A stretch of 64,000 nucleotides of DNA, taken from positions 47,915 through 111,914 of IMG/VR virus record IMGVR_UViG_3300012944_000001, one strand, 5' to 3'. Origin of the DNA: a virus. Positions within the stretch are counted from its first letter, which is position 1; each line of letters begins with the position of its first letter. Below the pieces are notes generated by a model. The model saw nothing but the letters and a program-made list of their open reading frames with translations. It was not told the DNA's origin and searched no databases. Both the position numbers and the translations under genes were made by a program. Below, in pieces: positions 1 to 64,000 of this stretch.

Positions 1-103
1 ATATTCATATAGAGGAATACCCGTCTTACCTAAAGAAGACCACTCTTGTGTTTGCGCTGTCAGAAGATTTTTGGCTCTCTTTTTACTATCTCCTGCTCCA
101 GGT

Positions 104-511
104 TTAAAAAGACCCATATTTAATCCTTTCCTCATTACACCAGGCATGTAGTGCTACTACATTTCTTTTGTGGATAATCATTTCTACATATTGATAATCT
201 TTGTGTTCTTGGGTAATAGTCAAATTACAGTACATGCAACGATAACCTTCTGGAATATTGATTCCTATTTCCAGTTTCTTTTTCCAGTCCAGAGGATACA
301 GCGTATCGCTCTTAAGGTTATTACACGTCTTATGTGTTAACTGGATATTGGATCTTTCATTACCTCCACCAGAAGCCCGAGGAACGATATGGTCACGGGA
401 CGCATCAATCAATTCCACGTACTTACCGCATAAGGCACAGATACCCTCATAGTCAGCATGTATCTTTACCAGCGGTTTGGAGTAATAAGAACTTTGATTT
501 TTGTGTCCCAT
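104..511 (-). CDS. HNH endonuclease
   Basis: CALCG...DHIVPRASGG..N..NIQLTHKTCNNLK HNH signature, plus a second C-terminal CxxC...HxxC. Confidence 0.85.
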   Translation of the reverse strand: MGHKNQSSYYSKPLVKIHADYEGICALCGKYVELIDASRDHIVPRASGGGNERSNIQLTHKTCNNLKSDTLYPLDWKKKLEIGINIPEGYRCMYCNLTITQEHKDYQYVEMIIHKRNVVALHAWCNEERIKYGSF

Positions 512-873
512 GATGACCTCTTACTTGTTTTTTACCGCCTCTAGATATTGGCTAAAAGTTTTTCTATAGAGAAACTGTCTCATTGCTTGCCAGCACTTAG
601 GACCAAGCTCATGTTCCTTTGGATGACCAGTCAGTAGACACGGACCTATCTCTTTGATATCCTCTACACTCTTGTAGTTCATATATTTGACTTTCTGTTC
701 TTTGTTGAACCCCCACCGTTCTCCCTTATAGAGAACTCTAGCAGAATCTGTACCCCCTTGGCAACCAGAGACCTGCACTTGATTAACCAGACGAAGTTTG
801 GTAGTATGTGGTATGTCGAAGCATTACCTAGAAAAAGCATAAATATAAAGTCTTCCAAAGAAACATATTATAG

Positions 874-917
874 ACACTTGACAGTCTGTGGTACCTTCTG
901 TATACTTTCTTTTATAA
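874..917 (+). repeat. 44-bp sequence, copy 1 (exact reverse complement at 52057-52100)
   Basis: acacttgacagtctgtggtaccttctgtatactttcttttataa matches the reverse complement of 52057-52100. Confidence 0.9.
878..906 (+). promoter_or_regulatory. sigma70/HrdB-type promoter
   Basis: TTGACA-17-TATACT. Confidence 0.8.
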
Positions 918-985
918 CAAAGATACTAGAACATACATATATGTTTCTTCTATGTATCTATATATTCTATTTATAGGAGAAATAT

Positions 986-1162
986 ATGGAAGGCATTAAA
1001 AAGACTAAGCTGTCCAGAAGTGTTCGTCTGGAAAAAGATACTTTAGACGAACTGAAAAGATTAGCAGAGGAAATGAATATAGGTATTACTGTTTATATAA
1101 GAAGAGTATTAGAAGCAGTAGTAGAAAATTCTAAGAATCCAGAGATACTAGAGGCAGTTTAA
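986..1162 (+). CDS. ribbon-helix-helix (CopG/Arc-like) DNA-binding protein, 58 aa (not in ORF track)
   Basis: GGAG RBS; MEGIKKTKLSRSVRLEKDTLDELKRLAEEMNIGITVYIRRVLEAVVE fits the RHH pattern. Confidence 0.75.
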   Translation: MEGIKKTKLSRSVRLEKDTLDELKRLAEEMNIGITVYIRRVLEAVVENSKNPEILEAV

Positions 1163-1163
1163 T

Positions 1164-1373
1164 ATGAAGGATTCTCTGGAAGAAGTTCTTTACACTTCTA
1201 TTTATAATCATTTGATAAAAGAAATAAAAATAGAAGAAGAGTATGAAAAAAGATTTGTAGATGCTTTGGTAAAAACAGCCACAGAAGGTGTACAAGAGTA
1301 TGTAAGGGACCTGGAAGAAGCAGTATCACATCTTCAAGAAACAGTCAAGAGGTTAAGTCATGTTGACTCTTGA
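1164..1373 (+). CDS. hypothetical protein
   Basis: ORF in a tightly packed operon. Confidence 0.65.
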   Translation: MKDSLEEVLYTSIYNHLIKEIKIEEEYEKRFVDALVKTATEGVQEYVRDLEEAVSHLQETVKRLSHVDS

Positions 1374-1578
1374 GGAAAAACTTGCTAGGTTCTTGGCAGT
1401 AGCTGTTTGGCAACTTGGGGGTAGCCTACAGATTTCTAAAGAACTCATTGACAGCATGGTACCGGTTAGACTAGTATTAGACGAAACATCAGAAACTGAT
1501 CAAGTAACTTTGGCAGTTATTAACAATGACGTTATTACTATAGTTATTGACAAAGCTGGTGCAGTAGAGGTACAGTAA
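1360..1578 (+). CDS. hypothetical protein
   Basis: GAGG RBS; overlaps the previous ORF. Confidence 0.65.
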   Translation: MLTLEEKLARFLAVAVWQLGGSLQISKELIDSMVPVRLVLDETSETDQVTLAVINNDVITIVIDKAGAVEVQ

Positions 1579-1721
1579 TGAGTACTTACTCAGAACGTAA
1601 ATGTTGGTTTACTACGTGTCAAGGACAGAAAGCTTTTTGGGTAACCATTAATGGAACTCTAAGACATGTGTGCAAAAAACACTGGAAAGTATTTTCATCT
1701 TCCAAAGAAGATGAAGCTTGA
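1578..1721 (+). CDS. Zn-finger microprotein, 47 aa (not in ORF track)
   Basis: TAATG coupling; CWFTTC...VCKKH. Confidence 0.55.
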   Translation: MSTYSERKCWFTTCQGQKAFWVTINGTLRHVCKKHWKVFSSSKEDEA

Positions 1722-1746
1722 CTTTAGGATGGCCGGATGTTACAAT
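1718..1746 (+). promoter_or_regulatory. promoter at start of tRNA island
   Basis: TTGACT-17-TACAAT. Confidence 0.7.
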
Positions 1747-1803
1747 GAACTTGCCTCCTTTCAACAGGGAGTATACGGTCCCCTCTCCCGTATACTCCCA
1801 CCT

Positions 1804-1875
1804 CGGGTGCGAGGAAGATGGCAATCCGCCTGGTTTGGGACCAGGATAAACTGAGTTCGATTCTCAGGCATCCGA
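1804..1875 (+). tRNA. tRNA-Pro(TGG)
   Basis: cloverleaf; cctgg-tttggga-ccagg anticodon arm; TTCGA T-loop. Confidence 0.88.
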
Positions 1876-2020
1876 CTAGTCATGTATTTGCTAACGATAA
1901 ATAATGGCAAATGTAAGAACCCATGGTAATGGGACGCATGGCAATAATTTGAGTTAGCACAAATGTATACACTCTCAAATATAAATAAATATTAGTGCTC
2001 AACATTTAATAACTCATTAT

Positions 2021-2094
2021 GCCGTTGTAGCTCAGTCCGGAAGAGCATTCGGTTGAAGCCCGAAGGGTCGTAGGTTCGAATCCTACCGGCGGCA
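2021..2094 (+). tRNA. tRNA-Phe(GAA)
   Basis: canonical cloverleaf; loop ttgaagc. Confidence 0.92.
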
Positions 2095-2142
2095 CTATGA
2101 GTCTCTGGATACTCATAGAGGAACACAACAAAATCCAGAAAT

Positions 2143-2214
2143 GGCGCAATAGCTCAGAGGAAGAGCATCCGCTTCATACGCGGCAGGTCGCTGGTTCGAA
2201 TCCAGCTTGCGCTA
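2143..2214 (+). tRNA. tRNA-Met(CAT), elongator-like
   Basis: cloverleaf; loop ttcatac. Confidence 0.88.
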
Positions 2215-2215
2215 C

Positions 2216-2292
2216 TGCACGGATAGAGAAACGATGTCTCACCAGCCTCATAAGCTGAAAAGTAGTGGGTTTGACTCCCGCCTGTGCCCCCA
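2216..2292 (+). tRNA. tRNA-Met(CAT), initiator-like, atypical
   Basis: loop ctcataa; unpaired position 1; T-loop TTTGACT; ends in CCA. Confidence 0.7.
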
Positions 2293-2364
2293 CTTAACAA
2301 TGTTAATTTTGACAATGCCCTATCTTGCGTGGTACTCTTCAGTCCTCAACGACTTGGAGGAATT

Positions 2365-2718
2365 ATGGGAGATAGGGCAAACGTTTATATTCACGAAGGT
2401 GATTCGCCTGGTGTATATTTATATACTCACTGGGATGGTACAGAACTTCCACAGATTGTGCAAAGTTCTCTACTAACAGCTAGAGCAATATCTAGATCTA
2501 CAGATATTGCCTATCTAACTAGAATTATCTTTGAAGATATGATAAAGGATGATTTAGGCGGAGAAACGGGATACGGTGTTTCTGCGGAAGTACAAGATGG
2601 GGATGATCGGATAGTAGATATTAATGTAGATTTCCGTAATGGAATCACAACTACTTTAATCGGTTATCCTTATACTTGGGCAGATATTCCTGAAGATCCG
2701 TTTTCATTTGAAGATTAA
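2365..2718 (+). CDS. hypothetical protein (MGDRANV...YLYTHWDG)
   Basis: GGAGG RBS before ATG 2365. Confidence 0.75.
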   Translation: MGDRANVYIHEGDSPGVYLYTHWDGTELPQIVQSSLLTARAISRSTDIAYLTRIIFEDMIKDDLGGETGYGVSAEVQDGDDRIVDINVDFRNGITTTLIGYPYTWADIPEDPFSFED

Positions 2719-2726
2719 GTAAACTA

Positions 2727-2756
2727 TTGACGGGCCTGGGTCCTACACTGTAGGAT
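2727..2756 (+). promoter_or_regulatory. HrdB-type promoter
   Basis: TTGACG-18-TAGGAT. Confidence 0.6.
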
Positions 2757-2797
2757 GGATGAGAGCCAGTGAGTTGAGGGTGGTACCTCTTCCTAAT

Positions 2798-2870
2798 GCG
2801 ATATTAGTGTTTAACGGCAGCACGACAGTCTTCCAAACTGTAAGAGGGAGTTCGAATCTCCTATATCGCT
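2798..2870 (+). tRNA. tRNA-Gly(TCC)
   Basis: cloverleaf; loop cttccaa. Confidence 0.9.
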
Positions 2871-2928
2871 CGTAATGAGGTTCTGCGGTACGCCTCCTGG
2901 TGAAAAACCAGATAAACACCGCCTTTAT

Positions 2929-2999
2929 TCCCCGATGGTGTAACGGTAGCACTACTGCCTCTGGAGCAGTAAGACTTGGTTCGAATCCAGGTTGGGGAG
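2929..2999 (+). tRNA. tRNA-Gln(CTG)
   Basis: cloverleaf; loop ctctgga. Confidence 0.9.
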
Positions 3000-3247
3000 C
3001 GGGCGTAAGTAGGGCAAATAGTAAGCGCACGGATACTAGTCAAGTCGTGTGATAGGGTATGTCCGAAGATTCTAGAGCGTGTAAATCGACTCAGAGCGCG
3101 CACACCACTTGGTATGTAAGAATGAGGAGCCCCCAGCAATGAATGGTCGATACTGGGAATAGGTGACGCTCATTGATAAACCTCCTGAAAAATAAAAGGG
3201 AGGCCAAAGTTCATATGTCCATTACCATATGACGCATATCAATACTT

Positions 3248-3318
3248 TCCCCCTTGGTGTAATGGCAGCACACGAGCCTTTGGATCTCGTAGTTTTGGTT
3301 CGATCCCAGACGGGGGAG
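3248..3318 (+). tRNA. tRNA-Gln(TTG)
   Basis: cloverleaf; loop ctttgga. Confidence 0.85.
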
Positions 3319-3345
3319 CTTTAGTAAATACTAAAGGAGGTAAAT

Positions 3346-3525
3346 ATGTTTATGGATCCAAGCATTTATAAGGATATTGAAATACTTAAAGTTCAAGTTG
3401 AAGGTTTAAAACAAATTATAAATACTCTTGTAGGAGAAACTCCAGGTATTAATGATTTAGTTCATATTAACTATGATTTTACTCAAGAGTTAACTAAACT
3501 CAGAAAGCTGGGAGAGTTAATTTAA
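3346..3525 (+). CDS. hypothetical protein, 59 aa (not in ORF track)
   Basis: AAGGAGGT RBS; TAATG-coupled to the next ORF. Confidence 0.7.
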   Translation: MFMDPSIYKDIEILKVQVEGLKQIINTLVGETPGINDLVHINYDFTQELTKLRKLGELI

Positions 3526-3845
3526 TGGGTTATTATTCTACATTTGAAGTACTAGAGACAGATATTATTGACGCTTATACAGTATTAAATGATTTGACTG
3601 AGTCAGACTGGGATAGTTCGCCCGGTTTTTCCTATTGGGATTCTAATAATAGTGTTCATTCATATGATTCAGCTAAGTGGTATGACTGGTTGACAGATCT
3701 GGGACAGCTTGCTAGACTCTACCCAGACAGTTACTTAGTAATGGAACGTCGTGGAGAAGAATCCCCTGATATTTCCAGAGTCATAGTAAAGCACGGAAAA
3801 GCCGTAGAGATTGAGCCAGAGCTGGTGTGGCCTGAAGTTCTGTGA
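3525..3845 (+). CDS. hypothetical protein
   Basis: coupled ORF, 106 aa. Confidence 0.75.
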   Translation: MGYYSTFEVLETDIIDAYTVLNDLTESDWDSSPGFSYWDSNNSVHSYDSAKWYDWLTDLGQLARLYPDSYLVMERRGEESPDISRVIVKHGKAVEIEPELVWPEVL

Positions 3846-3899
3846 TACAGTAGAGCAACCGTACGCCATGCGACGGTATATAAATAGGGCATGGCGCCT

Positions 3900-3971
3900 G
3901 GACTCATAGCTCAATGGTAGAGCACCAGCTTGTCACGCTGAAGGTTGCCGGTTCGAATCCGGTTGGGTCCG
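3900..3971 (+). tRNA. tRNA-Asp(GTC)
   Basis: cloverleaf; loop ttgtcac. Confidence 0.9.
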
Positions 3972-3986
3972 CGTTAAGGAGAGATA

Positions 3987-4154
3987 ATGGCTAACCTAAG
4001 TGCTAAATATGCTGCAATGACTAATGAACAACTCAAAGCTGAAATAGTAAGACTTAAGCGCCTTAAGAAAGAGACGCTAGATATTAATACAGTAAAGAGC
4101 TATAACGCAGAAATACTTCGTATAGTTAAGGTCTTAGAAGTAAGAGGTTTATAA
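3987..4154 (+). CDS. basic helical microprotein, 55 aa (paralog A)
   Basis: AAGGAG RBS; similar to 4176-4337. Confidence 0.7.
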   Translation: MANLSAKYAAMTNEQLKAEIVRLKRLKKETLDINTVKSYNAEILRIVKVLEVRGL

Positions 4155-4175
4155 TCTTTAACGTGTGGAGCAAAC

Positions 4176-4337
4176 ATGAATTCAAGGTATGATTCTTGGA
4201 GCACTGATGATCTATTAGTAGAGATCATCAGATTAAAGCAGAGGATAAAAGAGTCTCTGACAGTATATGGCTCTACACTTGATAAAGATAAATTATTAGC
4301 AATTACTAAAGTATTAGAAAAAAGACGTAATAATTAA
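4176..4337 (+). CDS. basic helical microprotein, 53 aa (paralog B)
   Basis: GGAG RBS; EI.RLK...KE.L and KVLE.R shared with paralog A. Confidence 0.7.
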   Translation: MNSRYDSWSTDDLLVEIIRLKQRIKESLTVYGSTLDKDKLLAITKVLEKRRNN

Positions 4338-4338
4338 T

Positions 4339-4409
4339 GCCGCTATCGTATATAGGTAGTATGCAAGCTTCTCACGCTTGTGGACAGAGTTCGAATCTCT
4401 GTAGCGGTA
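4339..4409 (+). tRNA. tRNA-Glu(CTC)
   Basis: cloverleaf; loop ttctcac. Confidence 0.88.
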
Positions 4410-4607
4410 CTAGCAACACACCTTACAGGTCTTCAGAGTGTCGTGCTTTCTGAGATAAAAGAAAAGCGGCTCGTTAGCCAAAATAGAGATAGGCTGCCTG
4501 TTTGATGCTAACAAACCGAGGAAGTATGTGTGGGACTAGACTCGGATACTACTGATATAGGTATGCTTAGTGTGTACACACTAATTGGCAAAGGTATCAG
4601 TAGGTAT

Positions 4608-4679
4608 GCCCCCATCGTATATTGGTTAGTATCTGAGGCTTTCAATCTCAAGGAGAGGGTTCAATTCCCTCTGGGGGTA
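4608..4679 (+). tRNA. tRNA-Glu(TTC)
   Basis: cloverleaf; loop ctttcaa. Confidence 0.88.
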
Positions 4680-4935
4680 CGTAGCACGTAATGGGATACT
4701 CTTCGGAGTAGGAGTGCGTTCCGGGAGATCACCCATTCGATCCTCTGGGTAGCATAGGAGCGGCGCGAACAAGGGAAGGGCCGCCAGGTAGGAGATACTG
4801 CATTCTGTGGCAGGAATGTAAGCAGGCATAAGGGATGAGCCTACCAGCCACTTAAACTAAATAACCTTTCTGAGATACAATTAGATTGCTATAGCGATTA
4901 CTGTTAAAGTAATTCTTTCTAGAAAGGTTCAAATA

Positions 4936-5250
4936 ATGGCTTTTACGTATTCACTTGTTACAGTGAACAACCTTGCTGTTGGTGACCAGGTACGTGCCGC
5001 TGTTGCTGCTGATGGACATGCTTATGTGTTCCCAGTTCCAACAACTGGTGGCGCTTCTTTCCCAACAACAGTTCGTGCTATTTACCCAGCAGCAGTACCT
5101 CCTGGAACTGATAGTGCGGGTAACCCAGTTACCAATACTTCTGTTCTTTGGACAATTCAGTTAAACAACAGCTCTGTGTTCAATCTACCAACAGACTTCA
5201 CTTTGAATGTTGGAACAGACTTTGTTGTCAAGGCTACTGGTACAGCGTAA
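4936..5250 (+). CDS. hypothetical beta-rich protein (virion-like composition)
   Basis: 104 aa, T/V/A/G-rich. Confidence 0.7.
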   Translation: MAFTYSLVTVNNLAVGDQVRAAVAADGHAYVFPVPTTGGASFPTTVRAIYPAAVPPGTDSAGNPVTNTSVLWTIQLNNSSVFNLPTDFTLNVGTDFVVKATGTA

Positions 5251-5303
5251 GCTTTACTCCTAGTGGGACGTATGGTATCCTCCTTGCTGTACGTCCCACC
5301 CAG

Positions 5304-5377
5304 GCCCCTATAGCTCATGTAGGCAGAGCAGCGCTCTTGTAAAGCGCAGGCGGAGGGTGCAAGTCCTTCTGGGGGCT
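5304..5377 (+). tRNA. tRNA-Thr(TGT)
   Basis: cloverleaf; loop cttgtaa; variant T-loop. Confidence 0.85.
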
Positions 5378-5395
5378 CTTTAAAGAAAGGTTATT

Positions 5396-5593
5396 ATGAA
5401 AATCTCTGATCCTATAATTCAGGAAGCATTAAATTCTGGAGCAGCTATTGGTATGGATAATTATCCAGAACATTATGCGGTAGTCTTGACAAACGGAGAC
5501 TACTACATGTATCCTGACTATCCTAGCAACGACGTACGACACTTACTTGAAACAAAAAGTGTTGAGTTAGTGGACTGCTGGAAAGTTTTGTAG
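5396..5593 (+). CDS. hypothetical protein
   Basis: AAAGG RBS; 65 aa. Confidence 0.65.
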   Translation: MKISDPIIQEALNSGAAIGMDNYPEHYAVVLTNGDYYMYPDYPSNDVRHLLETKSVELVDCWKVL

Positions 5594-5607
5594 TATCTTA
5601 GCTTTAT

Positions 5608-5681
5608 GCTCCAGTATCCCAACGGTAGAGGACATAGTCTCAAAAACTATGATAGTGTCGGTTCAAATCCGACCTGGAGTA
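5608..5681 (+). tRNA. tRNA-Leu(CAA)
   Basis: cloverleaf; loop ctcaaaa; short variable region. Confidence 0.88.
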
Positions 5682-5816
5682 CAGCGCGGGTTCTTTCCAA
5701 TAGTACTGAGGAAACCTCGTTAGTTACTGTAGTTTAAGTAAGCCCAGGCTAATTAAAAAACACTCAACCTAGGATAAGAGAGATATGACCTGCTTGGTGG
5801 TCATCAGTAACGTTAT

Positions 5817-5889
5817 GGTTCTATAGCCCAATGGCAGAGGCATTCGACTTAAAATCGAAACAGTGACGGTTCGAGTCCGTCTAGAACTA
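5817..5889 (+). tRNA. tRNA-Leu(TAA)
   Basis: cloverleaf; loop cttaaaa. Confidence 0.9.
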
Positions 5890-5966
5890 CTTGACTAGAG
5901 ACGTATGAGAAGGTAGACTCATAATCTATCAGAAGGCTACGACGAACTGTAGGCTCTCTAGTTTAT

Positions 5967-6042
5967 GCTCCTGTAGCCCAATTTTGGCAGAGGCGTCGGT
6001 TTTAGGTACCGAAGGTTGTCAGTTCGAGTCTGACCAGGAGTA
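5967..6042 (+). tRNA. tRNA-Leu(TAG)
   Basis: cloverleaf; loop tttaggt. Confidence 0.88.
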
Positions 6043-6076
6043 CGTTTTACAAAATCCATAAAAGGAGGCAACTGAT

Positions 6077-6292
6077 ATGGGGTTTGACGTTACTCAAATT
6101 CTAGGATTTTTGGGACCTATTGGTCTTATGGGAGCATTTCTACTCTTTATGATTATGCGTAAGGGATGGGGATGGGCTCAGTTTGTTACAGCTTTTGTTT
6201 TTACTCTGTTGGTAGCTTCTGCACTTCCTGCCTTGCCACAAGCAATGCACAATGGTATGGTAGGCGTTATCAATGCATTTCAAAGTAAGTGA
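6077..6292 (+). CDS. small membrane protein (2 TM)
   Basis: AGGAGG RBS; two hydrophobic segments. Confidence 0.75.
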   Translation: MGFDVTQILGFLGPIGLMGAFLLFMIMRKGWGWAQFVTAFVFTLLVASALPALPQAMHNGMVGVINAFQSK

Positions 6293-6298
6293 TTAATA

Positions 6299-6313
6299 GC
6301 CCTTCGGGGTTTT
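6299..6313 (+). terminator. short hairpin + U tract
   Basis: gccc-ttcg-gggt followed by ttt. Confidence 0.4.
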
Positions 6314-6384
6314 AGGAATATACGTCAATGGAAGACTAGCGGCCTCCAAATCCGCTGATGTGGGTTCGAATCCTACTATTCCTG
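6314..6384 (+). tRNA. tRNA-Trp(CCA)
   Basis: cloverleaf; loop ctccaaa. Confidence 0.88.
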
Positions 6385-6385
6385 C

Positions 6386-6414
6386 TTGACAGAGACTAAC
6401 AACTCTGTTAGTAT
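6386..6414 (+). promoter_or_regulatory. promoter upstream of the tRNA-Asn/Y-RNA/Ro60 unit
   Basis: TTGACA-17-TAGTAT. Confidence 0.7.
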
Positions 6415-6450
6415 CAGTAAAATACCTTCCTCCTTGTAGGTAAGGTTTAT

Positions 6451-6522
6451 TCCTTGATAGCTCAATGGCAGAGCAGTCGACTGTTAATCGACCGGTTGTT
6501 GGTTCGAATCCAGCTCAGGGAG
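6451..6522 (+). tRNA. tRNA-Asn(GTT)
   Basis: canonical cloverleaf; loop ctgttaa. Confidence 0.93.
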
Positions 6523-6583
6523 CCTTAGCCCCTTTTCAAGCCTCTCGATGAAGCTCAAATGAGAAGGGCCAAAATTTAAATTT

Positions 6584-6705
6584 GTGACGATGCGAAGAAT
6601 AGAGTTACTTCGGTTAATTAGTGGTTCGATTCCATTCTCTGTAGTAAAACACAGATAGGCGAGTATAAAAACTCGTACATACTTTATTCAAATTTTTCTA
6701 GTCAC
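6584..6705 (+). ncRNA. Y-RNA-like copy 1
   Basis: gtgac/gtcac closing stem; GATGCG...GTTACTTC...TTTTTCTA motif; inner stem gaatagagt/actttattc; T-arm-like gtggttcgattccat. Confidence 0.75.
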
Positions 6706-6711
6706 TTAAAC

Positions 6712-6804
6712 TTGATAGAAGGTTGGGGTAGCCTGCTAGCGGCTGTAATCGGGCGAAAACGTCCCTTGTAATACTGATACGAACGTTCACATCCCTTCTA
6801 TCAA
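6712..6804 (+). ncRNA. candidate structured RNA inside the Y-RNA array (different family)
   Basis: 11-bp closing stem ttgatagaagg/ccttctatcaa. Confidence 0.45.
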
Positions 6805-6811
6805 CTAACTT

Positions 6812-6952
6812 GACAGCGATGCGCAGATAAGAGATACTTCACAGGGAACTCCGGGTCGTAGGTTCGAATCCTACTCTATCGACTCTTCGGTAGATAGCTC
6901 AGTGGTAGAGCAGGGGTATATAAAGAACTTTTATCGACTTTTTCTAGCTGTC
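6812..6952 (+). ncRNA. Y-RNA copy 2, YrlA-like with permuted tRNA domain
   Basis: gacagc/gctgtc stem; shared motif; T arm, then closed acceptor hairpin, then D arm (tagctcagtggtagagc). Confidence 0.85.
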
Positions 6953-6960
6953 TTTATTTT

Positions 6961-7053
6961 TATGACCAATGCGTAGGCACGGGGTTACTTCAAATTAATT
7001 GATAATTGACGGGCATAGCCCAGTAAACCTCAGCCGATTATTTCTAGGTCATA
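6961..7053 (+). ncRNA. Y-RNA-like copy 3
   Basis: tatgacc/ggtcata stem; AATGCG...GGTTACTTC...TATTTCTA. Confidence 0.75.
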
Positions 7054-7065
7054 TAACTTAATATT

Positions 7066-7140
7066 TCTACCCGATGCGACGCCGCCGGTTACTTCAACCC
7101 TTCGCAGAAAAAATCCGGCCGCACATTTTTCTAGGGTGGA
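7066..7140 (+). ncRNA. Y-RNA-like copy 4 (minimal)
   Basis: tctaccc/gggtgga stem; GATGCG...GGTTACTTC...TTTTTCTA. Confidence 0.75.
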
Positions 7141-7147
7141 TCATTTT

Positions 7148-7255
7148 AGTTCCGATGCGTGGATTACTGGTTACTTCAATGCTAATGAAAAGGTACGGTT
7201 CGAATCCGTTTAAGGCATGGCGCCCACACACCAGAAATCATTATTTCTAGGAACT
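7148..7255 (+). ncRNA. Y-RNA-like copy 5
   Basis: agttcc/ggaact stem; shared motif; anticodon-like hairpin ttca-atgctaa-tgaa plus T arm acggttcgaatccgt. Confidence 0.75.
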
Positions 7256-7265
7256 TATTAATCTT

Positions 7266-7305
7266 CCCCTTGGTTAGGCATAGCCTTACTTGAGGGGTTT
7301 ATTTT
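7266..7305 (+). terminator. hairpin + U tract between the Y-RNA array and Ro60
   Basis: cccct...agggg followed by tttattttt. Confidence 0.45.
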
Positions 7306-7340
7306 TATCTACTTAACGTACCACAACATAGGAGGATACA

Positions 7341-8960
7341 ATGGGTAAGTTCAATAAGGTTAACAGCACAGGCGTTCAGTCACCTATAAAGACTGTAGGA
7401 AAGATTATTAATCATGATGCTCGTGTAGCTTTTGCGCGGGATACCCAGTCTGAACTGTATTTGTTTGCAGTATCCAACTTTGTTGGTCAGGATACGTTCT
7501 ATGAGAATGCTAAGGCCAGCGATGATCGCTTTGTTATCCTTTCTCAAAAGGCCGCTGTAGCAGATCGTGCCTGGTTTGGCTACTTCGTGAGCTGGCTTCG
7601 TAACGAGGCATTCATGCGTAGTGCTGCTGTTGTGGCGGCTGTTGAGGGTGCCAAGGCATTACACGCGGCTGAGTCGTTTGTAGGGGCTGAGAATGCCTCC
7701 TGGCCCCGTCATATAGTTAGTGCTGCTCAAGCACGAGCTGATGAGCCCGGTGAAGTATTAGGATACTATGAAGCTAAGTACGGTAAGAATTTCCCGGCTT
7801 GGTTAAAGAAGGGTGTTGCGGACGGCGCAAAGCGTCTCTATAATGAGTATTCTCTTCTTAAGTACGATACAGTTTCTCACGGTTATCGTTTTTCTGATGT
7901 AATTCAGCTTACTCACCCTAAGCCTGATAATGAAATACAGGAACAACTATTTAAGTACGCGATGAATAGTCGATACAATAACACAGAGTTTGTTGGCCGA
8001 GAGAATCATCTGCCCATGATAGAGACTCGTAAGGCTATTATGGAAATGCCTGTTCGTAGTCGAAAGGCACTTATAGGTAAGGGCGGAACAGAGGTACAGA
8101 GCCTATTCAAGAATGCAGGAATGACGTGGGAAGCTCTGTCTGGCTGGCTTCAGGGTCCTATGGATGCTGCGGCTTGGGAAGCCGTTATTCCTTCTATGGG
8201 ATACATGGCGCTGCTTCGTAATCTTCGTAATTTCCAGAATGCTGGTATCCGTGCTAAGGTGCTGAAGGAAGTTCTTGGTAAGCTTGCTGATTTCGAGCAG
8301 GTTGCAAAGAGTAAGCAGTTCCCTTTCCGATTCCTTGCTGCTTACCAGGCAAATAAGGATAATCTACAGATCTCTGCCGCGCTAGAGAGTGCTTTGCAGG
8401 CTTCTTTGGCCAATGTCCCTTCCCTTAATGGGAATAGCTTGATTCTAGTTGATCGCTCTGGTAGCATGTTCCAGACTGGTGGAGGTGTCCAAGGACTCGA
8501 TCGTGCAGACACGGCTGCTATTTTCGGTACCGCTCTGGCTATGCAAGCAGAAAAGGCTGATCTTGTGCAGTACGGTTCAGCATGGTATGGTCAGGATAGT
8601 TCTTCCAAGGTAGTATCTTTCCGTAAGGGGAATTCTATTCTGCCGATGCTCAGTAAGTTTGAGAATCTTGGCGGAACAGACACCACTGGAGCTATTAAGC
8701 GACACTTGACACCGAAGCATGACCGAGTTATTCTCATCACTGATGAGCAGTACAACGGCTATGGTGTCGATCCAGGAAGCATTGTTCCTGCTAAGATTCC
8801 GATGTACACTTGGAATCTTGGAGGATATCAAGCGGCTCACAGTGAGTCTGGTTCAAAGAAGCGTCACACCTTTGGCGGATTGACTGATAAGGCATTTGTA
8901 CAGATTCCTATGATTGAGGCTGGGCAGAATGCTGTATGGCCTTGGGAGGCTAAGAAGTGA
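7341..8960 (+). CDS. rsr: Ro60/Rsr-like TROVE-domain RNA-binding protein with C-terminal vWA domain
   Basis: TFYE, R.DEPGE, MTWEALS, MGYMALLRNLRN, SKQFPFRFL motifs; vWA MIDAS LVDRSGSM, GGTD, ITDEQ. Confidence 0.93.
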   Translation: MGKFNKVNSTGVQSPIKTVGKIINHDARVAFARDTQSELYLFAVSNFVGQDTFYENAKASDDRFVILSQKAAVADRAWFGYFVSWLRNEAFMRSAAVVAAVEGAKALHAAESFVGAENASWPRHIVSAAQARADEPGEVLGYYEAKYGKNFPAWLKKGVADGAKRLYNEYSLLKYDTVSHGYRFSDVIQLTHPKPDNEIQEQLFKYAMNSRYNNTEFVGRENHLPMIETRKAIMEMPVRSRKALIGKGGTEVQSLFKNAGMTWEALSGWLQGPMDAAAWEAVIPSMGYMALLRNLRNFQNAGIRAKVLKEVLGKLADFEQVAKSKQFPFRFLAAYQANKDNLQISAALESALQASLANVPSLNGNSLILVDRSGSMFQTGGGVQGLDRADTAAIFGTALAMQAEKADLVQYGSAWYGQDSSSKVVSFRKGNSILPMLSKFENLGGTDTTGAIKRHLTPKHDRVILITDEQYNGYGVDPGSIVPAKIPMYTWNLGGYQAAHSESGSKKRHTFGGLTDKAFVQIPMIEAGQNAVWPWEAKK

Positions 8961-9049
8961 GTAGGTGGTTCTGTATTTTTTGTCGAGAATGGTGGAAGCC
9001 GAGAGAAGCAAAGTGTCCAACATGTAGCCGACCAAAACCGTTGTCTTGA
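8957..9049 (+). CDS. Zn-ribbon microprotein, 30 aa, coupled to Ro60 (not in ORF track)
   Basis: GGAGG RBS inside the end of Ro60; GTGA overlap; WFCIFC...CPTC. Confidence 0.6.
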   Translation: MSRWFCIFCREWWKPREAKCPTCSRPKPLS

Positions 9050-9075
9050 CTTTGACTCATACGATCTGATACAGT
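9046..9075 (+). promoter_or_regulatory. promoter
   Basis: TTGACT-18-TACAGT. Confidence 0.55.
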
Positions 9076-9122
9076 ATTAAGAGCAGTTGGCGGACTGCCC
9101 TCTAGTAAAAAACCGCCACGAT

Positions 9123-9195
9123 GGGCCTATAGCATAATTGGGAATGCACCTCTTTTGCAAGGAGACGAGTGTCGGTTCGAATCCGACTAGGTCCA
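9123..9195 (+). tRNA. tRNA-Ala(TGC)
   Basis: G3:U70 acceptor pair; loop tttgcaa. Confidence 0.85.
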
Positions 9196-9322
9196 CGCGG
9201 AAGTCCGTATTAGCTACCTAAACCGGTTGGGTCGGACCCAGAACGCTAATAACATGGGATAACAGAATATTAAAGAAAGTTAATTCGGCCGAATTATACC
9301 TACTAGTATTTTGCCCATGCAT

Positions 9323-9395
9323 GCTCCGTTAGCTCAGTTGGTAGAGCATTCGCCTCTTAAGCGACAGGTCGTCCGTTCAAGTCGGACACGGAGCA
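9323..9395 (+). tRNA. tRNA-Lys(CTT)
   Basis: cloverleaf; loop ctcttaa. Confidence 0.9.
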
Positions 9396-9437
9396 CTGAG
9401 TTTTAGTAGCGCGGTTTCTCTAAAAAACCGGGACAAT

Positions 9438-9510
9438 GATTCCTTAGCTCAGTTGGTAGAGCAGCGGACTTTTAATCCGAAGCGCGTCGGTTCGAGCCCG
9501 ACAGGAATCA
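9438..9510 (+). tRNA. tRNA-Lys(TTT)
   Basis: cloverleaf; loop cttttaa. Confidence 0.9.
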
Positions 9511-9511
9511 C

Positions 9512-9664
9512 ATGAATATATTGAGAGATCTTTATACAGTTAAAGGTTTATGGTATTACGTGTGTCCACGTCCAAAATGTAAATTCACTACTGTAAGTAA
9601 CTTAACATCTAGAGCTGATGCTATCGGAGCAAGAGCTAATCATGAGAGGGAACACGATAATTAA
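9512..9664 (+). CDS. C2H2-like Zn-finger microprotein, 50 aa (not in ORF track)
   Basis: YVCPRPKC...HEREH; TAATG-coupled to the next gene. Confidence 0.55.
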   Translation: MNILRDLYTVKGLWYYVCPRPKCKFTTVSNLTSRADAIGARANHEREHDN

Positions 9665-10230
9665 TGATCACTCCTCAGCCTGGAGACTTTGGATTAGTCG
9701 CCATTAAAGGCGGTGTAGGTAAACTGATCCGTATTGGTCAATGGTTGAATGGTGATGGTTTCAATGACTATGAACATGCTTTCATCTATATTGGTGAGGG
9801 TAAGATAGTAGAAGCTGAACCAGGCGGAGCACTTCTATCAGATATAAGTGGGTATGATGGTAGATTCATTCTATGGTCTACAGGTCTTATTCCTTTGACT
9901 GATATTCAAAGAAGTTCTATAATAGACATGGCTCTAAAACAAATTGGCACACCTTATAGTTTCTTAGATTATTTTGCTATAGCGCTTTATAGAGTTGGTA
10001 TTCGTCATCCAAAAGTATCTGATAGAGTTATCAGTTCAAAACATTTGATATGCTCTCAGTTAGTTGCCCAAGACTATGCCGATTCGGGAGCACCCGTAAC
10101 AAAGTATCCACCTTACCTGGTGACCCCTGGACGTTTGGCAGACTTTTTGGTAAGCTTCAGACACACAAAACGTCTAGGCAAGATGGTTCAAAAATCTGGA
10201 TCAAATAGCATTAATATTCAAATAGCCTAG
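9664..10230 (+). CDS. permuted papain-like NlpC/P60 amidase (YiiX/YaeF-like)
   Basis: HAFIYIG..IVEA precedes G.PY and ICSQLVA (His before Cys); VTP motif. Confidence 0.8.
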   Translation: MITPQPGDFGLVAIKGGVGKLIRIGQWLNGDGFNDYEHAFIYIGEGKIVEAEPGGALLSDISGYDGRFILWSTGLIPLTDIQRSSIIDMALKQIGTPYSFLDYFAIALYRVGIRHPKVSDRVISSKHLICSQLVAQDYADSGAPVTKYPPYLVTPGRLADFLVSFRHTKRLGKMVQKSGSNSINIQIA

Positions 10231-10235
10231 ATTAT

Positions 10236-10308
10236 GCATCCATAGCTCAACGGATAGAGCACTTGATTACGGATCAAGAGGTTGGGGGTTCGAATCCCTC
10301 TGGATGCA
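10236..10308 (+). tRNA. tRNA-Arg(ACG)
   Basis: cloverleaf; loop ttacgga. Confidence 0.92.
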
Positions 10309-10454
10309 CAGGGACATAGGGTTCATCTATGTGAGGGTTGTCCCTCGGAAAACACGGAGATCATAGAGTGCGTTCCTGCACGTCCAGACCAAGCAGGTCA
10401 GATTGACGGTACCTGAATATTACCGTTATTAAGCATTTAACTGTGGGAGGTACT

Positions 10455-10931
10455 TTGTCTCGTACATTAAAAGATCGTCCTTACTGGGTATTAAAGAATG
10501 ATCCAAAAATGTCTCGTTACGCTACTCACGCGCATATTGTTATGCAGCGGGAGGAGATCGGTGAAGAAGAGTATGACAGATATCCTTGGCGACCTGACGT
10601 AGATCCAGTAACACATATAAGAAAACTTTACAGAAGATGGTACGAGAATATACCTTGTACTCTTGATATACCAGAACAGTCACGTCATGCTAGACAGTAT
10701 GCTCGTTGGCAAGGTAGACATACCAACGAAGAAATGCTTGAAGGCAAATATTGTGAATATTGGCTGAGATACTATCCTAATATGAAGAGCGATAAAGCTT
10801 TCAAGCAGTTGACAAACCAGGCGATACGATCTAGAATAAATCAACAGCTTCGGGCAGCGTGTCATGAAGATCCTGAAGACGTTGACATAAGCACCGACAC
10901 GAAGTACAATAGTCGTGGCTGGTGGGACTGA
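10455..10931 (+). CDS. hypothetical basic protein
   Basis: GGAGG RBS before TTG 10455; in-frame GTG at 10443 is an alternative start. Confidence 0.7.
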   Translation: MSRTLKDRPYWVLKNDPKMSRYATHAHIVMQREEIGEEEYDRYPWRPDVDPVTHIRKLYRRWYENIPCTLDIPEQSRHARQYARWQGRHTNEEMLEGKYCEYWLRYYPNMKSDKAFKQLTNQAIRSRINQQLRAACHEDPEDVDISTDTKYNSRGWWD

Positions 10932-10952
10932 TAAACACAATAGGAGGATGCA

Positions 10953-11111
10953 ATGGGCAAGCCTAAGGCAAATTCAAATGTTTCGATCCCTAAGAATCGT
11001 ACGGGAGTTGTAACTGAAGTCGGAGAGACTAGGTCACACGTTCTAATTGAAGATCCAGAGGACCCTAAGAAGAGTATTACAGTTATCGTTCCTAATAATA
11101 AGATTAAGTAG
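10953..11111 (+). CDS. SH3/KOW-like microprotein, 52 aa (not in ORF track)
   Basis: AGGAGG RBS; RTGVVTEVGETRSHVLIED...ITVIVP beta-barrel pattern. Confidence 0.65.
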   Translation: MGKPKANSNVSIPKNRTGVVTEVGETRSHVLIEDPEDPKKSITVIVPNNKIK

Positions 11112-11143
11112 TGGGATAGAACAAAGTGTGCTATACTTAGTGT

Positions 11144-11461
11144 ATGCCTTATAAAAATAGAGAAGATCAATACGCATCGCAAGCAGCACATCGGCAACGC
11201 AATTTTGAAGCTATGTGGTCGATTCTCCGCAACTCGTCATGTACGGATTGTGGAGAATATGATCCCATAGTGCTAGAGTTCGATCACCTTCCAGGTTACG
11301 AAAAGCGATTTGAAATTGCTAGAGCTGTAGGAAGTTCTACTAGAAGTTGGAAGGCTATAAAAGCAGAAATAGACAAGTGTGAAATCGTATGTGCTAACTG
11401 TCATAGACGTAGAACAAATCAGCGAGGATTGCACAAGCGTCATCTTGCTCCCGTAGACTAA
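11144..11461 (+). CDS. HNH endonuclease
   Basis: CTDCG...LEFDH...EIDKCEIVCANCHRRRT. Confidence 0.85.
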   Translation: MPYKNREDQYASQAAHRQRNFEAMWSILRNSSCTDCGEYDPIVLEFDHLPGYEKRFEIARAVGSSTRSWKAIKAEIDKCEIVCANCHRRRTNQRGLHKRHLAPVD

Positions 11462-11519
11462 TGGACAAGTCACCAGCCTTCTAAGCTGTTAAATGGGGGT
11501 TCGAATCCCTCCGGGAGTA
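11447..11519 (+). tRNA. tRNA-Arg(TCT)
   Basis: cloverleaf; loop cttctaa. Confidence 0.88.
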
Positions 11520-11552
11520 CGTAAGTATAGTTAAACACAATGGGAGGCAATT

Positions 11553-11750
11553 GTGGGATATAAGTTTAGAAAAGGCCAAGAAGTAGATACGGTCGATGGT
11601 AAGGACGGCAGAATTACTTCTCGATCGGATGATTTCGGTAGGCAACCACGATATGTAGTAAATGGCAAGCTATATTTTGAGGAAGAACTTCAGGCACAAA
11701 CTTCGGACGAAAAGCCAGCAAAGAAGAGTCGCTGGGGTAGAAATAAGTAA
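11553..11750 (+). CDS. SH3/KOW-like microprotein
   Basis: KFRKGQEV...G.I....YVV...Y.EEEL. Confidence 0.7.
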   Translation: MGYKFRKGQEVDTVDGKDGRITSRSDDFGRQPRYVVNGKLYFEEELQAQTSDEKPAKKSRWGRNK

Positions 11751-11772
11751 GTTAAAAGCCCTTAGGGGCCAT

Positions 11773-11843
11773 GCCCGCTTAGGTTAATGGAAGACCAGTA
11801 GTTTTACACACTACATGCGGGGGTTCGATTCCCTCAGCGGGTA
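11773..11843 (+). tRNA. tRNA-Val(TAC)
   Basis: cloverleaf; loop tttacac. Confidence 0.88.
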
Positions 11844-11866
11844 CTCGTAACAAGCAGGAGGCAATT

Positions 11867-12070
11867 ATGGCAAAAGTAGGCGACATCGTAAAGATGCAAA
11901 AAGGAACATACAAGGATCGTCTGGGAGTAGTTATTGCTATCCGTAATAATATTCTGTGTGATGTAAAGCTAGCTCGTCCAGGTGAGCGGCGTTCCAGAAT
12001 TAGTCTGGATATGCCTGGAATAGTAGTTACCAATTGTCTTGAAATTGAAGATTTCATCATATCTAAATAG
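11867..12070 (+). CDS. KOW-motif microprotein
   Basis: KVGDIVKMQKGTYKDRLGVVIAI fits the KOW consensus. Confidence 0.75.
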   Translation: MAKVGDIVKMQKGTYKDRLGVVIAIRNNILCDVKLARPGERRSRISLDMPGIVVTNCLEIEDFIISK

Positions 12071-12076
12071 TTTTAT

Positions 12077-12155
12077 GGGTCTGTAAGGTTTCGTCTGAAC
12101 TTAAAGCCGCACGTCGGAAACTTTCAGCACCCCGGTTCGATTCCGGGCAGATCCA
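12077..12155 (+). ncRNA. miniature tmRNA (tRNA-like domain only)
   Basis: gggtctg/cagatcc acceptor with G3:U70 and A discriminator; stemless D loop taaggtttcg; P2 ctgaa/ttcag; 3-nt linker; T arm cccgg-ttcgatt-ccggg. Confidence 0.75.
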
Positions 12156-12159
12156 CTTT

Positions 12160-12236
12160 GCGCATTGATCTAATCCGCATGGTGTGGAGTTGGTCTGCAA
12201 AACCAATGATTTCCGGTTCGATTCCGGTAATGCGCT
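12160..12236 (+). tRNA. tRNA-Cys(GCA), atypical D arm
   Basis: gcgcatt/aatgcgc acceptor; loop ctgcaaa; U discriminator. Confidence 0.8.
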
Positions 12237-12249
12237 CTTGGAGGATAGC

Positions 12250-12402
12250 ATGAAACAAGGAACAATAACTAAGATATATGGAAAATACAAAGCGGAATAT
12301 GTAAAACCTGATCGTAAGTATGGAAGACATTGGGTAACGATTTTAGAAGGCCCTGATATAGGAAGAACTATAACTGTTCCCGCAGATCGTCTTGATAAGT
12401 AA
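12250..12402 (+). CDS. SH3-like microprotein, 50 aa
   Basis: GGAGG RBS before ATG 12250; VTILEGPDIGRTITVP. Confidence 0.65.
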   Translation: MKQGTITKIYGKYKAEYVKPDRKYGRHWVTILEGPDIGRTITVPADRLDK

Positions 12403-12406
12403 ATAT

Positions 12407-12492
12407 GGAGAAGTGGCTGAGTTGGTCTAAGGCATCTGATTGCTAATCAGAAGGGTGTAAAAGCTCCGCAGGTTCGAATCCTGTCTTCTCCG
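12407..12492 (+). tRNA. tRNA-Ser(GCT)
   Basis: cloverleaf with long variable arm; loop ttgctaa. Confidence 0.92.
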
Positions 12493-12621
12493 CTCTGGTA
12501 TCAGTCCTATATCAGGAACCTGAAAGACGACGTGTAGTCCGGATTAGTAAGGTAGCTAAATATACATAAAAGAAGTGCTCGACTACACATACGCTTTTAT
12601 GTATAATTTAGTATGGACATT

Positions 12622-12709
12622 GGAAGTTCCAACCGATAGATGGCGCCGGTCGCAGTCTTGAAAACTGTTGGGTGTAATAGCCGTAGGGGTTCGACCCCCC
12701 TAGCTTCCG
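12622..12709 (+). tRNA. tRNA-Ser(TGA)
   Basis: loop cttgaaa; long variable arm; atypical D arm. Confidence 0.8.
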
Positions 12710-12761
12710 CTGGCTGATAGTATTGACTATTGAATCACTATGTTATAGTGTGGCCTAACTT

Positions 12762-12837
12762 GCTCCAGTGGCCAAGTCTGGTGAAGGCGCCCGTCTTATA
12801 AGCGGGAGATGCGTCGGTTCAAATCCGACCTGGAGTA
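12762..12837 (+). tRNA. tRNA-Ile(TAT)
   Basis: cccgt-cttataa-gcggg anticodon arm. Confidence 0.85.
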
Positions 12838-12894
12838 CAAAGACTGCTATCCGTTAGATTCGGATATAATCCTAGTTGGACACTAGCAGTCCTT

Positions 12895-12968
12895 TCAGGT
12901 ATAGTGAAATCTGGTCATCACAACACTCTGATAAAGTGTAATTCTGGGTTCAAATCCCGGTACCTGGA
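12895..12968 (+). tRNA. tRNA-Ile(GAT)
   Basis: acact-ctgataa-agtgt anticodon arm. Confidence 0.85.
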
Positions 12969-12984
12969 CGTTAAGGAGATAACT

Positions 12985-13065
12985 ATGATTAAATGTTCAA
13001 GATGCAAAGCAAAGAATATAAAAGGTAGTCGTTGGTGTCATAGATGTGGCAAGGAGTTAAGTTAA
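12985..13065 (+). CDS. Zn-ribbon microprotein, 26 aa (not in ORF track)
   Basis: AAGGAG RBS; MIKCSRCKAKNIKGSRWCHRCGKELS; coupled to thioredoxin. Confidence 0.65.
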   Translation: MIKCSRCKAKNIKGSRWCHRCGKELS

Positions 13066-13379
13066 TGTATTCGGTAACTGATGCTACATTTCATGAAGTA
13101 TTACACAACAATAAGTCTGTCATTGTAGATTTTTGGGCACCCTGGTGCGGTCCTTGTCGTCAAGTAGCACCTGTGCTAGACTCTTTATCACAAGAGCATA
13201 CAGATATTACTTTTGTCAAAATGGACATTGATACAAATCATATGACATCTAATAAGTATGAAATATTATCTGTTCCAACAATTGCACTATTTATTAATGG
13301 TGATTTAGTAAAAACAGTAGTTGGAGCAAGACCGAAAGTAGCTCTTGAAAGAGAATTACTTTCTGCCCTATATCAATAG
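13065..13379 (+). CDS. trxA: thioredoxin
   Basis: VDFWAPWCGPC active site. Confidence 0.95.
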   Translation: MYSVTDATFHEVLHNNKSVIVDFWAPWCGPCRQVAPVLDSLSQEHTDITFVKMDIDTNHMTSNKYEILSVPTIALFINGDLVKTVVGARPKVALERELLSALYQ

Positions 13380-13385
13380 GGTTAT

Positions 13386-13458
13386 GGTGTTTGAGGCCAA
13401 ACGGATAGGCGCCTGGTTGTGGTCCAGGTTAAAGCGGGTTCGACTCCCGTCATTCACC
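13386..13458 (+). tRNA. tRNA-His(GTG)
   Basis: G-1; loop ttgtggt; C discriminator; two U:U pairs in the acceptor stem. Confidence 0.85.
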
Positions 13459-13564
13459 CTTAAGGTCCAGAGTAACCATAAAAATCCTCCTCTCTGGTAT
13501 GCAATGGATGCCTCTCACACCTCTATATAACGAGGAAGGTGGAGGATAAGGCTCCTGCGCCAAT

Positions 13565-13645
13565 GGGTGAGTTGAGCAATTGGTTGGCTCAGCGGACTGT
13601 AAATCCGTCTCTTCGGACATGGGGGTTCGAATCCCTCCTTACCCA
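13565..13645 (+). tRNA. tRNA-Tyr(GTA)
   Basis: loop ctgtaaa; variable arm. Confidence 0.9.
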
Positions 13646-13659
13646 CCTTAAGGAAATAA

Positions 13660-13812
13660 ATGGCTAGTATAGTTGATGAATTAATTAATGGTATTGCTCA
13701 TTTTGAATGTTTGGGCTGTAAGACTACTGCTACTAAAAATGTAGGACAAAGTAGAACAGCTTATGATAAAGCCTATAATAAATTCTTAAGTAAGCATTTG
13801 TCTTGTAAGTAG
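13660..13812 (+). CDS. Zn-finger microprotein, 50 aa (not in ORF track)
   Basis: AAGGA RBS; FECLGC...HLSC. Confidence 0.6.
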   Translation: MASIVDELINGIAHFECLGCKTTATKNVGQSRTAYDKAYNKFLSKHLSCK

Positions 13813-13816
13813 TACC

Positions 13817-13848
13817 AAATCCTCTATGTGTCACATAGAGGATTTTTT
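13817..13848 (+). terminator. intrinsic terminator ending the tRNA island
   Basis: aaatcctctatgt/acatagaggattt stem + T tract. Confidence 0.8.
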
Positions 13849-13887
13849 ATTGACGTAGATCGTACCACACACTGAGGAGGAAATATC

Positions 13888-14124
13888 GTGCGTCCATGGA
13901 CTAAAGATGAAAGAGAAGCATATAAAGATTCGACCATGCATTATCACAAGTACGATCTCTATGGATATGTAGATGATCTTATTGAGACTTGGCACACTTC
14001 TATGGGCCTAAATGTTTCTCTTTATAGTTTCCTAGGACTTTACGAAGGAGAAGTGTCAGACTGGGCCGGTAAGAATATCATTCCGGATCGTATTGTAGTT
14101 ATGTGGGAGGAAGGAGAATACTAA
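13888..14124 (+). CDS. hypothetical protein
   Basis: GAGGAGG RBS. Confidence 0.7.
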   Translation: MRPWTKDEREAYKDSTMHYHKYDLYGYVDDLIETWHTSMGLNVSLYSFLGLYEGEVSDWAGKNIIPDRIVVMWEEGEY

Positions 14125-15200
14125 TGCTTATACATGATTTACTTAACATCCGGGATTTAGATACTATGCTTACGGAAGGTTATGTAAGATTTGGTATTCA
14201 TCCCATTTTTCCAAATGTTCGTATATTTAACTACACTGAAAAGGCTCAATTCGCCAACGAGTGGAATGACATAACTCGACAATGCCGTGGTCTTATAGTT
14301 GATTGGGATACCAAAGAAGTACTTGCGCGCCCTTTTGACAAGTTCATGAATTATGGTCAAGATCAGGCAGACGTAATTCTTGCTGGCTATTCAGTTAAGG
14401 TATATGACAAGTTAGACGGATCTCTGGGAATTCTATTTCGTCGTCCTGATGGTTTTTGGGAAATAGCTACAAGAGGTTCCTTTCAATCAGACCAGGCGTC
14501 GCATGCCACAATACTTCTTCGTCAAAAGTACAGTTCGTTTTTACTGGGATTAAATAGTGATCTTACATATATGTTTGAAATCATCTATCCACAAAACCGT
14601 ATCGTATTGGATTACGGAGACAAAGATTCCCTGGTATTACTTGGTGCCAGAAGTATTGACGAAGGCTCTACGTACGGGCCTGAGAGCCTCCCAGATTGGC
14701 ACTGGGACCGAACTACTACCTTCCCTTACAAGACTCTCAGTGAGGCGCTGAAGGCCCCTCCTAGACCTAATGCAGAGGGTTACGTGGTCTACTTCCCGGA
14801 GTTGGACCACAGAGTCAAGATCAAGCAGGATGATTACATAGCGATGCACAAGATCGTTACGGGCTTGACAGAGCGTCGTATCTGGGAGAACATGAAGGAA
14901 GGTAAAACTCTAGAAGATCTTGTAAATATTATTCCAGACGAATGGCATGATTGGCTCCAAGAAACGTATACTAAGATCAAGAAAAATTATTGGGCTGAAT
15001 GGAGTACTATTCTTGAGGAGTTTAATACACATACCATGTGGTTGGACGTGGCTAATTATCAAAAATGGTCCCGAAAAGATTTTGCTTTGCGAGTTAAAGA
15101 CTCAAGATATAAAGGCTTTATGTTTTTAATGTTGGATAATAACAACGTAACTGACAAGGTATGGCAATTGGTTCGACCACCCGCTGAGTCATTACTGTAA
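14124..15200 (+). CDS. ATP-dependent RNA ligase, T4 Rnl1-like
   Basis: CRG.I, RPFDKF.N, KLDGS (motif I), FEII, EGYVV, RVKIK. Confidence 0.92.
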   Translation: MLIHDLLNIRDLDTMLTEGYVRFGIHPIFPNVRIFNYTEKAQFANEWNDITRQCRGLIVDWDTKEVLARPFDKFMNYGQDQADVILAGYSVKVYDKLDGSLGILFRRPDGFWEIATRGSFQSDQASHATILLRQKYSSFLLGLNSDLTYMFEIIYPQNRIVLDYGDKDSLVLLGARSIDEGSTYGPESLPDWHWDRTTTFPYKTLSEALKAPPRPNAEGYVVYFPELDHRVKIKQDDYIAMHKIVTGLTERRIWENMKEGKTLEDLVNIIPDEWHDWLQETYTKIKKNYWAEWSTILEEFNTHTMWLDVANYQKWSRKDFALRVKDSRYKGFMFLMLDNNNVTDKVWQLVRPPAESLL

Positions 15201-15353
15201 GTGTTTATACGCCTGAGCAGTCTAGTGCTATCCTTATAGAGAAATGGCACTAGACTGCTACTAATAGATCATTTGGGGTACTTATTTGAAGAAGTAATTG
15301 ACAGCTCGCGGTCTAGTATTATTATTCCTTTTTGAATATCTAGCCCGAGCGAG

Positions 15354-15794
15354 TTGCTAATGCCAACACAACCGAATGCCCCAAATTGGTCAGAAGCAGT
15401 CCAAAGAGAGCTAGACAGTTTACAGAGAAACGTGGATACACGGTTCGTAGATTTTTCTAGCCGCCTGGACAGACTGCTTACACTAACTGAGTATTATGCG
15501 GACAAGCGTTCTTCAGATATAAGATTCGAAAATGTCAATGAAAAAATTGAAGATACTGAGAGTGATATAGCAGCTTTAAGATTGGATTTGAGAAATTCTT
15601 TTGAGTCTTTAAGAAGAGACTTGATGAAAGAGCGTAATCGATATGAGGCATCTTTAAATAAAGAGACTACAGAAAGAAAGAAAGAACATAGTGATTATCT
15701 AAAATCTAGACAGTCTCAATTTAGATGGCTTATATCTATGGTCATGATTCCAATAACCATTGCAATTGTTGATCTCATAGTAAGTAAGAAGTAG
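15354..15794 (+). CDS. coiled-coil protein with C-terminal TM helix
   Basis: heptad-rich; ends WLISMVMIPITIAIVDLIV. Confidence 0.7.
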   Translation: MLMPTQPNAPNWSEAVQRELDSLQRNVDTRFVDFSSRLDRLLTLTEYYADKRSSDIRFENVNEKIEDTESDIAALRLDLRNSFESLRRDLMKERNRYEASLNKETTERKKEHSDYLKSRQSQFRWLISMVMIPITIAIVDLIVSKK

Positions 15795-15857
15795 ACACGA
15801 ATCTCTGTATAGTGTAGGATGTACTGCACTATACAGATTTTTTATAAGGAGGCAAAT

Positions 15858-16949
15858 ATGTGGGGAAACTTAGAATATATTTCAAACATCGATCAGCTAT
15901 ATATGTTGGCTTCTGAAAATGATAATGTCGCCGAGGTGCTGGCAGATAAATCTAAGGGCCGCGCATCAGTATGTAAAATTCTTGCGGGCAGCGGATATGC
16001 TGTATCTGAGAAATTAATTCGTACATTTCGCAATAAACAAGAAGCAATTACAGATAAAAATATTAGAGAGGCGATGGACTATATCCAGGAGTCATATAAC
16101 TATAGTCCTACATATAGCACCACAGAAGGCCAGGTTCATACAGTACCCGGATATTGCAATGTAACTAATATTTCAAAAAATACTAAAGCAAAGACTATTG
16201 TTATCATGCCAGATGTGCAAGCGCCATTGCATGATGTTGCTTTGGTAGATAAGTTCATTGATTTCCTAGGAGACTATCAGCCAGATGAGCTTGCGCAAGT
16301 TGGAGATTTCACTGATTCTACTGAAATCAGTCGGTGGGTACGAGGTAAGAAAACCGAATATGCAGGAGACCTACAAGACGGATTCAATTCTGCCAGAGGC
16401 ATCTTGGAAAGTATCAGAGAAGTATTCGATGGACGATTCCGTATAGTCCGGTCGAATCATGATGACCGACTTGAGCTTTATATTGAATCGTGCGCTCCTG
16501 GATTGGCGTCCCTTGATGTACTTTCCATTGAGAACCTTTCTGGATTCGATGAATTCGATGTCGAGTTTGTACGAGACGAAGTTGTAGAACTTGCGCCTGG
16601 TTGGGTCATGGCACACGGAGATGAAGGTTCTTTGAGTCCATCAGCGGGTCGTACAGCCTTTGGTTTGGCCAAGAACAAGTTTGGTACCAGTACTGTCTGT
16701 GGACATACTCACAGAGCTGGTATGACATCAGAGAGTACAGGTTACAACGGAAAGATTCGTAATACCCTGACAGGTCTTGAGGTAGGTCACTTTATGGATC
16801 TTACTAAGGCCGATTATCTAAAGAAAAAGGGAGTAGCTGCTAATTGGCAGCAAGCCTTTGGAATTCTTGAGATTCACGGTTCTCGTGTGTATCCCAGACT
16901 TGTCACTGTTCAGGATGGTTGTTTCTCGGTAGATGGTCAACTTTACTAG
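15858..16949 (+). CDS. calcineurin-like metallophosphoesterase
   Basis: PDVQ, GDFTD, SNHD, HGD, GHTH motifs; GGAGG RBS before ATG 15858. Confidence 0.88.
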   Translation: MWGNLEYISNIDQLYMLASENDNVAEVLADKSKGRASVCKILAGSGYAVSEKLIRTFRNKQEAITDKNIREAMDYIQESYNYSPTYSTTEGQVHTVPGYCNVTNISKNTKAKTIVIMPDVQAPLHDVALVDKFIDFLGDYQPDELAQVGDFTDSTEISRWVRGKKTEYAGDLQDGFNSARGILESIREVFDGRFRIVRSNHDDRLELYIESCAPGLASLDVLSIENLSGFDEFDVEFVRDEVVELAPGWVMAHGDEGSLSPSAGRTAFGLAKNKFGTSTVCGHTHRAGMTSESTGYNGKIRNTLTGLEVGHFMDLTKADYLKKKGVAANWQQAFGILEIHGSRVYPRLVTVQDGCFSVDGQLY

Positions 16950-16958
16950 GAGTTAAAC

Positions 16959-17369
16959 ATGCAGTATTCTCCCATGGAGAATTTGAAAGAATTTCATGAT
17001 ACTTTTACATCTGAGCAAAGAGAAGACGGTTTAGCTAGTAAAATTAATCGCCGAGGAAATCTTATACAAGAAGAAGAACAAGAAGTACAAGAAGCACTCG
17101 ATTTTCTTGATAGAACTGATATAGGATTAACTTCTTCTACTTATGAAGAAGCTTTGATTGAGTTAGCTAAAGAACTAGCAGACCTTCTTTATGTCATTTA
17201 CGGTACAGCCGAAGAACTAAATATTCCTTTGCAAGATATATTCAATGCAGTACATAGATCTAATATGGGAAAAATCTGGCAAGATGGTAAAGTACACTAT
17301 AATAAATTTGGCAAGGTTATAAAGCCGCCAGAATATCGACCACCAGATTTGAGTTTTATTAATGAGTGA
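16959..17369 (+). CDS. MazG-like NTP pyrophosphohydrolase
   Basis: LIQEE..EV.EA...KELADLLYV.YG...VHRSNM.K...GKV.KP. Confidence 0.88.
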   Translation: MQYSPMENLKEFHDTFTSEQREDGLASKINRRGNLIQEEEQEVQEALDFLDRTDIGLTSSTYEEALIELAKELADLLYVIYGTAEELNIPLQDIFNAVHRSNMGKIWQDGKVHYNKFGKVIKPPEYRPPDLSFINE

Positions 17370-17595
17370 TGGAATAGTTTTCCACAGCCCTGTACAAGAC
17401 GAAGGCTCTGTGTGGGAAGAAGAAAGCTGGACCGCTAACACAGGACAACCTGTTGGTTATGAACCTTATCTGTTTGTAGATGTATGTCAATTTGTAGATG
17501 GAAAACATGTTTTTGCTGGATATTATTGTCCACATAAAGTAGATGGTTCAGAAGAAACAGAGTTTCCGGCAGGCTGGACTGTTAATAACAATTAA
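17362..17595 (+). CDS. hypothetical protein
   Basis: overlapping operon ORF. Confidence 0.55.
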   Translation: MSDGIVFHSPVQDEGSVWEEESWTANTGQPVGYEPYLFVDVCQFVDGKHVFAGYYCPHKVDGSEETEFPAGWTVNNN

Positions 17596-17603
17596 GGATC
17601 ACT

Positions 17604-17795
17604 ATGCCACAAACTAATATAGGTTGGACAGCCCAATCTGCTCATGGTTGGGTACATGATGAGGGAACTCCTTCTAATGTATTTACTGAAGATCAGCTCC
17701 CTGATCCAGAAATTCAGAAGAAAGCCAATATAGATCCAGACAAATATCGAAATCAGCCTGGTCTTATTATGGATCCAACAGAAGTCTCTGAGTAA
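17604..17795 (+). CDS. hypothetical protein
   Basis: AAGGA RBS. Confidence 0.6.
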   Translation: MPQTNIGWTAQSAHGWVHDEGTPSNVFTEDQLPDPEIQKKANIDPDKYRNQPGLIMDPTEVSE

Positions 17796-17800
17796 AACAC

Positions 17801-17838
17801 ATAGCCTGCACTGTATTATTACGGTGCAGGCTATTTTT
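17801..17838 (+). terminator. intrinsic terminator
   Basis: atagcctgcactgta/tacggtgcaggctat + TTTT. Confidence 0.8.
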
Positions 17839-17852
17839 ATTTAGGAGATATT

Positions 17853-18320
17853 ATGCCAAGAAGAAAAGTAACTAATAGGATTCCTCCTATAGCGCCAATG
17901 CGCAGCGCCCAAAACAGAGCAGGATCGGCATGGGATAGAACCTTTCTGGGCTCCAACACCCCACAAACAGCTTCCAATCCTAGACGTTCTGTATTAGATC
18001 TTAACGAAGTCCAGGCTAGAGCGGCCAAATTAACAGATCTTCATGTGGCTCAAGAAATAGAAATGGCCATCAATGGAGATGACGAATTACTTCTTCCTTA
18101 TCAACCTACGCCTACTATAAATCCCGGCCGCCCTAGAACTTTGGCAGCAGGCTATGATGAAAGAAGTCAGGCTCTAAGAATTAAATTTAGAGACGGAGAG
18201 TATTATACATACTATAATGTACCTCCCTCAGTGTGGTGGAAGTTTCAAAGAGCAGCTTCCCCTGGAAGGTATATAAACACAGTTTTAAATAATTATCCAT
18301 ATAATAGAGGACTAGCATAA
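17853..18320 (+). CDS. KTSC-domain protein
   Basis: GYD.....L.IKF.DG..Y.Y.NVP......F..A.SPG.Y.N. Confidence 0.85.
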   Translation: MPRRKVTNRIPPIAPMRSAQNRAGSAWDRTFLGSNTPQTASNPRRSVLDLNEVQARAAKLTDLHVAQEIEMAINGDDELLLPYQPTPTINPGRPRTLAAGYDERSQALRIKFRDGEYYTYYNVPPSVWWKFQRAASPGRYINTVLNNYPYNRGLA

Positions 18321-18328
18321 GGAATATA

Positions 18329-18676
18329 ATGCACTATTCGAAACACGATCTAGGACCATTATTCGTACACAGAATACAGTTACAAAAGAAATCTCCCTTA
18401 GTACATAGATATCCTTCGCATGAGATGGATGAGCCTTTTCGATGGTCTAACTCCTTGATCCTACGCTTGCCCTGGGCTCGTCAAGGGCTTGTAGTAGGTC
18501 TGTGGCGTTCCACCAACCGTACTGAGGAGCAAACCCTGTTGGATGCTCTAGAAGGTCGTCAGATGAGCGACATAGAGTTTTCAGAGACTGAAAAACAACA
18601 CATACGTAGAAATATGATTAAACGACAATTTTCCGCAGAAGAACAAAAACTACTAGTAGACGTATTGGATTTGTGA
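18329..18676 (+). CDS. hypothetical protein
   Basis: ORF upstream of terminase. Confidence 0.6.
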   Translation: MHYSKHDLGPLFVHRIQLQKKSPLVHRYPSHEMDEPFRWSNSLILRLPWARQGLVVGLWRSTNRTEEQTLLDALEGRQMSDIEFSETEKQHIRRNMIKRQFSAEEQKLLVDVLDL

Positions 18677-18951
18677 TGGCATTTTTTAGAAAAAACTATC
18701 GTCCAGATGAGAAAATACGTGGACGACTTCTTAAGAGACTTCGCAATACCAGCGATTCTGAACTTGTACGATGGATGGATAATATTCATACCGGTATAGG
18801 AAAAAATATAGCGGAAATACGAAAGAGCCCAACCCATAGAAATCCGGATCAGGCTCTCGCATATATAGAAGATACTCGTACAGGTGCAGTATCACTTTTG
18901 GCCGCCCTACAAGTATTAGAAGAACGATTTATCCAACTTCAGGGACAGTAA
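18673..18951 (+). CDS. hypothetical protein
   Basis: GTGA overlap with the previous ORF. Confidence 0.6.
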   Translation: MMAFFRKNYRPDEKIRGRLLKRLRNTSDSELVRWMDNIHTGIGKNIAEIRKSPTHRNPDQALAYIEDTRTGAVSLLAALQVLEERFIQLQGQ

Positions 18952-19186
18952 GAAAGATATAAGTATATAGAAGCAGCCCGATTACACCAGCAAGAACAAG
19001 GGCAATCTTAAGCCAACGACAAATAATAGTAATAGTTCTATTGGTGTTAACCCAGATGCCAAAGCGTGTTTGATCCAGTCTATGACCAATATAGCCCCCT
19101 ACAAGTCCTGCTATAGCAGGACGCACAAAGTGCTGAACATTATTGGAAGATGAGGATGCTTGATCGAATACGTTGTTGTCTTGCAT
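18929..19186 (-). CDS. small membrane protein (glycine-zipper + TM)
   Basis: GAGG RBS before ATG; own minus-strand promoter TTGACA-17-TACGCT at 19246-19218. Confidence 0.6.
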   Translation of the reverse strand: MQDNNVFDQASSSSNNVQHFVRPAIAGLVGGYIGHRLDQTRFGIWVNTNRTITIICRWLKIALVLAGVIGLLLYTYIFLTVPEVG

Positions 19187-19290
19187 GGTACTTCCTCTCG
19201 GTAGGTTTCTTTCTATCAGCGTAGTACGAATCTCCCTGCCTGTCAACTTAGGTACAATAGAGATTATGAGTTACGAATTGGGAGAATAAT

Positions 19291-20865
19291 ATGACAACCG
19301 AAATAGAATTAGATGAATTAACTGCTGAAGAACTAGATGCGATAAATAAAACTCGTATCGATTTGGATCCACATTCTAAGGCTTTTGTGGATGCCTTGGT
19401 AGAGAGACTGTTAATATTTGCTGACGAACTTTCCGGTCATCCACTTTATGGCTATCAAAGACCTTTCGCAGCTCGTTTAATAGAATCAGTTATCATCAAT
19501 GATGGGGCGACAGTAACGGCTTTGTTCTCTCGTCAGTCAGGAAAAACTGAAACAGTAGCAGCCACTGTGGCTACCCTTATGATAATGCTGCCCCGGCTAG
19601 CTAAAGTAGAACCCTTCAATGAGTGGTTAGATGATTTTAAAGAAGGTGTGTGGGTTGGTGCTTTTGCTCCTGTAGATGACATGGCCAAGACCTTGTTCTC
19701 GCGTATTGTATCTATGCTTACTTCGGAACGAGCGCAAGCCATTCTTTTGGATCCCGCTATAGATGAAAAAGTAAAAGGTCGTGGATCTGAAATTAAGCTG
19801 GAGAAGTGCGGATCTTTAGTACGTCGTCAAACTGCTCACCCTAGAGCTAATATTGAAGGAAAGACTTATCATATTGCTTTGTTGGATGAGGCGCAGGTTG
19901 CAGATCAAAAAGTAGTAGACAAATCTATACGTCCTATGCTTGCTTCAACTAATGGTTCTTTTGTTATGACAGGAACTCCTACCTATGAAAAGGGAGTATT
20001 CCACAGAGAGATAACACATAATAAAAGAAATGGCACAAAGCGTGGAGCTAGGATTAATCATTTTGAAGCCGATTATCGTGAAGTATCCAGATGGAATCAG
20101 CGTTATGAGAAAGCCGTAGCGGGAGACATGCTGCGCATGGGATTTGATTCCGATGAGTTTAAACTATCCTATCGCCTTATCTGGCTTCTGGAACAAGGAA
20201 TGTTCACAACTTCTGAGCGTCTGGATGAGCTTGGCGATAAGTCTATGGAAACAGTAAAGAGCTATTACACTACTCCCATAATCATAGGTATTGATCCTGC
20301 ACGAAAGATCGACAGTACTATTGTTACTGCCATGTTCGTTGACTGGGAAAGACGAGATGAATTCGGTTATTACCATACACGTATCTTAAACTGGTTGGAT
20401 CTTCAAGGACAAGGTTGGGAAGCTCAGTACCATAGAATTGTAGAGTTTGTTTCCAAATATAATGTATGGGCTATAGGAGTAGACTCTGGAGGAATGGGAG
20501 ATCTATTCATTTCTCGATTAGAGGTACTATTACCTCATATAACCATTGTTGATGTTTCTTCCCAAAGACCTGCGCAATCAGACAGATGGAAATATCTGAG
20601 AGAAGTCATAGATCGTGGAAAGATTAGCTGGCCTGCCCACGCTAAAACGAGAAATCTTCGTACCTATAGAAACTTTGTCCAGCAGATGTCTGATCTCCAG
20701 GTAAAGTTTGAGGGACCTTATATGTTGGCAGAGGCTCCCAAGGAAGCTAATGCACATGATGACTACTGTGATTCTTTGTCTATTGCCTTAAGCGTGATTC
20801 CTGAGAGTATTCAGGAAGAAGTATCTATTTCGAACAATCCATTTTATGATAGAAGAAGAAGTTAA
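19291..20865 (+). CDS. terL: terminase large subunit
   Basis: SRQSGKT Walker A; LLDEAQ Walker B; TGTP; GIDPA; HDDYCDS nuclease motif. Confidence 0.95.
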   Translation: MTTEIELDELTAEELDAINKTRIDLDPHSKAFVDALVERLLIFADELSGHPLYGYQRPFAARLIESVIINDGATVTALFSRQSGKTETVAATVATLMIMLPRLAKVEPFNEWLDDFKEGVWVGAFAPVDDMAKTLFSRIVSMLTSERAQAILLDPAIDEKVKGRGSEIKLEKCGSLVRRQTAHPRANIEGKTYHIALLDEAQVADQKVVDKSIRPMLASTNGSFVMTGTPTYEKGVFHREITHNKRNGTKRGARINHFEADYREVSRWNQRYEKAVAGDMLRMGFDSDEFKLSYRLIWLLEQGMFTTSERLDELGDKSMETVKSYYTTPIIIGIDPARKIDSTIVTAMFVDWERRDEFGYYHTRILNWLDLQGQGWEAQYHRIVEFVSKYNVWAIGVDSGGMGDLFISRLEVLLPHITIVDVSSQRPAQSDRWKYLREVIDRGKISWPAHAKTRNLRTYRNFVQQMSDLQVKFEGPYMLAEAPKEANAHDDYCDSLSIALSVIPESIQEEVSISNNPFYDRRRS

Positions 20866-20908
20866 CTGATATCATATAAATATAATGATTAACTATTAAG
20901 GATATAAT

Positions 20909-21346
20909 ATGGCTGAAATGTACCAGGAGGCAGGACGCGCCGTACAGCTTGCGCCTGCTCCAAGATTCCCTGAAAGAGACCGTGGCGCAGTTAACTACGA
21001 AGGTAAGACGGCATCAAACCCTGAGCGTCGTGGACCTTTGCGTTTTGAAGAAGGTCTAGCCACTGATACAGACGTTCCTAATGATTTTGAATTAGGTGTT
21101 ATGCAGGGCTACCGTACCGCTCCCGGCCGCCCTAACCACAACATGAATGTATTCGAGAAGCCTGCTGCTGAGACAATGCGTGAGCGTGCACATGTAGGCT
21201 CTGCTGCATGGATTGATTCTGCTGGTATGACCGGAGAATTCATGCACGGAGTTAATGTAGATACTAATGCTTCTCGTCGCTTTGAGCAAGTAAATCGTTC
21301 TGGTGGACGTTATGAGCGTCTTCACGGGGCCATTGTTACCGACTAA
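20909..21346 (+). CDS. hypothetical late protein
   Basis: 145 aa ORF after terminase. Confidence 0.7.
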   Translation: MAEMYQEAGRAVQLAPAPRFPERDRGAVNYEGKTASNPERRGPLRFEEGLATDTDVPNDFELGVMQGYRTAPGRPNHNMNVFEKPAAETMRERAHVGSAAWIDSAGMTGEFMHGVNVDTNASRRFEQVNRSGGRYERLHGAIVTD

Positions 21347-21366
21347 TTAAACTAAAGGAATACTAT

Positions 21367-21573
21367 ATGGACTCCACTGATATAACTAATCGTTTTACGT
21401 TTCATCCGGCATCCTCTGAACAAGGAGCCATATATGGCTCTATTCGTTTATATGCAAAAGATTTTGCTACTTGGCTTGACAGCACGTTGCCAGATAGTAG
21501 AGAAAAGTCTTTAGCTATAACTCATTTGGAAGAAGTAGTTTTCTGGAGCAATGCTTCAGTAGCTAGACACTAA
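21367..21573 (+). CDS. Acb2/Tad1-like helical-hairpin protein
   Basis: NRFTFH...PDSREKSLAITHLEEVVFWSNASVAR. Confidence 0.65.
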   Translation: MDSTDITNRFTFHPASSEQGAIYGSIRLYAKDFATWLDSTLPDSREKSLAITHLEEVVFWSNASVARH

Positions 21574-21586
21574 TAAAGGATTAATA

Positions 21587-21841
21587 ATGAGCGTATTTAC
21601 AGAACTAGAGACAAAGCTAGCTGACCTAAAAGATAAGGTAGAAGGAGATCTTCATACCTTAGTAGTCAAGTTAGAATCTATTTTCCAGCACGTACACTTG
21701 GCTCCCGTTGAGGATCTAGTCAAGGAAGCCGTTGCTGCTGATATCCATGCTGCTGCTACTCAGGTTGAGACTATTTCTGACACCCTTCGTTCTGAAGTGA
21801 CAGATGCAGTTACTCAGGCTGTAAAGCCAGCTACTAAGTAA
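21587..21841 (+). CDS. hypothetical helical protein
   Basis: ORF with RBS. Confidence 0.65.
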   Translation: MSVFTELETKLADLKDKVEGDLHTLVVKLESIFQHVHLAPVEDLVKEAVAADIHAAATQVETISDTLRSEVTDAVTQAVKPATK

Positions 21842-21869
21842 TTTCTTCTAATAATTTTGGACGTGAACT

Positions 21870-22238
21870 ATGGCCGTATTTACCGCAACCGTAACAGTAG
21901 GTACTAGCTCTACTACAACTACTTTCACAGGCTGGGCTCCTTATGTAGCTGTAACTGTTCCTGCCGGAGCAGCTAACTCAGTCTATGTAACAACTGATGG
22001 AAGCACACCAACTGTGGCTGGTGCAGACGCAGTTGCTTGTCCTATCGGAACTACTTACTTGCGTAATAGAACTGAGCGACCTGAGATAACTGCTACTACT
22101 CCACTTGCTACAGATCCTTCTGCACCAGGCGCTTTCACTGCTGCTGCTACACCTGTAAAGGGTATTGGTACAGCCAGCGTAGCCGGAGTAACTATCAGCC
22201 TAGTTTCTAGTGCTGGTGTACAGCCTGTTATTGGTTAA
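21870..22238 (+). CDS. putative virion beta-sandwich protein (paralog 1)
   Basis: VYVTTDG.TPTVAGAD motif shared with 22482 and 22800. Confidence 0.65.
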   Translation: MAVFTATVTVGTSSTTTTFTGWAPYVAVTVPAGAANSVYVTTDGSTPTVAGADAVACPIGTTYLRNRTERPEITATTPLATDPSAPGAFTAAATPVKGIGTASVAGVTISLVSSAGVQPVIG

Positions 22239-22248
22239 GGAGTGAGCA

Positions 22249-22473
22249 GTGACAGTCTTTCATGATAGACGAACTGCTTCTTTTAAAGAATTGTCCGGGA
22301 ATAGTGGTGGATATTTATTCGCAAATGTTCCCGGACAAGAAAATGCTGATGTTCAGCAGCGTAATGATTTTCTGAACAAGTTAGGTTTTAGTGGAGGACA
22401 CATTCCTTCCCGTTCCGATATCCGAGAACAGTATCCAGTAGACCAGACTACTGCGGTCGTTAATATGCGTTAG
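22249..22473 (+). CDS. hypothetical protein
   Basis: AAGGAG RBS. Confidence 0.6.
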   Translation: MTVFHDRRTASFKELSGNSGGYLFANVPGQENADVQQRNDFLNKLGFSGGHIPSRSDIREQYPVDQTTAVVNMR

Positions 22474-22481
22474 GAAATACT

Positions 22482-22784
22482 ATGGCTGCAAGTAGAGCAA
22501 AATCAGATACTCTAACAATAAATACGGAATATACAGTTAATTTTCCACAGTATCTTGCGAATATCACAGTGATACATAGAGGCACTACAGGTACTATATG
22601 GTTACGTACTGATGGTAATGAGCCCGTAATTTTGGCAGACGACAATTATCCTGTGTTACCGGGGCAAGCTGTCACATTTCCTAATGGCATTTTATCTCAA
22701 GAACCTATTACTCGATCTGTTAGTGGAACAAGTGTATTATTAATATCAGATACAGCAATTCCATTTACTGTTTACGCCTCTTGA
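22482..22784 (+). CDS. putative virion beta-sandwich protein (paralog 2)
   Basis: IWLRTDG.EP....DD...LIS..AIPFTV. Confidence 0.65.
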   Translation: MAASRAKSDTLTINTEYTVNFPQYLANITVIHRGTTGTIWLRTDGNEPVILADDNYPVLPGQAVTFPNGILSQEPITRSVSGTSVLLISDTAIPFTVYAS

Positions 22785-22799
22785 TAAGAAAGAATTAAT

Positions 22800-23102
22800 A
22801 TGGCTATTCATACTCAAAGTGGAAGTACTGTAGCGAATACGGTACTACCAGTCATTTTTAACAGTTGGAATTCTACTGTAGAAATTATAAATAGAGGTAC
22901 TACAGATATATGGTTCCGTACAGATAAAATTGATCCTACTATAGCGGGAGATGATTGTCATTTTGTTGCCGCTAATAGTTGGGTTGATGCCATAAGGAAT
23001 GGTCAAGTACCTTCAGAACCTGCCACCGGAATAGTATCAACTACTGAAGTACGTCTAATATCTTCTGCCATCGTACCTTTTACAATTGAGGTGCAACAAT
23101 AA
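22800..23102 (+). CDS. putative virion beta-sandwich protein (paralog 3)
   Basis: IWFRTD..DPTIAGDD...LIS...VPFTI. Confidence 0.65.
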   Translation: MAIHTQSGSTVANTVLPVIFNSWNSTVEIINRGTTDIWFRTDKIDPTIAGDDCHFVAANSWVDAIRNGQVPSEPATGIVSTTEVRLISSAIVPFTIEVQQ

Positions 23103-23635
23103 TGGCTAGAGGAAGTTTTGGCGGTGGAGGTTTTAGTTCGGCGGGTACGGGATTAACGGCCTCAGGCTCTACCATAAGTTTAGTTGCACCTGTAAGCCCC
23201 TCTAATTTACCTGCACTTAATCAACTAACTGTTCCTACAGGCGATTTAAATTTAAATACACATAAATTAACTAACGTAATTAATGGAACAGCTAGTACTG
23301 ATGTAGCGACATTTGGACAGACTACTAAAGTATATAATAGTGGTACTATTCAATCAGCTTCAAAAATCTTTACTGGAACAACAACTACAGATAGTGCAGG
23401 AGTATTTTCTTTTAATCTTACTTCAGCAGCATTTACTACTATATTTAGTTTTACTGTAGTTATTGTATCTTCTGGATTAACTTCAGCAGACATGGGTTTT
23501 GCCTCTGTAAATGTGGTGAGTACTACCACTCTTTCTGGTGCAGGTTTTCAAGGAGCAGGAGCAGTATTAAGTGCTCTACCTTTTGCACTACTACCAGCGG
23601 GACGAACTGTCTATGCTACAGTACTGGGTATTTAA
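23102..23635 (+). CDS. fibre-like virion protein
   Basis: AGTGLT.SG.TIS and L.LN.HKLTNV..GT..TD.AT.GQ fibre motifs. Confidence 0.65.
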   Translation: MARGSFGGGGFSSAGTGLTASGSTISLVAPVSPSNLPALNQLTVPTGDLNLNTHKLTNVINGTASTDVATFGQTTKVYNSGTIQSASKIFTGTTTTDSAGVFSFNLTSAAFTTIFSFTVVIVSSGLTSADMGFASVNVVSTTTLSGAGFQGAGAVLSALPFALLPAGRTVYATVLGI

Positions 23636-23694
23636 ATTTATGCTAATCTTTATAGTATAAATACTAATTCGGCGAACTTATAGGATGTAAATTA

Positions 23695-25404
23695 ATGTCA
23701 ATGACTTTCTACTCTCCTTCAATGAGAGCTTCTGCTTCAGACCTAGCGATTGCTATAAGCCCGCTAGGTCTAGTTGAGCTTTCTGACGAAGAGTTTGAAA
23801 TGCATGGACCACGTTTAAATAGATACGCAGAATACTGGGCCTGGTACTTAGGGCATCATTGGGGAACTCGTAGAGAATTTGGTGATCCTCAACTTACCTT
23901 TAATTACATAAAAGCCTTTGCTGATTATATTAATAACTTTTGCTTCTCCAGAGGAATTTCCTTTGATACCATTAAAGAGTACGATCATATTATTCCTGCC
24001 TTACTAAAGAGAATTTGGCAACAGGATAATAATATGAAAGCTGTTACTTGGGAATTGGGTCAGCAAGGAGGTGTCTCTGGAGATGCTTTCGTTAAAGTAG
24101 CTTATGAACCCGCTTGGGAAGATGAAGCAGGAAATATTCATCCCGGAAGAGTTCGTATCCTTCCTCTTAATTCTGCTTATTGTTTCCCTACGTGGCACCC
24201 ACACGATAGAGACAGACTTCTTGAGTTTAAATTAAAGTACCGTTTCTGGGGAACAAATACGGAAGGTACTAGATCTGTATATACATATACTGAACTTATT
24301 CGTTCTGATACCATCAGAGAATTTGTTAATGATGAACTAATTGATGAGCGCCCAAATGCTCTAGGCGTTATTCCTATTGTGCATATTGCTAATCATCCCG
24401 CTTCCGGATCCCCTTGGGGAATGTCCGATGTGCAGGATTTGATTACCCTTAATCGTCAGTACAATGAAACTGCTACTGATATCGCAGACATCGTTAATTA
24501 TCATGCAGCTCCTATTACCGTTGTTATCGGTGCGAAACCTTCTCAGCTTGAGAAAGGAACCAACCGCGTTTGGAGTATTGGTAACAAGGATGTAGATATT
24601 CATAACCTTGAAAATGGCGTAGATCTACAGTGGCCCTTGGAAGTTCTTAATACTCTTAAGCGTTCCATGCATGAAATGACCGGAGTACCTGAGTCTGCTT
24701 TGGGCCAGTCACAGCCCATTTCAAATACCTCTGGTGTGGCTCTTGCTATTCAGTTTTATCCTTTAATTCAAAAGTTCGAGCTAAAGAAGATACAATATGG
24801 TAAGGGACTAGCAAAAATAAATGAATTAGCATTAAGAACTTTATTTATTTTTGAACCCGAAGCAGCTTTATATGATCCTACTACTGAAGGTATTATTAAA
24901 GAAGGTCAACCTTTGGCAGTAGATCCAGCAGATCCACTTCTTTATTTCAGTGATATCGATTGGCCATCTCCACTTCCAGTGGATCGTTTAGTCAAGTTGA
25001 ATGAGATTGCTGCAATGATGAATATGGATATGGAAAGTCGTAGAGGAGCTTTGAAGGATCTGGGAGAACAATTCCCAGACGATAAGCTACAAGAAATCTA
25101 TGATGAACTGCACGAAGATGCTATTCGTGATGGTGCACTACGTATGCTAAGAACACAAATTGATTCTGTAACTGCTGAACTTACCGGAATGGTTCCACAA
25201 CCAGACGGTACTTCAGAAGTAGTAGATCCAGGTAAGGATGCCGAAGGCAATCCTAAGCCTCCTTCTGGAGGACCAGGAACGATTAATAAAATCGACTTGG
25301 ATAAGCTTGATGGTGCAGGTTCTATGAATGCCTTACGTGAGGCAGTGGTCACAGCGTACGGAACAAAGCTAGGTTCTCGACAGCTACCTACAGACGACAA
25401 CTAA
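23695..25404 (+). CDS. portal protein
   Basis: position; N.LG.IP.VH..N...GS.WG.SD and SG.AL portal motifs. Confidence 0.9.
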   Translation: MSMTFYSPSMRASASDLAIAISPLGLVELSDEEFEMHGPRLNRYAEYWAWYLGHHWGTRREFGDPQLTFNYIKAFADYINNFCFSRGISFDTIKEYDHIIPALLKRIWQQDNNMKAVTWELGQQGGVSGDAFVKVAYEPAWEDEAGNIHPGRVRILPLNSAYCFPTWHPHDRDRLLEFKLKYRFWGTNTEGTRSVYTYTELIRSDTIREFVNDELIDERPNALGVIPIVHIANHPASGSPWGMSDVQDLITLNRQYNETATDIADIVNYHAAPITVVIGAKPSQLEKGTNRVWSIGNKDVDIHNLENGVDLQWPLEVLNTLKRSMHEMTGVPESALGQSQPISNTSGVALAIQFYPLIQKFELKKIQYGKGLAKINELALRTLFIFEPEAALYDPTTEGIIKEGQPLAVDPADPLLYFSDIDWPSPLPVDRLVKLNEIAAMMNMDMESRRGALKDLGEQFPDDKLQEIYDELHEDAIRDGALRMLRTQIDSVTAELTGMVPQPDGTSEVVDPGKDAEGNPKPPSGGPGTINKIDLDKLDGAGSMNALREAVVTAYGTKLGSRQLPTDDN

Positions 25405-25474
25405 GTACACATTTAAGTAAATTCACATGGGACATATTCGGAAAACAAATAGCTAAAATTTAGGAGATATAACA

Positions 25475-26293
25475 ATGGCAACTCCAGTACAGCCAAATTT
25501 GGTGACATCAATTGAGTCTCCAAATCCGGCAGGAAACGGTGCGCAGAGTCCGAATCCTTCCCCAGCAGCTTTTCAGCATGGCGCTACAGGTGAACGAATA
25601 TTTACCGCAGACGACATTGCAAAGGCTCGTAAGGAAGAGAAGGATAAGCTGTATCCCGAGCTGACTTCATTAAAGGAACAATGGGCAGAAGCTCAGAAAA
25701 CCTTACAGACGCTTGCGGATCAACGTACTGCGGAACAAGCCGAAGTCGATCGTAAAGAAGCCGAGAAGCAAGCTTTAATCCAAGCTAAGAAAGATGAAGA
25801 GATGTCTGCAAAGGCTCTTCTGGAAGCTAAGCTGGAGGAGACTAATAATACCTGGGAATCACGTTTTGCCCAGTTGCAGCAAGAAAGAGAATCTGAACGT
25901 GCAGTACTTGCAAAGGAAAGACAACTAAACGAACTTGTAGATTATAGAAATTCTCAATTACAAGCAAGCAGTACTGAGATCGCACCTCAATTCCATAATT
26001 TCATTACAGGTGAGACTAAGGAACAAATTGACAACGCTATAGCACAAGCAAAGGTTGCTACTCAGTCAATCGCAGAAGAAGTCGCTCAAGCTCGTACGCA
26101 ACAAACACAGCAGGCTCGTGGAGTTTCTCCCACAGGCTATACAGCTCTTGGTCCACTAGATGGAACCATGGGGCAGAAGCAGTACACAGCTGAGGATATT
26201 AATAAGATGTCCATGGCTGAATACACTAAGTGGCGTCAGGAGTATGGAATTGCTAATAGTGACGCTCAAAGAAGCCGTGGCATTCTCGGTTAA
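25475..26293 (+). CDS. capsid scaffolding protein
   Basis: coiled-coil E/K/Q-rich protein between portal and capsid; ends ...MSMAEY. Confidence 0.8.
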   Translation: MATPVQPNLVTSIESPNPAGNGAQSPNPSPAAFQHGATGERIFTADDIAKARKEEKDKLYPELTSLKEQWAEAQKTLQTLADQRTAEQAEVDRKEAEKQALIQAKKDEEMSAKALLEAKLEETNNTWESRFAQLQQERESERAVLAKERQLNELVDYRNSQLQASSTEIAPQFHNFITGETKEQIDNAIAQAKVATQSIAEEVAQARTQQTQQARGVSPTGYTALGPLDGTMGQKQYTAEDINKMSMAEYTKWRQEYGIANSDAQRSRGILG

Positions 26294-26366
26294 GTAAATG
26301 CTTTAAAAGAAACTATCTGGGCTTATCGGCTAGTGCCCTTGCCCATACAAACGATAAGGACTAAAC

Positions 26367-27404
26367 ATGGCAGGATCAGCCATTACGGGCACACCGAATA
26401 TCTCTGGTGCTCCAACATCTTACCCTGGTGGTAGCTCAGCTCTTTCTCCAGCTATCCAGACCGTATGGTCAAAAGAAATTCTATTCCAAGCAATGCCGAT
26501 TCTAAGATTCGAGCAATTTGCTGTAAAGAAGACAGAGCTTGGTGTTACTCCAGGTCTTACAATTAACTTTATGCGTTACAACAACCTAGGACAAGCTAGC
26601 CAGCTTGTTGAAGGTATCCGTATGCAGACTGCTCCACTGACAGCTAGTCAGTTCAGCATTACTGTAGCTGAGCAGGGATTCGCTGTTGCTGTTTCTGAGC
26701 TTCTGCTAAACGCTTCCTTTGATGATGTTATGGCTTCTGCCTCACGTCTTCTAGGACGTAACATGGCTACCTATCTAGACGTATCTGCTCGTAATACTCT
26801 TCTACAGGCTTCTTCTCAGCTCTTCGGGTATGAGAAGGACACTGGTGCATTGAACAACCAGGTTTACTACAACACCGGTACTCCTGGTACAGGTAATGTT
26901 TCCATGACTGGAGACTTCAACCTAACTTCTCAGACAATCTACGACGCAGTAGAAACACTGGCAACAAAGAACGTACCCCGCCTAGGGGAGACATATGTCT
27001 GTTTTGTCCACCCTCACCAGAGCCGTTGGCTACGTAACGATCCTCAGTTCATTGAGATGACTAAGTATGCAGCCCCCGGTAACTTTATGCTAGGTGAAAT
27101 CGGGCGCCTAAATGACGTAGTCTTCATCGAGACTACTCAAGTTCGTAATGTTGTCGGTGGCGCTGGCGCCGGTTGGACAACAGATACAACAACTGGTGGT
27201 GTAACAACTGGTAATGGAAACGCTAACCGTTATGACTCTATCTTTATCGGAGACAATGCATTCGGTCATGCTATTTCTCTACCCGTTGAATTACGTGACG
27301 GCGGAATTCTTGACTTCGGAAGAGAGCACGCACTTGCGTGGTACGCTATCTGGGGACTTGGCCTGATTACTGATATTTCTGTAGTTATCGCCTCTACTAA
27401 CTAA
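26367..27404 (+). CDS. major capsid protein
   Basis: position; YVCFVHP, GEIG...DV.FIET, D.GR...AWY. Confidence 0.92.
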   Translation: MAGSAITGTPNISGAPTSYPGGSSALSPAIQTVWSKEILFQAMPILRFEQFAVKKTELGVTPGLTINFMRYNNLGQASQLVEGIRMQTAPLTASQFSITVAEQGFAVAVSELLLNASFDDVMASASRLLGRNMATYLDVSARNTLLQASSQLFGYEKDTGALNNQVYYNTGTPGTGNVSMTGDFNLTSQTIYDAVETLATKNVPRLGETYVCFVHPHQSRWLRNDPQFIEMTKYAAPGNFMLGEIGRLNDVVFIETTQVRNVVGGAGAGWTTDTTTGGVTTGNGNANRYDSIFIGDNAFGHAISLPVELRDGGILDFGREHALAWYAIWGLGLITDISVVIASTN

Positions 27405-27431
27405 TATTTACTTTATGTCCGTTTAGGACAC

Positions 27432-27467
27432 GCCCCTTCTCAGTGCCCCTTGCTGGGGAGGGGCTTC
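27432..27467 (+). terminator. hairpin after capsid gene
   Basis: GC-rich ccccttctcag/ctggggagggg-type stem. Confidence 0.5.
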
Positions 27468-27502
27468 ACACTAATACATGAGCTACAAAATTGGAGAATA
27501 GA

Positions 27503-27880
27503 ATGCCACCACGTAAAAGAGCCGGAGATCTTACCGGCATTGAGACTGAGCGTCTACAGAAGGAAAATGCCGCAGAGCTTAAGAAGCGCGCACAAGAAAT
27601 TTCCTTGATGGCTGAAGTTGAAGCTGAGATCAATGAAATTCCCATCGATTATTCAAACGGACCTATTACTTCTGTACAAACAGATGAACTGGACGTTGAT
27701 CAGGAAATTCAGCTAGATACGCCTACTCGTGTTATTGTTCCTAATACAACATTAGAGCAAGTTACTTTCGGTGCCGGAAAGCATTACACTTTTGAAGAAG
27801 GACGAAAGTATACTGTCTCTGTAGAATTAGCACGACACCTATCAAGTAAGGGCCTCCTTTGGGAGGGCGGATACCGCTAA
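27503..27880 (+). CDS. hypothetical virion-associated protein
   Basis: GGAG RBS before ATG 27503. Confidence 0.65.
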   Translation: MPPRKRAGDLTGIETERLQKENAAELKKRAQEISLMAEVEAEINEIPIDYSNGPITSVQTDELDVDQEIQLDTPTRVIVPNTTLEQVTFGAGKHYTFEEGRKYTVSVELARHLSSKGLLWEGGYR

Positions 27881-27895
27881 GAAAAGGAATAATAC

Positions 27896-28348
27896 ATGTC
27901 AGGCAATCTAACGGATACTACGGATCGTGCCATCCTTAATTGGATAACTGGTACATCTTTGGGCGGATGGATACCTCCCACAACAGGTTATGTGGCTTTG
28001 CTGACGGTAGATCCTGGTACTACTTCTGCAAACCCCACAGATCCTCAAGTATCTGAATTAACAGAATTAGCTGCGGTTGGTTACTCCCGCCAAGCAGTTA
28101 CTTGGACAGCGGCAACTTCTCCAGTTAATGGAACAAGTCAGATTCAAAATAATAACTTAGTAACCTTTGGTCCTTTTACAGCATCTAATGGTTCAGGTAC
28201 TCCTACTACATATGGCGCTTTAGTTACTACAGCATCAGGTACTACAGGAGAAGTTATTTCAGTATGGGAATGGGACACACCTGTTCTTGCTGTTCAAACT
28301 CAATCCATTACTATTCCGATTGCCAATATCACTCTCACACAACAGTAG
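27896..28348 (+). CDS. virion structural protein
   Basis: YVALLT.DP...E....GYSRQ.V.W motif. Confidence 0.7.
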   Translation: MSGNLTDTTDRAILNWITGTSLGGWIPPTTGYVALLTVDPGTTSANPTDPQVSELTELAAVGYSRQAVTWTAATSPVNGTSQIQNNNLVTFGPFTASNGSGTPTTYGALVTTASGTTGEVISVWEWDTPVLAVQTQSITIPIANITLTQQ

Positions 28349-28354
28349 GTCTCT

Positions 28355-29179
28355 ATGGCATTTACCGTGCAGGATATTATTAACAGAGTCCGAATAGAGT
28401 TAGGGGATACTGGCGCACCTTTCTCCGACACCTTTCTTGGTACAGGAATGCTTTCTACCTATGACTTAACTGAGTTCAATATATGGAATGAAACAGTGAC
28501 GTGGATTAGAAATCAATCCCCTGTTCTTCTTGTAAAAAATACTGACTATACCATGAACTACCAAGAAGGACGTATATTTCTTACAGGAATTCCTTCACCT
28601 CTCCCACAAGGAGATACCTTGGTAGTATCTGGCCAAGCCAGCGGTATGTTCTCTGATGAAGAATTAGGATCATTTGTTAACGATGCCGTTCTTCAACATG
28701 CACATGGAAGAACAGTAAAAACTAGATTCAAAGATTCTAATGGCTTCATAAAGTATGTAACAGTACCTATGGATCTATCAAATCTTCCTGACGTAGAAGG
28801 TACCTTAGTTGCTTTGAGAGCAACAATTGATGCGCTATGGTCTCTAGCAACAGATGCAAGTACTGATATTGATATTTCCAGCGCAGACGGAACTTCTGTT
28901 CCTCGTAGTCAGCGTTACCATCAGTTGCGTGAGCAGATTGATGGTATGACCGATAGATACAATCAGTTATGCGCTATGATGAATATTGGACTTAATGCTA
29001 TTGAAATGTCCAAGATAAGAAGAGTATCTAAGACTACCAACCGTCTTGTTCCGATCTTTGAGGACAGAGAATACGACGACTACGAATTACCACGTCGCCA
29101 GTTGCCTCCAATTGATAATCGTGATGAAGACGAATCCAACCTGCAATCTCCTGTCTTTGGTGGAATGTGGGGACTATAA
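28355..29179 (+). CDS. head-to-tail adaptor
   Basis: position; RVR.ELGD, FSDEEL, DG.SVPRSQRY. Confidence 0.7.
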   Translation: MAFTVQDIINRVRIELGDTGAPFSDTFLGTGMLSTYDLTEFNIWNETVTWIRNQSPVLLVKNTDYTMNYQEGRIFLTGIPSPLPQGDTLVVSGQASGMFSDEELGSFVNDAVLQHAHGRTVKTRFKDSNGFIKYVTVPMDLSNLPDVEGTLVALRATIDALWSLATDASTDIDISSADGTSVPRSQRYHQLREQIDGMTDRYNQLCAMMNIGLNAIEMSKIRRVSKTTNRLVPIFEDREYDDYELPRRQLPPIDNRDEDESNLQSPVFGGMWGL

Positions 29180-29215
29180 ATTGATGAAGACCCTTATAGA
29201 CAAGGATGTATCCCT

Positions 29216-29971
29216 ATGGGAAGAATAGGTTGGAAAGGTGGACGCTTTTCCGTAGACTTTGAAACATCCGAAATCTATAAGGGTCTTCGTGATTGGCAGC
29301 GATGGACTGGAGATAATGTTTATTATTTCAGATTCGCCTATGATCAATCCAGCGTAGATCCTGTATATGGAGAAGCGGACTCCCCTATGGGACGAGTTTA
29401 CTTTGGCCCTAATTTGATTCCCGCTCTTCACGTTATCCATATTGAAGGAGATAACGATAATACAGAAGACGGTTTTTACTACAATGATCGTGCACATATA
29501 ACATTGTCTTTTGATCAACTAAAACGTACTGGCCTAGATCGCATGGATTTGAATACGCAGAATTACTTAAAAGACAGATTTATATATGATACTAAAGTAT
29601 TTCGTGTAACAAGTGTTCAGATTCTAGGACAGATTCAACAAAAAGATATAATTGTATCAATTGATGCTACTCAGGTAAAGCCTGATGAAATGGTCAATGA
29701 TCTTCAATTTGCTCAATATGTATCTCCCAATGACAAGCAGTTCTCTCAGAGATTCAGTCTTAACGACGCAGTCTACGATCCTTACGTCAGTGGTCAAGGT
29801 ATGTATCCTTTGAACTACTCTCACGCTTCTCCCGCTGGTGCTATGAGTAAAGCACTACAGCAAGTATCACCTTCTCTCCGCAGTACTGTATATGCTCCAC
29901 CAATTATCTTGGTATATGGAGAAGGTTTTTATGGTGAAGGAGGTTATGGTGGCGGCCCCATTACATCTTAG
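29216..29971 (+). CDS. head-to-tail stopper / neck protein
   Basis: position; DPVYGE, DRF.Y...VF.V. Confidence 0.65.
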   Translation: MGRIGWKGGRFSVDFETSEIYKGLRDWQRWTGDNVYYFRFAYDQSSVDPVYGEADSPMGRVYFGPNLIPALHVIHIEGDNDNTEDGFYYNDRAHITLSFDQLKRTGLDRMDLNTQNYLKDRFIYDTKVFRVTSVQILGQIQQKDIIVSIDATQVKPDEMVNDLQFAQYVSPNDKQFSQRFSLNDAVYDPYVSGQGMYPLNYSHASPAGAMSKALQQVSPSLRSTVYAPPIILVYGEGFYGEGGYGGGPITS

Positions 29972-29983
29972 AAAAGGTATCTT

Positions 29984-32170
29984 ATGGCACTAGTACTACC
30001 TGTTCGCGGACAAGCGGATTGGGATATAGCCAATAACAACGCTTTGATATATCTTCAAAGTGCTATTAACGTTGCCTCCTCTCAAATTAATGGAGTAACA
30101 GTATCTGGTACTCCAAATGTTGATGACGTAATAAAAGCTACCAGCTCTGTTACAGCGCATTGGGCCCCAGGAGGCGGAGCTGTTGGCGCCTTACTCGCAG
30201 CTAATAATTTATCTGATCTGCAAAGTGCTCCTACAGCTCGAACCAATCTTGGCCTAGGAACAGCCGCTACGGCCTCTTCTAGCGCCTTTGACGCAGCGGG
30301 GGCAGCAACCACCGCACAAACAAATGCAGGCTCTTACACGGACGCACAGATAGCTTCTGAGGTTACACGTGCTAATGCCGCTTATCTGGTCAAGGCAAGT
30401 AATTTAGCTGATTTAACAAATGCGGCAACCGCTAGAACTAACCTTGGATTAGGTACCGCTGCTACTCAAGCCAGCTCAGCATTTGATGCTGCTGGTGCTG
30501 CTACAACAGCTCAAGCAAATGCTATAGCTGATGCTATTACTAAGTACATGCCTCTTCGTGCTGACATATTTGATGTTACTAAATATGGCGCTAAGGGAGA
30601 TGGACAATTCATTATTGATGGAGCTATTACTTCTGGACAAGCAGATCTTACATCTACCTCGGGAAAATTTGTTTCTGGGGATGTGGGTAAGTATATATTA
30701 ATTAAAGGCGCTGCTAACTCTACAGTAACCTCTCTAGTGGCCCAGATTATTACTTTTGTAAATTCTAACCATGTAGTAATTAATACAAATGCTGTAACAA
30801 CAGTAACGAATGCTCTAGTGTTGTGGGCAACAAATGATACTGTTGCTATTCAGACAGCTATTAATGCTGCAACGGTATATGCCGCTGCTCATGGAACAGC
30901 CACAGTATTCTTTCCTACAGGTTCCGGATATTTCTACGGTATTGCTGGATCACTAGACACTACACATTCTGGAAACTCTCAACTATATCTAGCTCCTGTA
31001 GTTACTACAGCTAACAAATCCAATCTGATATTTCTAGGAGTAGGTAATGGCTCTGTTCTACAGCACTGGCTACAGAAAACTCCGCAACTAAGCGGAAGTA
31101 CTTTAGTATCCTTTGGCTTGTATGCAAACTCTACCGTTCAGAATAGTGATATAACTGCCCACGGAAATGCCTGTGTAATTGGCGGTCCAGCTCAACCTAG
31201 TGGTTATGGAACTTCTTCACTTCTGTTCAGCAATATGGGTGTGACGTTCAAGGATATATCTATTCTTGTTCCTCATAGTATGGGGGGCCTAAGTTATTCC
31301 GCTGGAGATATGTCAGGAGTTTCTAATTGTTGTTTATTTGATTTCGCTTACGGAACAGCAGGAGTAGTTCCTGACGGAGATTATGTCAATCCTAATCTCT
31401 TTGCCGCCGGACTATCTATTGGATGGTTGATGCCTGCCAATGGAAATAATGATTTGTGCACCGTAAGAAATGTCACTTGTCATGGTGGTTTTGTATTTGC
31501 TTTCTTTATGACAGAACATGCTGTAATTGATAGTATGAGAATTCTTTACTCTTGGTCCGCTTTATGTCCTATAAGTACATACTTTGGATCAGTAGGAGCT
31601 TCCCATGCTATGTGGGTAAATCAACTATCCGCAGAAGGCTGTGTCAACGAAGTGAATATCTTTGGTGCTGGGGTATCTGGTATAGGTCCGTTCCTAAATA
31701 TCGATCAATTGGATACTGAACATAGTAATATTACTTTTACAGATAGAAATTCCGGAACAGCTTTAGCTGCCGCATTAGGTACAGTAAGACTTGTGGGATT
31801 ATATACACCTTCCAATGTTACGGTTACAGCGCCTACTGGTCTAAAGATTATTGATGGACAAAGAGCTTATCCTTCTAAAACTGTAACTGCTAATTATAAT
31901 GTATCGGTTATTGATGAGACTATTTACGCAGATGCCACCGCTGGAGCAATAAATATTAATTTAACTAGTGCGCAATGGACACCTAACACTTATACAATAG
32001 TAAAGACAGATTCCAGTGCCAACCATGTAAATGTAATAGCCCAGGGCGGACAAACTATTATAGGTACTATAGGTTTGGGCACAGGTACAGCAGCATTGAC
32101 TAGTCAATATCAGAAAATAAAAGTGGCACCACAAGGCGGTATAAATACTAATTGGTACGAAGTACTATAA
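29984..32170 (+). CDS. fibre/tailspike with pectate-lyase-like beta-helix
   Basis: NNLSDL...ARTNLGL repeats; FDVTKYGAKGDG...NDT.AIQ.AINAA. Confidence 0.8.
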   Translation: MALVLPVRGQADWDIANNNALIYLQSAINVASSQINGVTVSGTPNVDDVIKATSSVTAHWAPGGGAVGALLAANNLSDLQSAPTARTNLGLGTAATASSSAFDAAGAATTAQTNAGSYTDAQIASEVTRANAAYLVKASNLADLTNAATARTNLGLGTAATQASSAFDAAGAATTAQANAIADAITKYMPLRADIFDVTKYGAKGDGQFIIDGAITSGQADLTSTSGKFVSGDVGKYILIKGAANSTVTSLVAQIITFVNSNHVVINTNAVTTVTNALVLWATNDTVAIQTAINAATVYAAAHGTATVFFPTGSGYFYGIAGSLDTTHSGNSQLYLAPVVTTANKSNLIFLGVGNGSVLQHWLQKTPQLSGSTLVSFGLYANSTVQNSDITAHGNACVIGGPAQPSGYGTSSLLFSNMGVTFKDISILVPHSMGGLSYSAGDMSGVSNCCLFDFAYGTAGVVPDGDYVNPNLFAAGLSIGWLMPANGNNDLCTVRNVTCHGGFVFAFFMTEHAVIDSMRILYSWSALCPISTYFGSVGASHAMWVNQLSAEGCVNEVNIFGAGVSGIGPFLNIDQLDTEHSNITFTDRNSGTALAAALGTVRLVGLYTPSNVTVTAPTGLKIIDGQRAYPSKTVTANYNVSVIDETIYADATAGAININLTSAQWTPNTYTIVKTDSSANHVNVIAQGGQTIIGTIGLGTGTAALTSQYQKIKVAPQGGINTNWYEVL

Positions 32171-32185
32171 GGATAGGAAAACAAT

Positions 32186-34105
32186 ATGACTTTTACTCCC
32201 ATTGTTAAAGGAACACCTAATTGGGATGTTCCTTTAAACAGTGCGCTAACTTCGTTAGAAAATGAAATAACCGCTGGTGCTTCTGTTATCAATGGTGTAA
32301 CAGTAACTAATACACCTGTTACTAACAATATTCTTACCGCAACAGGCCCTACTACTGCCGCCTGGACTACTACTCCTTTTCCTTCTTCCGCAGTAGTTCA
32401 AGTACCAGCTCCTACAGGAGTAGCCGCCACAGATCAAACAAACATTAATAATGCCATAGCTACTCTTCCTTCTGGGGGAGGAATAGTACAACTACAAGCA
32501 GGTACCTACGTAGTGCCCGCACCCGGATCCGCCTCTAGTGGTTGTGTAAACATGTCAGTCAATAATTCAGTATTGGCAGGCATGGGCATGGGAGTAACTA
32601 CTATCAAACTGGCGGCAGGGTCTACCGGAGTTACTGGAATTGCCAGAACACCTTCTGCTGTAGCCAATTCTAAAATTACATTTAAAGATTTTACTATCGA
32701 TGGAAACGCAGCCAACCAAACAGGCACACCTGTTATTGTAGGTTTTTTCTGTGGAGTAACGCCCAATAGTACTGCGACTGATACAGACATAGCCGTAATT
32801 CGTGTAGAGATTATGAACTGTACTGGTTATGGTTTTGATCCACATGAAAGAACAACACGCCTATATATGCTTGGATGTATATCACATAATAATGGTACTG
32901 ATGGTGCCCATGATGGTTTCACTTTAGATGCTTGTTATGATTCTCAGATCATAGGGTGTGTAAGTTACTCTAATGGACGTCATGGCTTTAATTTAGTTAC
33001 TGCCTCTAACTCAGTACAATTAATAGGTTGTGAATCCTATAGCAATTCTGGTGCAGGAATAGTATTACAGAATGGTTCCAAAAATACTATTATTACTAGT
33101 TGCAAAGTACGTAATAATACTTTAGAGGGAATTCTTATTAATGGATTACCACAATCGGGGCAGCAAGATAATACTCCTGGTGCCAGCAATTCTGTAAAAT
33201 CTAATGAGATTTTACTATCAGGTACTCACGGTATTCACATAGTTGGTGGAAGTTATAATCATATCTCCGGAAATACTGTAAGAGATTCTTCTCAAACTAC
33301 TACTAATACTTCTAATCAAATTTATTTAGATGAATCTGGAACAACATATTCTACATATAATACTGTTACAGACAATGATCTAAACGTAAGCGGTGTTACG
33401 AATGCTCCTAAATACGGTATATTTGAGAAGACAGTCAATGAAGATTTTAATTTCGTATTTGGTAACAGAAGTCTAGGCGCTGTAACTTCGCAAATCTTGT
33501 TGGCAGGAACCACATCTGTACGCCTTGCCGCACACAACGGAGTCAATGAGCACCCTGTTACTACTCCTTATGTGCAAGATATTCCTTCCATGCACGGATT
33601 ACTTGAATGGCCTTTTGCTACTTCACAAGCTGGAGGTAGCAGCACTTTAAGTAAGGGACAGATAACTTTACAACGTATAACATCGCAAACTGGTGGAACT
33701 ATATCTAATGTAGCATTCAACGTAGTTACTGCCGCAGCCGGATTAGCTACTAGTTTTATAGGAATTTATAGTGCTGACGGACAAACATTACTAGCACAGT
33801 CTGCTGATTTTTCTAGCACAGTTGGGACAAGCACCGGTTCTTTCACTATCCCGCTTACTGCTTCTTTTGTACTAAGTCCTGGCCAAGTTGTTCTTGTAGG
33901 AATACTTGTAGGAAATGCAACCACTACAGCCTTCGGGCCAGCGAGAGCAGCCACAGGTGCTAATACTAAGAACTACGGACTTACTACAGCTTCTCCATTG
34001 ATGACTTCTACCTTCGGTACCACTTTGACCGCACTGCCTTCTACAATAACTTTGGCATCTACAAGCGGTACCGGTGCTGTTGACTTCTGGTTCGGGCTTA
34101 AATAA
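32186..34105 (+). CDS. right-handed beta-helix fibre/depolymerase
   Basis: DQ.NIN.AI..L..GGG.V.L.AGTY; repeated N...G motifs. Confidence 0.8.
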   Translation: MTFTPIVKGTPNWDVPLNSALTSLENEITAGASVINGVTVTNTPVTNNILTATGPTTAAWTTTPFPSSAVVQVPAPTGVAATDQTNINNAIATLPSGGGIVQLQAGTYVVPAPGSASSGCVNMSVNNSVLAGMGMGVTTIKLAAGSTGVTGIARTPSAVANSKITFKDFTIDGNAANQTGTPVIVGFFCGVTPNSTATDTDIAVIRVEIMNCTGYGFDPHERTTRLYMLGCISHNNGTDGAHDGFTLDACYDSQIIGCVSYSNGRHGFNLVTASNSVQLIGCESYSNSGAGIVLQNGSKNTIITSCKVRNNTLEGILINGLPQSGQQDNTPGASNSVKSNEILLSGTHGIHIVGGSYNHISGNTVRDSSQTTTNTSNQIYLDESGTTYSTYNTVTDNDLNVSGVTNAPKYGIFEKTVNEDFNFVFGNRSLGAVTSQILLAGTTSVRLAAHNGVNEHPVTTPYVQDIPSMHGLLEWPFATSQAGGSSTLSKGQITLQRITSQTGGTISNVAFNVVTAAAGLATSFIGIYSADGQTLLAQSADFSSTVGTSTGSFTIPLTASFVLSPGQVVLVGILVGNATTTAFGPARAATGANTKNYGLTTASPLMTSTFGTTLTALPSTITLASTSGTGAVDFWFGLK

Positions 34106-34129
34106 TACATATTAATGTAGGGGTTGTGC

Positions 34130-34750
34130 ATGTTTATCTTTAATGAAGACAGAGCCATGAAGAATAAGTTTTCTAATTTGGTTGTACAAGATGTAAATGC
34201 TCCAGATATGGGATCACCTGTGCAAGTCATATGGTTGGACGCTGATGTAGAACTTACTAATCTGACCTATCCTTCTATCATTGTTGCTAATACTGGATTA
34301 TCGTTTGCCGAGGATAGAGCTCATTCAGGCTGGTTTCAACTTCCTTATACTCCTGAAAATTTTGATCAATGGATAAGTGATAGTACAGAAGATGTAACGC
34401 AAAGTCCTTATTGGGCTTTCACACCTATACCGTATAATATTGATTATCAAATAGAAATATTAGCAAGAAACAATAAACACTCTACTTTCCTTTCTGCCAT
34501 ACTATCTGGTCCAGACTTTCTTAGTGTGCGTCATGGGTATCTAGCTATTCCAGAAGATGGCACAGTACGTAGACTAGATCTTATGTCTGGGCCAGAAAGA
34601 CAAAGTACGCATGATACGGACGGGAAGAGAATTTTCCACACAATTTATACGGTAAGAGTTTCTACGGAACTATTGCCTGTCGAGATTGATGCCTATTCAA
34701 AGGTTACGAAAGTTGTGGATACTATTACTGTTCTTCCACCTGTAATATAG
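34130..34750 (+). CDS. tail terminator / sheath stabiliser-like protein
   Basis: position before sheath; YPSI, P.PYNIDYQI. Confidence 0.65.
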   Translation: MFIFNEDRAMKNKFSNLVVQDVNAPDMGSPVQVIWLDADVELTNLTYPSIIVANTGLSFAEDRAHSGWFQLPYTPENFDQWISDSTEDVTQSPYWAFTPIPYNIDYQIEILARNNKHSTFLSAILSGPDFLSVRHGYLAIPEDGTVRRLDLMSGPERQSTHDTDGKRIFHTIYTVRVSTELLPVEIDAYSKVTKVVDTITVLPPVI

Positions 34751-34784
34751 CTATCCATAATTATCAATTAGCTAGGAGATATTA

Positions 34785-36686
34785 ATGACTTATCAGCGTC
34801 CTGGTGTATATGTAAATACATCCTTGACTCCGCTGTCTACAGGAACAGTAAATCCTGGACAGTCAACGGCTGCTTTTGTAGGTGTCCATACTCAGGGACC
34901 AACACAGCCAACCCTTATTAAAAGTTGGAATGACTTCTTAAACATCTATGGTGGTTTCGGCACAGCCGCAAACTATTTACCTTTTGCTGTTTGGCAGTAT
35001 TTCAATAACAACGGTAATCAGTGTTATGTAGTAAGAGCAGCCGCATCAGATGCTGTGACAGCCACACAGACGCTCAATGACCGTGAAGTAGGTACTGGAG
35101 GTATTCTTCCTCCCACAGGCGTTTCAGCTACTCCTGCGGGTACTGTAACTCCTTCCTACACATATGAGTACACAGTAACTGCGGTAAATGCCAGCGGGGA
35201 AACAAACGGTGGAGTACCAGCAACAGCGGTCGCCAACCAAGTACTGACAAGCTCTAACCATGTAACCGTTGGTTGGACTGCCGTTACCGCTGCTACGGGT
35301 TATAAAATCTATCGTCGTAACTTGACAACTGGCGGTGTACTAGCTACTCCCCTATTACTAAGTGCTGTGTCTGGCCAATCTACTGTTACCTTTACGGATG
35401 ATGGTAGTTTTACACCAATGACTAGCATTCCTTTATACAACACAACTGGTACAGCGGTACCTATCTTAAAAATTAGTTGTGTGTCTGTAGGTGTCTGGGG
35501 TAACAGTGTTTATATAGATATCACAGATAGCGTAACGGGTAATGGTAGATTTAATCTAACAGTTCGTTACGGCGGAACTGCCGATTCTAATATCGTTGAA
35601 CGATTCTTAGATATAACAATGAATCGTACAGATCAACGTTACGCAGTGTCTATGCTTAACTCCACCTTGCTGGGTTCAAAGTATATTCAAGCTGTGGATT
35701 TGGGCGCATACACTACATGGAATACTGCTATTACTCCAAAGACACAAAGTCCCATTGCTCTTGCTAGCGGTTCTGATGGTTCAGCTACACCAAGTCTTCT
35801 TACTGCTACACAGACACTTTCTACAATTCAGGGAAATCTAGATCTAAATCTACCTGCCGTTACTGATACTACAATTCTTAATCCTATTCTTGCCTGGACT
35901 GAGGCACAGCCAAATATCTTTACAGTCGTAGATGTTCCAAGAGCTCTTATAGGAGCCGATGGTGTTACTCCAAATGAAGCAGCTACAGTAAATGAATACT
36001 TAGCTATGGTATTAGGCAACTCACAGATTACGCCTTCCGCTGCGGTATCTCTATATGGTCCTTGGGTACAAGTACCAGATCCTATCTCTGCTACTCCGGG
36101 AGCCACAAGAGTTCTTCCGCCAGGAGGAGCTGTACTAGGTCTGTACTCTCAGACAGACGGTTTGTACGGTGTACAGAAGTCTCCTGCCGGGGTAACTATT
36201 CCTCTACAACGAGTAGCGGGAACAGAGTTAGCTTTCCAGAATAGTAATCTGGATACTCTTAACTCTAATGGTGTGAATGTTATCCGTAATGTTTCTTCTT
36301 ATGGATTCTGCGTAATGGGTGCCAGAACACTTCTTACTAACTTGCCTAGTCGTTATGTCTCTATTGAACGTACGCTGATGAATGTTCAATTCACCCTTAC
36401 AGGGCTTACTCAGTTTGCAGTATTCGAGAATAACAATCCAACATTGTGGGCTACACTTAGTGCAGTAGTAAGTCAGTACCTACAGGGAATTTGGCAGCAA
36501 GGGGTTCTGCAAGGAGATACAGCCGAGCAAGCTTACTTTGTAGAGTGTGACTCTGGTAATAACACACCAACTTCCATTGCCGCTGGAGAGGTTCACGTAC
36601 AGGTTGGTCTAGCTCTTAATAGCCCTGCTGAGTTCGTAGTAATCGATATCAACCAGATGGCTGCTTCTACTACAACTACAGCCTAA
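34785..36686 (+). CDS. tail sheath protein (with Fn3-like insert)
   Basis: Y.RPGVYV N-terminus; PP.G.V.G, GVNVIR, GART, FENN, PAEFVVI. Confidence 0.93.
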   Translation: MTYQRPGVYVNTSLTPLSTGTVNPGQSTAAFVGVHTQGPTQPTLIKSWNDFLNIYGGFGTAANYLPFAVWQYFNNNGNQCYVVRAAASDAVTATQTLNDREVGTGGILPPTGVSATPAGTVTPSYTYEYTVTAVNASGETNGGVPATAVANQVLTSSNHVTVGWTAVTAATGYKIYRRNLTTGGVLATPLLLSAVSGQSTVTFTDDGSFTPMTSIPLYNTTGTAVPILKISCVSVGVWGNSVYIDITDSVTGNGRFNLTVRYGGTADSNIVERFLDITMNRTDQRYAVSMLNSTLLGSKYIQAVDLGAYTTWNTAITPKTQSPIALASGSDGSATPSLLTATQTLSTIQGNLDLNLPAVTDTTILNPILAWTEAQPNIFTVVDVPRALIGADGVTPNEAATVNEYLAMVLGNSQITPSAAVSLYGPWVQVPDPISATPGATRVLPPGGAVLGLYSQTDGLYGVQKSPAGVTIPLQRVAGTELAFQNSNLDTLNSNGVNVIRNVSSYGFCVMGARTLLTNLPSRYVSIERTLMNVQFTLTGLTQFAVFENNNPTLWATLSAVVSQYLQGIWQQGVLQGDTAEQAYFVECDSGNNTPTSIAAGEVHVQVGLALNSPAEFVVIDINQMAASTTTTA

Positions 36687-36699
36687 GGAGATTAACTAA

Positions 36700-37275
36700 A
36701 TGGCTACTTCAATTGCCGCTCCGATTGCTAAGGCGACTCCTTCTATTGCTCACCTTGCTACGGACCCTCTAAGAAATTTCAAGTTTAATGTAAATATCAT
36801 GCATCCTCATATTCGTGGTTTTGCCACAATGGGATTCATGACCGTTTCAGGTCTTAACATCACAACTGAGGTGATTCCATACCGTGAGGGTGGAATGAAC
36901 ACAACTACCCAGAAAATGCCTGGCCAGTCAGATTTTGCACCTATCACGTTAAGTCAGGGTGTTGCTGTAGGTTCGGGCCCTATGTGGCAATGGATGAAGG
37001 AACTCTTCACCGTTATGCAGGGAACTGGTACAGGTTCTCCTGGCCAGGATTTCCGTGCAACTATTGATGTAATGGTTCTTGATCATCCAGTAACGACACC
37101 GCAGGTACCTGTCAAAGCCATCTATCGTATTTATAACGCATGGCCAACAAGTATCGCGTTCTCCGATTTAGATGCTGGAGCCAATGCGGTTCTTATGCAG
37201 CAGCTATCTCTAGCTCATGAAGGCTTTGACATGAAGCTCGCTAGCTCTATAGGACTAAATGGTGTAAGCTTTTAA
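36700..37275 (+). CDS. tail tube protein (T4 gp19-like)
   Basis: DPLRNFKF, SGL......YREGG, AWP, L.HEG. Confidence 0.92.
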   Translation: MATSIAAPIAKATPSIAHLATDPLRNFKFNVNIMHPHIRGFATMGFMTVSGLNITTEVIPYREGGMNTTTQKMPGQSDFAPITLSQGVAVGSGPMWQWMKELFTVMQGTGTGSPGQDFRATIDVMVLDHPVTTPQVPVKAIYRIYNAWPTSIAFSDLDAGANAVLMQQLSLAHEGFDMKLASSIGLNGVSF

Positions 37276-37309
37276 TCAATAATTATCCGTATCAATATCT
37301 GGAGATTTT

Positions 37310-38176
37310 ATGGAATACCAGCAGCCTGATTATTCACTGAGTTTTGATGACGATAAAGGGCAGGTAGTCAATGCGGCTGCCCCTGACAATTTGAATGAAT
37401 TAACAAAGAAGGTTCTTAATTCTCTCAATCCTGCCCCTGTCATTGATGATCTGCCTGATACTTTTGTAAAGCTACCTGCGGGCCTACTGATAGATGGCGT
37501 GGTAATTCAAGAAGCAGAAATTCAGGAATTGACAGGAGAGCATGAAGAACTTCTAGCCAAGGCACGAACTTCTAGCAATCCTGCAAAGTATGTAAGTACG
37601 TTATTACAGTGTGGGACTTTATCTATTGGAGATAAGCCTGCTACTTCTGCTTTGCTAGAATCCATGATCCAAGGTGATTTGGATATGCTTATGCTGGGAA
37701 TTCGCAGAGCCACATTTGGAGATGAATTTGAGATCTTTAATGTTGATTGTCCTGTATGCGGAGAGTCTAATGATCTTACTATGAATCTTAAGGATATTCC
37801 TGTAAAGAATGCAGAAGATCCTGAAATTCGTGACTTTATCGTGGAACTACGAAAGGGACGTAAGGCCCGAGTTCAATTCCCTATTGGAGCTACTCAGACT
37901 GAAATATTTAAGAAGCAATTATCTATACCAGAAATGAATAGTCTAAGTCTTGCCGCCTGTGTTATCTCCTTTATAAACGCGGATGGTACAGAGATTCTTT
38001 CCAAGGGTCTGGGAGACGTAAAGAAGTTAGGTGTATCAGATCGTAAAACATTACAAGATTACATCTATGATAATCAACCAGGACCTAGATACGATCAAGT
38101 AGTCGCACAATGCGCTACTTGTGAGGGCGAGGTTCCTGTCCCACTGAATGTGGGCATTCTGTTTCGGGAACTCTAA
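37310..38176 (+). CDS. tail assembly chaperone / hub assembly protein
   Basis: ELTG..EE, GD...L...IR..TFG, two CxxC, ends LFREL. Confidence 0.75.
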   Translation: MEYQQPDYSLSFDDDKGQVVNAAAPDNLNELTKKVLNSLNPAPVIDDLPDTFVKLPAGLLIDGVVIQEAEIQELTGEHEELLAKARTSSNPAKYVSTLLQCGTLSIGDKPATSALLESMIQGDLDMLMLGIRRATFGDEFEIFNVDCPVCGESNDLTMNLKDIPVKNAEDPEIRDFIVELRKGRKARVQFPIGATQTEIFKKQLSIPEMNSLSLAACVISFINADGTEILSKGLGDVKKLGVSDRKTLQDYIYDNQPGPRYDQVVAQCATCEGEVPVPLNVGILFREL

Positions 38177-38402
38177 TTATCAAGCCCTTTATAAAGATTA
38201 CGAACAGTTAGTAGAAGCATTTGCTTGGTCTGTATCTGAATCACGAAAGCTTACCTATAGAGAACGTAGACATTGGGTTAGCAGATATGTGCATAAGTTA
38301 CAGCAGGAATATGAAAAAATGCATCAACTTAATAACTCTACTCAAGTCACCGTGAGATCCGTAGGGCAAGGAGTTACTTTCGGAGGAATGCCGTATAGGT
38401 AA
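38148..38402 (+). CDS. chaperone C-terminal extension (probable frameshift product)
   Basis: +1 frame relative to 37310; WS.SE...L...ER..W motif; no clear RBS. Confidence 0.55.
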   Translation: MWAFCFGNSNYQALYKDYEQLVEAFAWSVSESRKLTYRERRHWVSRYVHKLQQEYEKMHQLNNSTQVTVRSVGQGVTFGGMPYR

Positions 38403-38439
38403 TATAATGAAAGTAACAAACTAGCTTAGGAGATCTCAA

Positions 38440-41400
38440 GTGGCTGAGGAAAATAACATCGGAGCCAGCCGCCTGATTGGGACCAACGGTCTACAACAGG
38501 CGGTTGATTCTTTGTCGTCCCAAGTAAATAGACTGGATTCCAGTATAAGTAAACTATCTACCGGATTCAATAATATGACAGGTTCTTATAATAGAACTTC
38601 CGGATCTGGCGGAAGTAATATGGGAACCCAATGGAATTCAGGATCTAACAGATCTTCTTATTCTTCTAATGGCGGTGGAAGTATATTCACCAACGGTCCG
38701 GGAGGAACAGGAACTCTTGGAGGAAGAAGTCCTAATGGTGGTGGAGGATCCTTTGGAAGTACAGGTAGCGGTTCTAGACTTTCTTCTGGTCTAGCCGCAG
38801 GCGCCGCAGTAGTATCTGGGCTTACTCAGTATGCTAATAAGAATATGTCTACCAATATGCAGATGGATTTCTACGGAACTCAGTCAGCTATTGCTGGAGG
38901 ATTCAGTGGCGGATATCGTGGAGCAGCAGAGAAAGCCCGAGATCTAGCATTCAATAATAACTACGTAGCTCTTAATGCAACAGACGCTGCTCAGGGTGCT
39001 TATATAAACCAATATACTTTTGGAAATTCTCAGTTCAATGGAAAAGCTAACCCGGCTTTTGTATCTGGTATGAGCCAAGCCAATTCTTTTGGTTACGCTA
39101 GTCCTACCTTGGGTGCAGGCGGAGCAGCAACAGCAGCTCAGCAAACGTATGCTGCTCGCTCTGTGATGGTTGCACCTGCTTTAGGCTTGGCCAGCCCTAT
39201 CCTGGCTGGTGGACAAAAGAATTCTATGAGCAATATTGCTCAGTCTATTATGCAGAGAACTTTTGGCAACCAACAGATTACGAATAAGCAATTCAATGCT
39301 GCTATATCTCAAGGTGGATCTCTTGCTGTAAACCTTCAGTATTTCGGTCAAGCACTTGGATGGAATCAGCAAACTACTCAGGAGTACCAGAACTACTTAC
39401 AGGGGCAGGTGGCTGCTGAGAACAAAGGCATGTCTGCCACTCAATACAGCACCCTTATGCAGCAAGCTTCTGGTGGAAATAAAAGTGCCATAAATCAATT
39501 AGCTAAAACTACAGGCATGGGAAGTTCCATGTTTGAGAATCAACGTAATCTTAATTCCACCAAGCTTACAAGACAGAATGATATTCTTGATAGTCTTGCT
39601 CCCGCGTTCGATAACGCTACTCAAGTTGTGAATAAGTTTAGTAATGCCCTTACCAGTTTCTTGAAAGATACCGGTCTGGATAAAGCTATTGGTACTGGGG
39701 CAGGTTGGTCAGCGCCTATCTCAAACGCTCTAGGTGGCTTCGGGAGCGCCTTTGGAGTAGCTGGAGGTGTCATGGGTGCCATGCGCCTTATGGGAGGCGG
39801 AGGAAGCCTCCTGAGTGGTCTAGGCGGCCTGTTTGGCGGAGCCGGTGGGGCTTCTGCATCTGCTGCGGGTACAGGCGGTTTATTGTCTGCTACTCAAGGC
39901 GCTGGAGGCGTTTGGAGTGTTACTGGTGCAGGTGCCACCGCTGGATTAGGAACTGCTGCTACGGCAGGTTTAGCCGGGGCAGGTGTAGCAGCGGCAGGAG
40001 GCGCAGCCTATTTAGGTATGCATGCTGACGATAAGATAACAGCGGGAATGTCTAAAAGCGACATATATAAAAAAGCTGCGGGACAGTCATTAACAAATCC
40101 TGCAATGCTAGTAACTCCCCTAGGACAAATTGCTAATGCTGCTAAGTGGGGAAAAAAGGGACTTAATAAACTAACAAGTATCTTTGGTGGAGCAAGTGAT
40201 TCTGCTACAGGCGGAGGCGGTGGAGGATCTACCAAAGCTACAGGAACTAATAGTGGAGCAAATGCTGCTCAAGTAATTGGTTTTGCAGAACAACAATTAG
40301 GTGATCCTTATGTATGGGGAGGTACAGGCCCTAATGGTTGGGATTGTTCTGGTCTTACTCAATGGGCTTATGGAAAAGCAGGAGTAAAGATTCCTCGCGT
40401 AGCCTCTGATCAGCAGAAGCAAGGAAAGGCAGTATCTACTGATGCTGTGCAACCAGGAGATCTTCTGTTCAACGGCAATCCCGCACACCATGTGGTAATG
40501 GCTATCGGCGGAGGTAAGATCATTGAAGCTCCTCGTACAGGATTGAATGTTCGTATTCGTTCCTTTAAGCCGGGAGAGTTCACCAACGCTCGAAGAATTC
40601 TTGGCGCAATAGGCGATATGTCTTCTCTTACTAATGGCGGTGTAGGACAGAGCAATACCCTTAATGATCAGCAATCATTGGTTGGCGGAGATATCGGGGG
40701 AACTTACGGTGGAACTTCTGAACTAGAAGCTCTTATGGGATCTCTCAGTGGAGGAAATGTGGCGGCGGGAGCGATGCCTTTATCAGCATCCTCGGGAACT
40801 ACTACAAGTACTTCAGGCAGTCAAAGCTCCACTGCCGGAGTATCTGGTACAGGAAGTAATAGAACTTCTTCTCTACAGGCATACGCCAAGAAACTCCTAG
40901 GAACCTATGGTTGGTCAGGTCAATGGGGATCATTCAATGCTCTGGAAATGTCTGAGGCTGGATGGAACCCTAAAGCTACTAATCCTAGTTCGGGAGCTTA
41001 CGGTTTAGCACAAGCTCTTCCAGCGGGTAAGTACGCCAGCGCAGGATCAGATTGGAAGACTAGCGGCGAGACTCAGCTTCGTTGGATGATGGGATATATC
41101 AAGGATCGTTACGGTGATCCCAACTCAGCCTGGTCATTCCATCAGAGAAACAATTGGTACGCTCAAGGTGCCTGGAGTATTGATAAAGATCAAAGTGCCA
41201 CTGTTCACCAAGGCGAAATGATTATTCCTGCACAACAGGCTGAAACTATTCGTCAGACTTTATTGAACAATACTTTCAATCCCAACCTTACAAATAACTC
41301 AAGTAGTACTCCTATTCAAATAGGAGATATCAATGTTAATCTTCCTAATAACTACACAGGCTCAGTACAAGATGCACAGACAACAGGTAAGATGATTGTT

Positions 41401-41451
41401 GATGCAGTAAATGAACAGCTTCGTATTAATAATCTGAAGGTGGGACAGTAA
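38440..41451 (+). CDS. tape-measure protein with NlpC/P60 and lytic transglycosylase domains
   Basis: G/A-rich; PYVWGG..P.GWDCSGL...HHV; E.GWNP.A.NP.SGAYGL.Q. Confidence 0.88.
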   Translation: MAEENNIGASRLIGTNGLQQAVDSLSSQVNRLDSSISKLSTGFNNMTGSYNRTSGSGGSNMGTQWNSGSNRSSYSSNGGGSIFTNGPGGTGTLGGRSPNGGGGSFGSTGSGSRLSSGLAAGAAVVSGLTQYANKNMSTNMQMDFYGTQSAIAGGFSGGYRGAAEKARDLAFNNNYVALNATDAAQGAYINQYTFGNSQFNGKANPAFVSGMSQANSFGYASPTLGAGGAATAAQQTYAARSVMVAPALGLASPILAGGQKNSMSNIAQSIMQRTFGNQQITNKQFNAAISQGGSLAVNLQYFGQALGWNQQTTQEYQNYLQGQVAAENKGMSATQYSTLMQQASGGNKSAINQLAKTTGMGSSMFENQRNLNSTKLTRQNDILDSLAPAFDNATQVVNKFSNALTSFLKDTGLDKAIGTGAGWSAPISNALGGFGSAFGVAGGVMGAMRLMGGGGSLLSGLGGLFGGAGGASASAAGTGGLLSATQGAGGVWSVTGAGATAGLGTAATAGLAGAGVAAAGGAAYLGMHADDKITAGMSKSDIYKKAAGQSLTNPAMLVTPLGQIANAAKWGKKGLNKLTSIFGGASDSATGGGGGGSTKATGTNSGANAAQVIGFAEQQLGDPYVWGGTGPNGWDCSGLTQWAYGKAGVKIPRVASDQQKQGKAVSTDAVQPGDLLFNGNPAHHVVMAIGGGKIIEAPRTGLNVRIRSFKPGEFTNARRILGAIGDMSSLTNGGVGQSNTLNDQQSLVGGDIGGTYGGTSELEALMGSLSGGNVAAGAMPLSASSGTTTSTSGSQSSTAGVSGTGSNRTSSLQAYAKKLLGTYGWSGQWGSFNALEMSEAGWNPKATNPSSGAYGLAQALPAGKYASAGSDWKTSGETQLRWMMGYIKDRYGDPNSAWSFHQRNNWYAQGAWSIDKDQSATVHQGEMIIPAQQAETIRQTLLNNTFNPNLTNNSSSTPIQIGDINVNLPNNYTGSVQDAQTTGKMIVDAVNEQLRINNLKVGQ

Positions 41452-42221
41452 TGACTTTTCCTATTGAACCTATCTCGGGCACTATTTATCCCACCATTAG
41501 CGGTAAGCCTGGTGTTACTGTATTCGAGAATCCCTTGTTCCACCCCAATATTCTAAATATTGGCGGAGCTAATGCAGCTATTAATCCTACTTTTAAGCAA
41601 GATTTCAGTACACGTCAAGGCAATTTGCACAGAGGTTTACTAGTAGGCGGTGCCGGTGTTGTACCAGGTTCTAAGGGAAATATTCAGTATAAGGTGAACT
41701 TTCTTTATAATCCGTCTACTATAAATGAGAGTAGATCGATAGACCTTAACAACGGAGTACTTCCTTCTTATGCTAGAAACCCAGATGATCCAGGATCGTA
41801 TGCTACTAGCCTTAATACCACAGTGTCATTCTCTCTGTTATTTGACAGAACATTCGAATTGTGGGATCAGTACTACAGACAAACTCAACCAGGAATCTAT
41901 GGTGTGCGAAGTGATGTAGAAGCATTTTATAATTTGCTAGGAATAAATATTCCACAAGTACAAACTAACACAGCACCTCAAGCCGCACCGCCCGCTATTA
42001 ATCCCACTAAAGTAACTAATACTATTCAGGGACCTATGACCTTCGCACCCACAAAACTTTACTTTGGTGCGAATTCTAAAGGAGCATTATCTTATTTCGG
42101 ATACGTCAGTAGTATAAATATTACATACACACATTTCACTTCCGCCATGGTTCCTTCTCGTTGCGGAATTGATGTAGGATTTACAGTACTATCTCAAATG
42201 GCAGGAAGTTCTACTAGTTAG
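41451..42221 (+). CDS. baseplate / tube initiator protein
   Basis: FLYNP, F.LLFDRT, YTHF...MVP.R. Confidence 0.75.
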   Translation: MTFPIEPISGTIYPTISGKPGVTVFENPLFHPNILNIGGANAAINPTFKQDFSTRQGNLHRGLLVGGAGVVPGSKGNIQYKVNFLYNPSTINESRSIDLNNGVLPSYARNPDDPGSYATSLNTTVSFSLLFDRTFELWDQYYRQTQPGIYGVRSDVEAFYNLLGINIPQVQTNTAPQAAPPAINPTKVTNTIQGPMTFAPTKLYFGANSKGALSYFGYVSSINITYTHFTSAMVPSRCGIDVGFTVLSQMAGSSTS

Positions 42222-42229
42222 GAGTAGCG

Positions 42230-42511
42230 ATGACAATAAGCGCATTCAGTAGATATGCGGATAACACGGTAACACCTATAACAGATCGTTCAGGTGATAC
42301 GCGATCTACTATAATTGTCTCTCCTCCCACACAGCCTACTACGTATAGTATTAGTACCTATACGTGGCAGAACGAGGATCGTATAGACTACTTAGCTTAT
42401 TCAGCCTATGGAGATGAAACACAGTGGTGGAGGATAGCAGACGCTAACCCTGAAATATTATTCTGGAGTACACTAACTAACGGTACTCAGATAAGGGTGC
42501 CTAATGCTTAA
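42230..42511 (+). CDS. LysM/tail-X-like baseplate protein
   Basis: DRID.LA...YGD...WW.IADANP. Confidence 0.85.
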   Translation: MTISAFSRYADNTVTPITDRSGDTRSTIIVSPPTQPTTYSISTYTWQNEDRIDYLAYSAYGDETQWWRIADANPEILFWSTLTNGTQIRVPNA

Positions 42512-43745
42512 TCCTTCTCCATCGTTACCCTATTTTGAAATAGTAATTAATGGCAGTACACCTTTACCTCAATTTACACCTTGTGTACAGATTATTCAGG
42601 AGACCAATTCTCATCCGCTGGCATTACTAGACGTTGTTTATGTGGGAAGTAATATAGGTACAACTACTCCAGGTGCTAGTAATACGTGGCAATATTTAAA
42701 GGAACAAACTCCTATACAGATAAATTATGGTCAGCGTCCTCATTTTGTTTCTGCTTTTCTAGGCTATGTAGCTTCTTATAAATTAATGAGAACCGGTAAA
42801 GATCCTGGTTACAATAATGTGGTTACTACAACTGTGCAATATACCATTACAGGCACTTCTCAAGTTATGCAGTCCACTAATAATGTAGCTTGGAAGAATA
42901 CAAGTTCTTCTACTATTGCTGGAAATATTGCAACAAAGAATGGCTTCAGAGGAATCATTCATAACTATATCTCTGCTATAACTTATAGACTACAAAATGT
43001 CAGTGATTTTAAATTTATAGCTCAACTAGCAGATGAAATTGGTTATAGGTTCTACGTAGATAATACTGACTTATACTTTATTAACCCTAAACAAATTCTT
43101 GATAGAAGTAATACAAGAAATGTCCCGCAGTTCTGGTCTTATAATCAGCCAGGACTATGGGACACGATAATTAGTTTCAATCCAGTGGTAGGAACTATTA
43201 CTCCCGACGGAGGTATTGTTGCCAACAGGAATGTTGTAGGTCTCAATCCCACAACCAAGTCTTTGGTGCAATCTACTATTCAACCAACAATAACTTCATC
43301 CCAAAATTCTTCTACGCCATTAGCGCCTACAATAACTCAATACTATAATCAGGCCCCAGCAGAATCCTATTATGAGGCCACACAAAAAGTAACAGGAGAT
43401 TATTTTAGAAATCTTTATTGGAACACCGCTAACGCTGAATTAAGAGGAGACGCCAGAATAAAACCTAATACCTTGGTTAATTTAGTAGGAACAACTATTC
43501 CAGTAAATGATGCAGGACTTTGGTTGGTGCAAAGTTCCACACACCTCCTAACTAAGGCAGCACCTACTGGAAGTAATGTAGATGTTACTTACTCCACTTG
43601 TACTGAATTAGTAAGGGATCAAATCTATACAGCGAATACAACTACCTTCTCAGAGACTGATCCCATAATTCAAAATGTTCCAGCAGTCCTTATAGGGGGA
43701 CGTTGGCGTTCTTCTAATATAGGAGCTACTGTATATGCAACTTAA
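42504..43745 (+). CDS. baseplate hub (late control D/VgrG-like)
   Basis: SD..F...LA..IGY, GD.RI.P. Confidence 0.75.
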   Translation: MLNPSPSLPYFEIVINGSTPLPQFTPCVQIIQETNSHPLALLDVVYVGSNIGTTTPGASNTWQYLKEQTPIQINYGQRPHFVSAFLGYVASYKLMRTGKDPGYNNVVTTTVQYTITGTSQVMQSTNNVAWKNTSSSTIAGNIATKNGFRGIIHNYISAITYRLQNVSDFKFIAQLADEIGYRFYVDNTDLYFINPKQILDRSNTRNVPQFWSYNQPGLWDTIISFNPVVGTITPDGGIVANRNVVGLNPTTKSLVQSTIQPTITSSQNSSTPLAPTITQYYNQAPAESYYEATQKVTGDYFRNLYWNTANAELRGDARIKPNTLVNLVGTTIPVNDAGLWLVQSSTHLLTKAAPTGSNVDVTYSTCTELVRDQIYTANTTTFSETDPIIQNVPAVLIGGRWRSSNIGATVYAT

Positions 43746-44544
43746 CTTTGATGCGCTGTATAGATCTATAGTTACTTCTAATACAGATACTTCAAATTCA
43801 GGCAAGATAAGAGTTCAGTGTCCTCAAATAGCAGGCTTGGCGGAGATAAGACAGGCGGAGCCATTTAATAGCAATATGCCTGTGCCTACTGTGGGATCTA
43901 TTGTCTGGATAGCTTTCAGTGGCGGAGATGTAACTAAGCCCTTTTATCTGAATAACACAAACTATATTTATTTACTATCTGATGGCGCCACTATACAAAC
44001 AAAATCATTAACATCAGGAATTAATAACGATGCGGTAGTATTGTATCTAGCCAGCGGTCCTGCTGGTACTGAAACAGGAACCACGAATCCTCACCTAACA
44101 ATAGTTGATAATAACTTTACAACTCCGGCAGATATTCATTTATCTGGTAATGTCATTAAAGTAAATACTTCTGGGGTCTATCATGTGTGGCACAATATAA
44201 CTCCAAATACTGGTTGGACACAAGCAGGTGGCGGCTTTCAAAATCTTCAGTATCGATTAGATACTAATGACAATTTAGTTCTCAGCGGTTCTGTATCTAC
44301 CACAAGTGCTTTCGGTGCAGGAACTCATCAGATTACTGGAGTAAATCTTGCATCAGATTATCTGCCCGCATTTGATAGTAGAGTTACTGGGGGAGAACAT
44401 ACAAGTTCTACCAATACTTGGAAAGCTCAAGCACTTGTAGATCTCACAGCTATTGGAACTATTAATGTAACCAGCAGCGTTGCTTTTGCTATTGGAGATG
44501 TTTTTTATATTAACTGCACAATACCTCTGCACAATATATCTTAA
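43735..44544 (+). CDS. baseplate spike (gp5/gpV OB-fold)
   Basis: G.IRV..P...P.VG..VWI.F.GGD...P. Confidence 0.82.
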   Translation: MQLNFDALYRSIVTSNTDTSNSGKIRVQCPQIAGLAEIRQAEPFNSNMPVPTVGSIVWIAFSGGDVTKPFYLNNTNYIYLLSDGATIQTKSLTSGINNDAVVLYLASGPAGTETGTTNPHLTIVDNNFTTPADIHLSGNVIKVNTSGVYHVWHNITPNTGWTQAGGGFQNLQYRLDTNDNLVLSGSVSTTSAFGAGTHQITGVNLASDYLPAFDSRVTGGEHTSSTNTWKAQALVDLTAIGTINVTSSVAFAIGDVFYINCTIPLHNIS

Positions 44545-44566
44545 GGGATAGTGAGATAATAAATAT

Positions 44567-44986
44567 ATGAGTATGCAAATAACAATTCCTTTCACTGTCC
44601 TTCAAAACGGAGCGGTGTCAGTAGAAACAGATCCTAATATTCAAGTCCAACAAAGAGTAGATGCTATTGTCTCTACGGAAATAGGACAAAGAGCTATGAG
44701 AGCTAATATGGGTCTGCCTTTGTCGCGCTTACTTTTTGATCCCAATAATAATTTCATTGCTACAGAACTTAGTGGGCTAGTAACTCAACAGCTAAATACA
44801 TATGAACCTGGTATACAAATACTTTCGGTTACTCCAGAGAGCAGCGGCTCTAACGACGGACTTGCTAGAGTTGCTGTTAACTATGCTCCAGTACTACAAG
44901 CCTCTACTGTCCGCGCTGTAGCAGATGTTGTAACAATTCATGTAGGAGGAACAGTGACAGAGGTGACAACTAATGGCAACAGTTAA
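44567..44986 (+). CDS. baseplate wedge, gp25-like
   Basis: T..G.R.MR...G......LF, YEP. Confidence 0.85.
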   Translation: MSMQITIPFTVLQNGAVSVETDPNIQVQQRVDAIVSTEIGQRAMRANMGLPLSRLLFDPNNNFIATELSGLVTQQLNTYEPGIQILSVTPESSGSNDGLARVAVNYAPVLQASTVRAVADVVTIHVGGTVTEVTTNGNS

Positions 44987-46502
44987 TGCAGGCGTGCCTT
45001 CCATTGATTACACTAGTAAAGATTATGCTGGTTTTCTAGGATCGATGCTGACGTTTGCTACTACCGCTTTCCCAGAATGGACAAATCAAAATCCTGGAAG
45101 CCTTGAGATCATGCTTCTAGAATCTGTAGCAAGAGAACTAGATGTACTTTCTTACTACGGAGATCGTATTGTAGGAGAAGCGTACATAGGTACTGCTACT
45201 CAACTAGCCTCTGTACTTGAGTTGGCAACACTGCTTGGTTACACTCCGGGACAACCTTTGGCAGCCACAGGAACTGTTACTTTTCAAACAGCTAATCCTG
45301 GTAGTGCTGTAGCTATTCCTTTGGCCACGCAGGTAACCACTGATTATATTTCTAGTATAAATGGCCCCATAATCTTTGAGACTACTACCTCTGCTACGGT
45401 TCCTTCCAATGGCGGTACGGTGGTTGTTCCCATCGTTCAGGGGGCCACTCAAGGCTCTGCAATCTTTACTGTAGGGAATTCTACTTCCGCGCCTTATTCC
45501 ATCACCACAGAGCTCCTGGGAGCTTCTGATGGTTCTGAATTACAAGCATTTACTTTGGCTAATAATCCTGTAGTAAGTGGCTCTATAACAGTCTATGTAC
45601 AGAACCCTGCCTATCCTGGTACCAGTGGAACAGATCCTATTCTTGCTTGGAATAAGGTGGACACACTTCAGCAAGCTACCTCTTCCAGTCCTTCTTGGTC
45701 AGAAACTGTAGATGCTAATGGAGTAGTTAGTATTCATTTTGGTGATAATGTTAACGGAGCTATTCCTGCTTCAGGTTTGAATATCTATGCCAACTATCGA
45801 GTAGGTGGCGGAACTATAGGAAATCTTTCTGCCAACTCCATTACTGATATAGCTTCTCCAATCTTGGGCGTAACTATAGCAGGATCTTCCGCCAGTACAG
45901 GGGGAACTCCAGCAGAGACCATAGATCAGATTCGTGTAAATGCTCCTAGAGCATTCACTACACAACAAAGAGCAGTCACATTAGCTGACTATGGAAATCT
46001 AGCTATGTCATTACCTGTGGTGTCCCAAGCAAGAGCCGTTGCAAATACTTATACAAGTGTGACGGTATATATAACTGGTACAGGAAATACTATACCCACC
46101 CAGGCAATACTAGATTCAGTAACTGCATTTTTACAGCCGCTGGCATTAGCCGGAACATCCGTAACCTGTACTGCGGCTACCTTGGTTCCTATTAACGTGG
46201 GCGCTACAGCAAGTCCTGTACTAATAGGCTGTAGTTCTCGTTACAGTCCTTCTTCTATACAAACTCTAGCAACTCAAGCTATTCAGAATCTATTCGCCCC
46301 AAGTAATGTTACGCTTGGAGGAAGAGTTTCCTTAAGCTCAGTATATTCAGCGCTTTATACTATTCCAGGTGTGCAGTATGTTAATATTCCTTTGTTCGTG
46401 AGAAGTGATGCGACCCAAACTGGCGCCGCTGATATTCTTATGCGCTCATACGAATTGCCTACTTCTGGAAACATAATTATCACTGTAACGGCAACTTCAT
46501 AA
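44973..46502 (+). CDS. baseplate J-like wedge protein
   Basis: IDYTSKDY, PEWT, FGD...G.IP, RAVTL.DY. Confidence 0.9.
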   Translation: MATVNAGVPSIDYTSKDYAGFLGSMLTFATTAFPEWTNQNPGSLEIMLLESVARELDVLSYYGDRIVGEAYIGTATQLASVLELATLLGYTPGQPLAATGTVTFQTANPGSAVAIPLATQVTTDYISSINGPIIFETTTSATVPSNGGTVVVPIVQGATQGSAIFTVGNSTSAPYSITTELLGASDGSELQAFTLANNPVVSGSITVYVQNPAYPGTSGTDPILAWNKVDTLQQATSSSPSWSETVDANGVVSIHFGDNVNGAIPASGLNIYANYRVGGGTIGNLSANSITDIASPILGVTIAGSSASTGGTPAETIDQIRVNAPRAFTTQQRAVTLADYGNLAMSLPVVSQARAVANTYTSVTVYITGTGNTIPTQAILDSVTAFLQPLALAGTSVTCTAATLVPINVGATASPVLIGCSSRYSPSSIQTLATQAIQNLFAPSNVTLGGRVSLSSVYSALYTIPGVQYVNIPLFVRSDATQTGAADILMRSYELPTSGNIIITVTATS

Positions 46503-46511
46503 GGAGTAATA

Positions 46512-47189
46512 ATGGTAGCTGTATATCCGTCTGCTATTAAAACTTTCGCGTATAGAGAAGATTACACAGAGCTGGTAGAAGCTGCTGATGTCAATGTATC
46601 TTACGACGAGATTCGTGCATTACAAAGTATTTTAGGAGTTAATCCCCAGAACGATACTATAGATGGTGTGGTTAATAAATGGCCAACCGTAGGATCACGA
46701 ATTTCTGCGGTAAGATCAGGAGTATCAAAACCTTTTGCTAATGTATCCGCACACAATTTTCATGTGGACTATGCCCTAGATGATTTCTCCATATCTTGGA
46801 CCAATAAGACATGGGATACACACGGTATGTGGAATGGTGGGACATCGTTAGTATGCCCTCGTTCTGGTGTATATAGATTTGATGTATACGTCAGATGGGC
46901 GGCTGATAATCTTCCTCATGATAATCAGCAACCAATATTTAACAGAAACGGCGAACTAAAAATAGGCGTATCTCAGAATGGCGTACACTATCTAACTGCC
47001 GCCGCCGGTTTCTATCCAATAGGTTGGCAGAAGATAGCACATCAATCAGCCTCCATAACATTACCTTGGACAAAGGGAACTGCTATGACTGCTCTGATTC
47101 GTCAAGATTGTTATACACCAACACTTTCTGCCAGTGCTTTCTTCTCTGCAACCTATGAGCGCGATGCGCCCACCGTAAATAATTTGTAA
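46512..47189 (+). CDS. minor tail/baseplate protein
   Basis: position; V.A.DVN...DEI.ALQ..LG. Confidence 0.65.
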   Translation: MVAVYPSAIKTFAYREDYTELVEAADVNVSYDEIRALQSILGVNPQNDTIDGVVNKWPTVGSRISAVRSGVSKPFANVSAHNFHVDYALDDFSISWTNKTWDTHGMWNGGTSLVCPRSGVYRFDVYVRWAADNLPHDNQQPIFNRNGELKIGVSQNGVHYLTAAAGFYPIGWQKIAHQSASITLPWTKGTAMTALIRQDCYTPTLSASAFFSATYERDAPTVNNL

Positions 47190-47209
47190 TTCTACAACAA
47201 GGAGAATGA

Positions 47210-49582
47210 ATGAGTAAGGGTTATGGTATTGATATCTATGGAATAGATTTCTACGGATATTCACAGCCAGCAGATTATAGTGTGGCCCCCTTTATCGCTT
47301 CTCAAACTGGGTATAGGGAAATAACTCTTACATGGGCTTCTCCTAATGTAACTACTTGGAAATCACTACATCTTGTACGAAGTGTTTACGGCTTTCCTGC
47401 CACAGCGGCTGATGGAACTCTTATACAAGAAATAACTCCAGCAACAATAATTCGTTCCTACGATGATCCTCAATTAACTCCTGGAACTATTTATTACTAC
47501 ACTATGTTTATAACTGTAGAAGCTCCAACATGGGATATTGCAGTAACCTATCCTCTAAATTCTCAGATATTGTATAACAATCTGTACTGGAGTGCCATAC
47601 AATCCAACACAGGGCAAACGCCTGCTGCGGGATCTGCCTACTGGACCCCCACTAACTATCTGCCTACATGGCTGCCAGCGGGATATACAGCCACTCTTGC
47701 TTTGGGAAACCAAGGCTATGGAGACATGCTATACAATCGTGCACCTCAGCCTTACAAAATAAATACATCAGATACCTTCAGTAATACTGTGATAGATAAC
47801 ACCGCGCTACAGAATTATCTATCTCTATTTGGCTTCGGTTTAGATATAGTAAAGGCTCAGTATGATAGTCTTCTACAAAATAATAATCCTGATGTAGTAT
47901 CTGCCACGCAGTTGGATCTGCTTGGGCAGCAATTAGGAATAAATACTGATTACTTATCTACTCCTCAACAAAGAAGACAACGTGTAAAGAATGCTGCGGT
48001 AAATTACCGTATGAAGGGGCAGACTCAAGGTATCCATAATCTTATTGCAGAAGTAACTGGTTGGGATTCAGAGATTAACTATGGTCCTAACATGATGAAC
48101 AGTTCTGATCAATCAGCTTTTGTTCATCCTTCTTATGATAAATGGAATGTAAATACTACTTACTTTCCTAATAATGTAATTCAATATAATGGATTCAATT
48201 ATAAAAATCTTGTACAAGCTGTGGGCCAGACGAAAGCACCTACAGGAACTAACTCCAGCAACACTTGGTGGCAAGTTCAGGTACAAATTCTAGACACCAC
48301 AGTAAATCTTAATCCCCGCACCGGTAAGTATTCTACTTGGAATACTGTGGGCAATCCCCCTACTGGAGTAACCTATAGCGGAATACTTACAGGACTTCCT
48401 CATCCCACAGATAGCACTATAAATAACTGGAATGCTATATCTGCTACACAGACAAGCAATTTTAGTTCAGGTTCATTTGAATTATTCTCAACTACACAAT
48501 TCAGTACGCCTAATTATTCTTCAGGAACTAACTACGTAATAAATAATTATGTATTGAATACTGACGGATATTACTATAGAGCAGCCAAACCTTCAGGCCC
48601 AGGAACCCCTTATGGAGCCATAGCGCCAGGCACCAATCAAACTTTTTGGCAGCCTTTTTACTACATAACGCTGGATAGACCGAATAATATTCGTGACAGC
48701 GTAGCCATTCCTCAGTTACCTTACTGGAATTCTACAAAGCAGTATTCCGTCGGAGATACTGTTCAATATCTTGGTATTGTTTATAGAGCTACCTTTAATC
48801 ACAATAATCAGCAACCTACCGGTTATTACTACTCAAACACTTATTGGGCAGCTTTATATCCTGCACAAAATACCGTAGTAGTATCAGGGGAATGGGCAAG
48901 ACTTACTAACGTAGCAACTGTTGCCAGAGCACGTTCTTACCTGAATTTCTACGATAAGCGCGGCGTTCTTATTAGAAATTATGAAGCCGTAGATCCTGGA
49001 TATATCCAGGGATACCAAGGAATAGCAGCTAGATTCGTATTAGATTATGCGGATTTAAATACTACTACTGAGCCAAGTTTGGCCAATGCGGAATCTAATG
49101 TAATAATATTGGATGGGTCTTGGGATTCAACTCCTGCCACAGCAAATATGTGGCGTACTAGTTACGGTATGGCTTCTGTAAATCAAACACTTGCAGGAAC
49201 TACCACGTATATTTATAGTCTAATAAATCCCGGGGCAGGAACAGGCGGACGTCTGGCAGTAACTTTTGTTACCCCCTACATAGATATCACACACAAAACT
49301 CATGGGATAATTTTTGCATACACAAATGCTACTAATTTCTACTATGTAACAAGACAAAGTTTACGAAAGGTAACCGCTGGAGTAGATGCAATTCAATCTT
49401 CTTGGACACGTCTTGAAGGAGAACAGAGAATAGTAGTAGATGTAGGAGATACTATTACCGTGTCTCAGTACGCTAGAACAGGTGATGGTAAGTTGACTGT
49501 GCTAGGAAGTTCTACTGGAAACGGCGCTATCTCCGGACAAATTGGTCTTATTCAAAAGTATTCAGCAACAGGAGATCTATAA
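47210..49582 (+). CDS. baseplate wedge / tail protein with CBM5/12-like repeats
   Basis: L..LG.QLG, Y..KG...GI; W.....Y..GD.V.Y repeats. Confidence 0.72.
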   Translation: MSKGYGIDIYGIDFYGYSQPADYSVAPFIASQTGYREITLTWASPNVTTWKSLHLVRSVYGFPATAADGTLIQEITPATIIRSYDDPQLTPGTIYYYTMFITVEAPTWDIAVTYPLNSQILYNNLYWSAIQSNTGQTPAAGSAYWTPTNYLPTWLPAGYTATLALGNQGYGDMLYNRAPQPYKINTSDTFSNTVIDNTALQNYLSLFGFGLDIVKAQYDSLLQNNNPDVVSATQLDLLGQQLGINTDYLSTPQQRRQRVKNAAVNYRMKGQTQGIHNLIAEVTGWDSEINYGPNMMNSSDQSAFVHPSYDKWNVNTTYFPNNVIQYNGFNYKNLVQAVGQTKAPTGTNSSNTWWQVQVQILDTTVNLNPRTGKYSTWNTVGNPPTGVTYSGILTGLPHPTDSTINNWNAISATQTSNFSSGSFELFSTTQFSTPNYSSGTNYVINNYVLNTDGYYYRAAKPSGPGTPYGAIAPGTNQTFWQPFYYITLDRPNNIRDSVAIPQLPYWNSTKQYSVGDTVQYLGIVYRATFNHNNQQPTGYYYSNTYWAALYPAQNTVVVSGEWARLTNVATVARARSYLNFYDKRGVLIRNYEAVDPGYIQGYQGIAARFVLDYADLNTTTEPSLANAESNVIILDGSWDSTPATANMWRTSYGMASVNQTLAGTTTYIYSLINPGAGTGGRLAVTFVTPYIDITHKTHGIIFAYTNATNFYYVTRQSLRKVTAGVDAIQSSWTRLEGEQRIVVDVGDTITVSQYARTGDGKLTVLGSSTGNGAISGQIGLIQKYSATGDL

Positions 49583-51991
49583 ATGGCGAACCCGAATACT
49601 AATACTCTGACGGACATATTTCTTCCTGACGGATTTGGTGCCTTTGGTTTTGGTGACGGAGGATATGGTGGTAGTCCCGCACTACTGAATCCTCAATGGA
49701 ATACTAATAGTGGCAATTTTGGAATAGATCCAATAACAGGATTGGCTTATGTAGAAGCTACTTCTACTCCAAGTTATGTTGGCGCTGCGCTATACAATAT
49801 TGAGTACAGTTATTTCTTTGCCAAGATAGTTCCTGCACCAGTCGGCGCTGGTTCTGTACAGACGGCGTTAGTAATAAAACATGATGCTCATAATTATGTG
49901 GAAATGTCTATAGGTCCAGACAATCAATTCAAGGCTTATGTATCCAACGACTTGAATATCACATTAGCTAGCCCGGCACTCCCTACCTATGATCCAGTAG
50001 CACATGCCTATTGGCGTATTAGAAATGATGATCGTCTAGTATTTCATTTTGATACATCACCTAATGGATATACTTGGACAGAGTTAGGTAGCGCCACATA
50101 TTTATGGGACGCTTCTTCTGTAGTCGTCACTATATTCTCTGGATTTACTGGTTTAGATTCTCCTGGAAATATTGCTCTGATATCTAGCATCAATCTTCCA
50201 GGAAATACTTTAGCGTTAGCCAGCACAGGAAGAGCCACAGCTTCTGCTAATGGCTTAGCCACTTTAAGTAATCTGAATGCTCTTTCTGCCACCGCTAATG
50301 CTGTAGCGGGATCCCGAGCCCAATTCAATATAATATCTAGTCTTCCTGAAGGCGGGCTAACCGATTTTTCCTGGACTTCTGTAGCAAAAACGGTAGACCC
50401 TATTATCTTTAATTATTGGAATCAATTATCAGTAACAGTATTCAATGGTTCTTCCCCCTTGACACAATCCGCATGGCAGAATTCTCCATTCCCTATAGCA
50501 ACACCCACAACTTATAGAGATGGCTCTTATTTCCAACCAGCTGCTTATGCCGTAATAGATAACAATGTGCAGGATGTCGTAGACAATGCGGCTAATCTTC
50601 TTACAAGTGTTCAGGTAGAACAAACTGATGGATTGAATAATCGTTTATCAACCAATGCTTTTATTTACTCTGATAGTTGCTGCTATACCCCTGGCATAGG
50701 AACAGCTTCCGTTACGCGCAGTACAGATAAAGCGTTAACTGGTCAGTATTCTGGAAAAATAGTAAATAATAATACGCCTTTGACTACCGCCGCCGGAGAT
50801 CTGGTTTATTTTGCCTTTCCCAGTCCCGCCGCCCTAGTTTCTGTCAGACAGAATGCCTCACTACGTGTGGAAAATCTATTTGGTTCGGTGTCCTTGTCTA
50901 CTACCCGAGCAAATACTAGTTGGTATGCTGGCTTTGTATTCTATGATGCAAATTTCAATATTTTGTCTGAAAGTACTTATCAACATTCCACTATTACAAA
51001 TAAAAATACCCATCCAGGTGGAGGGGTATGGCAGGCAGGTGTTGTGTATGACAAAATTATTCCTACTACAGCAGCGTGGGCAGCAGTAGTACCTGTAGTA
51101 ATAGTTCCTAGTAGTGCAACATTAGAAACTGTATATATGAGTAATCACTCTATTACAGGAGCCTCCTTATTTATAACGGAAATAGGAACTAATTACACAC
51201 ATCCCAAGACTTCTAATATAAACATAAAGGCTGATAGGGTTAACTACGCTGTTAACAGCGGTTTTAATGTAAACACTTTCCAATGGGTGGAAATAAATGT
51301 GGGTACTTCAGGTACACCCAATGCCGGAAGTATTGCCTGGGATGGTACAACAGGCTATAACTCCTTAGGCTCTATGCGAGTGGACATAGCAGTACCCAGC
51401 GGAAGTTTTACAGGGCCGGGAACTGCAAAGTTAGGGGCATCTACTCGACCAAATCTTAGCAGTACCGGTTCTGGTAGATATCCTATAGTCCAAGGACTTA
51501 AAATAGGACATACTTACACCATTAGTATGTGGATAAAAAGAAGTGCTAATTGTCCTAACATTTATATGAATGTTACAGATGCTAATGGTTTAGGTCCACC
51601 AGATACTGATGTGGCCTCTACTAATGTTCTATATCCTGAAAATACTGAGGGCAATTGGACCAGAGTACAGACAACATACACTGTTCCACCAACAGGATTA
51701 CAAGATTATAATTTCTATGTCTATACTTTATTCTCAGATATTTCTCATGCACCATTTTCTTATTGGGTAGACTCCCTTATGGTAGAAGAAACTGATACAT
51801 ATAATGGTTACTTTGATGGTGGATTTGCTTCAGCGGATTACAAATGGGAAGCTAATGGAACAGCTAATGCATGTAGATCTTATTACTATAAGAATTACAC
51901 AGATAAGTTCTTAAATCTTAATAATATGCTTGCCTCTGTTCTTCCTGTAGGAGAGTACTATAATCTTAAGTTTGCTCAACCTATAACATAA
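49583..51991 (+). CDS. tail fibre / receptor-binding protein with carbohydrate-binding-like domains
   Basis: beta-rich; W.RIR, YTIS.WIK, YFDG. Confidence 0.7.
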   Translation: MANPNTNTLTDIFLPDGFGAFGFGDGGYGGSPALLNPQWNTNSGNFGIDPITGLAYVEATSTPSYVGAALYNIEYSYFFAKIVPAPVGAGSVQTALVIKHDAHNYVEMSIGPDNQFKAYVSNDLNITLASPALPTYDPVAHAYWRIRNDDRLVFHFDTSPNGYTWTELGSATYLWDASSVVVTIFSGFTGLDSPGNIALISSINLPGNTLALASTGRATASANGLATLSNLNALSATANAVAGSRAQFNIISSLPEGGLTDFSWTSVAKTVDPIIFNYWNQLSVTVFNGSSPLTQSAWQNSPFPIATPTTYRDGSYFQPAAYAVIDNNVQDVVDNAANLLTSVQVEQTDGLNNRLSTNAFIYSDSCCYTPGIGTASVTRSTDKALTGQYSGKIVNNNTPLTTAAGDLVYFAFPSPAALVSVRQNASLRVENLFGSVSLSTTRANTSWYAGFVFYDANFNILSESTYQHSTITNKNTHPGGGVWQAGVVYDKIIPTTAAWAAVVPVVIVPSSATLETVYMSNHSITGASLFITEIGTNYTHPKTSNINIKADRVNYAVNSGFNVNTFQWVEINVGTSGTPNAGSIAWDGTTGYNSLGSMRVDIAVPSGSFTGPGTAKLGASTRPNLSSTGSGRYPIVQGLKIGHTYTISMWIKRSANCPNIYMNVTDANGLGPPDTDVASTNVLYPENTEGNWTRVQTTYTVPPTGLQDYNFYVYTLFSDISHAPFSYWVDSLMVEETDTYNGYFDGGFASADYKWEANGTANACRSYYYKNYTDKFLNLNNMLASVLPVGEYYNLKFAQPIT

Positions 51992-52003
51992 TAAAAAAAA
52001 CAT

Positions 52004-52042
52004 AAAGAAGAGATATATAGATAATCTATATATCTCTTCTTT
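52004..52042. terminator. 18-bp perfect AT-rich hairpin (bidirectional terminator-like)
   Basis: aaagaagagatatataga-taa-tctatatatctcttcttt, flanked by A and T runs. Confidence 0.75.
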
Positions 52043-52056
52043 TATTTATATAAGTA

Positions 52057-52100
52057 TTATAAAAGAAAGTATACAGAAGGTACCACAGACTGTCAAGTGT
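52057..52100 (-). repeat. 44-bp sequence, copy 2 (contains minus-strand promoter)
   Basis: exact reverse complement of 874-917. Confidence 0.9.
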
Positions 52101-52134
52101 GGTAGGATTCTGTTCTCAGCAACCAAGGAGACCT

Positions 52135-52395
52135 ATGCATTTTCTTTATACAACACTCATTACTTTATGGATATGGGAATTTATAAAAGTATATTTATCT
52201 CGTCTACCTGACTGGTGTATTCATTTTCTGTTAATACCTTTTATAGTTTGTCTGGCAATGATCATACCTTCTCCAGTCAGTGTTGTCCTGTCTGTTGCTG
52301 GAGCTGTGATGCTGCTACAGTCTCTGGGTAGCGGAACTTCTCATACACAAACTCCGCGAACCAAGAAGCGAACTAACATGCCTCCACCTCCTTGA
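52135..52395 (+). CDS. membrane protein
   Basis: AAGGAG RBS before ATG 52135; 2-3 TM segments. Confidence 0.65.
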   Translation: MHFLYTTLITLWIWEFIKVYLSRLPDWCIHFLLIPFIVCLAMIIPSPVSVVLSVAGAVMLLQSLGSGTSHTQTPRTKKRTNMPPPP

Positions 52396-52420
52396 CAGGT
52401 ACTGAGGAGGTTGGTACTGT
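52392..52420 (+). promoter_or_regulatory. promoter of the replication/early block
   Basis: TTGACA-17-TACTGT. Confidence 0.55.
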
Positions 52421-52457
52421 TCTTTCATCAAGCACGACACATACTTAGGAGGAAAGT

Positions 52458-53447
52458 TTGACTCGGGATTTTAGCACGGACCTTACGATTCTCGTAACTG
52501 GTTCCGGCAACAGCACGGTACAGAATATTCAAGATAACCTCACCGAGTGGATTCTTAGGGGGAAGGATGAAAGGAATGTACAGGTAATTATTCCCTTTAC
52601 TGAGCTTATGGGTAAGGGAATGGAGAACTTCATTGAATGGGGAGAATATTTCTTTCAGTGGGGAGACCCTGAGGGAGACCCTTTCCATGCTGTGGTTATG
52701 CCAAAGCGCGGTAACAAGATTATCTCCAAAGCTACTAACACTAAGCAGGTCACGACCTTTAAAGAATCCATTGACGTTTCTCTGGAACTTCTTACAGATG
52801 CTTGGCAGAATGGAAATGAAGTAGCCGTTATTTCTATCTTTGCTTCTGATATGGATGAAGATATGGAATTCATTACTGAGGCAAAGAAGATTAATCTCCT
52901 TCCGGTATTCAATCTTTCTGAGGGAATGATTGATTCCTTTGATGGTTATCAGTCTGAGGAATCTATTATGGTAGAAGGAGCGGCCCGAGAGAAGTTCCTT
53001 TTGGAGGAAGCGCAGAAAGATGCTGTTGCCTCTCTTGACCAGGATACAAAGCCTGCTACAAAGAAGGCTTCAGCGCCTCGTAAGCGAGCTGCTAAGAAGA
53101 CTACGACTCCTAGTACTCCTACTACTCTGAAGGAGTCTGAGAAGCCCCTTCAAGACCTTCCTGTAGGCACTGTCGTAGAGGTTGCAGATACTGAGTTCAC
53201 GAAGATTGGTCCTAATCCTTTCCGTGAGCCTCTTCCAGGGAATCCTATCCATGACCAGAAGATCACTAAGGATACTCCTCTTGAAGGTTTCAGTGAATTT
53301 GCAGAGATTACTCCTACGAAGAAGCAGGCAGAAGACAACATCTGGGGTGATTCGGATAAGATCCTGGTAAGTAAGAAGGATCTTACAGATTTGGCTGAGG
53401 GAATTAATTTGATTACTAAGGCATTTACTCGAATCCTGGGGCAATAA
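52458..53447 (+). CDS. hypothetical protein with K/A/T-rich linker
   Basis: AGGAGG RBS; 329 aa. Confidence 0.75.
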   Translation: MTRDFSTDLTILVTGSGNSTVQNIQDNLTEWILRGKDERNVQVIIPFTELMGKGMENFIEWGEYFFQWGDPEGDPFHAVVMPKRGNKIISKATNTKQVTTFKESIDVSLELLTDAWQNGNEVAVISIFASDMDEDMEFITEAKKINLLPVFNLSEGMIDSFDGYQSEESIMVEGAAREKFLLEEAQKDAVASLDQDTKPATKKASAPRKRAAKKTTTPSTPTTLKESEKPLQDLPVGTVVEVADTEFTKIGPNPFREPLPGNPIHDQKITKDTPLEGFSEFAEITPTKKQAEDNIWGDSDKILVSKKDLTDLAEGINLITKAFTRILGQ

Positions 53448-53590
53448 TGGATTGGCCCTATTGGTTTTGTAAACTGTTTGGACATAGAGTTCCTACACTT
53501 TTATTTCAAAAAGGCAACGAAGAATGTGATTGTGGAGCAGACCATACTTATTTTGGATGCTCTCGTTGTCGTCAATATTTGGAAAACTAA
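53447..53590 (+). CDS. Zn-finger microprotein (CKLFGH...CSRC), 47 aa (not in ORF track)
   Basis: TAATG coupling at both ends. Confidence 0.55.
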   Translation: MDWPYWFCKLFGHRVPTLLFQKGNEECDCGADHTYFGCSRCRQYLEN

Positions 53591-53757
53591 TGCATCCTTT
53601 TAAGTCTTATAGAAAAGCCGAAGTTTATCGTAAGCAAAAGGGGGCCACTAAGAAACTCCCTGGGTGGGGATTCAAGGTGACTCCTAAGCAGCGCAAACGG
53701 CTTCAACGTACGCATAATGAAGATATGCGTAAACTCCTATTTCCCAAGGATAAATAA
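53590..53757 (+). CDS. small basic protein
   Basis: coupled ORF. Confidence 0.55.
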   Translation: MHPFKSYRKAEVYRKQKGATKKLPGWGFKVTPKQRKRLQRTHNEDMRKLLFPKDK

Positions 53758-53972
53758 TGGAAGACTTTAAGAAGCCTAAACAGGTAGGCGGAGATCACTG
53801 TCTGGGGGCAAGTATGCAACCCTTTGATGTGATTGATATTTTTGGCCTTAATTTCTACGAAGGATCTGCGGTAAAGTATCTCTTGCGTTGGAGGAAGAAG
53901 AATGGCGTAGAGGACTTGGAAAAGGCTAAGCATTACATTGAAATTCTTATTGAAAAGGAGAACAACAAGTGA
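53757..53972 (+). CDS. DUF3310 / T7 gp1.7-like protein
   Basis: QVGGDH...QP.D.I.....F..G.AVKYL.R..KK.GVEDL.KA.HY. Confidence 0.85.
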   Translation: MEDFKKPKQVGGDHCLGASMQPFDVIDIFGLNFYEGSAVKYLLRWRKKNGVEDLEKAKHYIEILIEKENNK

Positions 53973-54181
53973 ACGTAGTTTATACGCCTATGGCCATTGA
54001 CGGCGAGTCCGGTTATTTTCTAGCAGACGACGAGTACCGTAAACTTTATGAAGCGGCTAACGGAGATACTAATAACGAGTATCTAGAAAGTGTTGAAGCA
54101 GAGAACGATAATCTCCGCAATACTATCTCTGATACTCTGGCGCGCATGCGGAAGCTAGTTTATGATTTGGGAAATGCATGA
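53969..54181 (+). CDS. hypothetical protein
   Basis: operon ORF. Confidence 0.6.
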   Translation: MNVVYTPMAIDGESGYFLADDEYRKLYEAANGDTNNEYLESVEAENDNLRNTISDTLARMRKLVYDLGNA

Positions 54182-54411
54182 CCAATAACTGGGTATACGA
54201 AATTATTCATGTCAATTACCCTACTTGGGTAGGTAATTTTCTATACAATGATTTTGGTTACGCTAAGTTCTGTGCTGAACAGGATTGCCAGGAAACTTTT
54301 GGGGAACCCAATGTTTCTTACACTTGGGATTTCATTTGCAAGGGAATCTATCAATTGCATGATGGAGAACTTCCTACTGATATCGAACTTCGTATTCGTC
54401 ATGTTGGATAA
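54178..54411 (+). CDS. hypothetical protein
   Basis: operon ORF. Confidence 0.6.
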   Translation: MTNNWVYEIIHVNYPTWVGNFLYNDFGYAKFCAEQDCQETFGEPNVSYTWDFICKGIYQLHDGELPTDIELRIRHVG

Positions 54412-54415
54412 GTAA

Positions 54416-54799
54416 ATGACAGCCCAAAATATATGGGACGACTTATGGGGATCTCCAGAAGAGCCGGAGGTTCCCATAAAGGCGTCTTATAACTCAAATC
54501 ATTTAGCCAAGTATTTTCAGGACAAGTTATTCGCAGCCGCTTGGTATAGTGGGTTCGGCATGGTCAATCTAAGGGCTCTGGCAGGCGCTCTAGCCAAGTG
54601 GAAGATGCATACAGACTCTGATACAGTCAGGACAATGATCAACTGTTACATAGCGGAGGAGAACTTCCGAGGAAAGAACCCTGGTTGGCAGGACTTCTTG
54701 TACAATGCTGAAAGGATAGCTACTTCCTTGAAAGAAGTTCCATCCAAAGATAAGTGGGATCTTATGGAAGAGGAGTGGGAGAAAAAGTATGGTGAGTAG
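54416..54799 (+). CDS. hypothetical protein (possible loader partner)
   Basis: directly upstream of the DnaC-like gene. Confidence 0.6.
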   Translation: MTAQNIWDDLWGSPEEPEVPIKASYNSNHLAKYFQDKLFAAAWYSGFGMVNLRALAGALAKWKMHTDSDTVRTMINCYIAEENFRGKNPGWQDFLYNAERIATSLKEVPSKDKWDLMEEEWEKKYGE

Positions 54800-55490
54800 T
54801 ACGCTTATGCCTGATGATTTCTATGTAGGAAGATGGGACCAGGCCAATATTCCCATTAAGCTCAGAGGGATGCGACTAGCTAATTATGAACCTGTCGTAA
54901 CCAGTGAAGGCAAGTCGCATCGTACGGGAGTAATGGCTAGTCAAGCCGCTCAAGTATTTGTAGATAATTTCACCGATCATTACGTTTCTGCTAAACGAGC
55001 AAGTGTAGGTTCTTTTCCTAATAACCGAGATAACATCGGTAAGGGCATGATGTTCTTTGGCCGAAATGGTACACGTAAGTCGACATTGGCTGCCAATGTC
55101 CTTACAGAAATTCAATATCTTAGTCCTTCATATCGTATTTATTACATTCGTTTCTCTGATTGGAAACGGGCACTTACTGATACTTTTACAAAGGAAGAGA
55201 CAGAGCGTACTGGAATTGCCAGGCGTATGTTGAAACTTGCAGAGTTGTCCCATGCCTTGGTTCTAGATGATATTGGACAAGAGCATCGTACTGCCTCTGG
55301 TTTTACGGAAAGTTCCCTACACGAGCTTCTTCGTGTAAGGTATGAAGCGGCTCGACCTACTATTGTTACCACCAATATTGATCCTGATATGATGCGTGGA
55401 GTATACGGAGATTCTTTTGAGAGTTTTCGTCACGATGCTTTTGAAACTTACCCGCTATTGGGTCCAGATACCAGAAAGACTAGGAAATAG
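54789..55490 (+). CDS. dnaC: DnaC/IstB-like AAA+ helicase loader
   Basis: G.NGTRKST, LVLDDIGQE, R....PTIVTTN, G.D.R. Confidence 0.85.
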   Translation: MVSSTLMPDDFYVGRWDQANIPIKLRGMRLANYEPVVTSEGKSHRTGVMASQAAQVFVDNFTDHYVSAKRASVGSFPNNRDNIGKGMMFFGRNGTRKSTLAANVLTEIQYLSPSYRIYYIRFSDWKRALTDTFTKEETERTGIARRMLKLAELSHALVLDDIGQEHRTASGFTESSLHELLRVRYEAARPTIVTTNIDPDMMRGVYGDSFESFRHDAFETYPLLGPDTRKTRK

Positions 55491-55491
55491 T

Positions 55492-55728
55492 ATGCAAGAA
55501 TCTTATAATATTTATGATCTTTTAGGAAAGATCGAATGGGAAGGCGGCATTGCCGGAGTACTAGACTACGGTATGCGAGATGTTGAAGACTATGATGTTC
55601 CCGATGAGCTTAAGGAAGCTTGGGCGGACATGGCTGAACTCTATGAGGATTTTGAGAGTTCTGCTAGTACAGTAAGTGATCTACTTGACGAGTTTGAAAT
55701 CAAATACAATGCGGATAAGGAGTTCTAA
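55492..55728 (+). CDS. acidic hypothetical protein
   Basis: ATG 55492 with RBS. Confidence 0.6.
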   Translation: MQESYNIYDLLGKIEWEGGIAGVLDYGMRDVEDYDVPDELKEAWADMAELYEDFESSASTVSDLLDEFEIKYNADKEF

Positions 55729-55988
55729 TGGTGGATCGATGGAACGTAGTTGCGGATATTCGGGCATTGGTGAAGGAGTACTCAATTGTTTGGCCTTCCA
55801 CTTATGACAGTCTTGATGAGGCTTTGGCAGACCTAATTGAAACGGCGCTGGATGTTTCTCATGAGGCAGGTTACGATTCAGCAGAGCAAGATCATGAATA
55901 TGATTATGAGAATGGCCGATCTGATGGTTATGATTCTGGTTACGAAGACGGCTATGAGAGCGGATACAATTCTGCGGCAGCCGAATAA
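55728..55988 (+). CDS. acidic protein with GY(D/E)xG repeats
   Basis: DGYDSGYEDGYESGY. Confidence 0.65.
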   Translation: MVDRWNVVADIRALVKEYSIVWPSTYDSLDEALADLIETALDVSHEAGYDSAEQDHEYDYENGRSDGYDSGYEDGYESGYNSAAAE

Positions 55989-56000
55989 GGTCAACTCAAT

Positions 56001-56029
56001 GGGGTTTACAGTAATCTGTAGGCCCTTTT
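56001..56029 (+). terminator. intrinsic terminator
   Basis: gggtttacag/ctgtaggccc + tttt. Confidence 0.7.
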
Positions 56030-56053
56030 GAATTTATCTTACAAAGGAGGAAT

Positions 56054-56281
56054 ATGGAAATACTGAGTTGGATACTTGCAGCAATAGGTATTGTCGGAGT
56101 ATACATATCAGGAAAGAAGAACCGGTGGGGTTGGGCATTAGGCACACTCTATCAATTGCTGTGGATTGTCTATGCTTTCTTCACAGCACAGTACAGTTTT
56201 ATTATTGTTTGTATAGTCTACGCAGTAATTTATATAAAGAATTTCTTTGAATGGAGTGCAGATGAACCAGATAATTCTTGA
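56054..56281 (+). CDS. PnuC-like small membrane protein
   Basis: 3 TM; G.K.RWGW..G...Q.LW. Confidence 0.7.
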   Translation: MEILSWILAAIGIVGVYISGKKNRWGWALGTLYQLLWIVYAFFTAQYSFIIVCIVYAVIYIKNFFEWSADEPDNS

Positions 56282-56936
56282 GGGTATTGTAGGATCTACC
56301 GCTTACGGGCTTGCCACTCCAGAATCCGACATTGACAAACTAGGAATTTATATCCAGCCTACAGAAGATTTCTATGGACTTAAGTTGTGGACCGAAAAGG
56401 ATTTTTCTATAGTTACAACTAATCCAGATAGAACTTTACATGAGCTGGGTAAGTTCTGTCGTCTTGCATTGAAGTGCAACCCTACAATCACAGAACTCTT
56501 ATGGATTCCGGAAGAGCTTATTACGCTTCATACTCCAGAAGGAATTCTTTTGCGTATGATGGCAAAGAACTTCCTGTCTGCCCAACTTGTCAAGGATGCG
56601 TACCTAGGCTATGCTAAGTCTCAACTGACTAGGCTAGAGGACCGAGGAGACTTCGGATCTGACCTGAAGAAGCGCACGAAGAAGCATGCCAGACACTTGC
56701 TCAGGCTCCTCAATCAGGGGTACACTCTGTATACAGAAGGGGAGTTGCCTATCAAGGTAGTCGATCCTGCTATGTACCATGAGTTTGGAGAGAAGGTAGC
56801 TGCTGATCCTAGATATGGTCGTTCAGTTCTAGAAGAATTTGAAATCAAGTGGAATAATGCAATTACTGTTCTTCCTGAATCTCCTAATAGGAATTCAATT
56901 GAGAATATTGTAAAGAGTTTTAGAAAATCTAATTGA
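56262..56936 (+). CDS. DNA pol beta-superfamily nucleotidyltransferase (YcgL/RlaP-like)
   Basis: GSTAYGLATPESDID, KF..L.LK.NP...E.L, KHARHLLRL. Confidence 0.88.
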   Translation: MNQIILEGIVGSTAYGLATPESDIDKLGIYIQPTEDFYGLKLWTEKDFSIVTTNPDRTLHELGKFCRLALKCNPTITELLWIPEELITLHTPEGILLRMMAKNFLSAQLVKDAYLGYAKSQLTRLEDRGDFGSDLKKRTKKHARHLLRLLNQGYTLYTEGELPIKVVDPAMYHEFGEKVAADPRYGRSVLEEFEIKWNNAITVLPESPNRNSIENIVKSFRKSN

Positions 56937-56946
56937 GAGGAAAGCA

Positions 56947-57906
56947 ATGACGGAAATCTGGTTGACCAGAGGACTTCCAGCAAGCGGTAAAAGTACGTGG
57001 GCTAAGCGTATGGTCGGACACTGGAAGGACGGAGAGCAGACAATAGATCCTTCCGCCAATTTCGTTCGAGTAAACATGGATGATATTCGTGACATGTTAG
57101 GCTTCGGTTTCAGTAGCGGTACTGGTCTTGGCTGGAGTAAGGAGCTGGAGGAAACTGCTCTTAAGGTTCAGGATACGGCTATTCTTTCGGCCGTTGCTGG
57201 TGGCCATGATGTAATTGTGGACAATACGCATATTGAACAGAAGATGCCTAAGCGTATTAAGCGTCTCTTTGATGGTGAAGTCAATTTTCGTGTTAAGGAT
57301 TTCAGCCACGTGCTTTTACAGGCTTGTCTTACCCGAGATGTTCTGCGTATGGAGAAGGGCCTACCCTATGTAGGCTCCGAAGTTATTAAGAAGATGGCTA
57401 ATCGTATGAAGAATTCGAAATGGAAGTTGACCGAAGCGTGGATGAACGATGTTACTCTATCTGCTCCTTATGCGGCTATCCCGGGCACACCTAAGGCCCT
57501 CCTAGTAGATATTGATGGTACTCTGGCACGACATGACAGCCGTAGTCCTTATGACTACAGCCGTGTTGCACTCGATGGGGTGCACCAGCACATTGCGAAG
57601 CTTGTTCGCATGTATAGCGAGAAGGATTATGTAATCATCCTTCTGTCTGGACGTCCAGACATTGATAGTGTGCGTGCAGATACTGTGAGTTGGTTGAAGG
57701 ACAGGGATATTCTGTTTGATGCCTTGTACATGCGTCCGGCTGACAGACTTCAGGACAATGATGCAGATATCAAGCAGGATCTGTTTGACGAACATATTCG
57801 TAACCAGTACCGTGTGGATATGATGCTTGATGATCGTAACCGTGTAGTGCGTCGTATGCGTAAGCTGGAAATTCCGGTGCTTCAAGTTGCGGAGGGAAAT
57901 TTCTAA
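56947..57906 (+). CDS. pseT: polynucleotide kinase / 3'-phosphatase (T4 PNK-like)
   Basis: GLPASGKST kinase + DIDGTLA...SGR...K...DDR HAD phosphatase. Confidence 0.92.
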   Translation: MTEIWLTRGLPASGKSTWAKRMVGHWKDGEQTIDPSANFVRVNMDDIRDMLGFGFSSGTGLGWSKELEETALKVQDTAILSAVAGGHDVIVDNTHIEQKMPKRIKRLFDGEVNFRVKDFSHVLLQACLTRDVLRMEKGLPYVGSEVIKKMANRMKNSKWKLTEAWMNDVTLSAPYAAIPGTPKALLVDIDGTLARHDSRSPYDYSRVALDGVHQHIAKLVRMYSEKDYVIILLSGRPDIDSVRADTVSWLKDRDILFDALYMRPADRLQDNDADIKQDLFDEHIRNQYRVDMMLDDRNRVVRRMRKLEIPVLQVAEGNF

Positions 57907-58097
57907 TGGCACATAACGAAGACGATATTTATATGCTCCAGATATTCGATGAGGGTATTTGGAAAGATGTAGATTGGACCACTAAGAAGACCGCCGCTAA
58001 AGAGGCCAAACTGTGTGCCAAGAATACTGGGAAGGCCCATAGAGTAATTAATATGAAGGCCAAAGACTATGTATACGTAGAGACTACAGTGATTTAA
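57906..58097 (+). CDS. hypothetical protein
   Basis: coupled ORF. Confidence 0.55.
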   Translation: MAHNEDDIYMLQIFDEGIWKDVDWTTKKTAAKEAKLCAKNTGKAHRVINMKAKDYVYVETTVI

Positions 58098-58322
58098 TTG
58101 ACTATAGATGATCAGGTATATCCTTTCGTTGATGAATATGGATATACCTGGATGGATCCCAGCGGAATGATTCCGCCTCATCCCTTAGAGAAGTTTCCTG
58201 CACCCTGTTTTATATGTAATAGACTGACTAAGAGAATTGATATTGACTATCAAGGATACTTCTGTAATTCTTATGCGTGTGTACTTACTATTGACTTTGA
58301 CTGTAGAGGAATTGAAATATGA
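58098..58322 (+). CDS. Cys-rich hypothetical protein
   Basis: CFIC...FCNSYAC. Confidence 0.55.
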   Translation: MTIDDQVYPFVDEYGYTWMDPSGMIPPHPLEKFPAPCFICNRLTKRIDIDYQGYFCNSYACVLTIDFDCRGIEI

Positions 58323-58481
58323 AATATGAATGGCATAATATAGTACCTATTCCTCCAAAGGAAATTGTAATTACACTTACTCCAGCAGAACTAAGTACTA
58401 TTTCCTATGCTTTACGCGATAGTTGTTTGTTCAAGGATAGTGACTTGACTAAAGCTATAGTGGCAGCAGAGATGGCAAAAG

Positions 58482-58811
58482 ATGACTAAACTAAGACAGA
58501 ACAAGCGATGGTCTTATGACAAATTCACGGATGATGCCAATGTAGTATGGAATATACATAAGAAAGAGGCGTGTATAGGAGAGAATTGTACTATTCACAA
58601 TCCTTCAGATCATCCACTAAAAGATGCGTCTATTATTATTCGTTCCGATCCGTATAAGTACGGTCTGATAGAGAGAATATGCTCTCACCGTATTGGACAC
58701 GGAGATCCTGATAGTGTAGCCTTCTACGCAAGACAGGGCGCACATGGCATGGGGGTACACGGATGTGACGGTTGCTGTAATGGTACCTACGAAGAGATTT
58801 TATATATTTAG
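58482..58811 (+). CDS. Cys/His-rich metal-binding hypothetical protein
   Basis: C.IHNPS.H...ERIC.H.IGH.DPD...HGCDGCC. Confidence 0.7.
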   Translation: MTKLRQNKRWSYDKFTDDANVVWNIHKKEACIGENCTIHNPSDHPLKDASIIIRSDPYKYGLIERICSHRIGHGDPDSVAFYARQGAHGMGVHGCDGCCNGTYEEILYI

Positions 58812-58820
58812 GAGATTAAA

Positions 58821-59006
58821 ATGAGTACGGCACCAATGCCCGATCCTTTTGAAGGTGATTGGACTCCTGAGCTGGAAGAGGATGTTCGTTCCGCGTTTGA
58901 TGGACTCCCCTTTGAGCTTTTGGACGACGATCTTATAGAGCAGGAAGTCGCTGGTTTTGCTGAACGTCTTGCTCAATCACCTGACGGAGTAGATCCTTTT
59001 GCTTAA
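58821..59006 (+). CDS. acidic hypothetical protein
   Basis: AGGAG RBS. Confidence 0.55.
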   Translation: MSTAPMPDPFEGDWTPELEEDVRSAFDGLPFELLDDDLIEQEVAGFAERLAQSPDGVDPFA

Positions 59007-59451
59007 AGGAGAGTTAAGTTCAGAAACTCTTCCACGTGTATATGTGGTATTCGAAAATTTAATAGGTCTATTGCCTAATGCCAAAGACCGAACCGCAGAA
59101 TTGTTGGCGCGGAAAAGGAAGAAATGGGAGCAGGCAATAGACTATTATCAATTGAATATCAAAACTTCACAGGGATTACGGGATTTATATTGGAGACAAC
59201 ACTTTAGGGTGGATGTTATTACCTTTATAGATCCCGGTTTTGTTTCTGCTATTCGGGACAAATTAAATAGCCGTAGTCTCTTATTCGGAGACGTACACTA
59301 TTACGACACAGAATTGCTATTAGCAGATCTTACCTATGATCCTGCCATCCTTGCCGTGCTGGATCCTGATCCAAAGCATGTGCTACTGTGGGGCAGCAAG
59401 GGGAGATACTGTGCATCAGATCAGTTCAATCTCATTAACTTACTGGCTTAG
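58999..59451 (+). CDS. hypothetical protein upstream of DnaB
   Basis: 150 aa ORF. Confidence 0.65.
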   Translation: MLKGELSSETLPRVYVVFENLIGLLPNAKDRTAELLARKRKKWEQAIDYYQLNIKTSQGLRDLYWRQHFRVDVITFIDPGFVSAIRDKLNSRSLLFGDVHYYDTELLLADLTYDPAILAVLDPDPKHVLLWGSKGRYCASDQFNLINLLA

Positions 59452-59459
59452 GAGGCATT

Positions 59460-60728
59460 TTGGCGACCACATTCAATGTTGAGAAATTGTTTGTTTCTAA
59501 GATTATTCAGGATGGAAATCTGACAGAGGTCGCAGACGTTCCTCCTTACTTTCTCAATGATCCAGATTATAGAAATGCTTTTGAGTATATTCGTAAATAC
59601 TATGCAGACATTGGATCAGTACCTACTCTCAGAGTATTCCTGTCTGACTGTCCTAGGATCTCTCTTGTAGAAGTTCCGGAATCCTGGATAGATATCAAGA
59701 GAAGATTGGAACGCCAGTATATTGCGGGAGTTCTATCAGAGAATCTTGATAAATTCAACGATGCATTTGAGGAAGGGGACATTGATGCTGCGGTAAACTT
59801 TCTCGGTATCACTGTCTCCAAGGTACATACAGCAATTCCTAATAGCCGCGACGTGGATGTCTCAAAGAACGGTGATGAGAGGCTTGCACGGTACCTAGAA
59901 CGGAAGAACAACCCAGGTACCCTAGTCGGTGTCCCCACCGGTTTTCCAACGATCGACAGAGCCACACAGGGCCTTCAACCCGGTCAGCTTGTTACTTTGA
60001 CAGGTCTGGCCAAGGCTAGTAAATCCACGCTGGCTATGCGTATCGCCATGTCTGTACAGGAATCAGGAAAGCGTGTACTGTATCTCACGTACGAACAGAC
60101 TGTAGAGGAACAAGAGCGTAGGCTTGATGCCTATCGCGCGGGCTTCAATGACAACCTTCTTAACAGTGGAAATATTGATGATGACAATTGGCGGAAACTA
60201 CAAGAGGCAGTTCACATAACTGAGAATTTGCCTCCTATGACTATCTCTGAAGACTGTATGACTGTCACAGCCATTGGTGCAAAGATCGATGTCATCAAAC
60301 CCGATATCGTCATTGTTGATGGTGTATATATGATGGAGGACGAAAATGGTGCGGATCGTGGCAGTGCCATGGCCCTTGCCAATATCGTGTCAGGGTTGAA
60401 GTTCTTGGCCATGCGACGTAGTATCTGTGTGCTGGCTGTAACGCAGTCCACACCAGCACGTACTAAGGGCGAAGTTCTTAACAACGATTCCATCATGGGT
60501 AGCCGTGCATTTATTCAGTATTCCAATACTGTAATCGGCATTGAGCGTACTGAAGATAATCGCATGCGAAAGGTTAAGATTCTTCTTTCCCGTTCTTGCG
60601 CTCCTTGTGAGATCGTGCTACTGTTTGACTACGATACTGGCCAGTTTGTAGAGCTGGAAGATTTCGATATGGACGATGCTATCGACAGGGAGTTAGCGGA
60701 TGAGGAAGAATTCGATAACAATTTCTAA
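59460..60728 (+). CDS. dnaB: DnaB-like replicative helicase
   Basis: GVPTGF..ID....GLQPG.L......K..KST, VIVDG, VTQ. Confidence 0.92.
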   Translation: MATTFNVEKLFVSKIIQDGNLTEVADVPPYFLNDPDYRNAFEYIRKYYADIGSVPTLRVFLSDCPRISLVEVPESWIDIKRRLERQYIAGVLSENLDKFNDAFEEGDIDAAVNFLGITVSKVHTAIPNSRDVDVSKNGDERLARYLERKNNPGTLVGVPTGFPTIDRATQGLQPGQLVTLTGLAKASKSTLAMRIAMSVQESGKRVLYLTYEQTVEEQERRLDAYRAGFNDNLLNSGNIDDDNWRKLQEAVHITENLPPMTISEDCMTVTAIGAKIDVIKPDIVIVDGVYMMEDENGADRGSAMALANIVSGLKFLAMRRSICVLAVTQSTPARTKGEVLNNDSIMGSRAFIQYSNTVIGIERTEDNRMRKVKILLSRSCAPCEIVLLFDYDTGQFVELEDFDMDDAIDRELADEEEFDNNF

Positions 60729-61689
60729 AGGATGGTCTGGTACTCCGATTCCTTCGGATGTATTAAGCTGTTTAGAGGATTTGGAAATCGATATCATCCG
60801 AACTACTTCTTATGAAGCTTGGGCCATTTGTCCGGGACATTACTCTCGCGTTGGGCGCAAGAATGTACGTCCGGACAAATGGTCTGTCAATCTAGAAACA
60901 GGGCAACATAGTTGCTTTAGTTGTGGTTTTCGTGGTTCATTCGTTTACCTAGTCCAGGAGGTCAAAGGATATGATCGGCATGACGCAGAGCAGTGGGTCC
61001 GTAGTCGTGGTGGAGTCCAACGATTACGACGAATTCTGGCTGATTCCGCGAGGAGGGCTTCACATCTCCAAGGAGACTCGGGGATACAACCCTGGAATGA
61101 AGCTCGACTGGCGTTCTTCACTGATCCGCCAGACTCCGCACGACTGGCACGAGGAGTTTCTTCGGGAGCGGTAGAACATTACGGCGTCCTATGGGATTCT
61201 AAAGAAGATAACTGGATTCTCCCCATACGTAGTCCAGAAACTGGGCAACTATGGGGACTCCAGGAAAAAGGGAAAGGTTGGTTCTGTAATAAACCCACAA
61301 GAGTTAGAAAATCAGAAACGCTATTTGGAATTGAATCTTTCCAGAGTAAGACCGCAATCCTCTTGGAAAGTCCGCTTGATTGTCTGCGGCTTTATGCTGC
61401 TGGCGTGTATGGTGGACTTTCTTCTTTCGGTGTAAATGTATCTGATGCTCAATTGGATATGCTATTTGATAGAGCAGAAGAGGTAATATTTGCTCTAGAT
61501 AATGATGAAGCCGGATTAAAAAAGATGTGGGATTTGCGTAATAGATATCTTCGTAGTGGTAGAAGAATTAAATTTATAAACTATTCACACATTCCTTGGG
61601 CCAAGGATCTTGGTACTGAGGGAGTAACAGATGAAGATATCCACACAGCTATTCAAACAGCAAGAAATATGATATCGTTTCGACCATGA
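60700..61689 (+). CDS. dnaG: DNA primase (Zn finger + TOPRIM)
   Basis: CP.H...CFSC.F.G; ES.LD; ALDNDEAG; KD.G. Confidence 0.9.
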   Translation: MRKNSITISKGWSGTPIPSDVLSCLEDLEIDIIRTTSYEAWAICPGHYSRVGRKNVRPDKWSVNLETGQHSCFSCGFRGSFVYLVQEVKGYDRHDAEQWVRSRGGVQRLRRILADSARRASHLQGDSGIQPWNEARLAFFTDPPDSARLARGVSSGAVEHYGVLWDSKEDNWILPIRSPETGQLWGLQEKGKGWFCNKPTRVRKSETLFGIESFQSKTAILLESPLDCLRLYAAGVYGGLSSFGVNVSDAQLDMLFDRAEEVIFALDNDEAGLKKMWDLRNRYLRSGRRIKFINYSHIPWAKDLGTEGVTDEDIHTAIQTARNMISFRP

Positions 61690-63257
61690 CTTTTACCGGA
61701 GAATTAAGGCGATACCAAGAACAGGCAAAAGCCCTCATCACACAACGTGAGAGGGCTTTGCTTGCGTTGGACTTAGGTACAGGGAAAACAATCGTATCTA
61801 TTGCGGCTATAGAAGAATTAAGAGAGGCAGGGAAGATTAAATGTGCACTTCTGATTATGAGCAGCAGCCTGACAAAGCAGTGGGAACAGAAAATTCAGGA
61901 ATTTACGGATTCCTCTGTGAGGATAGTAGACGGCTCTACCTTACCGAAGAAACGATTGAGTATCTACGAAGAAATTTTGTCAGCGCCTCCCGATTATATG
62001 ATTATGGGTTTACGTCAAGCAGTCTCGGATATGCCGTTCATACAAAAGCTGAATCCAGATCTTGTTCTTGTGGACGAAGTAACGAACATAAAGAACTTCG
62101 GTACTCAACAAACTAAAGCCATTAAGAAAATAAAATCTAGGTATCGCATAGGTTTAACTGCTGAACCAGTAGAGAATGGTAAGGCGGAAGAACTATTTTC
62201 TATTATGCAATGGATAGATGATTCGGTATTAGGTAATTGGAGAGAGTTCGAAAGTAATTATATTACTCGTAATTCTTATAACATCATTACAGGTTATAAG
62301 AATATGCCCGAATTAAATAACAGGTTAATGGATGCCTGTATATCAAAGAGAAGAACTGATCCTGATGTGGCAGAATTCATGCCAACCGTTGAAGAATACA
62401 ATTGCTATGTGGAGATGGATGATGTTACCGCAAAAATCTATAAACAAATTGCCCGAGAACTTTATGGAGAACTTAGATCCGCAGATCCGCAAGCGAGTAG
62501 AGAACTTGCTAGCTACTATTCAGGTGAGCGAGATTCCAATATTGACAGCACAGGACTGGGTAAGATTACCTCCCGTCTTCTCGCCTGTCAGCTCTTACTA
62601 GATGATCCATCCCTCTTAGAAGCCTCTGCACGGGCCTACAACGACCCAGAAAATCCTATGGGTAGTCGGTATGCCTCTCAGCTCTTAGAAGCTGGCAGAC
62701 TGTCTCCTAGCGGCACTCACGGGGCCAAACTGAGTGCCTGTGTGGAGCTGGTAGAAGAATACATGGCGGCTGATCCCGAACATAAGGTAATTGTCTTTGC
62801 TCGATTTAAAGGCGTTCTCCCATTGTTGAGAGACCGCCTATCTACCTATAATCCTGTCCTATTTACTGGAGACTTAAATGGAAAACAACGAGGAGAAGCA
62901 ATATTTCGATTTACAAACGACCCTGACACTAGACTTTTCCTATCCTCAGACGCAGGAGGATATGGAGTGGATTTGTGGTGCGCTAGCCACCTTCTTAACT
63001 ATGACTTACCGAACTCTTCGGGAGCGTTCAAACAAAGAAATGGACGACACGTGCGAGCTTCGTCTAAATTCCGGAAAGTCTACATCGACAATCTCATTGT
63101 CAGCGGGTCCATCGAAGAATACCAACTCACAAGACTCAAATACAAAGCCAGAGTAGCCAACGCAGTACTGACTGGAATGTCAGACGTGCATGGTAAAGTA
63201 ACTAATGATGCCAAGAGCTTGACGAAGTTTTTGGAAAACTATTTGGAGAATAAATGA
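61686..63257 (+). CDS. SNF2-family helicase
   Basis: LR.YQ, DLGTGKT, VDE, LTA.P.EN, AGGYG.DL, QR.GR..R. Confidence 0.92.
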   Translation: MTFTGELRRYQEQAKALITQRERALLALDLGTGKTIVSIAAIEELREAGKIKCALLIMSSSLTKQWEQKIQEFTDSSVRIVDGSTLPKKRLSIYEEILSAPPDYMIMGLRQAVSDMPFIQKLNPDLVLVDEVTNIKNFGTQQTKAIKKIKSRYRIGLTAEPVENGKAEELFSIMQWIDDSVLGNWREFESNYITRNSYNIITGYKNMPELNNRLMDACISKRRTDPDVAEFMPTVEEYNCYVEMDDVTAKIYKQIARELYGELRSADPQASRELASYYSGERDSNIDSTGLGKITSRLLACQLLLDDPSLLEASARAYNDPENPMGSRYASQLLEAGRLSPSGTHGAKLSACVELVEEYMAADPEHKVIVFARFKGVLPLLRDRLSTYNPVLFTGDLNGKQRGEAIFRFTNDPDTRLFLSSDAGGYGVDLWCASHLLNYDLPNSSGAFKQRNGRHVRASSKFRKVYIDNLIVSGSIEEYQLTRLKYKARVANAVLTGMSDVHGKVTNDAKSLTKFLENYLENK

Positions 63258-63823
63258 CAAACGCCTTTGAAGGAATACAGTTTCGCTCCCGTAGAAATAC
63301 TTTTGTCGCATTTAATGAGGAGCCCTATGAAGACTGGCAAGACATGCCCCTTTTCTGGACAACTACGGTGTTCTCTTCTGGTACACAGTTTAGAGTGACA
63401 CCGGTAGATCAGTTTGAGGTATTAGCCAGCGGTTCCGGAGAAAATTTTACAGAAAGATTCATGACTAAGACTAAAGCTATGGAACGAGCTTCCAAAATGC
63501 TTTCTGATGGTCAAAATGTAAGTATAAAGGTTGTGGACAAAACCCCAGATATAACTACACGATTATTTAATAGTAATGTGCAGTTTTGTGCAGTAGGCAC
63601 TGAAGTTTGGAGATCTATCAACTATATAAATCTGGCTAATATTACTGGTCCAGTAACTTTCAGAGTTCGTCCAGACCATCATTTTCAAGTAGTGTTCTCT
63701 AATCCACTACAGAACGCCACTATTGATTTTGATGACGTGAACAGACTAGCCAAGTATGTGGAGTCCAAGATTCGCACAGGCACATACGATTTCACAGTAA
63801 AGGCAATTAAATATGGTGTCTAA
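63254..63823 (+). CDS. hypothetical protein (internal duplication)
   Basis: two similar halves: (I/V)QF...FRV.P...F.V. Confidence 0.65.
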   Translation: MTNAFEGIQFRSRRNTFVAFNEEPYEDWQDMPLFWTTTVFSSGTQFRVTPVDQFEVLASGSGENFTERFMTKTKAMERASKMLSDGQNVSIKVVDKTPDITTRLFNSNVQFCAVGTEVWRSINYINLANITGPVTFRVRPDHHFQVVFSNPLQNATIDFDDVNRLAKYVESKIRTGTYDFTVKAIKYGV

Positions 63824-64000
63824 TATCTCTATTAAAACTAAAACCGCAGCCTATTTATTGCTCAAGAAAGAAATTGAGCAGAAGAAGGCTCAGCAAGAGC
63901 AGTTGAAGAAGGAATTGGAGCCCTATCTTCTGGCGGCAGAGACTAACGCTAGAGGTTCCCATGTGCTAGCGTTTGATACTCCGCTGGAAGTCAATGGACA
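63813..64000 (+). CDS. partial ORF running off the window
   Basis: MVSNISIKTKTAAYLLLKKEIEQKK... open to the window end. Confidence 0.55.
   Translation, partial: MVSNISIKTKTAAYLLLKKEIEQKKAQQEQLKKELEPYLLAAETNARGSHVLAFDTPLEVNG

What the first reader, a model, noticed from the sequence alone, without database searches (positions are those of the whole stretch)
6584..8960. Five covarying Y-RNA-like genes in tandem directly upstream of a phage Ro60/Rsr gene
Seen: five units at 6584-6705, 6812-6952, 6961-7053, 7066-7140 and 7148-7255. Each has the architecture closing stem - (G/A)ATGCG - inner stem - TACTTC - variable insert - inner stem' - T(T/A)TTTCTA - closing stem'. The stems differ in sequence but keep pairing (gtgac/gtcac, gacagc/gctgtc, tatgacc/ggtcata, tctaccc/gggtgga, agttcc/ggaact; inner gaatagagt/actttattc, gataagag/cttttatc, gattactgg/ccagaaatc), while the loop motifs are nearly invariant. 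The inserts differ: T arm + hairpins, a full permuted tRNA, small hairpins, almost nothing, anticodon-like loop + T arm. Known: Ro60/Rsr binds Y RNAs encoded next to it, and bacterial YrlA RNAs mimic tRNA. The conserved motif is not the classical bulged-C GGUC/GACC Ro helix. Inference: the phage encodes a modular set of Ro-tethered RNA adaptors or decoys, with one common Ro-binding module and interchangeable effector domains.
Basis: partly seen in the sequence, partly recalled or inferred. Interest (0 to 1): 0.92.

Follow-up and report, generated by a model that had tools for sequence, protein, structure and literature searches.

The report
Five Y RNAs beside phage Ro60
A phage of the Streptomyces BRock group carries five small Y RNA genes directly in front of its Ro60 gene; they are real and well supported, but Y RNAs are the expected partners of Ro60, and what is unusual is their number, since the bacterial hosts searched have one to three.

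Summary
There are five units at 6584-6705, 6812-6952, 6961-7053, 7066-7140 and 7148-7255. Each has a closing stem, C(G/A)AUGCG, an inner stem, UACUUC, a variable insert, the inner stem's partner strand, UU(U/A)UUUCUAG and the closing stem's partner strand. They lie 85-757 nt upstream of a 539-aa TROVE (Ro60/Rsr) gene.

Both stems covary, within seven related phages and in 45 independent units. A covariance model trained without this phage clade finds all five units and nothing else full-length in the window. In 121 Streptomycetaceae genomes, 68 of 76 model hits lie under 4 kb upstream of a TROVE gene on the same strand.

These are Y RNAs of the bacterial YrlA/YrlB kind (Chen et al. 2014). Unit 2 is a full tRNA-like YrlA, units 1 and 5 keep a T arm, and units 3 and 4 are plain hairpins. 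The "new" 5' motif differs by one base from the published GNCGAAN0-1G Ro site, and UUAC is the published YUAY.

The new points are modest:
- Arrays reach 4-8 units in actinophages, against 1-3 in host chromosomes.
- The 3' strand motif is conserved.
- The RNAs are missed by Rfam and partly mis-annotated as tRNAs.

The same stretch was noted twice by other first-stage readers of this genome. Function as adaptors or decoys is untested.

The parts
6386..6414 (+). Promoter-like site TTGACA-17-TAGTAT (with TG) upstream of tRNA-Asn. It is a candidate start of a tRNA-Asn plus Y RNA transcript.
   Evidence: Consensus scan only. Sites of this kind are not enriched in the region (8 found against 5.3 +/- 2.3 expected).
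6451..6524 (+). tRNA-Asn(GUU), the last tRNA before the array. In the related phages the first unit starts 2-10 nt after this tRNA.
   Evidence: ARAGORN and Rfam; same gene order.
6584..6705 (+). Y RNA unit 1 (type A): scaffold plus a T arm and two hairpins.
   Evidence: R1 78.8 bits. The independent model R2 gives 46.9 bits, E 3.8e-9. Orthologues in L002, L004, L005 and L123.
6706..6811 (+). Extra element that is not a Y unit. It is about 93 nt, closed by a perfect 11-bp inverted repeat and flanked by a direct repeat AACTTGA(T/C)AG. Function unknown.
   Evidence: Fold. Present only here and at the same place in L123. No Rfam hit, no match in the phage collection, single copy in the genome.
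6812..6952 (+). Y RNA unit 2 (type B): full YrlA-type tRNA-like domain, with a 5-bp anticodon-stem-like helix, T arm, closed acceptor-like stem of 8 bp and D arm.
   Evidence: Rfam YrlA 37.7 bits, E 1.5e-6, below gathering 69. R1 94.7 bits. R2 82.4 bits, E 6e-18. Fold. The inner 5-bp helix covaries among orthologues: ACUCC/GGGGU, ACGCC/GGCGU, ACCGA/UCGGU, ACCGC/GCGGU (rows).
6961..7053 (+). Y RNA unit 3 (type C): scaffold plus small hairpins, no tRNA-like arm.
   Evidence: R1 63.5 bits. R2 41.2 bits, E 1e-7. The closing stem changes by compensatory substitutions among orthologues: TATGACC, GTGCC, AAGCGCC, TGAATGCC.
7066..7140 (+). Y RNA unit 4 (type D): minimal unit, scaffold closed by a loop of about 24 nt (YrlB-like hairpin).
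   Evidence: R1 52.5 bits. R2 37.3 bits, E 9e-7.
7148..7255 (+). Y RNA unit 5 (type E): scaffold plus a 4-bp/7-nt-loop hairpin at the V-arm position and a T arm. Most orthologues also carry the acceptor-like stem and the D arm.
   Evidence: R1 84.2 bits. R2 43.6 bits, E 2.5e-8.
7266..7306 (+). Hairpin followed by a U-rich tract between the array and the Ro gene. It is terminator-like, and its stem covaries among the seven phages.
   Evidence: Fold and alignment by eye (CCCCUU..GAGGGG, CCCCAG..CUGGGG, CCCCUAUAU..AUAUAGGGG). The simple terminator scan did not call it.
7316..7324 (+). ACGTACCAC, conserved in 7 of 7 phages about 10 nt upstream of the Ro ribosome-binding site. Role unknown.
   Evidence: Unique in the window and conserved in position.
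7341..8960 (+). Ro60/Rsr orthologue, 539 aa, with a TROVE domain and a weak vWA match.
   Evidence: PF05731 E 1.3e-18. 59-61% identical to the 'Ro-like RNA binding protein' of Streptomyces phages BRock, Alone3, GiJojo and pSt2308. About 50% identical to Streptomyces chromosomal Rsr. Thermus phage phiLo Ro60 structures 9KOP/9L5Y match at E 4e-21.

Best explanation
The five units are genes for five different Y RNAs of the bacterial YrlA/YrlB kind, the small RNAs that bind the ring protein Ro60/Rsr encoded just downstream.

Shown: each RNA pairs its 5' and 3' ends into a closing helix. An asymmetric internal loop follows, made of C|GAUGCG on the 5' strand and UUUUUCUA|G on the 3' strand, then a second helix and an unpaired UACUUC. 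This constant scaffold is shared with RNAs that sit upstream of rsr in Streptomyces chromosomes and in other actinophages.

Inferred from homology with YrlA, YrlB and the Xenopus Ro-Y RNA complex: the 5' strand motif is the Ro60 docking site.

The inner domain differs between units but is conserved within each of the five orthologous groups across phages. It is a full tRNA-like module in unit 2, T-arm-bearing partial modules in units 1 and 5, and plain hairpins in units 3 and 4.

Inferred: the RNAs are cut out of a polycistronic tRNA/Y RNA precursor. Each one then loads on phage Ro60 and either gates its cavity or tethers it to a different partner, such as host PNPase or tRNA-handling enzymes. 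This would serve RNA quality control or repair during infection, next to the phage's own tRNA set and Rnl1-type ligase.

Inferred: the array was probably acquired with Ro from an actinobacterial host, where the layout is long-short-long, and then enlarged in the phage.
For: Position and strand: the units lie 85-757 nt upstream of the TROVE gene on the same strand.

Covariation: both helices covary.

Orthology: the same ordered array sits between tRNA-Asn and Ro in Alone3, GiJojo and pSt2308 (5 units each), BRock (4) and two IMG/VR relatives (4 each).

Specificity of model R1:
- It gives exactly 5 hits in the whole 111,914-bp genome.
- It gives 38 hits in 12 non-training IMG/VR phage Ro loci, of which 37 are full-length and all lie upstream of Ro on the + strand.
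- It gives 151 hits in 80 Streptomyces-type rsr loci, all upstream on the + strand, 1-3 per locus.

Independent model: R2, trained without this clade, finds all five units at 37-82 bits. In five whole phage genomes (692 kb) its full-length hits occur only beside Ro.

Co-occurrence in 121 Streptomycetaceae genomes: 58 of the 59 genomes with hits have TROVE, against 1 of the 55 without TROVE (Fisher p 2e-24). 68 of 76 hits lie under 4 kb upstream on the same strand.

Match to the published family:
- Unit 2 matches Rfam YrlA at E 1.5e-6, in the same score range as the chromosomal rsr-linked RNAs (34-47 bits).
- The motifs match the published YrlA features GNCGAAN0-1G and YUAY, and the published cases of two Y RNAs cut from one precursor or co-transcribed with a tRNA (PMC4201824).
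- A phage Ro60 has been shown to bind two upstream Y-like RNAs and host PNPase (PMC12135203).

Context: an Rnl1-type ligase (phrog_562, E 2.5e-78) and a metallophosphoesterase lie 5-8 kb downstream.
Against: There are no expression, end-mapping or binding data.
- Rfam YrlA stays below its gathering score (37.7 against 69), and only unit 2 is hit at all.
- The strict published motif is missed by one base.
- Single-sequence fold z-scores are modest, -0.7 to -2.3.
- A terminator-like hairpin separates the array from Ro, so co-expression is not guaranteed.
- 8 of 76 bacterial hits are not next to a TROVE gene.
- I could not anchor the models on the experimentally validated M. smegmatis RNAs. The published probe sequences were not found in the genome collection.
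- Thermus phage phiLo gave no convincing model hit.
- The co-occurrence statistic is not corrected for shared ancestry.
Confidence: 0.85

Rival explanations
1. The units are cis-acting parts of the Ro mRNA leader. On this reading they form a tandem set of Ro-binding sites that lets Ro60 regulate its own expression or stabilise its message, and are not free-standing RNAs.
For: They lie directly upstream on the same strand. A conserved ACGUACCAC and a hairpin sit between the array and the ribosome-binding site.
Against: A conserved hairpin plus U tract separates the array from the gene. In Arthrobacter phage Atuin four units lie downstream of Ro and are interleaved with tRNAs. Orphan arrays exist far from any TROVE gene. 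In M. smegmatis the homologous RNAs are processed, free, Rsr-bound species (PMC4201824).
Confidence: 0.05
2. The units are tRNA-derived relics or processing signals of the phage tRNA operon, such as RNase substrates or spacers, with no relation to Ro60.
For: They are embedded in a 28-tRNA island. Several carry T arms. Parts of unit E are annotated or called as tRNAs in relatives.
Against: Units 3 and 4 have no tRNA-like part yet keep the full scaffold. The scaffold covaries. Full-length hits occur only beside Ro in whole phage genomes rich in tRNAs. They also occur beside rsr in bacterial chromosomes where no tRNA cluster was seen in the loci inspected. No tRNA finder calls any of the five units in this window.
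Confidence: 0.04
3. The RNAs act mainly as tRNA-shaped decoys that soak up host tRNA-cutting defence nucleases or tRNA-modifying enzymes. In this view Ro60 serves only to protect them.
For: Units 1, 2 and 5 have tRNA-like modules. A 7-nt anticodon-like loop with U at position 2 recurs in 6 of 7 unit-E orthologues (rows). The neighbourhood holds tRNAs and an Rnl1-type repair ligase.
Against: The 'anticodon' is not conserved among orthologues (GCU, GGA, GAU, GUU), and the hairpin sits where YrlA has its V arm. Units 3 and 4 have nothing tRNA-like. Host chromosomes carry the same kind of RNAs, which argues against a purely anti-defence origin.
Confidence: 0.06

Closest known systems
Mycobacterium smegmatis YrlA and YrlB (Chen et al. 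2014, PMC4201824)
   Same: Both are actinobacterial and encoded in tandem just upstream of rsr on the same strand, cut from one precursor. They share a 5' Ro-site motif of the CGA(A/U)G type and YUAY at the start of the inner domain. One RNA has a T arm, a closed acceptor-like stem of 7-8 bp and a D arm. The other has at most a T arm.
   Different: There are five RNAs here instead of two. The motif is CGAUGCG rather than GNCGAAN0-1G. The 3' strand UUUUUCUAG is strongly conserved here, whereas in M. smegmatis only the 5' strand is recognisable. [quoted passage not shown]
Salmonella Typhimurium YrlA/YrlB and Rfam family RF02553
   Same: The tRNA-like module of unit 2 aligns over the whole 114-position model, covering the T arm, acceptor-like stem and D arm.
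   Different: The score is 37.7 bits against a gathering score of 69. The Rfam model does not cover the outer scaffold. There is no RtcR/RtcB operon here. The Salmonella RNAs are sigma-54/RtcR controlled.
Thermus phage phiLo Yrl1/Yrl2 with phiRo60 (PMC12135203)
   Same: A phage-encoded Ro60 has Y-like RNAs directly upstream. The protein is the only solved structure matched by the window's Ro (E 4e-21). Binding to phage Ro60 and complex formation with host PNPase are shown there.
   Different: There are two RNAs, recognised by a CGAA motif. My models give no convincing hit in the phiLo locus, so the RNAs are too diverged to align.
Deinococcus radiodurans Yrn1/Yrn2 and vertebrate Y1/Y3/Y4/Y5
   Same: Several paralogous Y RNAs share a Ro-binding stem and differ in the loop. 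In Deinococcus they are co-transcribed with a tRNA. The general model is that the constant stem binds Ro and the variable part recruits partners such as PNPase.
   Different: Those RNAs keep the bulged-C helix with both strands (GGUCCGA/UUGACC). Here the C is base-paired in 32 of 32 units, and no hit to the Rfam Y_RNA family was seen.

Membership tests
Bacterial Y RNA, YrlA/YrlB class (Chen et al. 2014) | Encoded within 4 kb of a Ro60/Rsr orthologue, on the same strand | tested here: met
   The units end 85-757 nt upstream of the TROVE ORF 7341-8960, all on the + strand.
Bacterial Y RNA, YrlA/YrlB class (Chen et al. 2014) | 5' motif GNCGAAN0-1G (proposed Rsr contact) | tested here: inconclusive
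   The window has NNC(G/A)AUGCG, with U in place of the second A, so the strict pattern fails by one base. In model-guided alignments the same columns read CGAAG(U/C)G in L133 and Atuin (exact match) and CGGUGCG in Streptomyces chromosomes.
Bacterial Y RNA, YrlA/YrlB class (Chen et al. 2014) | 5' and 3' ends pair into a long stem interrupted by an internal loop | tested here: met
   Closing and inner helices appear in all five folds. 80-88% of cells pair, with strong covariation against shuffled and slid controls.
Bacterial Y RNA, YrlA/YrlB class (Chen et al. 2014) | At least one RNA per genome with a tRNA-like domain (T arm, closed acceptor-like stem, D arm) | tested here: met
   Unit 2 aligns to all of Rfam YrlA, E 1.5e-6, and folds accordingly. 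Units 1 and 5 have a T arm only, and units 3 and 4 have none, as described for YrlB-type RNAs.
Bacterial Y RNA, YrlA/YrlB class (Chen et al. 2014) | Conserved YUAY at the start of the inner (V) region | tested here: met
   UUAC in units 1, 3, 4 and 5, and AUAC in unit 2. UACUUC is invariant in 32 of 32 clade units and nearly so in 45 independent ones.
Bacterial Y RNA, YrlA/YrlB class (Chen et al. 2014) | Bound by, and dependent for accumulation on, Rsr/Ro60 | not testable with these tools
   This needs a pull-down, EMSA or northern blot. Co-occurrence with TROVE (58 of 59 genomes with hits) is only indirect support.
Rfam RF02553 (YrlA) | Score at or above the curated gathering threshold (69 bits) | tested here: not met
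   Unit 2 scores 37.7 bits and the other units get no hit. The rsr-linked RNAs of Streptomyces, Nonomuraea and Gordonia phage VanLee also reach only 34-47 bits, so the threshold excludes the whole actinobacterial branch.
Metazoan/Deinococcus-type Y RNA (Rfam Y_RNA) | Bulged-C Ro helix with both strands conserved (GGUCCGA / UUGACC) | tested here: not met
   No Y_RNA hit at E up to 10. The C before the motif pairs with G in 32 of 32 units, and the pair covaries in the wider family.
tRNA | Cloverleaf with open acceptor end and anticodon arm, as recognised by tRNA finders | tested here: not met
   ARAGORN and Rfam tRNA and 27 tRNAs in the window, and none within 6584-7255.

The most novel reading that the evidence does not exclude
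Actinophages have enlarged the host's one-to-three-member Y RNA set into ordered arrays of four to eight. The members have been kept as distinct orthologous groups while Ro diverged to 60% identity. On this reading each member re-aims the single phage Ro60 (with host PNPase or another nuclease) at a different RNA class, or baits a different host tRNA-directed defence. The constant UACUUC loop would be a second docking site common to all members. That would make the array a programmable RNA-adaptor set used in phage-host conflict, not just a copy of the host system.
Probability: 0.2. Interest if true: 0.75.

Novelty: new member of a known kind. Interest (0 to 1): 0.45.

Why it matters
What the variable halves of Y RNAs do is still largely open, even in bacteria. 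Phages of this clade that are already in culture (BRock, Alone3, GiJojo, LuckySocke on Streptomyces lividans and relatives) offer five conserved, separable Y RNAs beside one Ro60 in a small genome. Single-unit deletions and Ro pull-downs could therefore ask directly whether different Y RNAs give Ro60 different partners.

There are practical gains too. The two covariance models built here find actinobacterial and actinophage Y RNAs that Rfam's YrlA threshold misses. Several 'tRNA' annotations in GenBank phage records look like parts of Y RNAs.

Tried and rejected
- Exact-pattern scan CGATGCG-N6-16-TTACTTC over IMG/VR. It returned only scattered single chance matches and was useless. Fetching Ro loci by protein replaced it.
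- Near and distant DNA searches of the phage collection with the locus and with the extra element found nothing.
- Anchoring on the validated M. smegmatis YrlA. Two published probe sequences gave no exact match in the genome collection, and taxon names are hidden for genomes reached through loci, so this anchor failed.
- Rfam at gathering level found no YrlA in any phage or Streptomyces locus. Only the E-value mode shows the sub-threshold hits.
- The idea that orphan arrays go with an RNHCP-domain gene held in one genome of five and was dropped. The ORF next to the other orphan array is unrelated to Ro.
- The idea that the 6706-6811 element is a multiplying MITE was dropped, because the genome has a single copy.
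- The idea that GAUGCG pairs with the strand after the T arm to make a true tRNA acceptor stem in unit E. This works in three phages but not in pSt2308 or the window, so it was rejected as a general feature (rows).
- A recurrent abiF-like motif was not found. There is only one sub-threshold hit in 14 kb.
Full report
**Where the window comes from.** The window is bases 47915-111914 of a complete 111,914-bp IMG/VR virus record with direct terminal repeats. Its Ro protein is 59-61% identical to the 'Ro-like RNA binding protein' of Streptomyces phages BRock, Alone3, LuckySocke, GiJojo and pSt2308. It is about 50% identical to chromosomal Rsr of many Streptomyces species. The region from 1.8 to 13.6 kb is a tRNA island with 28 tRNA genes, all on the + strand. 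The Ro gene sits in the middle of it. An Rnl1-type RNA ligase (phrog_562, E 2.5e-78), a metallophosphoesterase and a nucleotide pyrophosphohydrolase follow, and then the terminase.

- ATGCG-N8-14-TACTTC occurs five times in 64 kb, only in these units and only on the + strand, against 0.21 expected.
- Each unit folds on its own into closing helix, internal loop, inner helix and variable centre.
- ORF 7341-8960 is a TROVE protein (PF05731, E 1.3e-18). Its only solved relative by sequence is the Ro60 of Thermus phage phiLo.

**Relatives carry the same array.** The same ordered array lies between tRNA-Asn and Ro in Alone3, GiJojo and pSt2308 (five units each), in BRock (four; type A is missing) and in two IMG/VR relatives (four each). 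The units fall into five orthologous groups, A to E.

I aligned 32 units (A1). C8, UGCG, UACUUC and UU.CUAG are invariant. The two helices pair in 80.1% of cells, against 55.5 +/- 1.6 after shuffling (0/500 reach it) and 35-49% when partners are slid. 15 of 16 pairs show changes on both sides. One closing-helix pair, for example, reads AU 10, GC 9, CG 7 and UA 6, with no mispair.

**Covariance models and linkage to TROVE.** Model R1 was built from A1.
- It finds exactly the five units in the whole phage genome and nothing else.
- In 12 IMG/VR Ro loci outside the training set it gives 38 hits. 37 are full-length, and every one lies upstream of Ro on the + strand, one to eight per locus.
- In 80 Streptomyces-type chromosomal rsr loci it gives 151 hits, all upstream on the + strand, one to three per locus. 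The typical layout is long-short-long.
- Arthrobacter phage Atuin has one unit upstream and four downstream of Ro, interleaved with tRNAs.

I aligned 45 units that were not in the R1 training set (A2). They pair in 88.3% of cells against 59.2% shuffled, with a covariation score of 0.737 against 0.205. This alignment was fitted to the model, so it leans towards the structure.

Model R2 was built from A2 only, so it contains no sequence of this phage clade. It recovers all five window units at 82.4, 46.9, 43.6, 41.2 and 37.3 bits (E 6e-18 to 9e-7). Nothing else in the window scores better than E 0.047. Over five whole phage genomes (692 kb, many tRNAs) its full-length hits are confined to the Ro neighbourhood. 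The only other hit is a partial match across two adjacent tRNAs.

In 121 Streptomycetaceae genomes, 59 have R1 hits and 66 have TROVE. 58 have both, 1 has hits only, 8 have TROVE only and 54 have neither (Fisher p 2e-24, not corrected for ancestry). 68 of 76 hits lie under 4 kb upstream of the TROVE match on the same strand. The eight unlinked hits are small orphan arrays, seven of them in genomes that do have a TROVE gene elsewhere.

**What the units are.** They are Y RNAs of the bacterial YrlA/YrlB kind. Chen et al. 2014 (PMC4201824) reported the following:
- YrlA-like RNAs within 4 kb of Ro60 on the same strand in 254 bacteria and 22 phages.
- A 5' motif GNCGAAN0-1G proposed as the Rsr contact.
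- A conserved YUAY at the start of the V region.
- A tRNA-like module of T arm, closed acceptor-like stem and D arm.
- Second Y RNAs (YrlB, Yrn2) that are simpler hairpins or carry only a T arm.
- Processing of YrlA and YrlB from one precursor in M. smegmatis.
- Co-transcription with a tRNA in Deinococcus.

The family-wide consensus from A2 is: closing helix, G-(G/A)-(U/A)-G-(C/U)-G, (C/A)A, inner helix, UACUUC, inner domain, inner helix partner strand, (U/C)CUC, closing helix partner strand. The window's C|GAUGCG is thus one base away from the published motif. L133 and Atuin match the published motif exactly, and Streptomyces chromosomes read CGGUGCG. UUAC is the YUAY.

Unit 2 aligns to the whole Rfam YrlA model (37.7 bits, E 1.5e-6). 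It is below the gathering score of 69, but the chromosomal rsr-linked RNAs of Streptomyces and Nonomuraea and those of Gordonia phage VanLee score only 34-47 bits too. The Rfam threshold therefore excludes this whole branch.

No metazoan-type Y_RNA hit exists.

**The variable parts.**
- Unit 2 has a covarying 5-bp anticodon-stem-like helix, a T arm, an 8-bp closed acceptor-like stem and a canonical D arm.
- In most relatives unit E is a second full YrlA-type RNA. In the window and in L123 it has kept only a small hairpin and the T arm. That hairpin has 4 bp and a 7-nt loop with U at loop position 2 in 6 of 7 orthologues. Its 'anticodon' is not conserved, and it sits where YrlA has its V arm.
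- Units 3 and 4 have no tRNA-like part.

**Likely mechanism.** The steps below are marked as shown or inferred.
- Shown: a constant covarying scaffold and tight genomic coupling to Ro60.
- Inferred from homologues: the 5' strand motif docks on Ro60.
- Inferred: the RNAs are cut from a tRNA-Asn/Y RNA precursor. In relatives the first unit starts 2-10 nt after the tRNA, units are 5-20 nt apart with A/U-rich spacers, and a promoter-like site lies at 6386-6414.
- Inferred: a covarying hairpin plus U tract at 7266-7306 ends the RNA unit before the Ro gene.
- Inferred: the different inner domains give the Ro60 particle different partners. For a phage Ro60, binding to two upstream Y-like RNAs and complex formation with host PNPase have been shown in vitro (PMC12135203).

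**Novelty.** Phage Y RNAs beside Ro, several Y RNAs per locus and the modular view of Y RNAs are all published. I found no paper describing arrays of this size or these Streptomyces-phage RNAs, but the supplementary tables of Chen et al. are not held.

The additions are:
- arrays of four to eight in actinophages against one to three in host chromosomes;
- five orthologous groups conserved across the clade;
- a strongly conserved 3' strand motif;
- two working covariance models;
- the finding that some annotated phage 'tRNAs' are pieces of unit E.

I file this as a new member of a known kind, of moderate interest.

Noticed in passing
window 6706-6811 (and L123 about 1870-1965): A 93-nt element closed by a perfect 11-bp inverted repeat (TTGATAGAAGG/CCTTCTATCAA) and flanked by a direct repeat AACTTGA(T/C)AG is inserted between Y units 1 and 2. 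It occurs only here and at the same spot in one IMG/VR relative (about 75% identical). The genome has a single copy, and there is no Rfam hit and no match in the phage collection. It folds as a long stem with three hairpins. Its nature is unknown.
   Followed up: partly
window 6532-6569: A hairpin between tRNA-Asn and unit 1 matches the Rfam abiF RNA motif just below threshold (32.6 bits, gathering 37). It is the only such hit in the first 14 kb and is absent from the relatives, where the first unit abuts the tRNA.
   Followed up: partly
L002 2774-2847, L004 2769-2843, L122 2282-2352: The GenBank features tRNA-Ser(gct) of phage Alone3 and tRNA-Arg(cct) of GiJojo, and an ARAGORN tRNA-Asn call in an IMG/VR relative, all lie inside Y RNA unit E. 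They span from the Ro-site motif to the T arm and are probably false tRNAs.
   Followed up: partly
window 6810-6838 and the same place in six relatives: The 5' end of unit 2 reads TTGACA-17 nt-GATACT in all seven phages. Its closing stem is almost invariant among phages, unlike the other units. Either an internal promoter overlaps the RNA gene or the resemblance is accidental.
   Followed up: no
window 7316-7324: ACGTACCAC is unique in the 64 kb window and conserved in 7 of 7 phages about 10 nt upstream of the Ro ribosome-binding site. It could be a regulatory site of the Ro message.
   Followed up: partly
L228 1501-1854, L229 1417-1644 (two Streptomycetaceae chromosomes): A second, orphan array of two or three Y-like units lies megabases away from the single TROVE gene. 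8 of 76 hits in 121 genomes are of this kind. The neighbouring genes differ between genomes: an RNHCP-domain gene in one, none recognisable in the other.
   Followed up: partly
window 12077-12158 and 12622-12708: There is a short tmRNA-like match (43.8 bits, gathering 47) and a tRNA-Sec-like match (30.6 bits, gathering 47) inside the tRNA island. Neither was called by ARAGORN.
   Followed up: no
L003 5079-5242, L002 4967-5199: Sub-threshold manA RNA motif matches (49.7 and 47.8 bits, gathering 55.2) lie between the two tRNA-Lys genes of BRock and Alone3. The window has no spacer there.
   Followed up: no
L224 (Streptomyces phage Kela) 1229-1649: In Kela three Y-like units precede an annotated RNA ligase gene that directly abuts the Ro gene, so Ro, Y RNAs and an RNA ligase are physically linked there.
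   Followed up: no

What the first reader, a model, noticed from the sequence alone, without database searches (positions are those of the whole stretch)
6812..6952. Array copy 2 carries a complete circularly permuted tRNA domain
Seen, in order: actcc (3' strand of the anticodon stem), ggtc, T arm gtagg-ttcgaat-cctac, acceptor-like stem closed as a hairpin (tctatcga-ctct-tcggtaga), D arm tagctcagtggtagagc, then ggggt pairing back with actcc. The anticodon loop is opened and grafted onto the Ro-binding stem. Known: this is the YrlA topology. Inference: an uncharged tRNA-elbow mimic that could recruit or titrate tRNA-modifying enzymes, RNase P or tRNA-targeting nucleases.
Basis: partly seen in the sequence, partly recalled or inferred. 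Interest (0 to 1): 0.75.

Follow-up and report, generated by a model that had tools for sequence, protein, structure and literature searches.

The report
Phage YrlA-type tRNA-mimic Y RNA
This 141-base stretch is a real small-RNA gene of a known kind, a YrlA-type Y RNA, in which a tRNA lacking its anticodon loop is read in rearranged order and mounted on a stem that binds the Ro60 protein; the phage encodes Ro60 right next to it, so this is an unannotated new example, not a new kind of thing.

Summary
Window 6812-6952 (+) holds every tRNA part except the anticodon loop, in permuted order and at exact tRNA spacing: anticodon-stem 3' strand, 5-nt variable loop, T arm, closed acceptor hairpin, U8-A9, D arm, anticodon-stem 5' strand. 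This domain sits on a two-helix scaffold.

- **tRNA likeness:** rejoined in normal order with any 7-nt loop, ARAGORN calls a canonical 75-nt tRNA. In native order it calls none.
- **Family match:** the element is the genome's best match to Rfam YrlA (37.7 bits, E 4.7e-8, below the 69-bit cut-off). It lies 389 nt upstream of a TROVE/vWA Ro60 gene on the same strand.
- **Conservation:** a model built from it finds a full-length homologue just upstream of Ro in 21 of 22 phage loci (Kela's match covers the core only) and in eight actinobacterial chromosomal rsr loci (seven Streptomycetaceae, one Nonomuraea). 95% of cells pair, and 34 of 36 pairs show compensatory changes.
- **Interpretation:** the YrlA reading is supported.
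- **Novelty:** YrlA as a permuted tRNA, in phages too, is published (Chen 2014; Wang 2018). This is a new member of a known kind, in BRock-like Streptomyces phages.

The scan noted this same stretch in overlapping windows of the same genome, not on other DNA.

The parts
6812..6817 (+). Outer stem P1, 5' strand (GACAGC). It pairs with 6947-6952.
   Evidence: Helix 1 is 96.8% paired, and all 6 pairs show double changes across 27 homologues.
6818..6823 (+). GATGCG motif. This is the local form of the YrlA 5' motif GNCGAAN0-1G, the presumed Ro60 contact.
   Evidence: It recurs in all five array units at fixed spacing to TACTTC (5 array matches against 0.32 expected window-wide). Rfam consensus CgaAUGC. 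Motif definition from Chen 2014.
6826..6833 (+). Helix 2, 5' strand (GATAAGAG). It pairs with 6928-6935 (CTTTTATC).
   Evidence: minimum-free-energy fold. Helices 2-3 are 89-90% paired, and every pair shows double changes.
6834..6840 (+). ATACTTC motif (WTACTTC in all units). It contains the YUAY-like element conserved in YrlA RNAs.
   Evidence: YUAY is described in Chen 2014. The UA kink is described in Wang 2018.
6848..6852 (+). Anticodon-stem 3' strand (ACTCC, tRNA positions 39-43). It pairs with 6913-6917.
   Evidence: The stem scores 5/5 pairs at canonical spacing in 11 homologues and 4/5 in 2 more, with differing sequences.
6853..6857 (+). Variable loop GGGTC (positions 44-48). C48 is the partner of G15.
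6858..6874 (+). T arm GTAGG-TTCGAAT-CCTAC.
   Evidence: Helix 5 is 99.3% paired.
6875..6894 (+). Acceptor-like hairpin. It has 7 bp (positions 66-72 with 1-7, including G3.U70), a U(-1):A73 pair, and a CTCT loop that begins with C74.
   Evidence: Helix 6 is 96.1% paired, and all 8 pairs show double changes.
6895..6912 (+). U8-A9, the D arm GCTC-AGTGGTA-GAGC, and A26.
   Evidence: Helix 7 is 100% paired.
6913..6917 (+). Anticodon-stem 5' strand (GGGGT, positions 27-31).
6928..6935 (+). Helix 2, 3' strand (CTTTTATC).
6939..6946 (+). TTTTTCTA, the 3' side of the conserved internal loop next to P1 (TTTCTAG in all units).
6947..6952 (+). Outer stem P1, 3' strand (GCTGTC).
7341..8960 (+). Ro60 (Rsr) gene, 539 aa, the presumed protein partner.
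   Evidence: Pfam TROVE 1.3e-18 plus a weak VWA_2 match. It is 61% identical to the 'RNA-binding protein' of phage BRock and 47-51% identical to Streptomyces chromosomal Rsr.
6584..6705 (+). Array unit 1. It has the same scaffold, with a T arm only as cargo.
   Evidence: R1 scores 42.7 bits.
6961..7053 (+). Array unit 3. It has the same scaffold and no tRNA-like domain.
7066..7140 (+). Array unit 4. It has the same scaffold and a minimal cargo.
7148..7255 (+). Array unit 5. It has the same scaffold, an anticodon-arm-like hairpin and a T arm.
   Evidence: R1 scores 26.6 bits.
6386..6414 (+). Sigma-70-like promoter (TTGACA-17-TAGTAT with an upstream TG) ahead of tRNA-Asn and the array. It is the likely start of a common precursor transcript.
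   Evidence: consensus match only.
7266..7306 (+). Terminator-like hairpin plus U tract, between the array and the Ro60 gene.
   Evidence: -15.9 kcal/mol, z -2.33. Equivalent hairpins occur at the same place in BRock (z -4.6) and Alone3 (z -5.2).

Best explanation
The element is a phage-encoded member of the YrlA class of bacterial Y RNAs.

**Shown**
- It is a conserved, structured, non-coding element. It has a two-helix scaffold (P1, the GATGCG//TTTCTA internal loop, helix 2, WTACTTC) carrying a complete tRNA body (anticodon stem, variable loop, T arm, closed acceptor hairpin, D arm) in permuted order, without an anticodon loop.
- It always lies just upstream of a Ro60 gene on the same strand.
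- The same architecture is found upstream of chromosomal rsr in Streptomyces, the likely host lineage.

**Inferred from published work on the family**
- The scaffold binds the phage Ro60 ring.
- The tRNA-like L-shape is the effector module. It is recognised at its elbow by a host tRNA-binding protein or exoribonuclease, so the RNA tethers Ro60 to that partner or gates access to Ro60. PNPase is the partner in D. radiodurans, S. Typhimurium and Thermus phage phiLo.
- The RNA is probably cut out of a common precursor that starts before tRNA-Asn and mostly ends at the hairpin before the Ro60 gene.
- The cassette sits in a 28-tRNA cluster that ends with an Rnl1-type RNA ligase. This suggests that the phage brings its own RNA quality-control and repair kit, or that it re-directs host PNPase.
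For: **Anatomy**
- Read directly.
- Minimum-free-energy fold of 6848-6917 equals the permuted cloverleaf.
- ARAGORN un-permutation test.

**Family match**
- Rfam YrlA 37.7 bits, E 1.5e-6 locally.
- It is the best hit in the whole 111,914-bp virus genome, E 4.7e-8, with the next hit at 19 bits.

**Ro60 partner**
- TROVE and vWA domains, gene starting 389 nt downstream on the same strand.

**Conservation**
- Model R1 finds a full-length hit within about 1.2 kb upstream of Ro (mostly within 600 nt) in 14 of 14 IMG/VR loci and in BRock, Alone3, Atuin, Klebsiella phi1_175008, VanLee, Neville and Kradal. In Kela it matches the tRNA-like core only.
- It also hits eight actinobacterial chromosomal rsr loci, seven Streptomycetaceae and one Nonomuraea, at up to 86.9 bits.

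**Covariation**
- 95.4% of cells paired, against 34-47% when partners are slid.
- 34 of 36 pairs have double changes; 0 of 500 shuffles reach the observed values.
- Alignment-free check of the anticodon stem: 5/5 pairs in 11 sequences and 4/5 in 2.

**Non-coding**
- No ORF of 40 aa or more lies between 6293 and 7073.

**Literature**
- Chen 2014 (PMC4201824): YrlA near Ro60 in 254 bacteria and 22 phages, modified by TruB and DusA; M. smegmatis YrlA is cut by RNase P and CCA-tailed.
- Wang 2018 (10.1101/312249): crystal structure, permuted-tRNA description.
- PMC12135203: a phage Ro60 binds two phage Y-like RNAs and host PNPase.

**Context**
- 28 tRNAs.
- Rnl1-type ligase at 14103-15200.
- RNA ligase adjacent to Ro in phage Kela.
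Against: - The Rfam gathering score is not reached (37.7 against 69 bits). The same is true of the actinobacterial chromosomal copies (35-52 bits), so the cut-off is conservative for actinobacterial YrlA.
- The 5' motif is AGCGATG, not a perfect GNCGAA(N)G.
- The covariation alignment was fitted to the model and therefore leans towards it. It is only partly offset by the anchored check.
- There are no expression, Ro-binding or modification data for this phage.
- The effector of YrlA is unknown even in Salmonella (Wang 2018).
- The full-length minimum-free-energy fold uses an alternative pairing of GGGGT with ACTTC.
Confidence: 0.87

Rival explanations
1. Processed, two-piece variant. Host RNase P cuts between U(-1) and C1 in the acceptor hairpin, as it does in M. 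smegmatis YrlA. The 5' half is then trimmed and CCA-tailed. The functional RNA would be a split tRNA mimic with free acceptor ends, possibly alanylated through G3.U70 and A73. This refines the main explanation rather than excluding it.
For: - The acceptor stem has exactly 7 bp between the T stem and U8, followed by A73-C74.
- Stems of 7 or more contiguous base pairs occur in about half of the tRNA-like modules scanned, including most close orthologues.
- Chen 2014 showed that the 7-bp stem makes M. smegmatis YrlA an RNase P substrate in vitro and in vivo, with CCA addition.
- The window copy has G2-C71, G3.U70 and A73.
Against: - The hairpin is closed by a tight 4-nt loop with an extra U(-1):A73 pair. 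This leaves no single-stranded 3' tail for RNase P.
- G3.U70 is not conserved in the orthologues: G-C in BRock, Atuin, L005, L006 and the Klebsiella phage, A-U in Alone3. It looks like a neutral intermediate.
- Position 1:72 is C-G, not G-C.
- Chen 2014 saw no cleavage for Salmonella or Deinococcus Y RNAs.
Confidence: 0.3
2. One reading: an uncharged tRNA-elbow decoy whose main job is to titrate host tRNA-modifying enzymes, RNase P or tRNA-targeting defence nucleases, independently of Ro60.
For: - The tRNA elbow is complete.
- TruB, DusA and RNase P do act on bacterial YrlAs (Chen 2014).
- The phage invests heavily in tRNA supply and repair.
Against: - There is no anticodon loop, so the known anticodon nucleases have no target.
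- The element is strictly linked to Ro60 and to a Ro-type scaffold in every locus. A free decoy would not need either.
- A single-copy RNA among 28 phage tRNAs and the host tRNA pool is a weak titrant.
Confidence: 0.08
3. A decayed remnant of two adjacent tRNA genes (a dimeric-tRNA junction) with no function of its own, or a true permuted tRNA gene used in translation.
For: - Junctions of neighbouring tRNAs in the same window score weakly with the model (33 bits at 2061-2171).
- YrlA is thought to descend from dimeric tRNAs (Wang 2018, citing Sim and Wolin 2018).
- Some sister units are annotated as tRNAs in GenBank.
Against: - The element scores 171 bits against about 33 for real junctions.
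- All helices, including the non-tRNA scaffold, are kept by compensatory changes across phages and Streptomyces.
- There is no anticodon loop, so it cannot decode.
- ARAGORN and the Rfam tRNA model find nothing in native order.
Confidence: 0.02
4. The 5' part acts at the DNA level as a promoter (TTGACA 6810-6815, 17-nt spacer, GATACT 6833-6838) that drives the downstream units and Ro60, rather than as an RNA stem.
For: - 10 of 12 consensus match.
- TTGACA is kept in BRock, Alone3, L005 and L006.
Against: - The promoter scan finds 8 sites against 5.3 expected, so it is not informative.
- P1 covaries as RNA: GACAAC/GTTGTC in L005 and CATACC/GGTATG in Atuin, where no TTGACA exists.
- A start near 6845 would destroy P1 and helix 2, which are conserved.
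- A dual role is not excluded.
Confidence: 0.05

Closest known systems
YrlA (Rfam RF02553), Y RNA-like A of S. Typhimurium and more than 250 bacteria and phages (Chen et al. 2014, PMC4201824; structure PDB 6CU1, Wang et al. 2018)
   Same: - Order of parts: Ro-binding stem, T arm, closed acceptor-like hairpin, D arm, then back to the stem.
- The conserved T-loop and D-loop nucleotides and the Levitt pair.
- A YUAY-like element.
- A 5' CGA(A)NG-type motif.
- Location upstream of Ro60 on the same strand.
   Different: - It scores 37.7 bits, against the 69-bit gathering score.
- It has no 'V' stem-loop.
- A large conserved internal loop (WTACTTC...GGAA // AAAG) lies between helix 2 and the anticodon stem.
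- The acceptor stem is 7 (+1) bp, longer than the short Salmonella stem.
- It is one of five tandem units sharing one scaffold.
M. smegmatis YrlA and YrlB (Chen et al. 2014)
   Same: - Actinobacterial type.
- 7-bp acceptor stem.
- Several Y RNAs upstream of rsr, processed from one precursor.
- A sister RNA (YrlB) with only a T arm, like unit 1 and unit 5 here.
   Different: [quoted passage not shown]
- That locus is cellular, not viral.
- It has two RNAs, not five.
Streptomyces chromosomal rsr-linked Y RNAs
   Same: - The same scaffold motifs (CGGTGCG, GATACTTC, GGAAC).
- An opened-anticodon tRNA domain.
- The same position relative to rsr.
- The Ro proteins are 47-51% identical.
   Different: - High G+C content.
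- Two units rather than five.
- Not embedded in a tRNA cluster.
Thermus phage phiLo Ro60 with Yrl1 and Yrl2 (NAR 2025, PMC12135203)
   Same: - A phage Ro60 with Y-like RNAs immediately upstream.
- It provides experimental precedent that a phage Ro60, its Y RNA and host PNPase form a complex.
   Different: - The phiLo Yrls were picked by a CGAA motif and a stem-bulge-stem shape. No tRNA-like domain is reported for them.
- The Ro proteins are only about 24% identical.
Other tRNA mimics: the tmRNA tRNA-like domain, the TYMV TLS, and permuted tRNA genes of Cyanidioschyzon
   Same: - An L-shaped tRNA fold used outside decoding.
- A permuted gene order, as in the algal genes.
   Different: - Those RNAs end in free CCA and are charged, or are re-joined into real tRNAs.
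- This one has a closed acceptor loop and no anticodon loop.

Membership tests
YrlA (RF02553; Chen 2014) | Conserved T-arm-like and D-arm-like stem-loops, with T placed 5' of D | tested here: met
   GTAGG-TTCGAAT-CCTAC at 6858-6874 and GCTC-AGTGGTA-GAGC at 6897-6911.
YrlA (RF02553; Chen 2014) | [quoted passage not shown] | tested here: met
   An 8-bp hairpin at 6875-6894. It covaries in homologues.
YrlA (RF02553; Chen 2014) | Nucleotides for tRNA tertiary contacts, including the 15:48 Levitt pair | tested here: met
   U8, A14, G15:C48, G18, G19, T54, U55, C56, A58 and G53:C61 were read from the sequence. ARAGORN accepts the rejoined form.
YrlA (RF02553; Chen 2014) | The anticodon-stem equivalent continues into a Ro60-binding stem formed by the 5' and 3' ends; there is no anticodon loop | tested here: met
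   ACTCC/GGGGT, then helix 2 and P1.
YrlA (RF02553; Chen 2014) | 5' motif GNCGAAN0-1G | tested here: inconclusive
   The window has AGCGATG (5 of 7 positions). Homologues have CCGAAG, CCGGTG or CGATG. The motif is conserved in place but is a variant.
YrlA (RF02553; Chen 2014) | Within 4 kb of a Ro60 orthologue on the same strand, and the best match in the genome | tested here: met
   It lies 389 nt upstream of the TROVE gene on the same strand. It is the top genome-wide hit.
YrlA (RF02553; Chen 2014) | Score at or above Rfam's gathering threshold (69 bits) | tested here: not met
   37.7 bits. Orthologues score 30-34 bits and the actinobacterial chromosomal copies 35-52 bits. This is a curation threshold, not a biological feature.
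YrlA (RF02553; Chen 2014) | Bound by Ro60/Rsr; carries pseudouridine 55 and dihydrouridine | not testable with these tools
   This needs co-immunoprecipitation and modification mapping.
M. smegmatis-type processed YrlA | [quoted passage not shown] | tested here: met
   Positions 66-72 (TCTATCG) pair with positions 1-7 (CGGTAGA).
M. smegmatis-type processed YrlA | [quoted passage not shown] | not testable with these tools
   Only the substrate geometry can be read. The tight CTCT loop and the U(-1):A73 pair may hinder cleavage.
tRNA (RF00005) | An anticodon loop, and 5'/3' ends meeting at the acceptor stem | tested here: not met
   There is no anticodon loop and the acceptor is closed. Neither Rfam tRNA nor ARAGORN gives a hit in native order.

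The most novel reading that the evidence does not exclude
In this phage lineage the YrlA with a tRNA-length acceptor stem may be opened by host RNase P, CCA-tailed and charged with alanine. The window copy has G2-C71, G3.U70, A73 and C74. The sister unit 5 of BRock, Alone3 and L005 keeps G1-C72, G2-C71, G3.U70, C4-G69 and A73 while the rest of its stem covaries. The result would be a two-piece, Ro60-bound, aminoacylated tRNA mimic linking RNA surveillance to AlaRS or the ribosome.
Probability: 0.05. Interest if true: 0.75.

Novelty: new member of a known kind. Interest (0 to 1): 0.25.

Why it matters
**Annotation.** YrlA-type Y RNAs sit next to Ro60 in large tRNA-rich phages of Streptomyces, Arthrobacter, Gordonia and Klebsiella. 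Standard annotation misses all of them, because Rfam scores fall below the cut-off.
- No GenBank record examined annotates one of these RNAs as a Y RNA.
- Sister units are mislabelled as tRNA-Ser in Alone3 and tRNA-Arg in VanLee.
- The element is overlaid by a spurious ORF in Klebsiella phage phi1_175008.

[quoted passage not shown] Cultivable relatives such as BRock, Alone3 and Atuin carry the Ro60/Y-RNA cassette beside tRNAs and an RNA ligase. They offer a simple genetic system to ask what the domain recruits during infection.

None of this changes the known picture of the family.

Tried and rejected
1. **Rfam at gathering thresholds.** Only tRNAs were found in the window. The YrlA hit appears only with E-value reporting.
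2. **Thermodynamic stability.** z-scores of -1.35 and -1.43 are not informative.
3. **G3.U70 as an alanine identity mark of unit 2.** Rejected as a conserved feature. Orthologues have G-C or A-U at this position.
   - In the sister unit 5 of relatives, the conserved U70 can also be explained by alternative pairing of that strand with the GATGCG motif.
4. **Recent origin from particular phage tRNAs.** The T half matches tRNA-Phe best (score 22 of 35), which is only generic T-arm similarity. The D half has no clear donor.
5. **Alternative pairing ACTTC/GGGGT from the minimum-free-energy fold.** It is perfect only in the window and drops to 3-4 of 5 pairs in orthologues, as worked out by hand. 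The tRNA-like pairing is preferred.
6. **Two further ATGCG...TACTTC matches, at 43751 and 46440.** Both lie inside long ORFs and have different spacing, so they are chance matches.
7. **Supplementary tables of Chen 2014** (the list of 22 phages and the alignments). They are not held. I could not check whether any Streptomyces phage was already listed.
8. **One paper search failed** because a term was too short.
9. **The promoter reading of TTGACA-17-GATACT.** It is kept only as a minor rival.
Full report
**What is in the sequence.** Window 6812-6952 (+) reads as follows.
- Outer stem: GACAGC 6812-6817 pairs with GCTGTC 6947-6952.
- GATGCG 6818-6823.
- Helix 2: GATAAGAG 6826-6833 pairs with CTTTTATC 6928-6935.
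- ATACTTC 6834-6840.
- A tRNA body at exact tRNA spacing follows:
  - positions 39-43, ACTCC;
  - T arm GTAGG-TTCGAAT-CCTAC;
  - positions 66-72 TCTATCG, then A73;
  - loop CTCT, then U(-1);
  - positions 1-7 CGGTAGA;
  - U8 and A9;
  - D arm GCTC-AGTGGTA-GAGC;
  - A26;
  - positions 27-31, GGGGT.

All canonical tertiary partners are present: U8-A14, G15-C48, G18/G19 with U55/C56, T54-A58 and G53-C61.

The isolated domain 6848-6917 folds by minimum free energy into exactly this permuted cloverleaf. I joined 6888-6917, a 7-nt placeholder loop and 6848-6882 in a script. ARAGORN then called a canonical 75-nt tRNA with each of four loops. It found nothing in the native order, and neither ARAGORN nor Rfam tRNA reports the region in the window.

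**More than chance.**
- Rfam YrlA (RF02553) matches 6827-6937 at 37.7 bits. E is 1.5e-6 for the 861 nt searched and 4.7e-8 for the whole genome.
- The genome is a 111,914-bp IMG/VR virus record with direct terminal repeats. The element is its best YrlA match, and the next best scores 19 bits.
- The score is below Rfam's 69-bit gathering score, which is why the default scan showed only tRNAs.
- No ORF of 40 aa or more lies between 6293 and 7073.
- The ORF at 7341-8960 (539 aa) has a TROVE domain (1.3e-18) and a weak vWA match. It is a Ro60/Rsr protein that starts 389 nt downstream on the same strand.

Being the best genome hit, within 4 kb of Ro60 and on the same strand, is the criterion Chen et al. 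2014 used to accept YrlA candidates (PMC4201824, section 5).

**Relatives.**
- DNA search finds the same region in Streptomyces phages BRock, pSt2308, Alone3, LuckySocke and GiJojo, in Arthrobacter phage Atuin and in Klebsiella phages. In all four records I retrieved, it sits in a tRNA cluster beside a gene annotated 'Ro-like RNA binding protein'.
- None of these records annotates the element itself. In the Klebsiella record a small antisense 'hypothetical protein' overlies it.
- I built a covariance model (R1) from five sequences, using the structure above.
- R1 finds a full-length match within about 1.2 kb upstream of Ro (mostly within 600 nt) in all 14 IMG/VR loci fetched with the Ro protein, and in VanLee, Neville and Kradal. 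In Kela it matches the tRNA-like core only.
- The closest cellular Ro proteins are Streptomyces chromosomal Rsr (47-51% identity).
- Eight actinobacterial chromosomal rsr loci (seven Streptomycetaceae, one Nonomuraea) carry one or two R1 matches directly upstream of rsr, at up to 86.9 bits. They share the scaffold motifs and the opened-anticodon tRNA domain.
- These cellular copies also fall short of the Rfam threshold (35-52 bits), as do the phage orthologues (30-34 bits).

The phage cassette therefore belongs to the actinobacterial branch of the family. The shortfall in score is a property of the Rfam seed, not of this element.

**Covariation.** On the 27 best matches:
- 95.4% of cells form standard pairs, against 62.5% after shuffling and 34-47% when partners are slid.
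- 34 of 36 pairs show changes on both sides.
- Every helix (P1, helix 2, anticodon stem, T, acceptor, D) is 89-100% paired.

That alignment was fitted to the model, so I also made an alignment-free check. It was anchored only on the T loop and D arm. It took the 5 nt before the 5-nt variable loop and the 5 nt after position 26, and counted how many pair. The result is 5/5 in 11 sequences and 4/5 in 2. The pairs differ between sequences: ACTCC/GGGGT, ACGCC/GGCGT, ACAGT/GTTGT, ACTTT/GAAGT, ACCGA/TCGGT, TTTGA/TCAGA and TCAAT/ATTGA.

The full 141-nt minimum-free-energy fold instead pairs GGGGT(AT) with (AT)ACTTC. That alternative is perfect only in the window and fails at one or two positions in the orthologues. 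The tRNA-like pairing is the conserved one.

**Two sub-types.** The alignment separates two sub-types.
- One has the anticodon stem opened onto the scaffold. The window's unit 2 and its orthologues belong here.
- The other has a local hairpin with a 7-nt anticodon-like loop 5' of the variable loop. This hairpin is the 'V' stem-loop of Chen 2014.

**Context in the window.**
- The element is unit 2 of five tandem units (6584-6705, 6812-6952, 6961-7053, 7066-7140, 7148-7255).
- All five share ATGCG, then 10-11 nt, then TACTTC. That is five array matches against 0.32 expected for the whole window.
- All five also share TTTCTAG (read in all five units; the exact combined pattern is matched for units 3 and 4).
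- Units 1 and 5 carry a T arm only, like M. smegmatis YrlB.
- A sigma-70-like site precedes tRNA-Asn at 6386-6414.
- A conserved hairpin with a U tract lies between the array and the Ro60 gene here, in BRock and in Alone3.

This layout suggests one precursor that is mostly terminated before the Ro60 gene.

The surrounding 14 kb holds 28 tRNA genes and ends with an Rnl1-type RNA ligase at 14103-15200. In phage Kela an RNA ligase gene directly precedes Ro. This recalls the bacterial rsr-yrlBA-rtcBA operon (PMC7790460).

**How it most likely works.**
- Shown: a conserved structured RNA with a Ro-type scaffold and a complete tRNA body, strictly linked to Ro60.
- Inferred from the family: the scaffold binds the phage Ro60. 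The tRNA-like L-shape is the effector module, recognised at its elbow (Wang 2018, 10.1101/312249).
- In D. radiodurans and S. Typhimurium the Y RNA tethers Ro60 to PNPase (Chen 2014, introduction). A phage Ro60 with its two Y-like RNAs binds host PNPase and damps its activity (PMC12135203).
- I therefore take tethering or gating of Ro60 towards a host exoribonuclease or tRNA-binding protein as the most likely mechanism.
- The 7-bp acceptor stem is the M. smegmatis type. That RNA is cut by RNase P and CCA-tailed. The same may happen here, but the tight CTCT loop and the extra U(-1):A73 pair argue for caution.
The missing anticodon loop rules out decoying anticodon nucleases.

**Comparison and novelty.** Three things are already published:
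- YrlA as a tRNA mimic encoded next to Ro60, in phages too (Chen 2014: 254 bacteria and 22 phages).
- The description as a circularly permuted tRNA with a closed acceptor loop (Wang 2018).
- A proposed origin from dimeric tRNAs (Wang 2018).

The window adds a new, unannotated member in a BRock-like Streptomyces-type phage. It also shows that the whole actinophage and Streptomyces branch is missed at Rfam's threshold. I rate it a new member of a known kind, with low to moderate interest.

The earlier notes of this scan on the same genome describe the same stretch and the five-unit array. I found none on other DNA.

**Side observations.**
- G3.U70 with A73 occurs in the window's unit 2 but not in its orthologues.
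- In unit 5 of BRock, Alone3 and L005 the set G1-C72, G2-C71, G3.U70, C4-G69 and A73 is kept while positions 5-7 covary.
- That 3' strand can also pair with the GATGCG motif. This is how ARAGORN, and the GenBank annotations of Alone3 (tRNA-Ser) and VanLee (tRNA-Arg), come to call tRNAs there.
- This could be a vestige of the dimeric-tRNA origin, a conformational switch or an AlaRS signal. It is untested.

Noticed in passing
L001:2851-2998, L002:2978-3139, L005:2269-2426: Unit 5 of BRock, Alone3 and an IMG/VR relative is a second tRNA-like Y RNA. Its acceptor hairpin keeps G1-C72, G2-C71, G3.U70, C4-G69 and A73 (the tRNA-Ala identity set) while positions 5-7 covary. The same 3' strand can alternatively pair with the conserved GATGCG motif. 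The window's own unit 5 has lost the acceptor and D arms.
   Followed up: partly
L002:2991-3064 (Alone3 tRNA-Ser(gct)); L027:2204-2275 (VanLee tRNA-Arg(tct)): These GenBank tRNA annotations lie inside Y-RNA-like units just upstream of Ro. ARAGORN builds them by using the Ro-scaffold motif as the acceptor 5' strand, with a poor D arm. They are probably mis-annotated Y RNA parts.
   Followed up: partly
window 6532-6569: A match to the Rfam abiF RNA motif (32.6 bits, gathering score 37, E 7e-4 on 861 nt) lies between tRNA-Asn and Y unit 1. By eye it is absent at this place in BRock and Alone3. It might be an antitoxin-like or anti-Abi RNA, or a chance match.
   Followed up: no
window 6712-6804: A roughly 93-nt insert between units 1 and 2 has an 11-bp closing stem (CTTGATAGAAGG/CCTTCTATCAA) and three internal hairpins, two of them with 7-nt loops, giving a cloverleaf-like shape (z -1.9). 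It has no Rfam match and is not present in Alone3 or BRock at this place.
   Followed up: partly
window 7266-7306; L001:3003-3040; L002:3142-3180: A conserved terminator-like hairpin plus U tract lies between the Y-RNA array and the Ro60 start codon in three phages. This suggests that the Y RNAs are made in excess over Ro60 mRNA.
   Followed up: partly
window 6810-6838: The 5' part of unit 2 doubles as a 10-of-12 sigma-70 consensus (TTGACA-17-GATACT). TTGACA is kept in four close relatives.
   Followed up: partly
window 14103-15200: A T4 Rnl1-type RNA ligase (PF09511, 1.7e-14) sits at the end of the tRNA cluster. A thioredoxin gene lies at 13044-13379 within the cluster.
   Followed up: partly
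L001:5160-5323 (BRock): A near-threshold match to the manA RNA motif (49.7 bits, gathering score 55.2) lies between two tRNA-Lys genes of BRock.
   Followed up: no
L004:2498-2599 (Klebsiella phage phi1_175008): A 33-aa 'hypothetical protein' is annotated antisense, right over the YrlA-like tRNA domain. It is probably a spurious ORF. The Klebsiella units use a CAGCAA-type motif instead of GATGCG.
   Followed up: no

Follow-up and report, generated by a model that had tools for sequence, protein, structure and literature searches.

A putative tag-less tmRNA of the DS6A type in a BRock-like phage and its relatives in phages and prophages

Full-length tmRNAs are encoded by the mycobacteriophages Bxz1 and Wildcat and by Bacillus phage G. 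A phage tmRNA consisting of the tRNA-like domain only ('TLD only') is described once in two reports (PMC4131195, PMC11915505), namely in mycobacteriophage DS6A, where it is listed as tmID 11587 of the tmRNA Website. According to the same reports, a similar molecule strongly inhibits tmRNA whether or not it can be charged, perhaps by titrating SmpB (Mao et al. 2009, via PMC4131195), and this inhibition came with expression in E. coli (PMC11915505). Two laboratory precedents are summarized in PMC3929946: a TLD fragment which, together with SmpB, makes polyalanine on ribosomes in vitro without mRNA (Shimizu and Ueda 2006), and a 63-nt TLD construct from T. thermophilus (PDB 2CZJ; Bessho et al. 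2007). In plastids of Mallomonadaceae, forms of tmRNA without a coding sequence measure about 65 bp (PMC11915505). For phages, the literature known beforehand amounted to the single example of DS6A and one heterologous inhibition experiment.

Here, we place an element from an IMG/VR phage genome in the DS6A family and report syntenic, unannotated copies of it in cultured Streptomyces phages. The family is further distinguished by a covarying pair of D-loop and linker bases, an invariant alanine identity set and the lack of an encoded partner.

Sequence, fold and identity of the element

The window, the whole stretch of DNA analyzed, is the right-hand 64 kb (64,000 nucleotides) of an IMG/VR phage genome that measures 111,914 bp and carries direct terminal repeats. 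The element occupies 79 nt at 12077–12155 on the plus strand, and its letters agree exactly with those quoted in the preliminary description. Its 7-bp acceptor stem joins GGGUCUG (12077–12083), in which G1, G2 and G3 form the alanine-identity side, to CAGAUCC (12148–12154), which includes U70 of the G3.U70 pair. The stemless D-loop analogue, UAAGGUUUCGU (12084–12094; 11 nt), bears the tmRNA motif GGUUUCG(U), the counterpart of GGUUUCGAC in actinobacterial tmRNAs, and closes with a U at 12094 that is a covarying variant of A. It is followed by P2, a 5-bp stem of CUGAA (12095–12099) and UUCAG (12123–12127), all five pairs of which covary across 100 listed sequences. The 23 nt closed by P2 comprise an A-rich 5' bulge, CUUAAAG (12100–12106), whose A-richness is seen in alignment columns; an apical mini-hairpin, CCG-CACGU-CGG (12107–12117), common to DS6A (CCG-CACG-CGG); and a 3' bulge, AAACU (12118–12122), the first base of which, directly after the hairpin, is A in 78 of the 100 listed sequences. 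The linker CAC (12128–12130) takes the place of GAC in tmRNA; between the linker's C and the U at 12094 there is covariation. The T arm, CCCGG-UUCGAUU-CCGGG (12131–12147), has four of five pairs that covary among listed members. Beyond the acceptor stem stand the discriminator A73 and C74 (12155–12156); CCA is not encoded, and the sequence reads A-C-U-U-U.

These features bear out the reading in the preliminary description of a tmRNA's tRNA-like domain without an mRNA-like domain: the fold is as described, both ends match the Rfam tmRNA model RF00023, and the G3:U70 pair, A discriminator, stemless D loop, 3-nt linker and P2 loop of about 23 nt all read as it had them. The 23-nt P2 loop is too short to accommodate a tag frame or pseudoknots. 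Within this loop there is no resume codon with a stop-terminated frame, and PK1–PK4 are absent, the P2 strands being only 23 nt apart. A reading frame starting from the GCC at 12106 enters the T arm without a stop. Folding the element's sequence by itself gives z = -1.2, which is uninformative.

ARAGORN and Rfam had been proposed as checks of this reading. ARAGORN is silent at the element, calling neither a tRNA nor a tmRNA and no tag. RF00023, run against the whole genome, does respond, with 43.8 bits (E 1.7e-17) at 12077–12158; the alignment spans the model from end to end (1–374) with its middle deleted, and the score lies just below the 47-bit cut-off; a match of this kind is far from what chance would produce. 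In the Rfam clan comparison at the element, the tmRNA model out-scores the tRNA model, and the element has neither the D arm nor the anticodon arm with an Ala anticodon of a tRNA-Ala. A separate coding piece, which had also been suggested as something to look for, is not present: RF00023 and R1, a covariance model built from the element and four relatives, each detect just one locus in the whole genome (111.9 kb) and thus no second piece of a permuted tmRNA. The genome's only match to RF04321 (18.6 bits) falls on the element's own T arm. In the first samples, R1 scored family members at 48 bits or more and tRNAs at 28 bits or less.

The sole other locus in the genome touched by R1 (21.1 bits) is the tRNA at 9123–9196. 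ARAGORN labels it Cys(GCA), but canonical geometry, with 26 nt before the anticodon stem and a 5-nt variable loop, gives the anticodon UGC. Given this anticodon together with G3.U70 and A73, the gene almost certainly encodes a tRNA-Ala(UGC) of the phage. Since the phage has this separate tRNA, the element is not its alanine tRNA.

On this evidence, 12077–12155 putatively encodes a tag-less, TLD-only tmRNA of the kind known from DS6A. It departs from canonical tmRNA (RF00023) in scoring below the gathering threshold and in having no mRNA-like domain and no pseudoknots.

Covariation, distribution and annotation of the family

A first pattern scan of viral contigs, based on the D-loop and T-loop motifs, returned homologues whose stems differ in sequence yet still pair. 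At least 120 loci, approximately, were found by a second scan, which required the apical hairpin, and likewise by a third, which demanded only GGUUUCGAC...GGAC and is for this reason unbiased for the middle of the element. Two partly overlapping sets, of 100 and 97 sequences, were confirmed with R1. In all, the family comprises at least about 200 R1-confirmed phage and prophage sequences of 74–90 nt with a common architecture.

The stems of the family are maintained by compensatory change. In the 100 listed sequences, standard pairs fill 98.6% of the pair cells, compared with 72% when shuffled and 35–53% with slid partners, and changes on both sides of a pair number 509 where 143 are expected. 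For the second listed set, of 97 sequences, the figures are 97.9% standard pairs and 528 changes on both sides. The acceptor, P2 and T stems also emerge independently when RNAalifold is applied to a plain, unfitted MAFFT alignment; acceptor positions 4–6, P2 and the T stem covary among listed members. The alanine identity set was not demanded by any scan pattern, whereas the T loop UUCGANU was fixed by the patterns used. G1-C72, G2-C71, G3.U70 and A73 occur in all 100 listed members of the first set, and in the second listed set the three pairs occur in 97, 96 and 95 of 97, respectively.

The preliminary description had flagged two normally conserved spots as altered. These positions do differ, but they have not decayed: GUC...GCAC and GAC...GGAC are covarying alternatives, the former being the rarer, at about 11% of the listed family. 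Counted jointly in the 100 listed sequences, the D-loop and linker bases are A/G in 64, U/C in 11 and C/U in 7; a D-loop U is accompanied by a linker C in 11 of 12 cases, and GCC...GUAC constitutes a third form. Both GAC/GGAC and GUC/GCAC are found within the BRock lineage. As the two bases covary, a non-canonical pair between them is suggested, consistent with a tmRNA-like TLD architecture.

The middle of the molecule also has a conserved design, with a P2 of 5–8 bp, an A-rich 5' bulge, an apical hairpin of 3–4 bp and a short 3' bulge. Alignment columns 49, 51 and 53 of the bulge are A in 96, 86 and 71 of the 100 listed sequences, and the A-rich bulge is general also in the sample unbiased for the middle. 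In the listed matches of that sample, the third pair of the apical hairpin covaries (GC 54, CG 11, AU 7, UA 4). The twelve commonest 3-nt trailers, which cover 86 of the 100 listed members, all start with C; full CCA is encoded in 10 of the 100. From these comparisons, the element is evidently a gene under selection and not the remains of a tmRNA in decay.

Three more specific interpretations of the middle were discarded. In a stop-codon-only tmRNA, alanine would be followed by the UAA of the bulge as a "resume" codon. All of the first eight homologues have UAA or UAG in the bulge, but a stop triplet is present in just 66 of the 100 listed members and is missing from GiJojo (CGAAAG), locus L010 (GAAAAG) and DS6A (ACGAAAA); what the bulge conserves is A-richness, not a codon. 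A suppressor tRNA with a UUA or CUA anticodon was rejected because the preceding bases vary (GUA, AUA). Nor is the hairpin a remnant of the host resume region, as five actinobacterial tmRNAs lack CCGCAYG and their resume contexts differ.

The large terminase of the element's phage shares 80–83% identity with its counterparts in the Streptomyces phage BRock and in four sister phages. The preliminary description had proposed a search of related phages for same-length homologs and had allowed that relatives might hold full tmRNAs instead; the close relatives BRock, GiJojo, L009 and L012 proved to carry 78–79-nt versions at the same site. R1 scores the copies in BRock and GiJojo, both unannotated, at 76.5 and 82.2 bits, and these share a syntenic site with tRNA-Val on one side and tRNA-Cys on the other. 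The annotation of BRock puts the syntenic tRNA-Cys on the opposite strand, apparently by mistake. R1 also recognizes the DS6A locus (JN698994, 28478–28557; 56.5 bits, E 2.4e-14). This links the two RNAs, and a tag-less phage tmRNA is not unprecedented, given the earlier publication of DS6A.

Beyond these phages, an unannotated copy with a CCC/GGG hairpin is present in Stenotrophomonas phage Jojan60 (ON045087; L237:1451-1530; 72.3 bits with R1). The family is therefore not restricted to actinophages, the host of Jojan60 being gammaproteobacterial. Microbacterium phage Armstrong (NC_048090; L236:1438-1527) has an unannotated 90-nt form with a 32-nt middle, which R1 scores at 40.9 bits and from which a tRNA-Asn starts 10 nt downstream; the copies in its relatives are known by BLAST match only. 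BLAST adds further copies in the Streptomyces phages LuckySocke, Alone3 and pSt2308.

Prokaryotic genomes yielded 19 R1-confirmed copies, 13 of them in Actinomycetota, and the copy in Micromonospora adjoins a phage portal gene. Five of the copy-bearing genomes retain their own full-length tmRNA (128–170 bits). Three prophage copies in two of these five, Streptomyces and Pseudonocardia genomes, score 58–60 bits with RF00023, above the Rfam cut-off. In five actinobacterial genomes, the tmRNA of the host has the sequence GG(U/C)(U/C)UCGAC, and its TLD motifs are those of the phage RNAs. R1-confirmed copies also lie on short non-actinobacterial MAG contigs assigned to Saccharibacteria/Patescibacteria (L196, L184, L175), Phycisphaerales (L190) and Synechococcaceae (L194). 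These may be misbinned phage contigs or may reflect a wider host range.

The family also matters for annotation practice. ARAGORN reports tmRNAs at L103:5905-6228, L090:10221-10616 and, in BRock, L047:3463-4088, which we rejected as pseudo-tmRNAs on account of their arbitrary 5' domains and the message 'Tag not identified'. The artefact arises when the 3' half of a copy is joined to arbitrary flanking sequence, in full-length or permuted form, and such joins are likely a source of spurious phage tmRNA annotations. In GiJojo (PP725410), the CDS of gene 44 (L048:3558-3800) starts 2 nt before the copy at 3560-3637 and overlaps it; this CDS call, or at least its start, is probably wrong. ARAGORN either misses these genes or invents false full-length tmRNAs around them, and at least one GenBank CDS overlies one of them. 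The same RNA stands unannotated in cultured, easily grown phage-host pairs, represented by Streptomyces, Stenotrophomonas and Microbacterium phages.

Genomic context and candidate functions

The element is embedded in an array of 28 tRNAs. A gap of 6 nt separates it from the stop codon of a 67-aa ORF upstream, and one of 4 nt from the next array gene, a tRNA-Cys(GCA) called by ARAGORN at 12160–12237 on the plus strand. This tRNA-Cys is 78 nt long, scores low with the Rfam tRNA model (40.9 bits) and has a D arm that is enlarged and irregular. The 67-aa ORF (11867–12070), which has a weak match to DUF2187 (E 0.008), is one of several microproteins among the tRNAs and is conserved only within the BRock-like lineage. 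The array is flanked by a TROVE/Ro60-like protein with a VWA domain (7341–8960) and a T4 Rnl1-type RNA ligase (14103–15200); DS6A carries an RtcB-like ligase gene. A promoter and terminator scan gave nothing above chance: two promoter-like sites (10809 and 10882), each at 11/12, and no plus-strand terminator before the element. When the ORFs neighbouring the 100 listed loci were clustered for a partner gene, no family occurred in more than 11 loci. The neighbour families are lineage-specific, and those matched by Pfam belong to replication (DnaB-like, primase zinc ribbon, Endo VII).

Functionally, we consider it probable that the RNA competes with host tmRNA through host SmpB. It would be transcribed with the tRNA/small-ORF array and excised like a tRNA, with RNase P cutting at G1, an RNase P cut at tRNA-Cys(GCA) setting the 3' trailer, and host enzymes trimming that trailer and adding CCA. 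Covariation shows a fold equivalent to the upper half of a tRNA, set on a short P2 stub that ends in a small hairpin. Under the identity rules of tRNA-Ala and tmRNA, G1-C72, G2-C71, G3.U70 and A73 would make the RNA a substrate of host alanyl-tRNA synthetase. Its tmRNA-type D-loop, linker and T-loop would likewise make it a ligand of host SmpB, bound at the D-loop/T-loop elbow. It would then rival host tmRNA for SmpB, and probably also for EF-Tu and for the vacant A site where ribosomes have stalled. Because the RNA has no resume codon or tag frame, trans-translation could not be completed and competition with host tmRNA would follow, leaving ssrA tagging uncoupled or blocked during infection.

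Some further observations bear on this competition. The phage genome contains no gene for SmpB (PF01668), no RF-1/ArfB domain gene (PF00472) and no conserved partner gene, from which we infer dependence on the SmpB of the host. By analogy, competition gains support from the inhibition published for a similar molecule, and the decoy role put forward in the preliminary description corresponds to the reading given in the literature for such molecules. Four points count against it: some phages (lambda-immP22, Mu) need trans-translation, the model gives the conserved A-rich bulge and apical hairpin no part to play, the element scores below the Rfam cut-off, and it carries the rarer U/C variant. In addition, that inhibition was independent of chargeability, whereas conservation of the identity set is absolute. 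For this reason, the RNA may do more than titrate passively.

A less probable alternative is active, tag-free rescue or alanine tailing, in which the charged RNA, with host SmpB and EF-Tu, would take over the nascent chain on stalled ribosomes. The chain would then be freed untagged, through drop-off and peptidyl-tRNA hydrolase or through ArfB-type factors, or several alanines would be added over repeated rounds. The invariance of G1-C72, G2-C71, G3.U70 and A73 in about 200 divergent listed sequences argues that charging is under selection, and the C that follows A73 in each of the twelve commonest trailer types points the same way. The template-free polyalanine made in vitro by a TLD fragment with SmpB (cited in PMC3929946) suggests that a charged RNA of this kind may enter stalled ribosomes. 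No release mechanism is encoded, however: the genome has neither an RF-1/ArfB-like domain nor a conserved partner gene, and the inhibition in E. coli occurred without chargeability (cited in PMC4131195). As a tentative extension, phages might run a template-free rescue RNA in which the A-rich bulge and apical hairpin replace a step normally performed by the mRNA-like domain; translocation, release-factor recruitment and drop-off would be the candidate steps. If this were true, the RNA would be the natural counterpart of the polyalanine activity seen in vitro. The invariant identity set makes two questions directly testable, namely the reason why phages disturb ribosome rescue and the choice between blocking and replacement as the action of these RNAs on it.

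The arrangement of the locus also invites comparison with t-elements, tRNA-shaped signals that would recruit RNase P/Z to cut the tRNA/ORF transcript and leave an excised RNA without function. The short spacings to the ORF stop and to tRNA-Cys fit such a signal, as does the presence of a tRNA within 300 nt, nearly always on the same strand, at 33 of the 100 listed loci. Yet 58 of the 100 lack any nearby tRNA, and RNase P/Z needs neither G3.U70, A73, the covarying D-loop and linker, nor the bulge and hairpin. We regard this account as improbable. Conjectural in nature is a decoy for a host defence nuclease or modifier acting on the acceptor ends of tmRNA or tRNA-Ala, which is very improbable: the RNA-centred island of TROVE/Ro60, Rnl1 and 28 tRNAs and the RtcB-like ligase of DS6A speak for it, but ligase or repair genes do not regularly accompany the RNA at the listed family loci, and the proposal is pure inference. 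Finally, a decaying tmRNA or tRNA-Ala pseudogene, or a tmRNA-derived half attachment site, is almost certainly the wrong description despite the sub-cut-off Rfam score, the silence of ARAGORN and the two positions that differ from consensus, as relatives both near and far keep the size and architecture through compensatory changes, the two positions covary with each other, both acceptor halves are present, the phage has its own tRNA-Ala(UGC), and BRock-type phages have no predicted lysogeny genes (PMC7453282).

Comparison with known systems

The DS6A RNA is the closest match to the element. Both are phage-borne and about 80 nt long, and both combine a G3.U70/A73 acceptor with a tmRNA D-loop and linker, a short P2 and a T arm. 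The likeness extends to the middle, where DS6A has an A-rich bulge and an AA-CCG-CACG-CGG apical hairpin as in the element. The two differ in setting: DS6A is a temperate siphovirus of M. tuberculosis with a solitary copy, whereas the element belongs to a 112-kb BRock-like phage, akin to virulent Streptomyces phages, and sits within its 28-tRNA array. They also differ in motif, DS6A having UGGUGGUCGAC with a CAC linker and the element the GUC/GCAC variant.

Laboratory TLD fragments resemble the element in that the ends of tmRNA are joined by a short capped helix, and they bind SmpB and, together with it, act on ribosomes (cited in PMC3929946). Those fragments are artificial and capped by UUCG, in contrast to the natural family with its conserved A-rich bulge and apical hairpin of its own. 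Canonical tmRNA (RF00023) shares a homologous TLD, and the motifs GGUUUCGAC ... GGAC-T arm-acceptor-A-C are identical to the actinobacterial ones. Unlike canonical tmRNA, the element is without pseudoknots, resume codon and tag frame, and measures 79 nt compared with 365–397 nt in the hosts examined. Organellar tmRNAs without a coding sequence, such as those of jakobid mitochondria (PMC1370551, via PMC11915505), likewise consist of a tRNA-like domain with no tag. They are the sole tmRNA of their organelle and a product of reductive evolution, whereas the element is supplied by a virus in addition to the intact tmRNA of the host.
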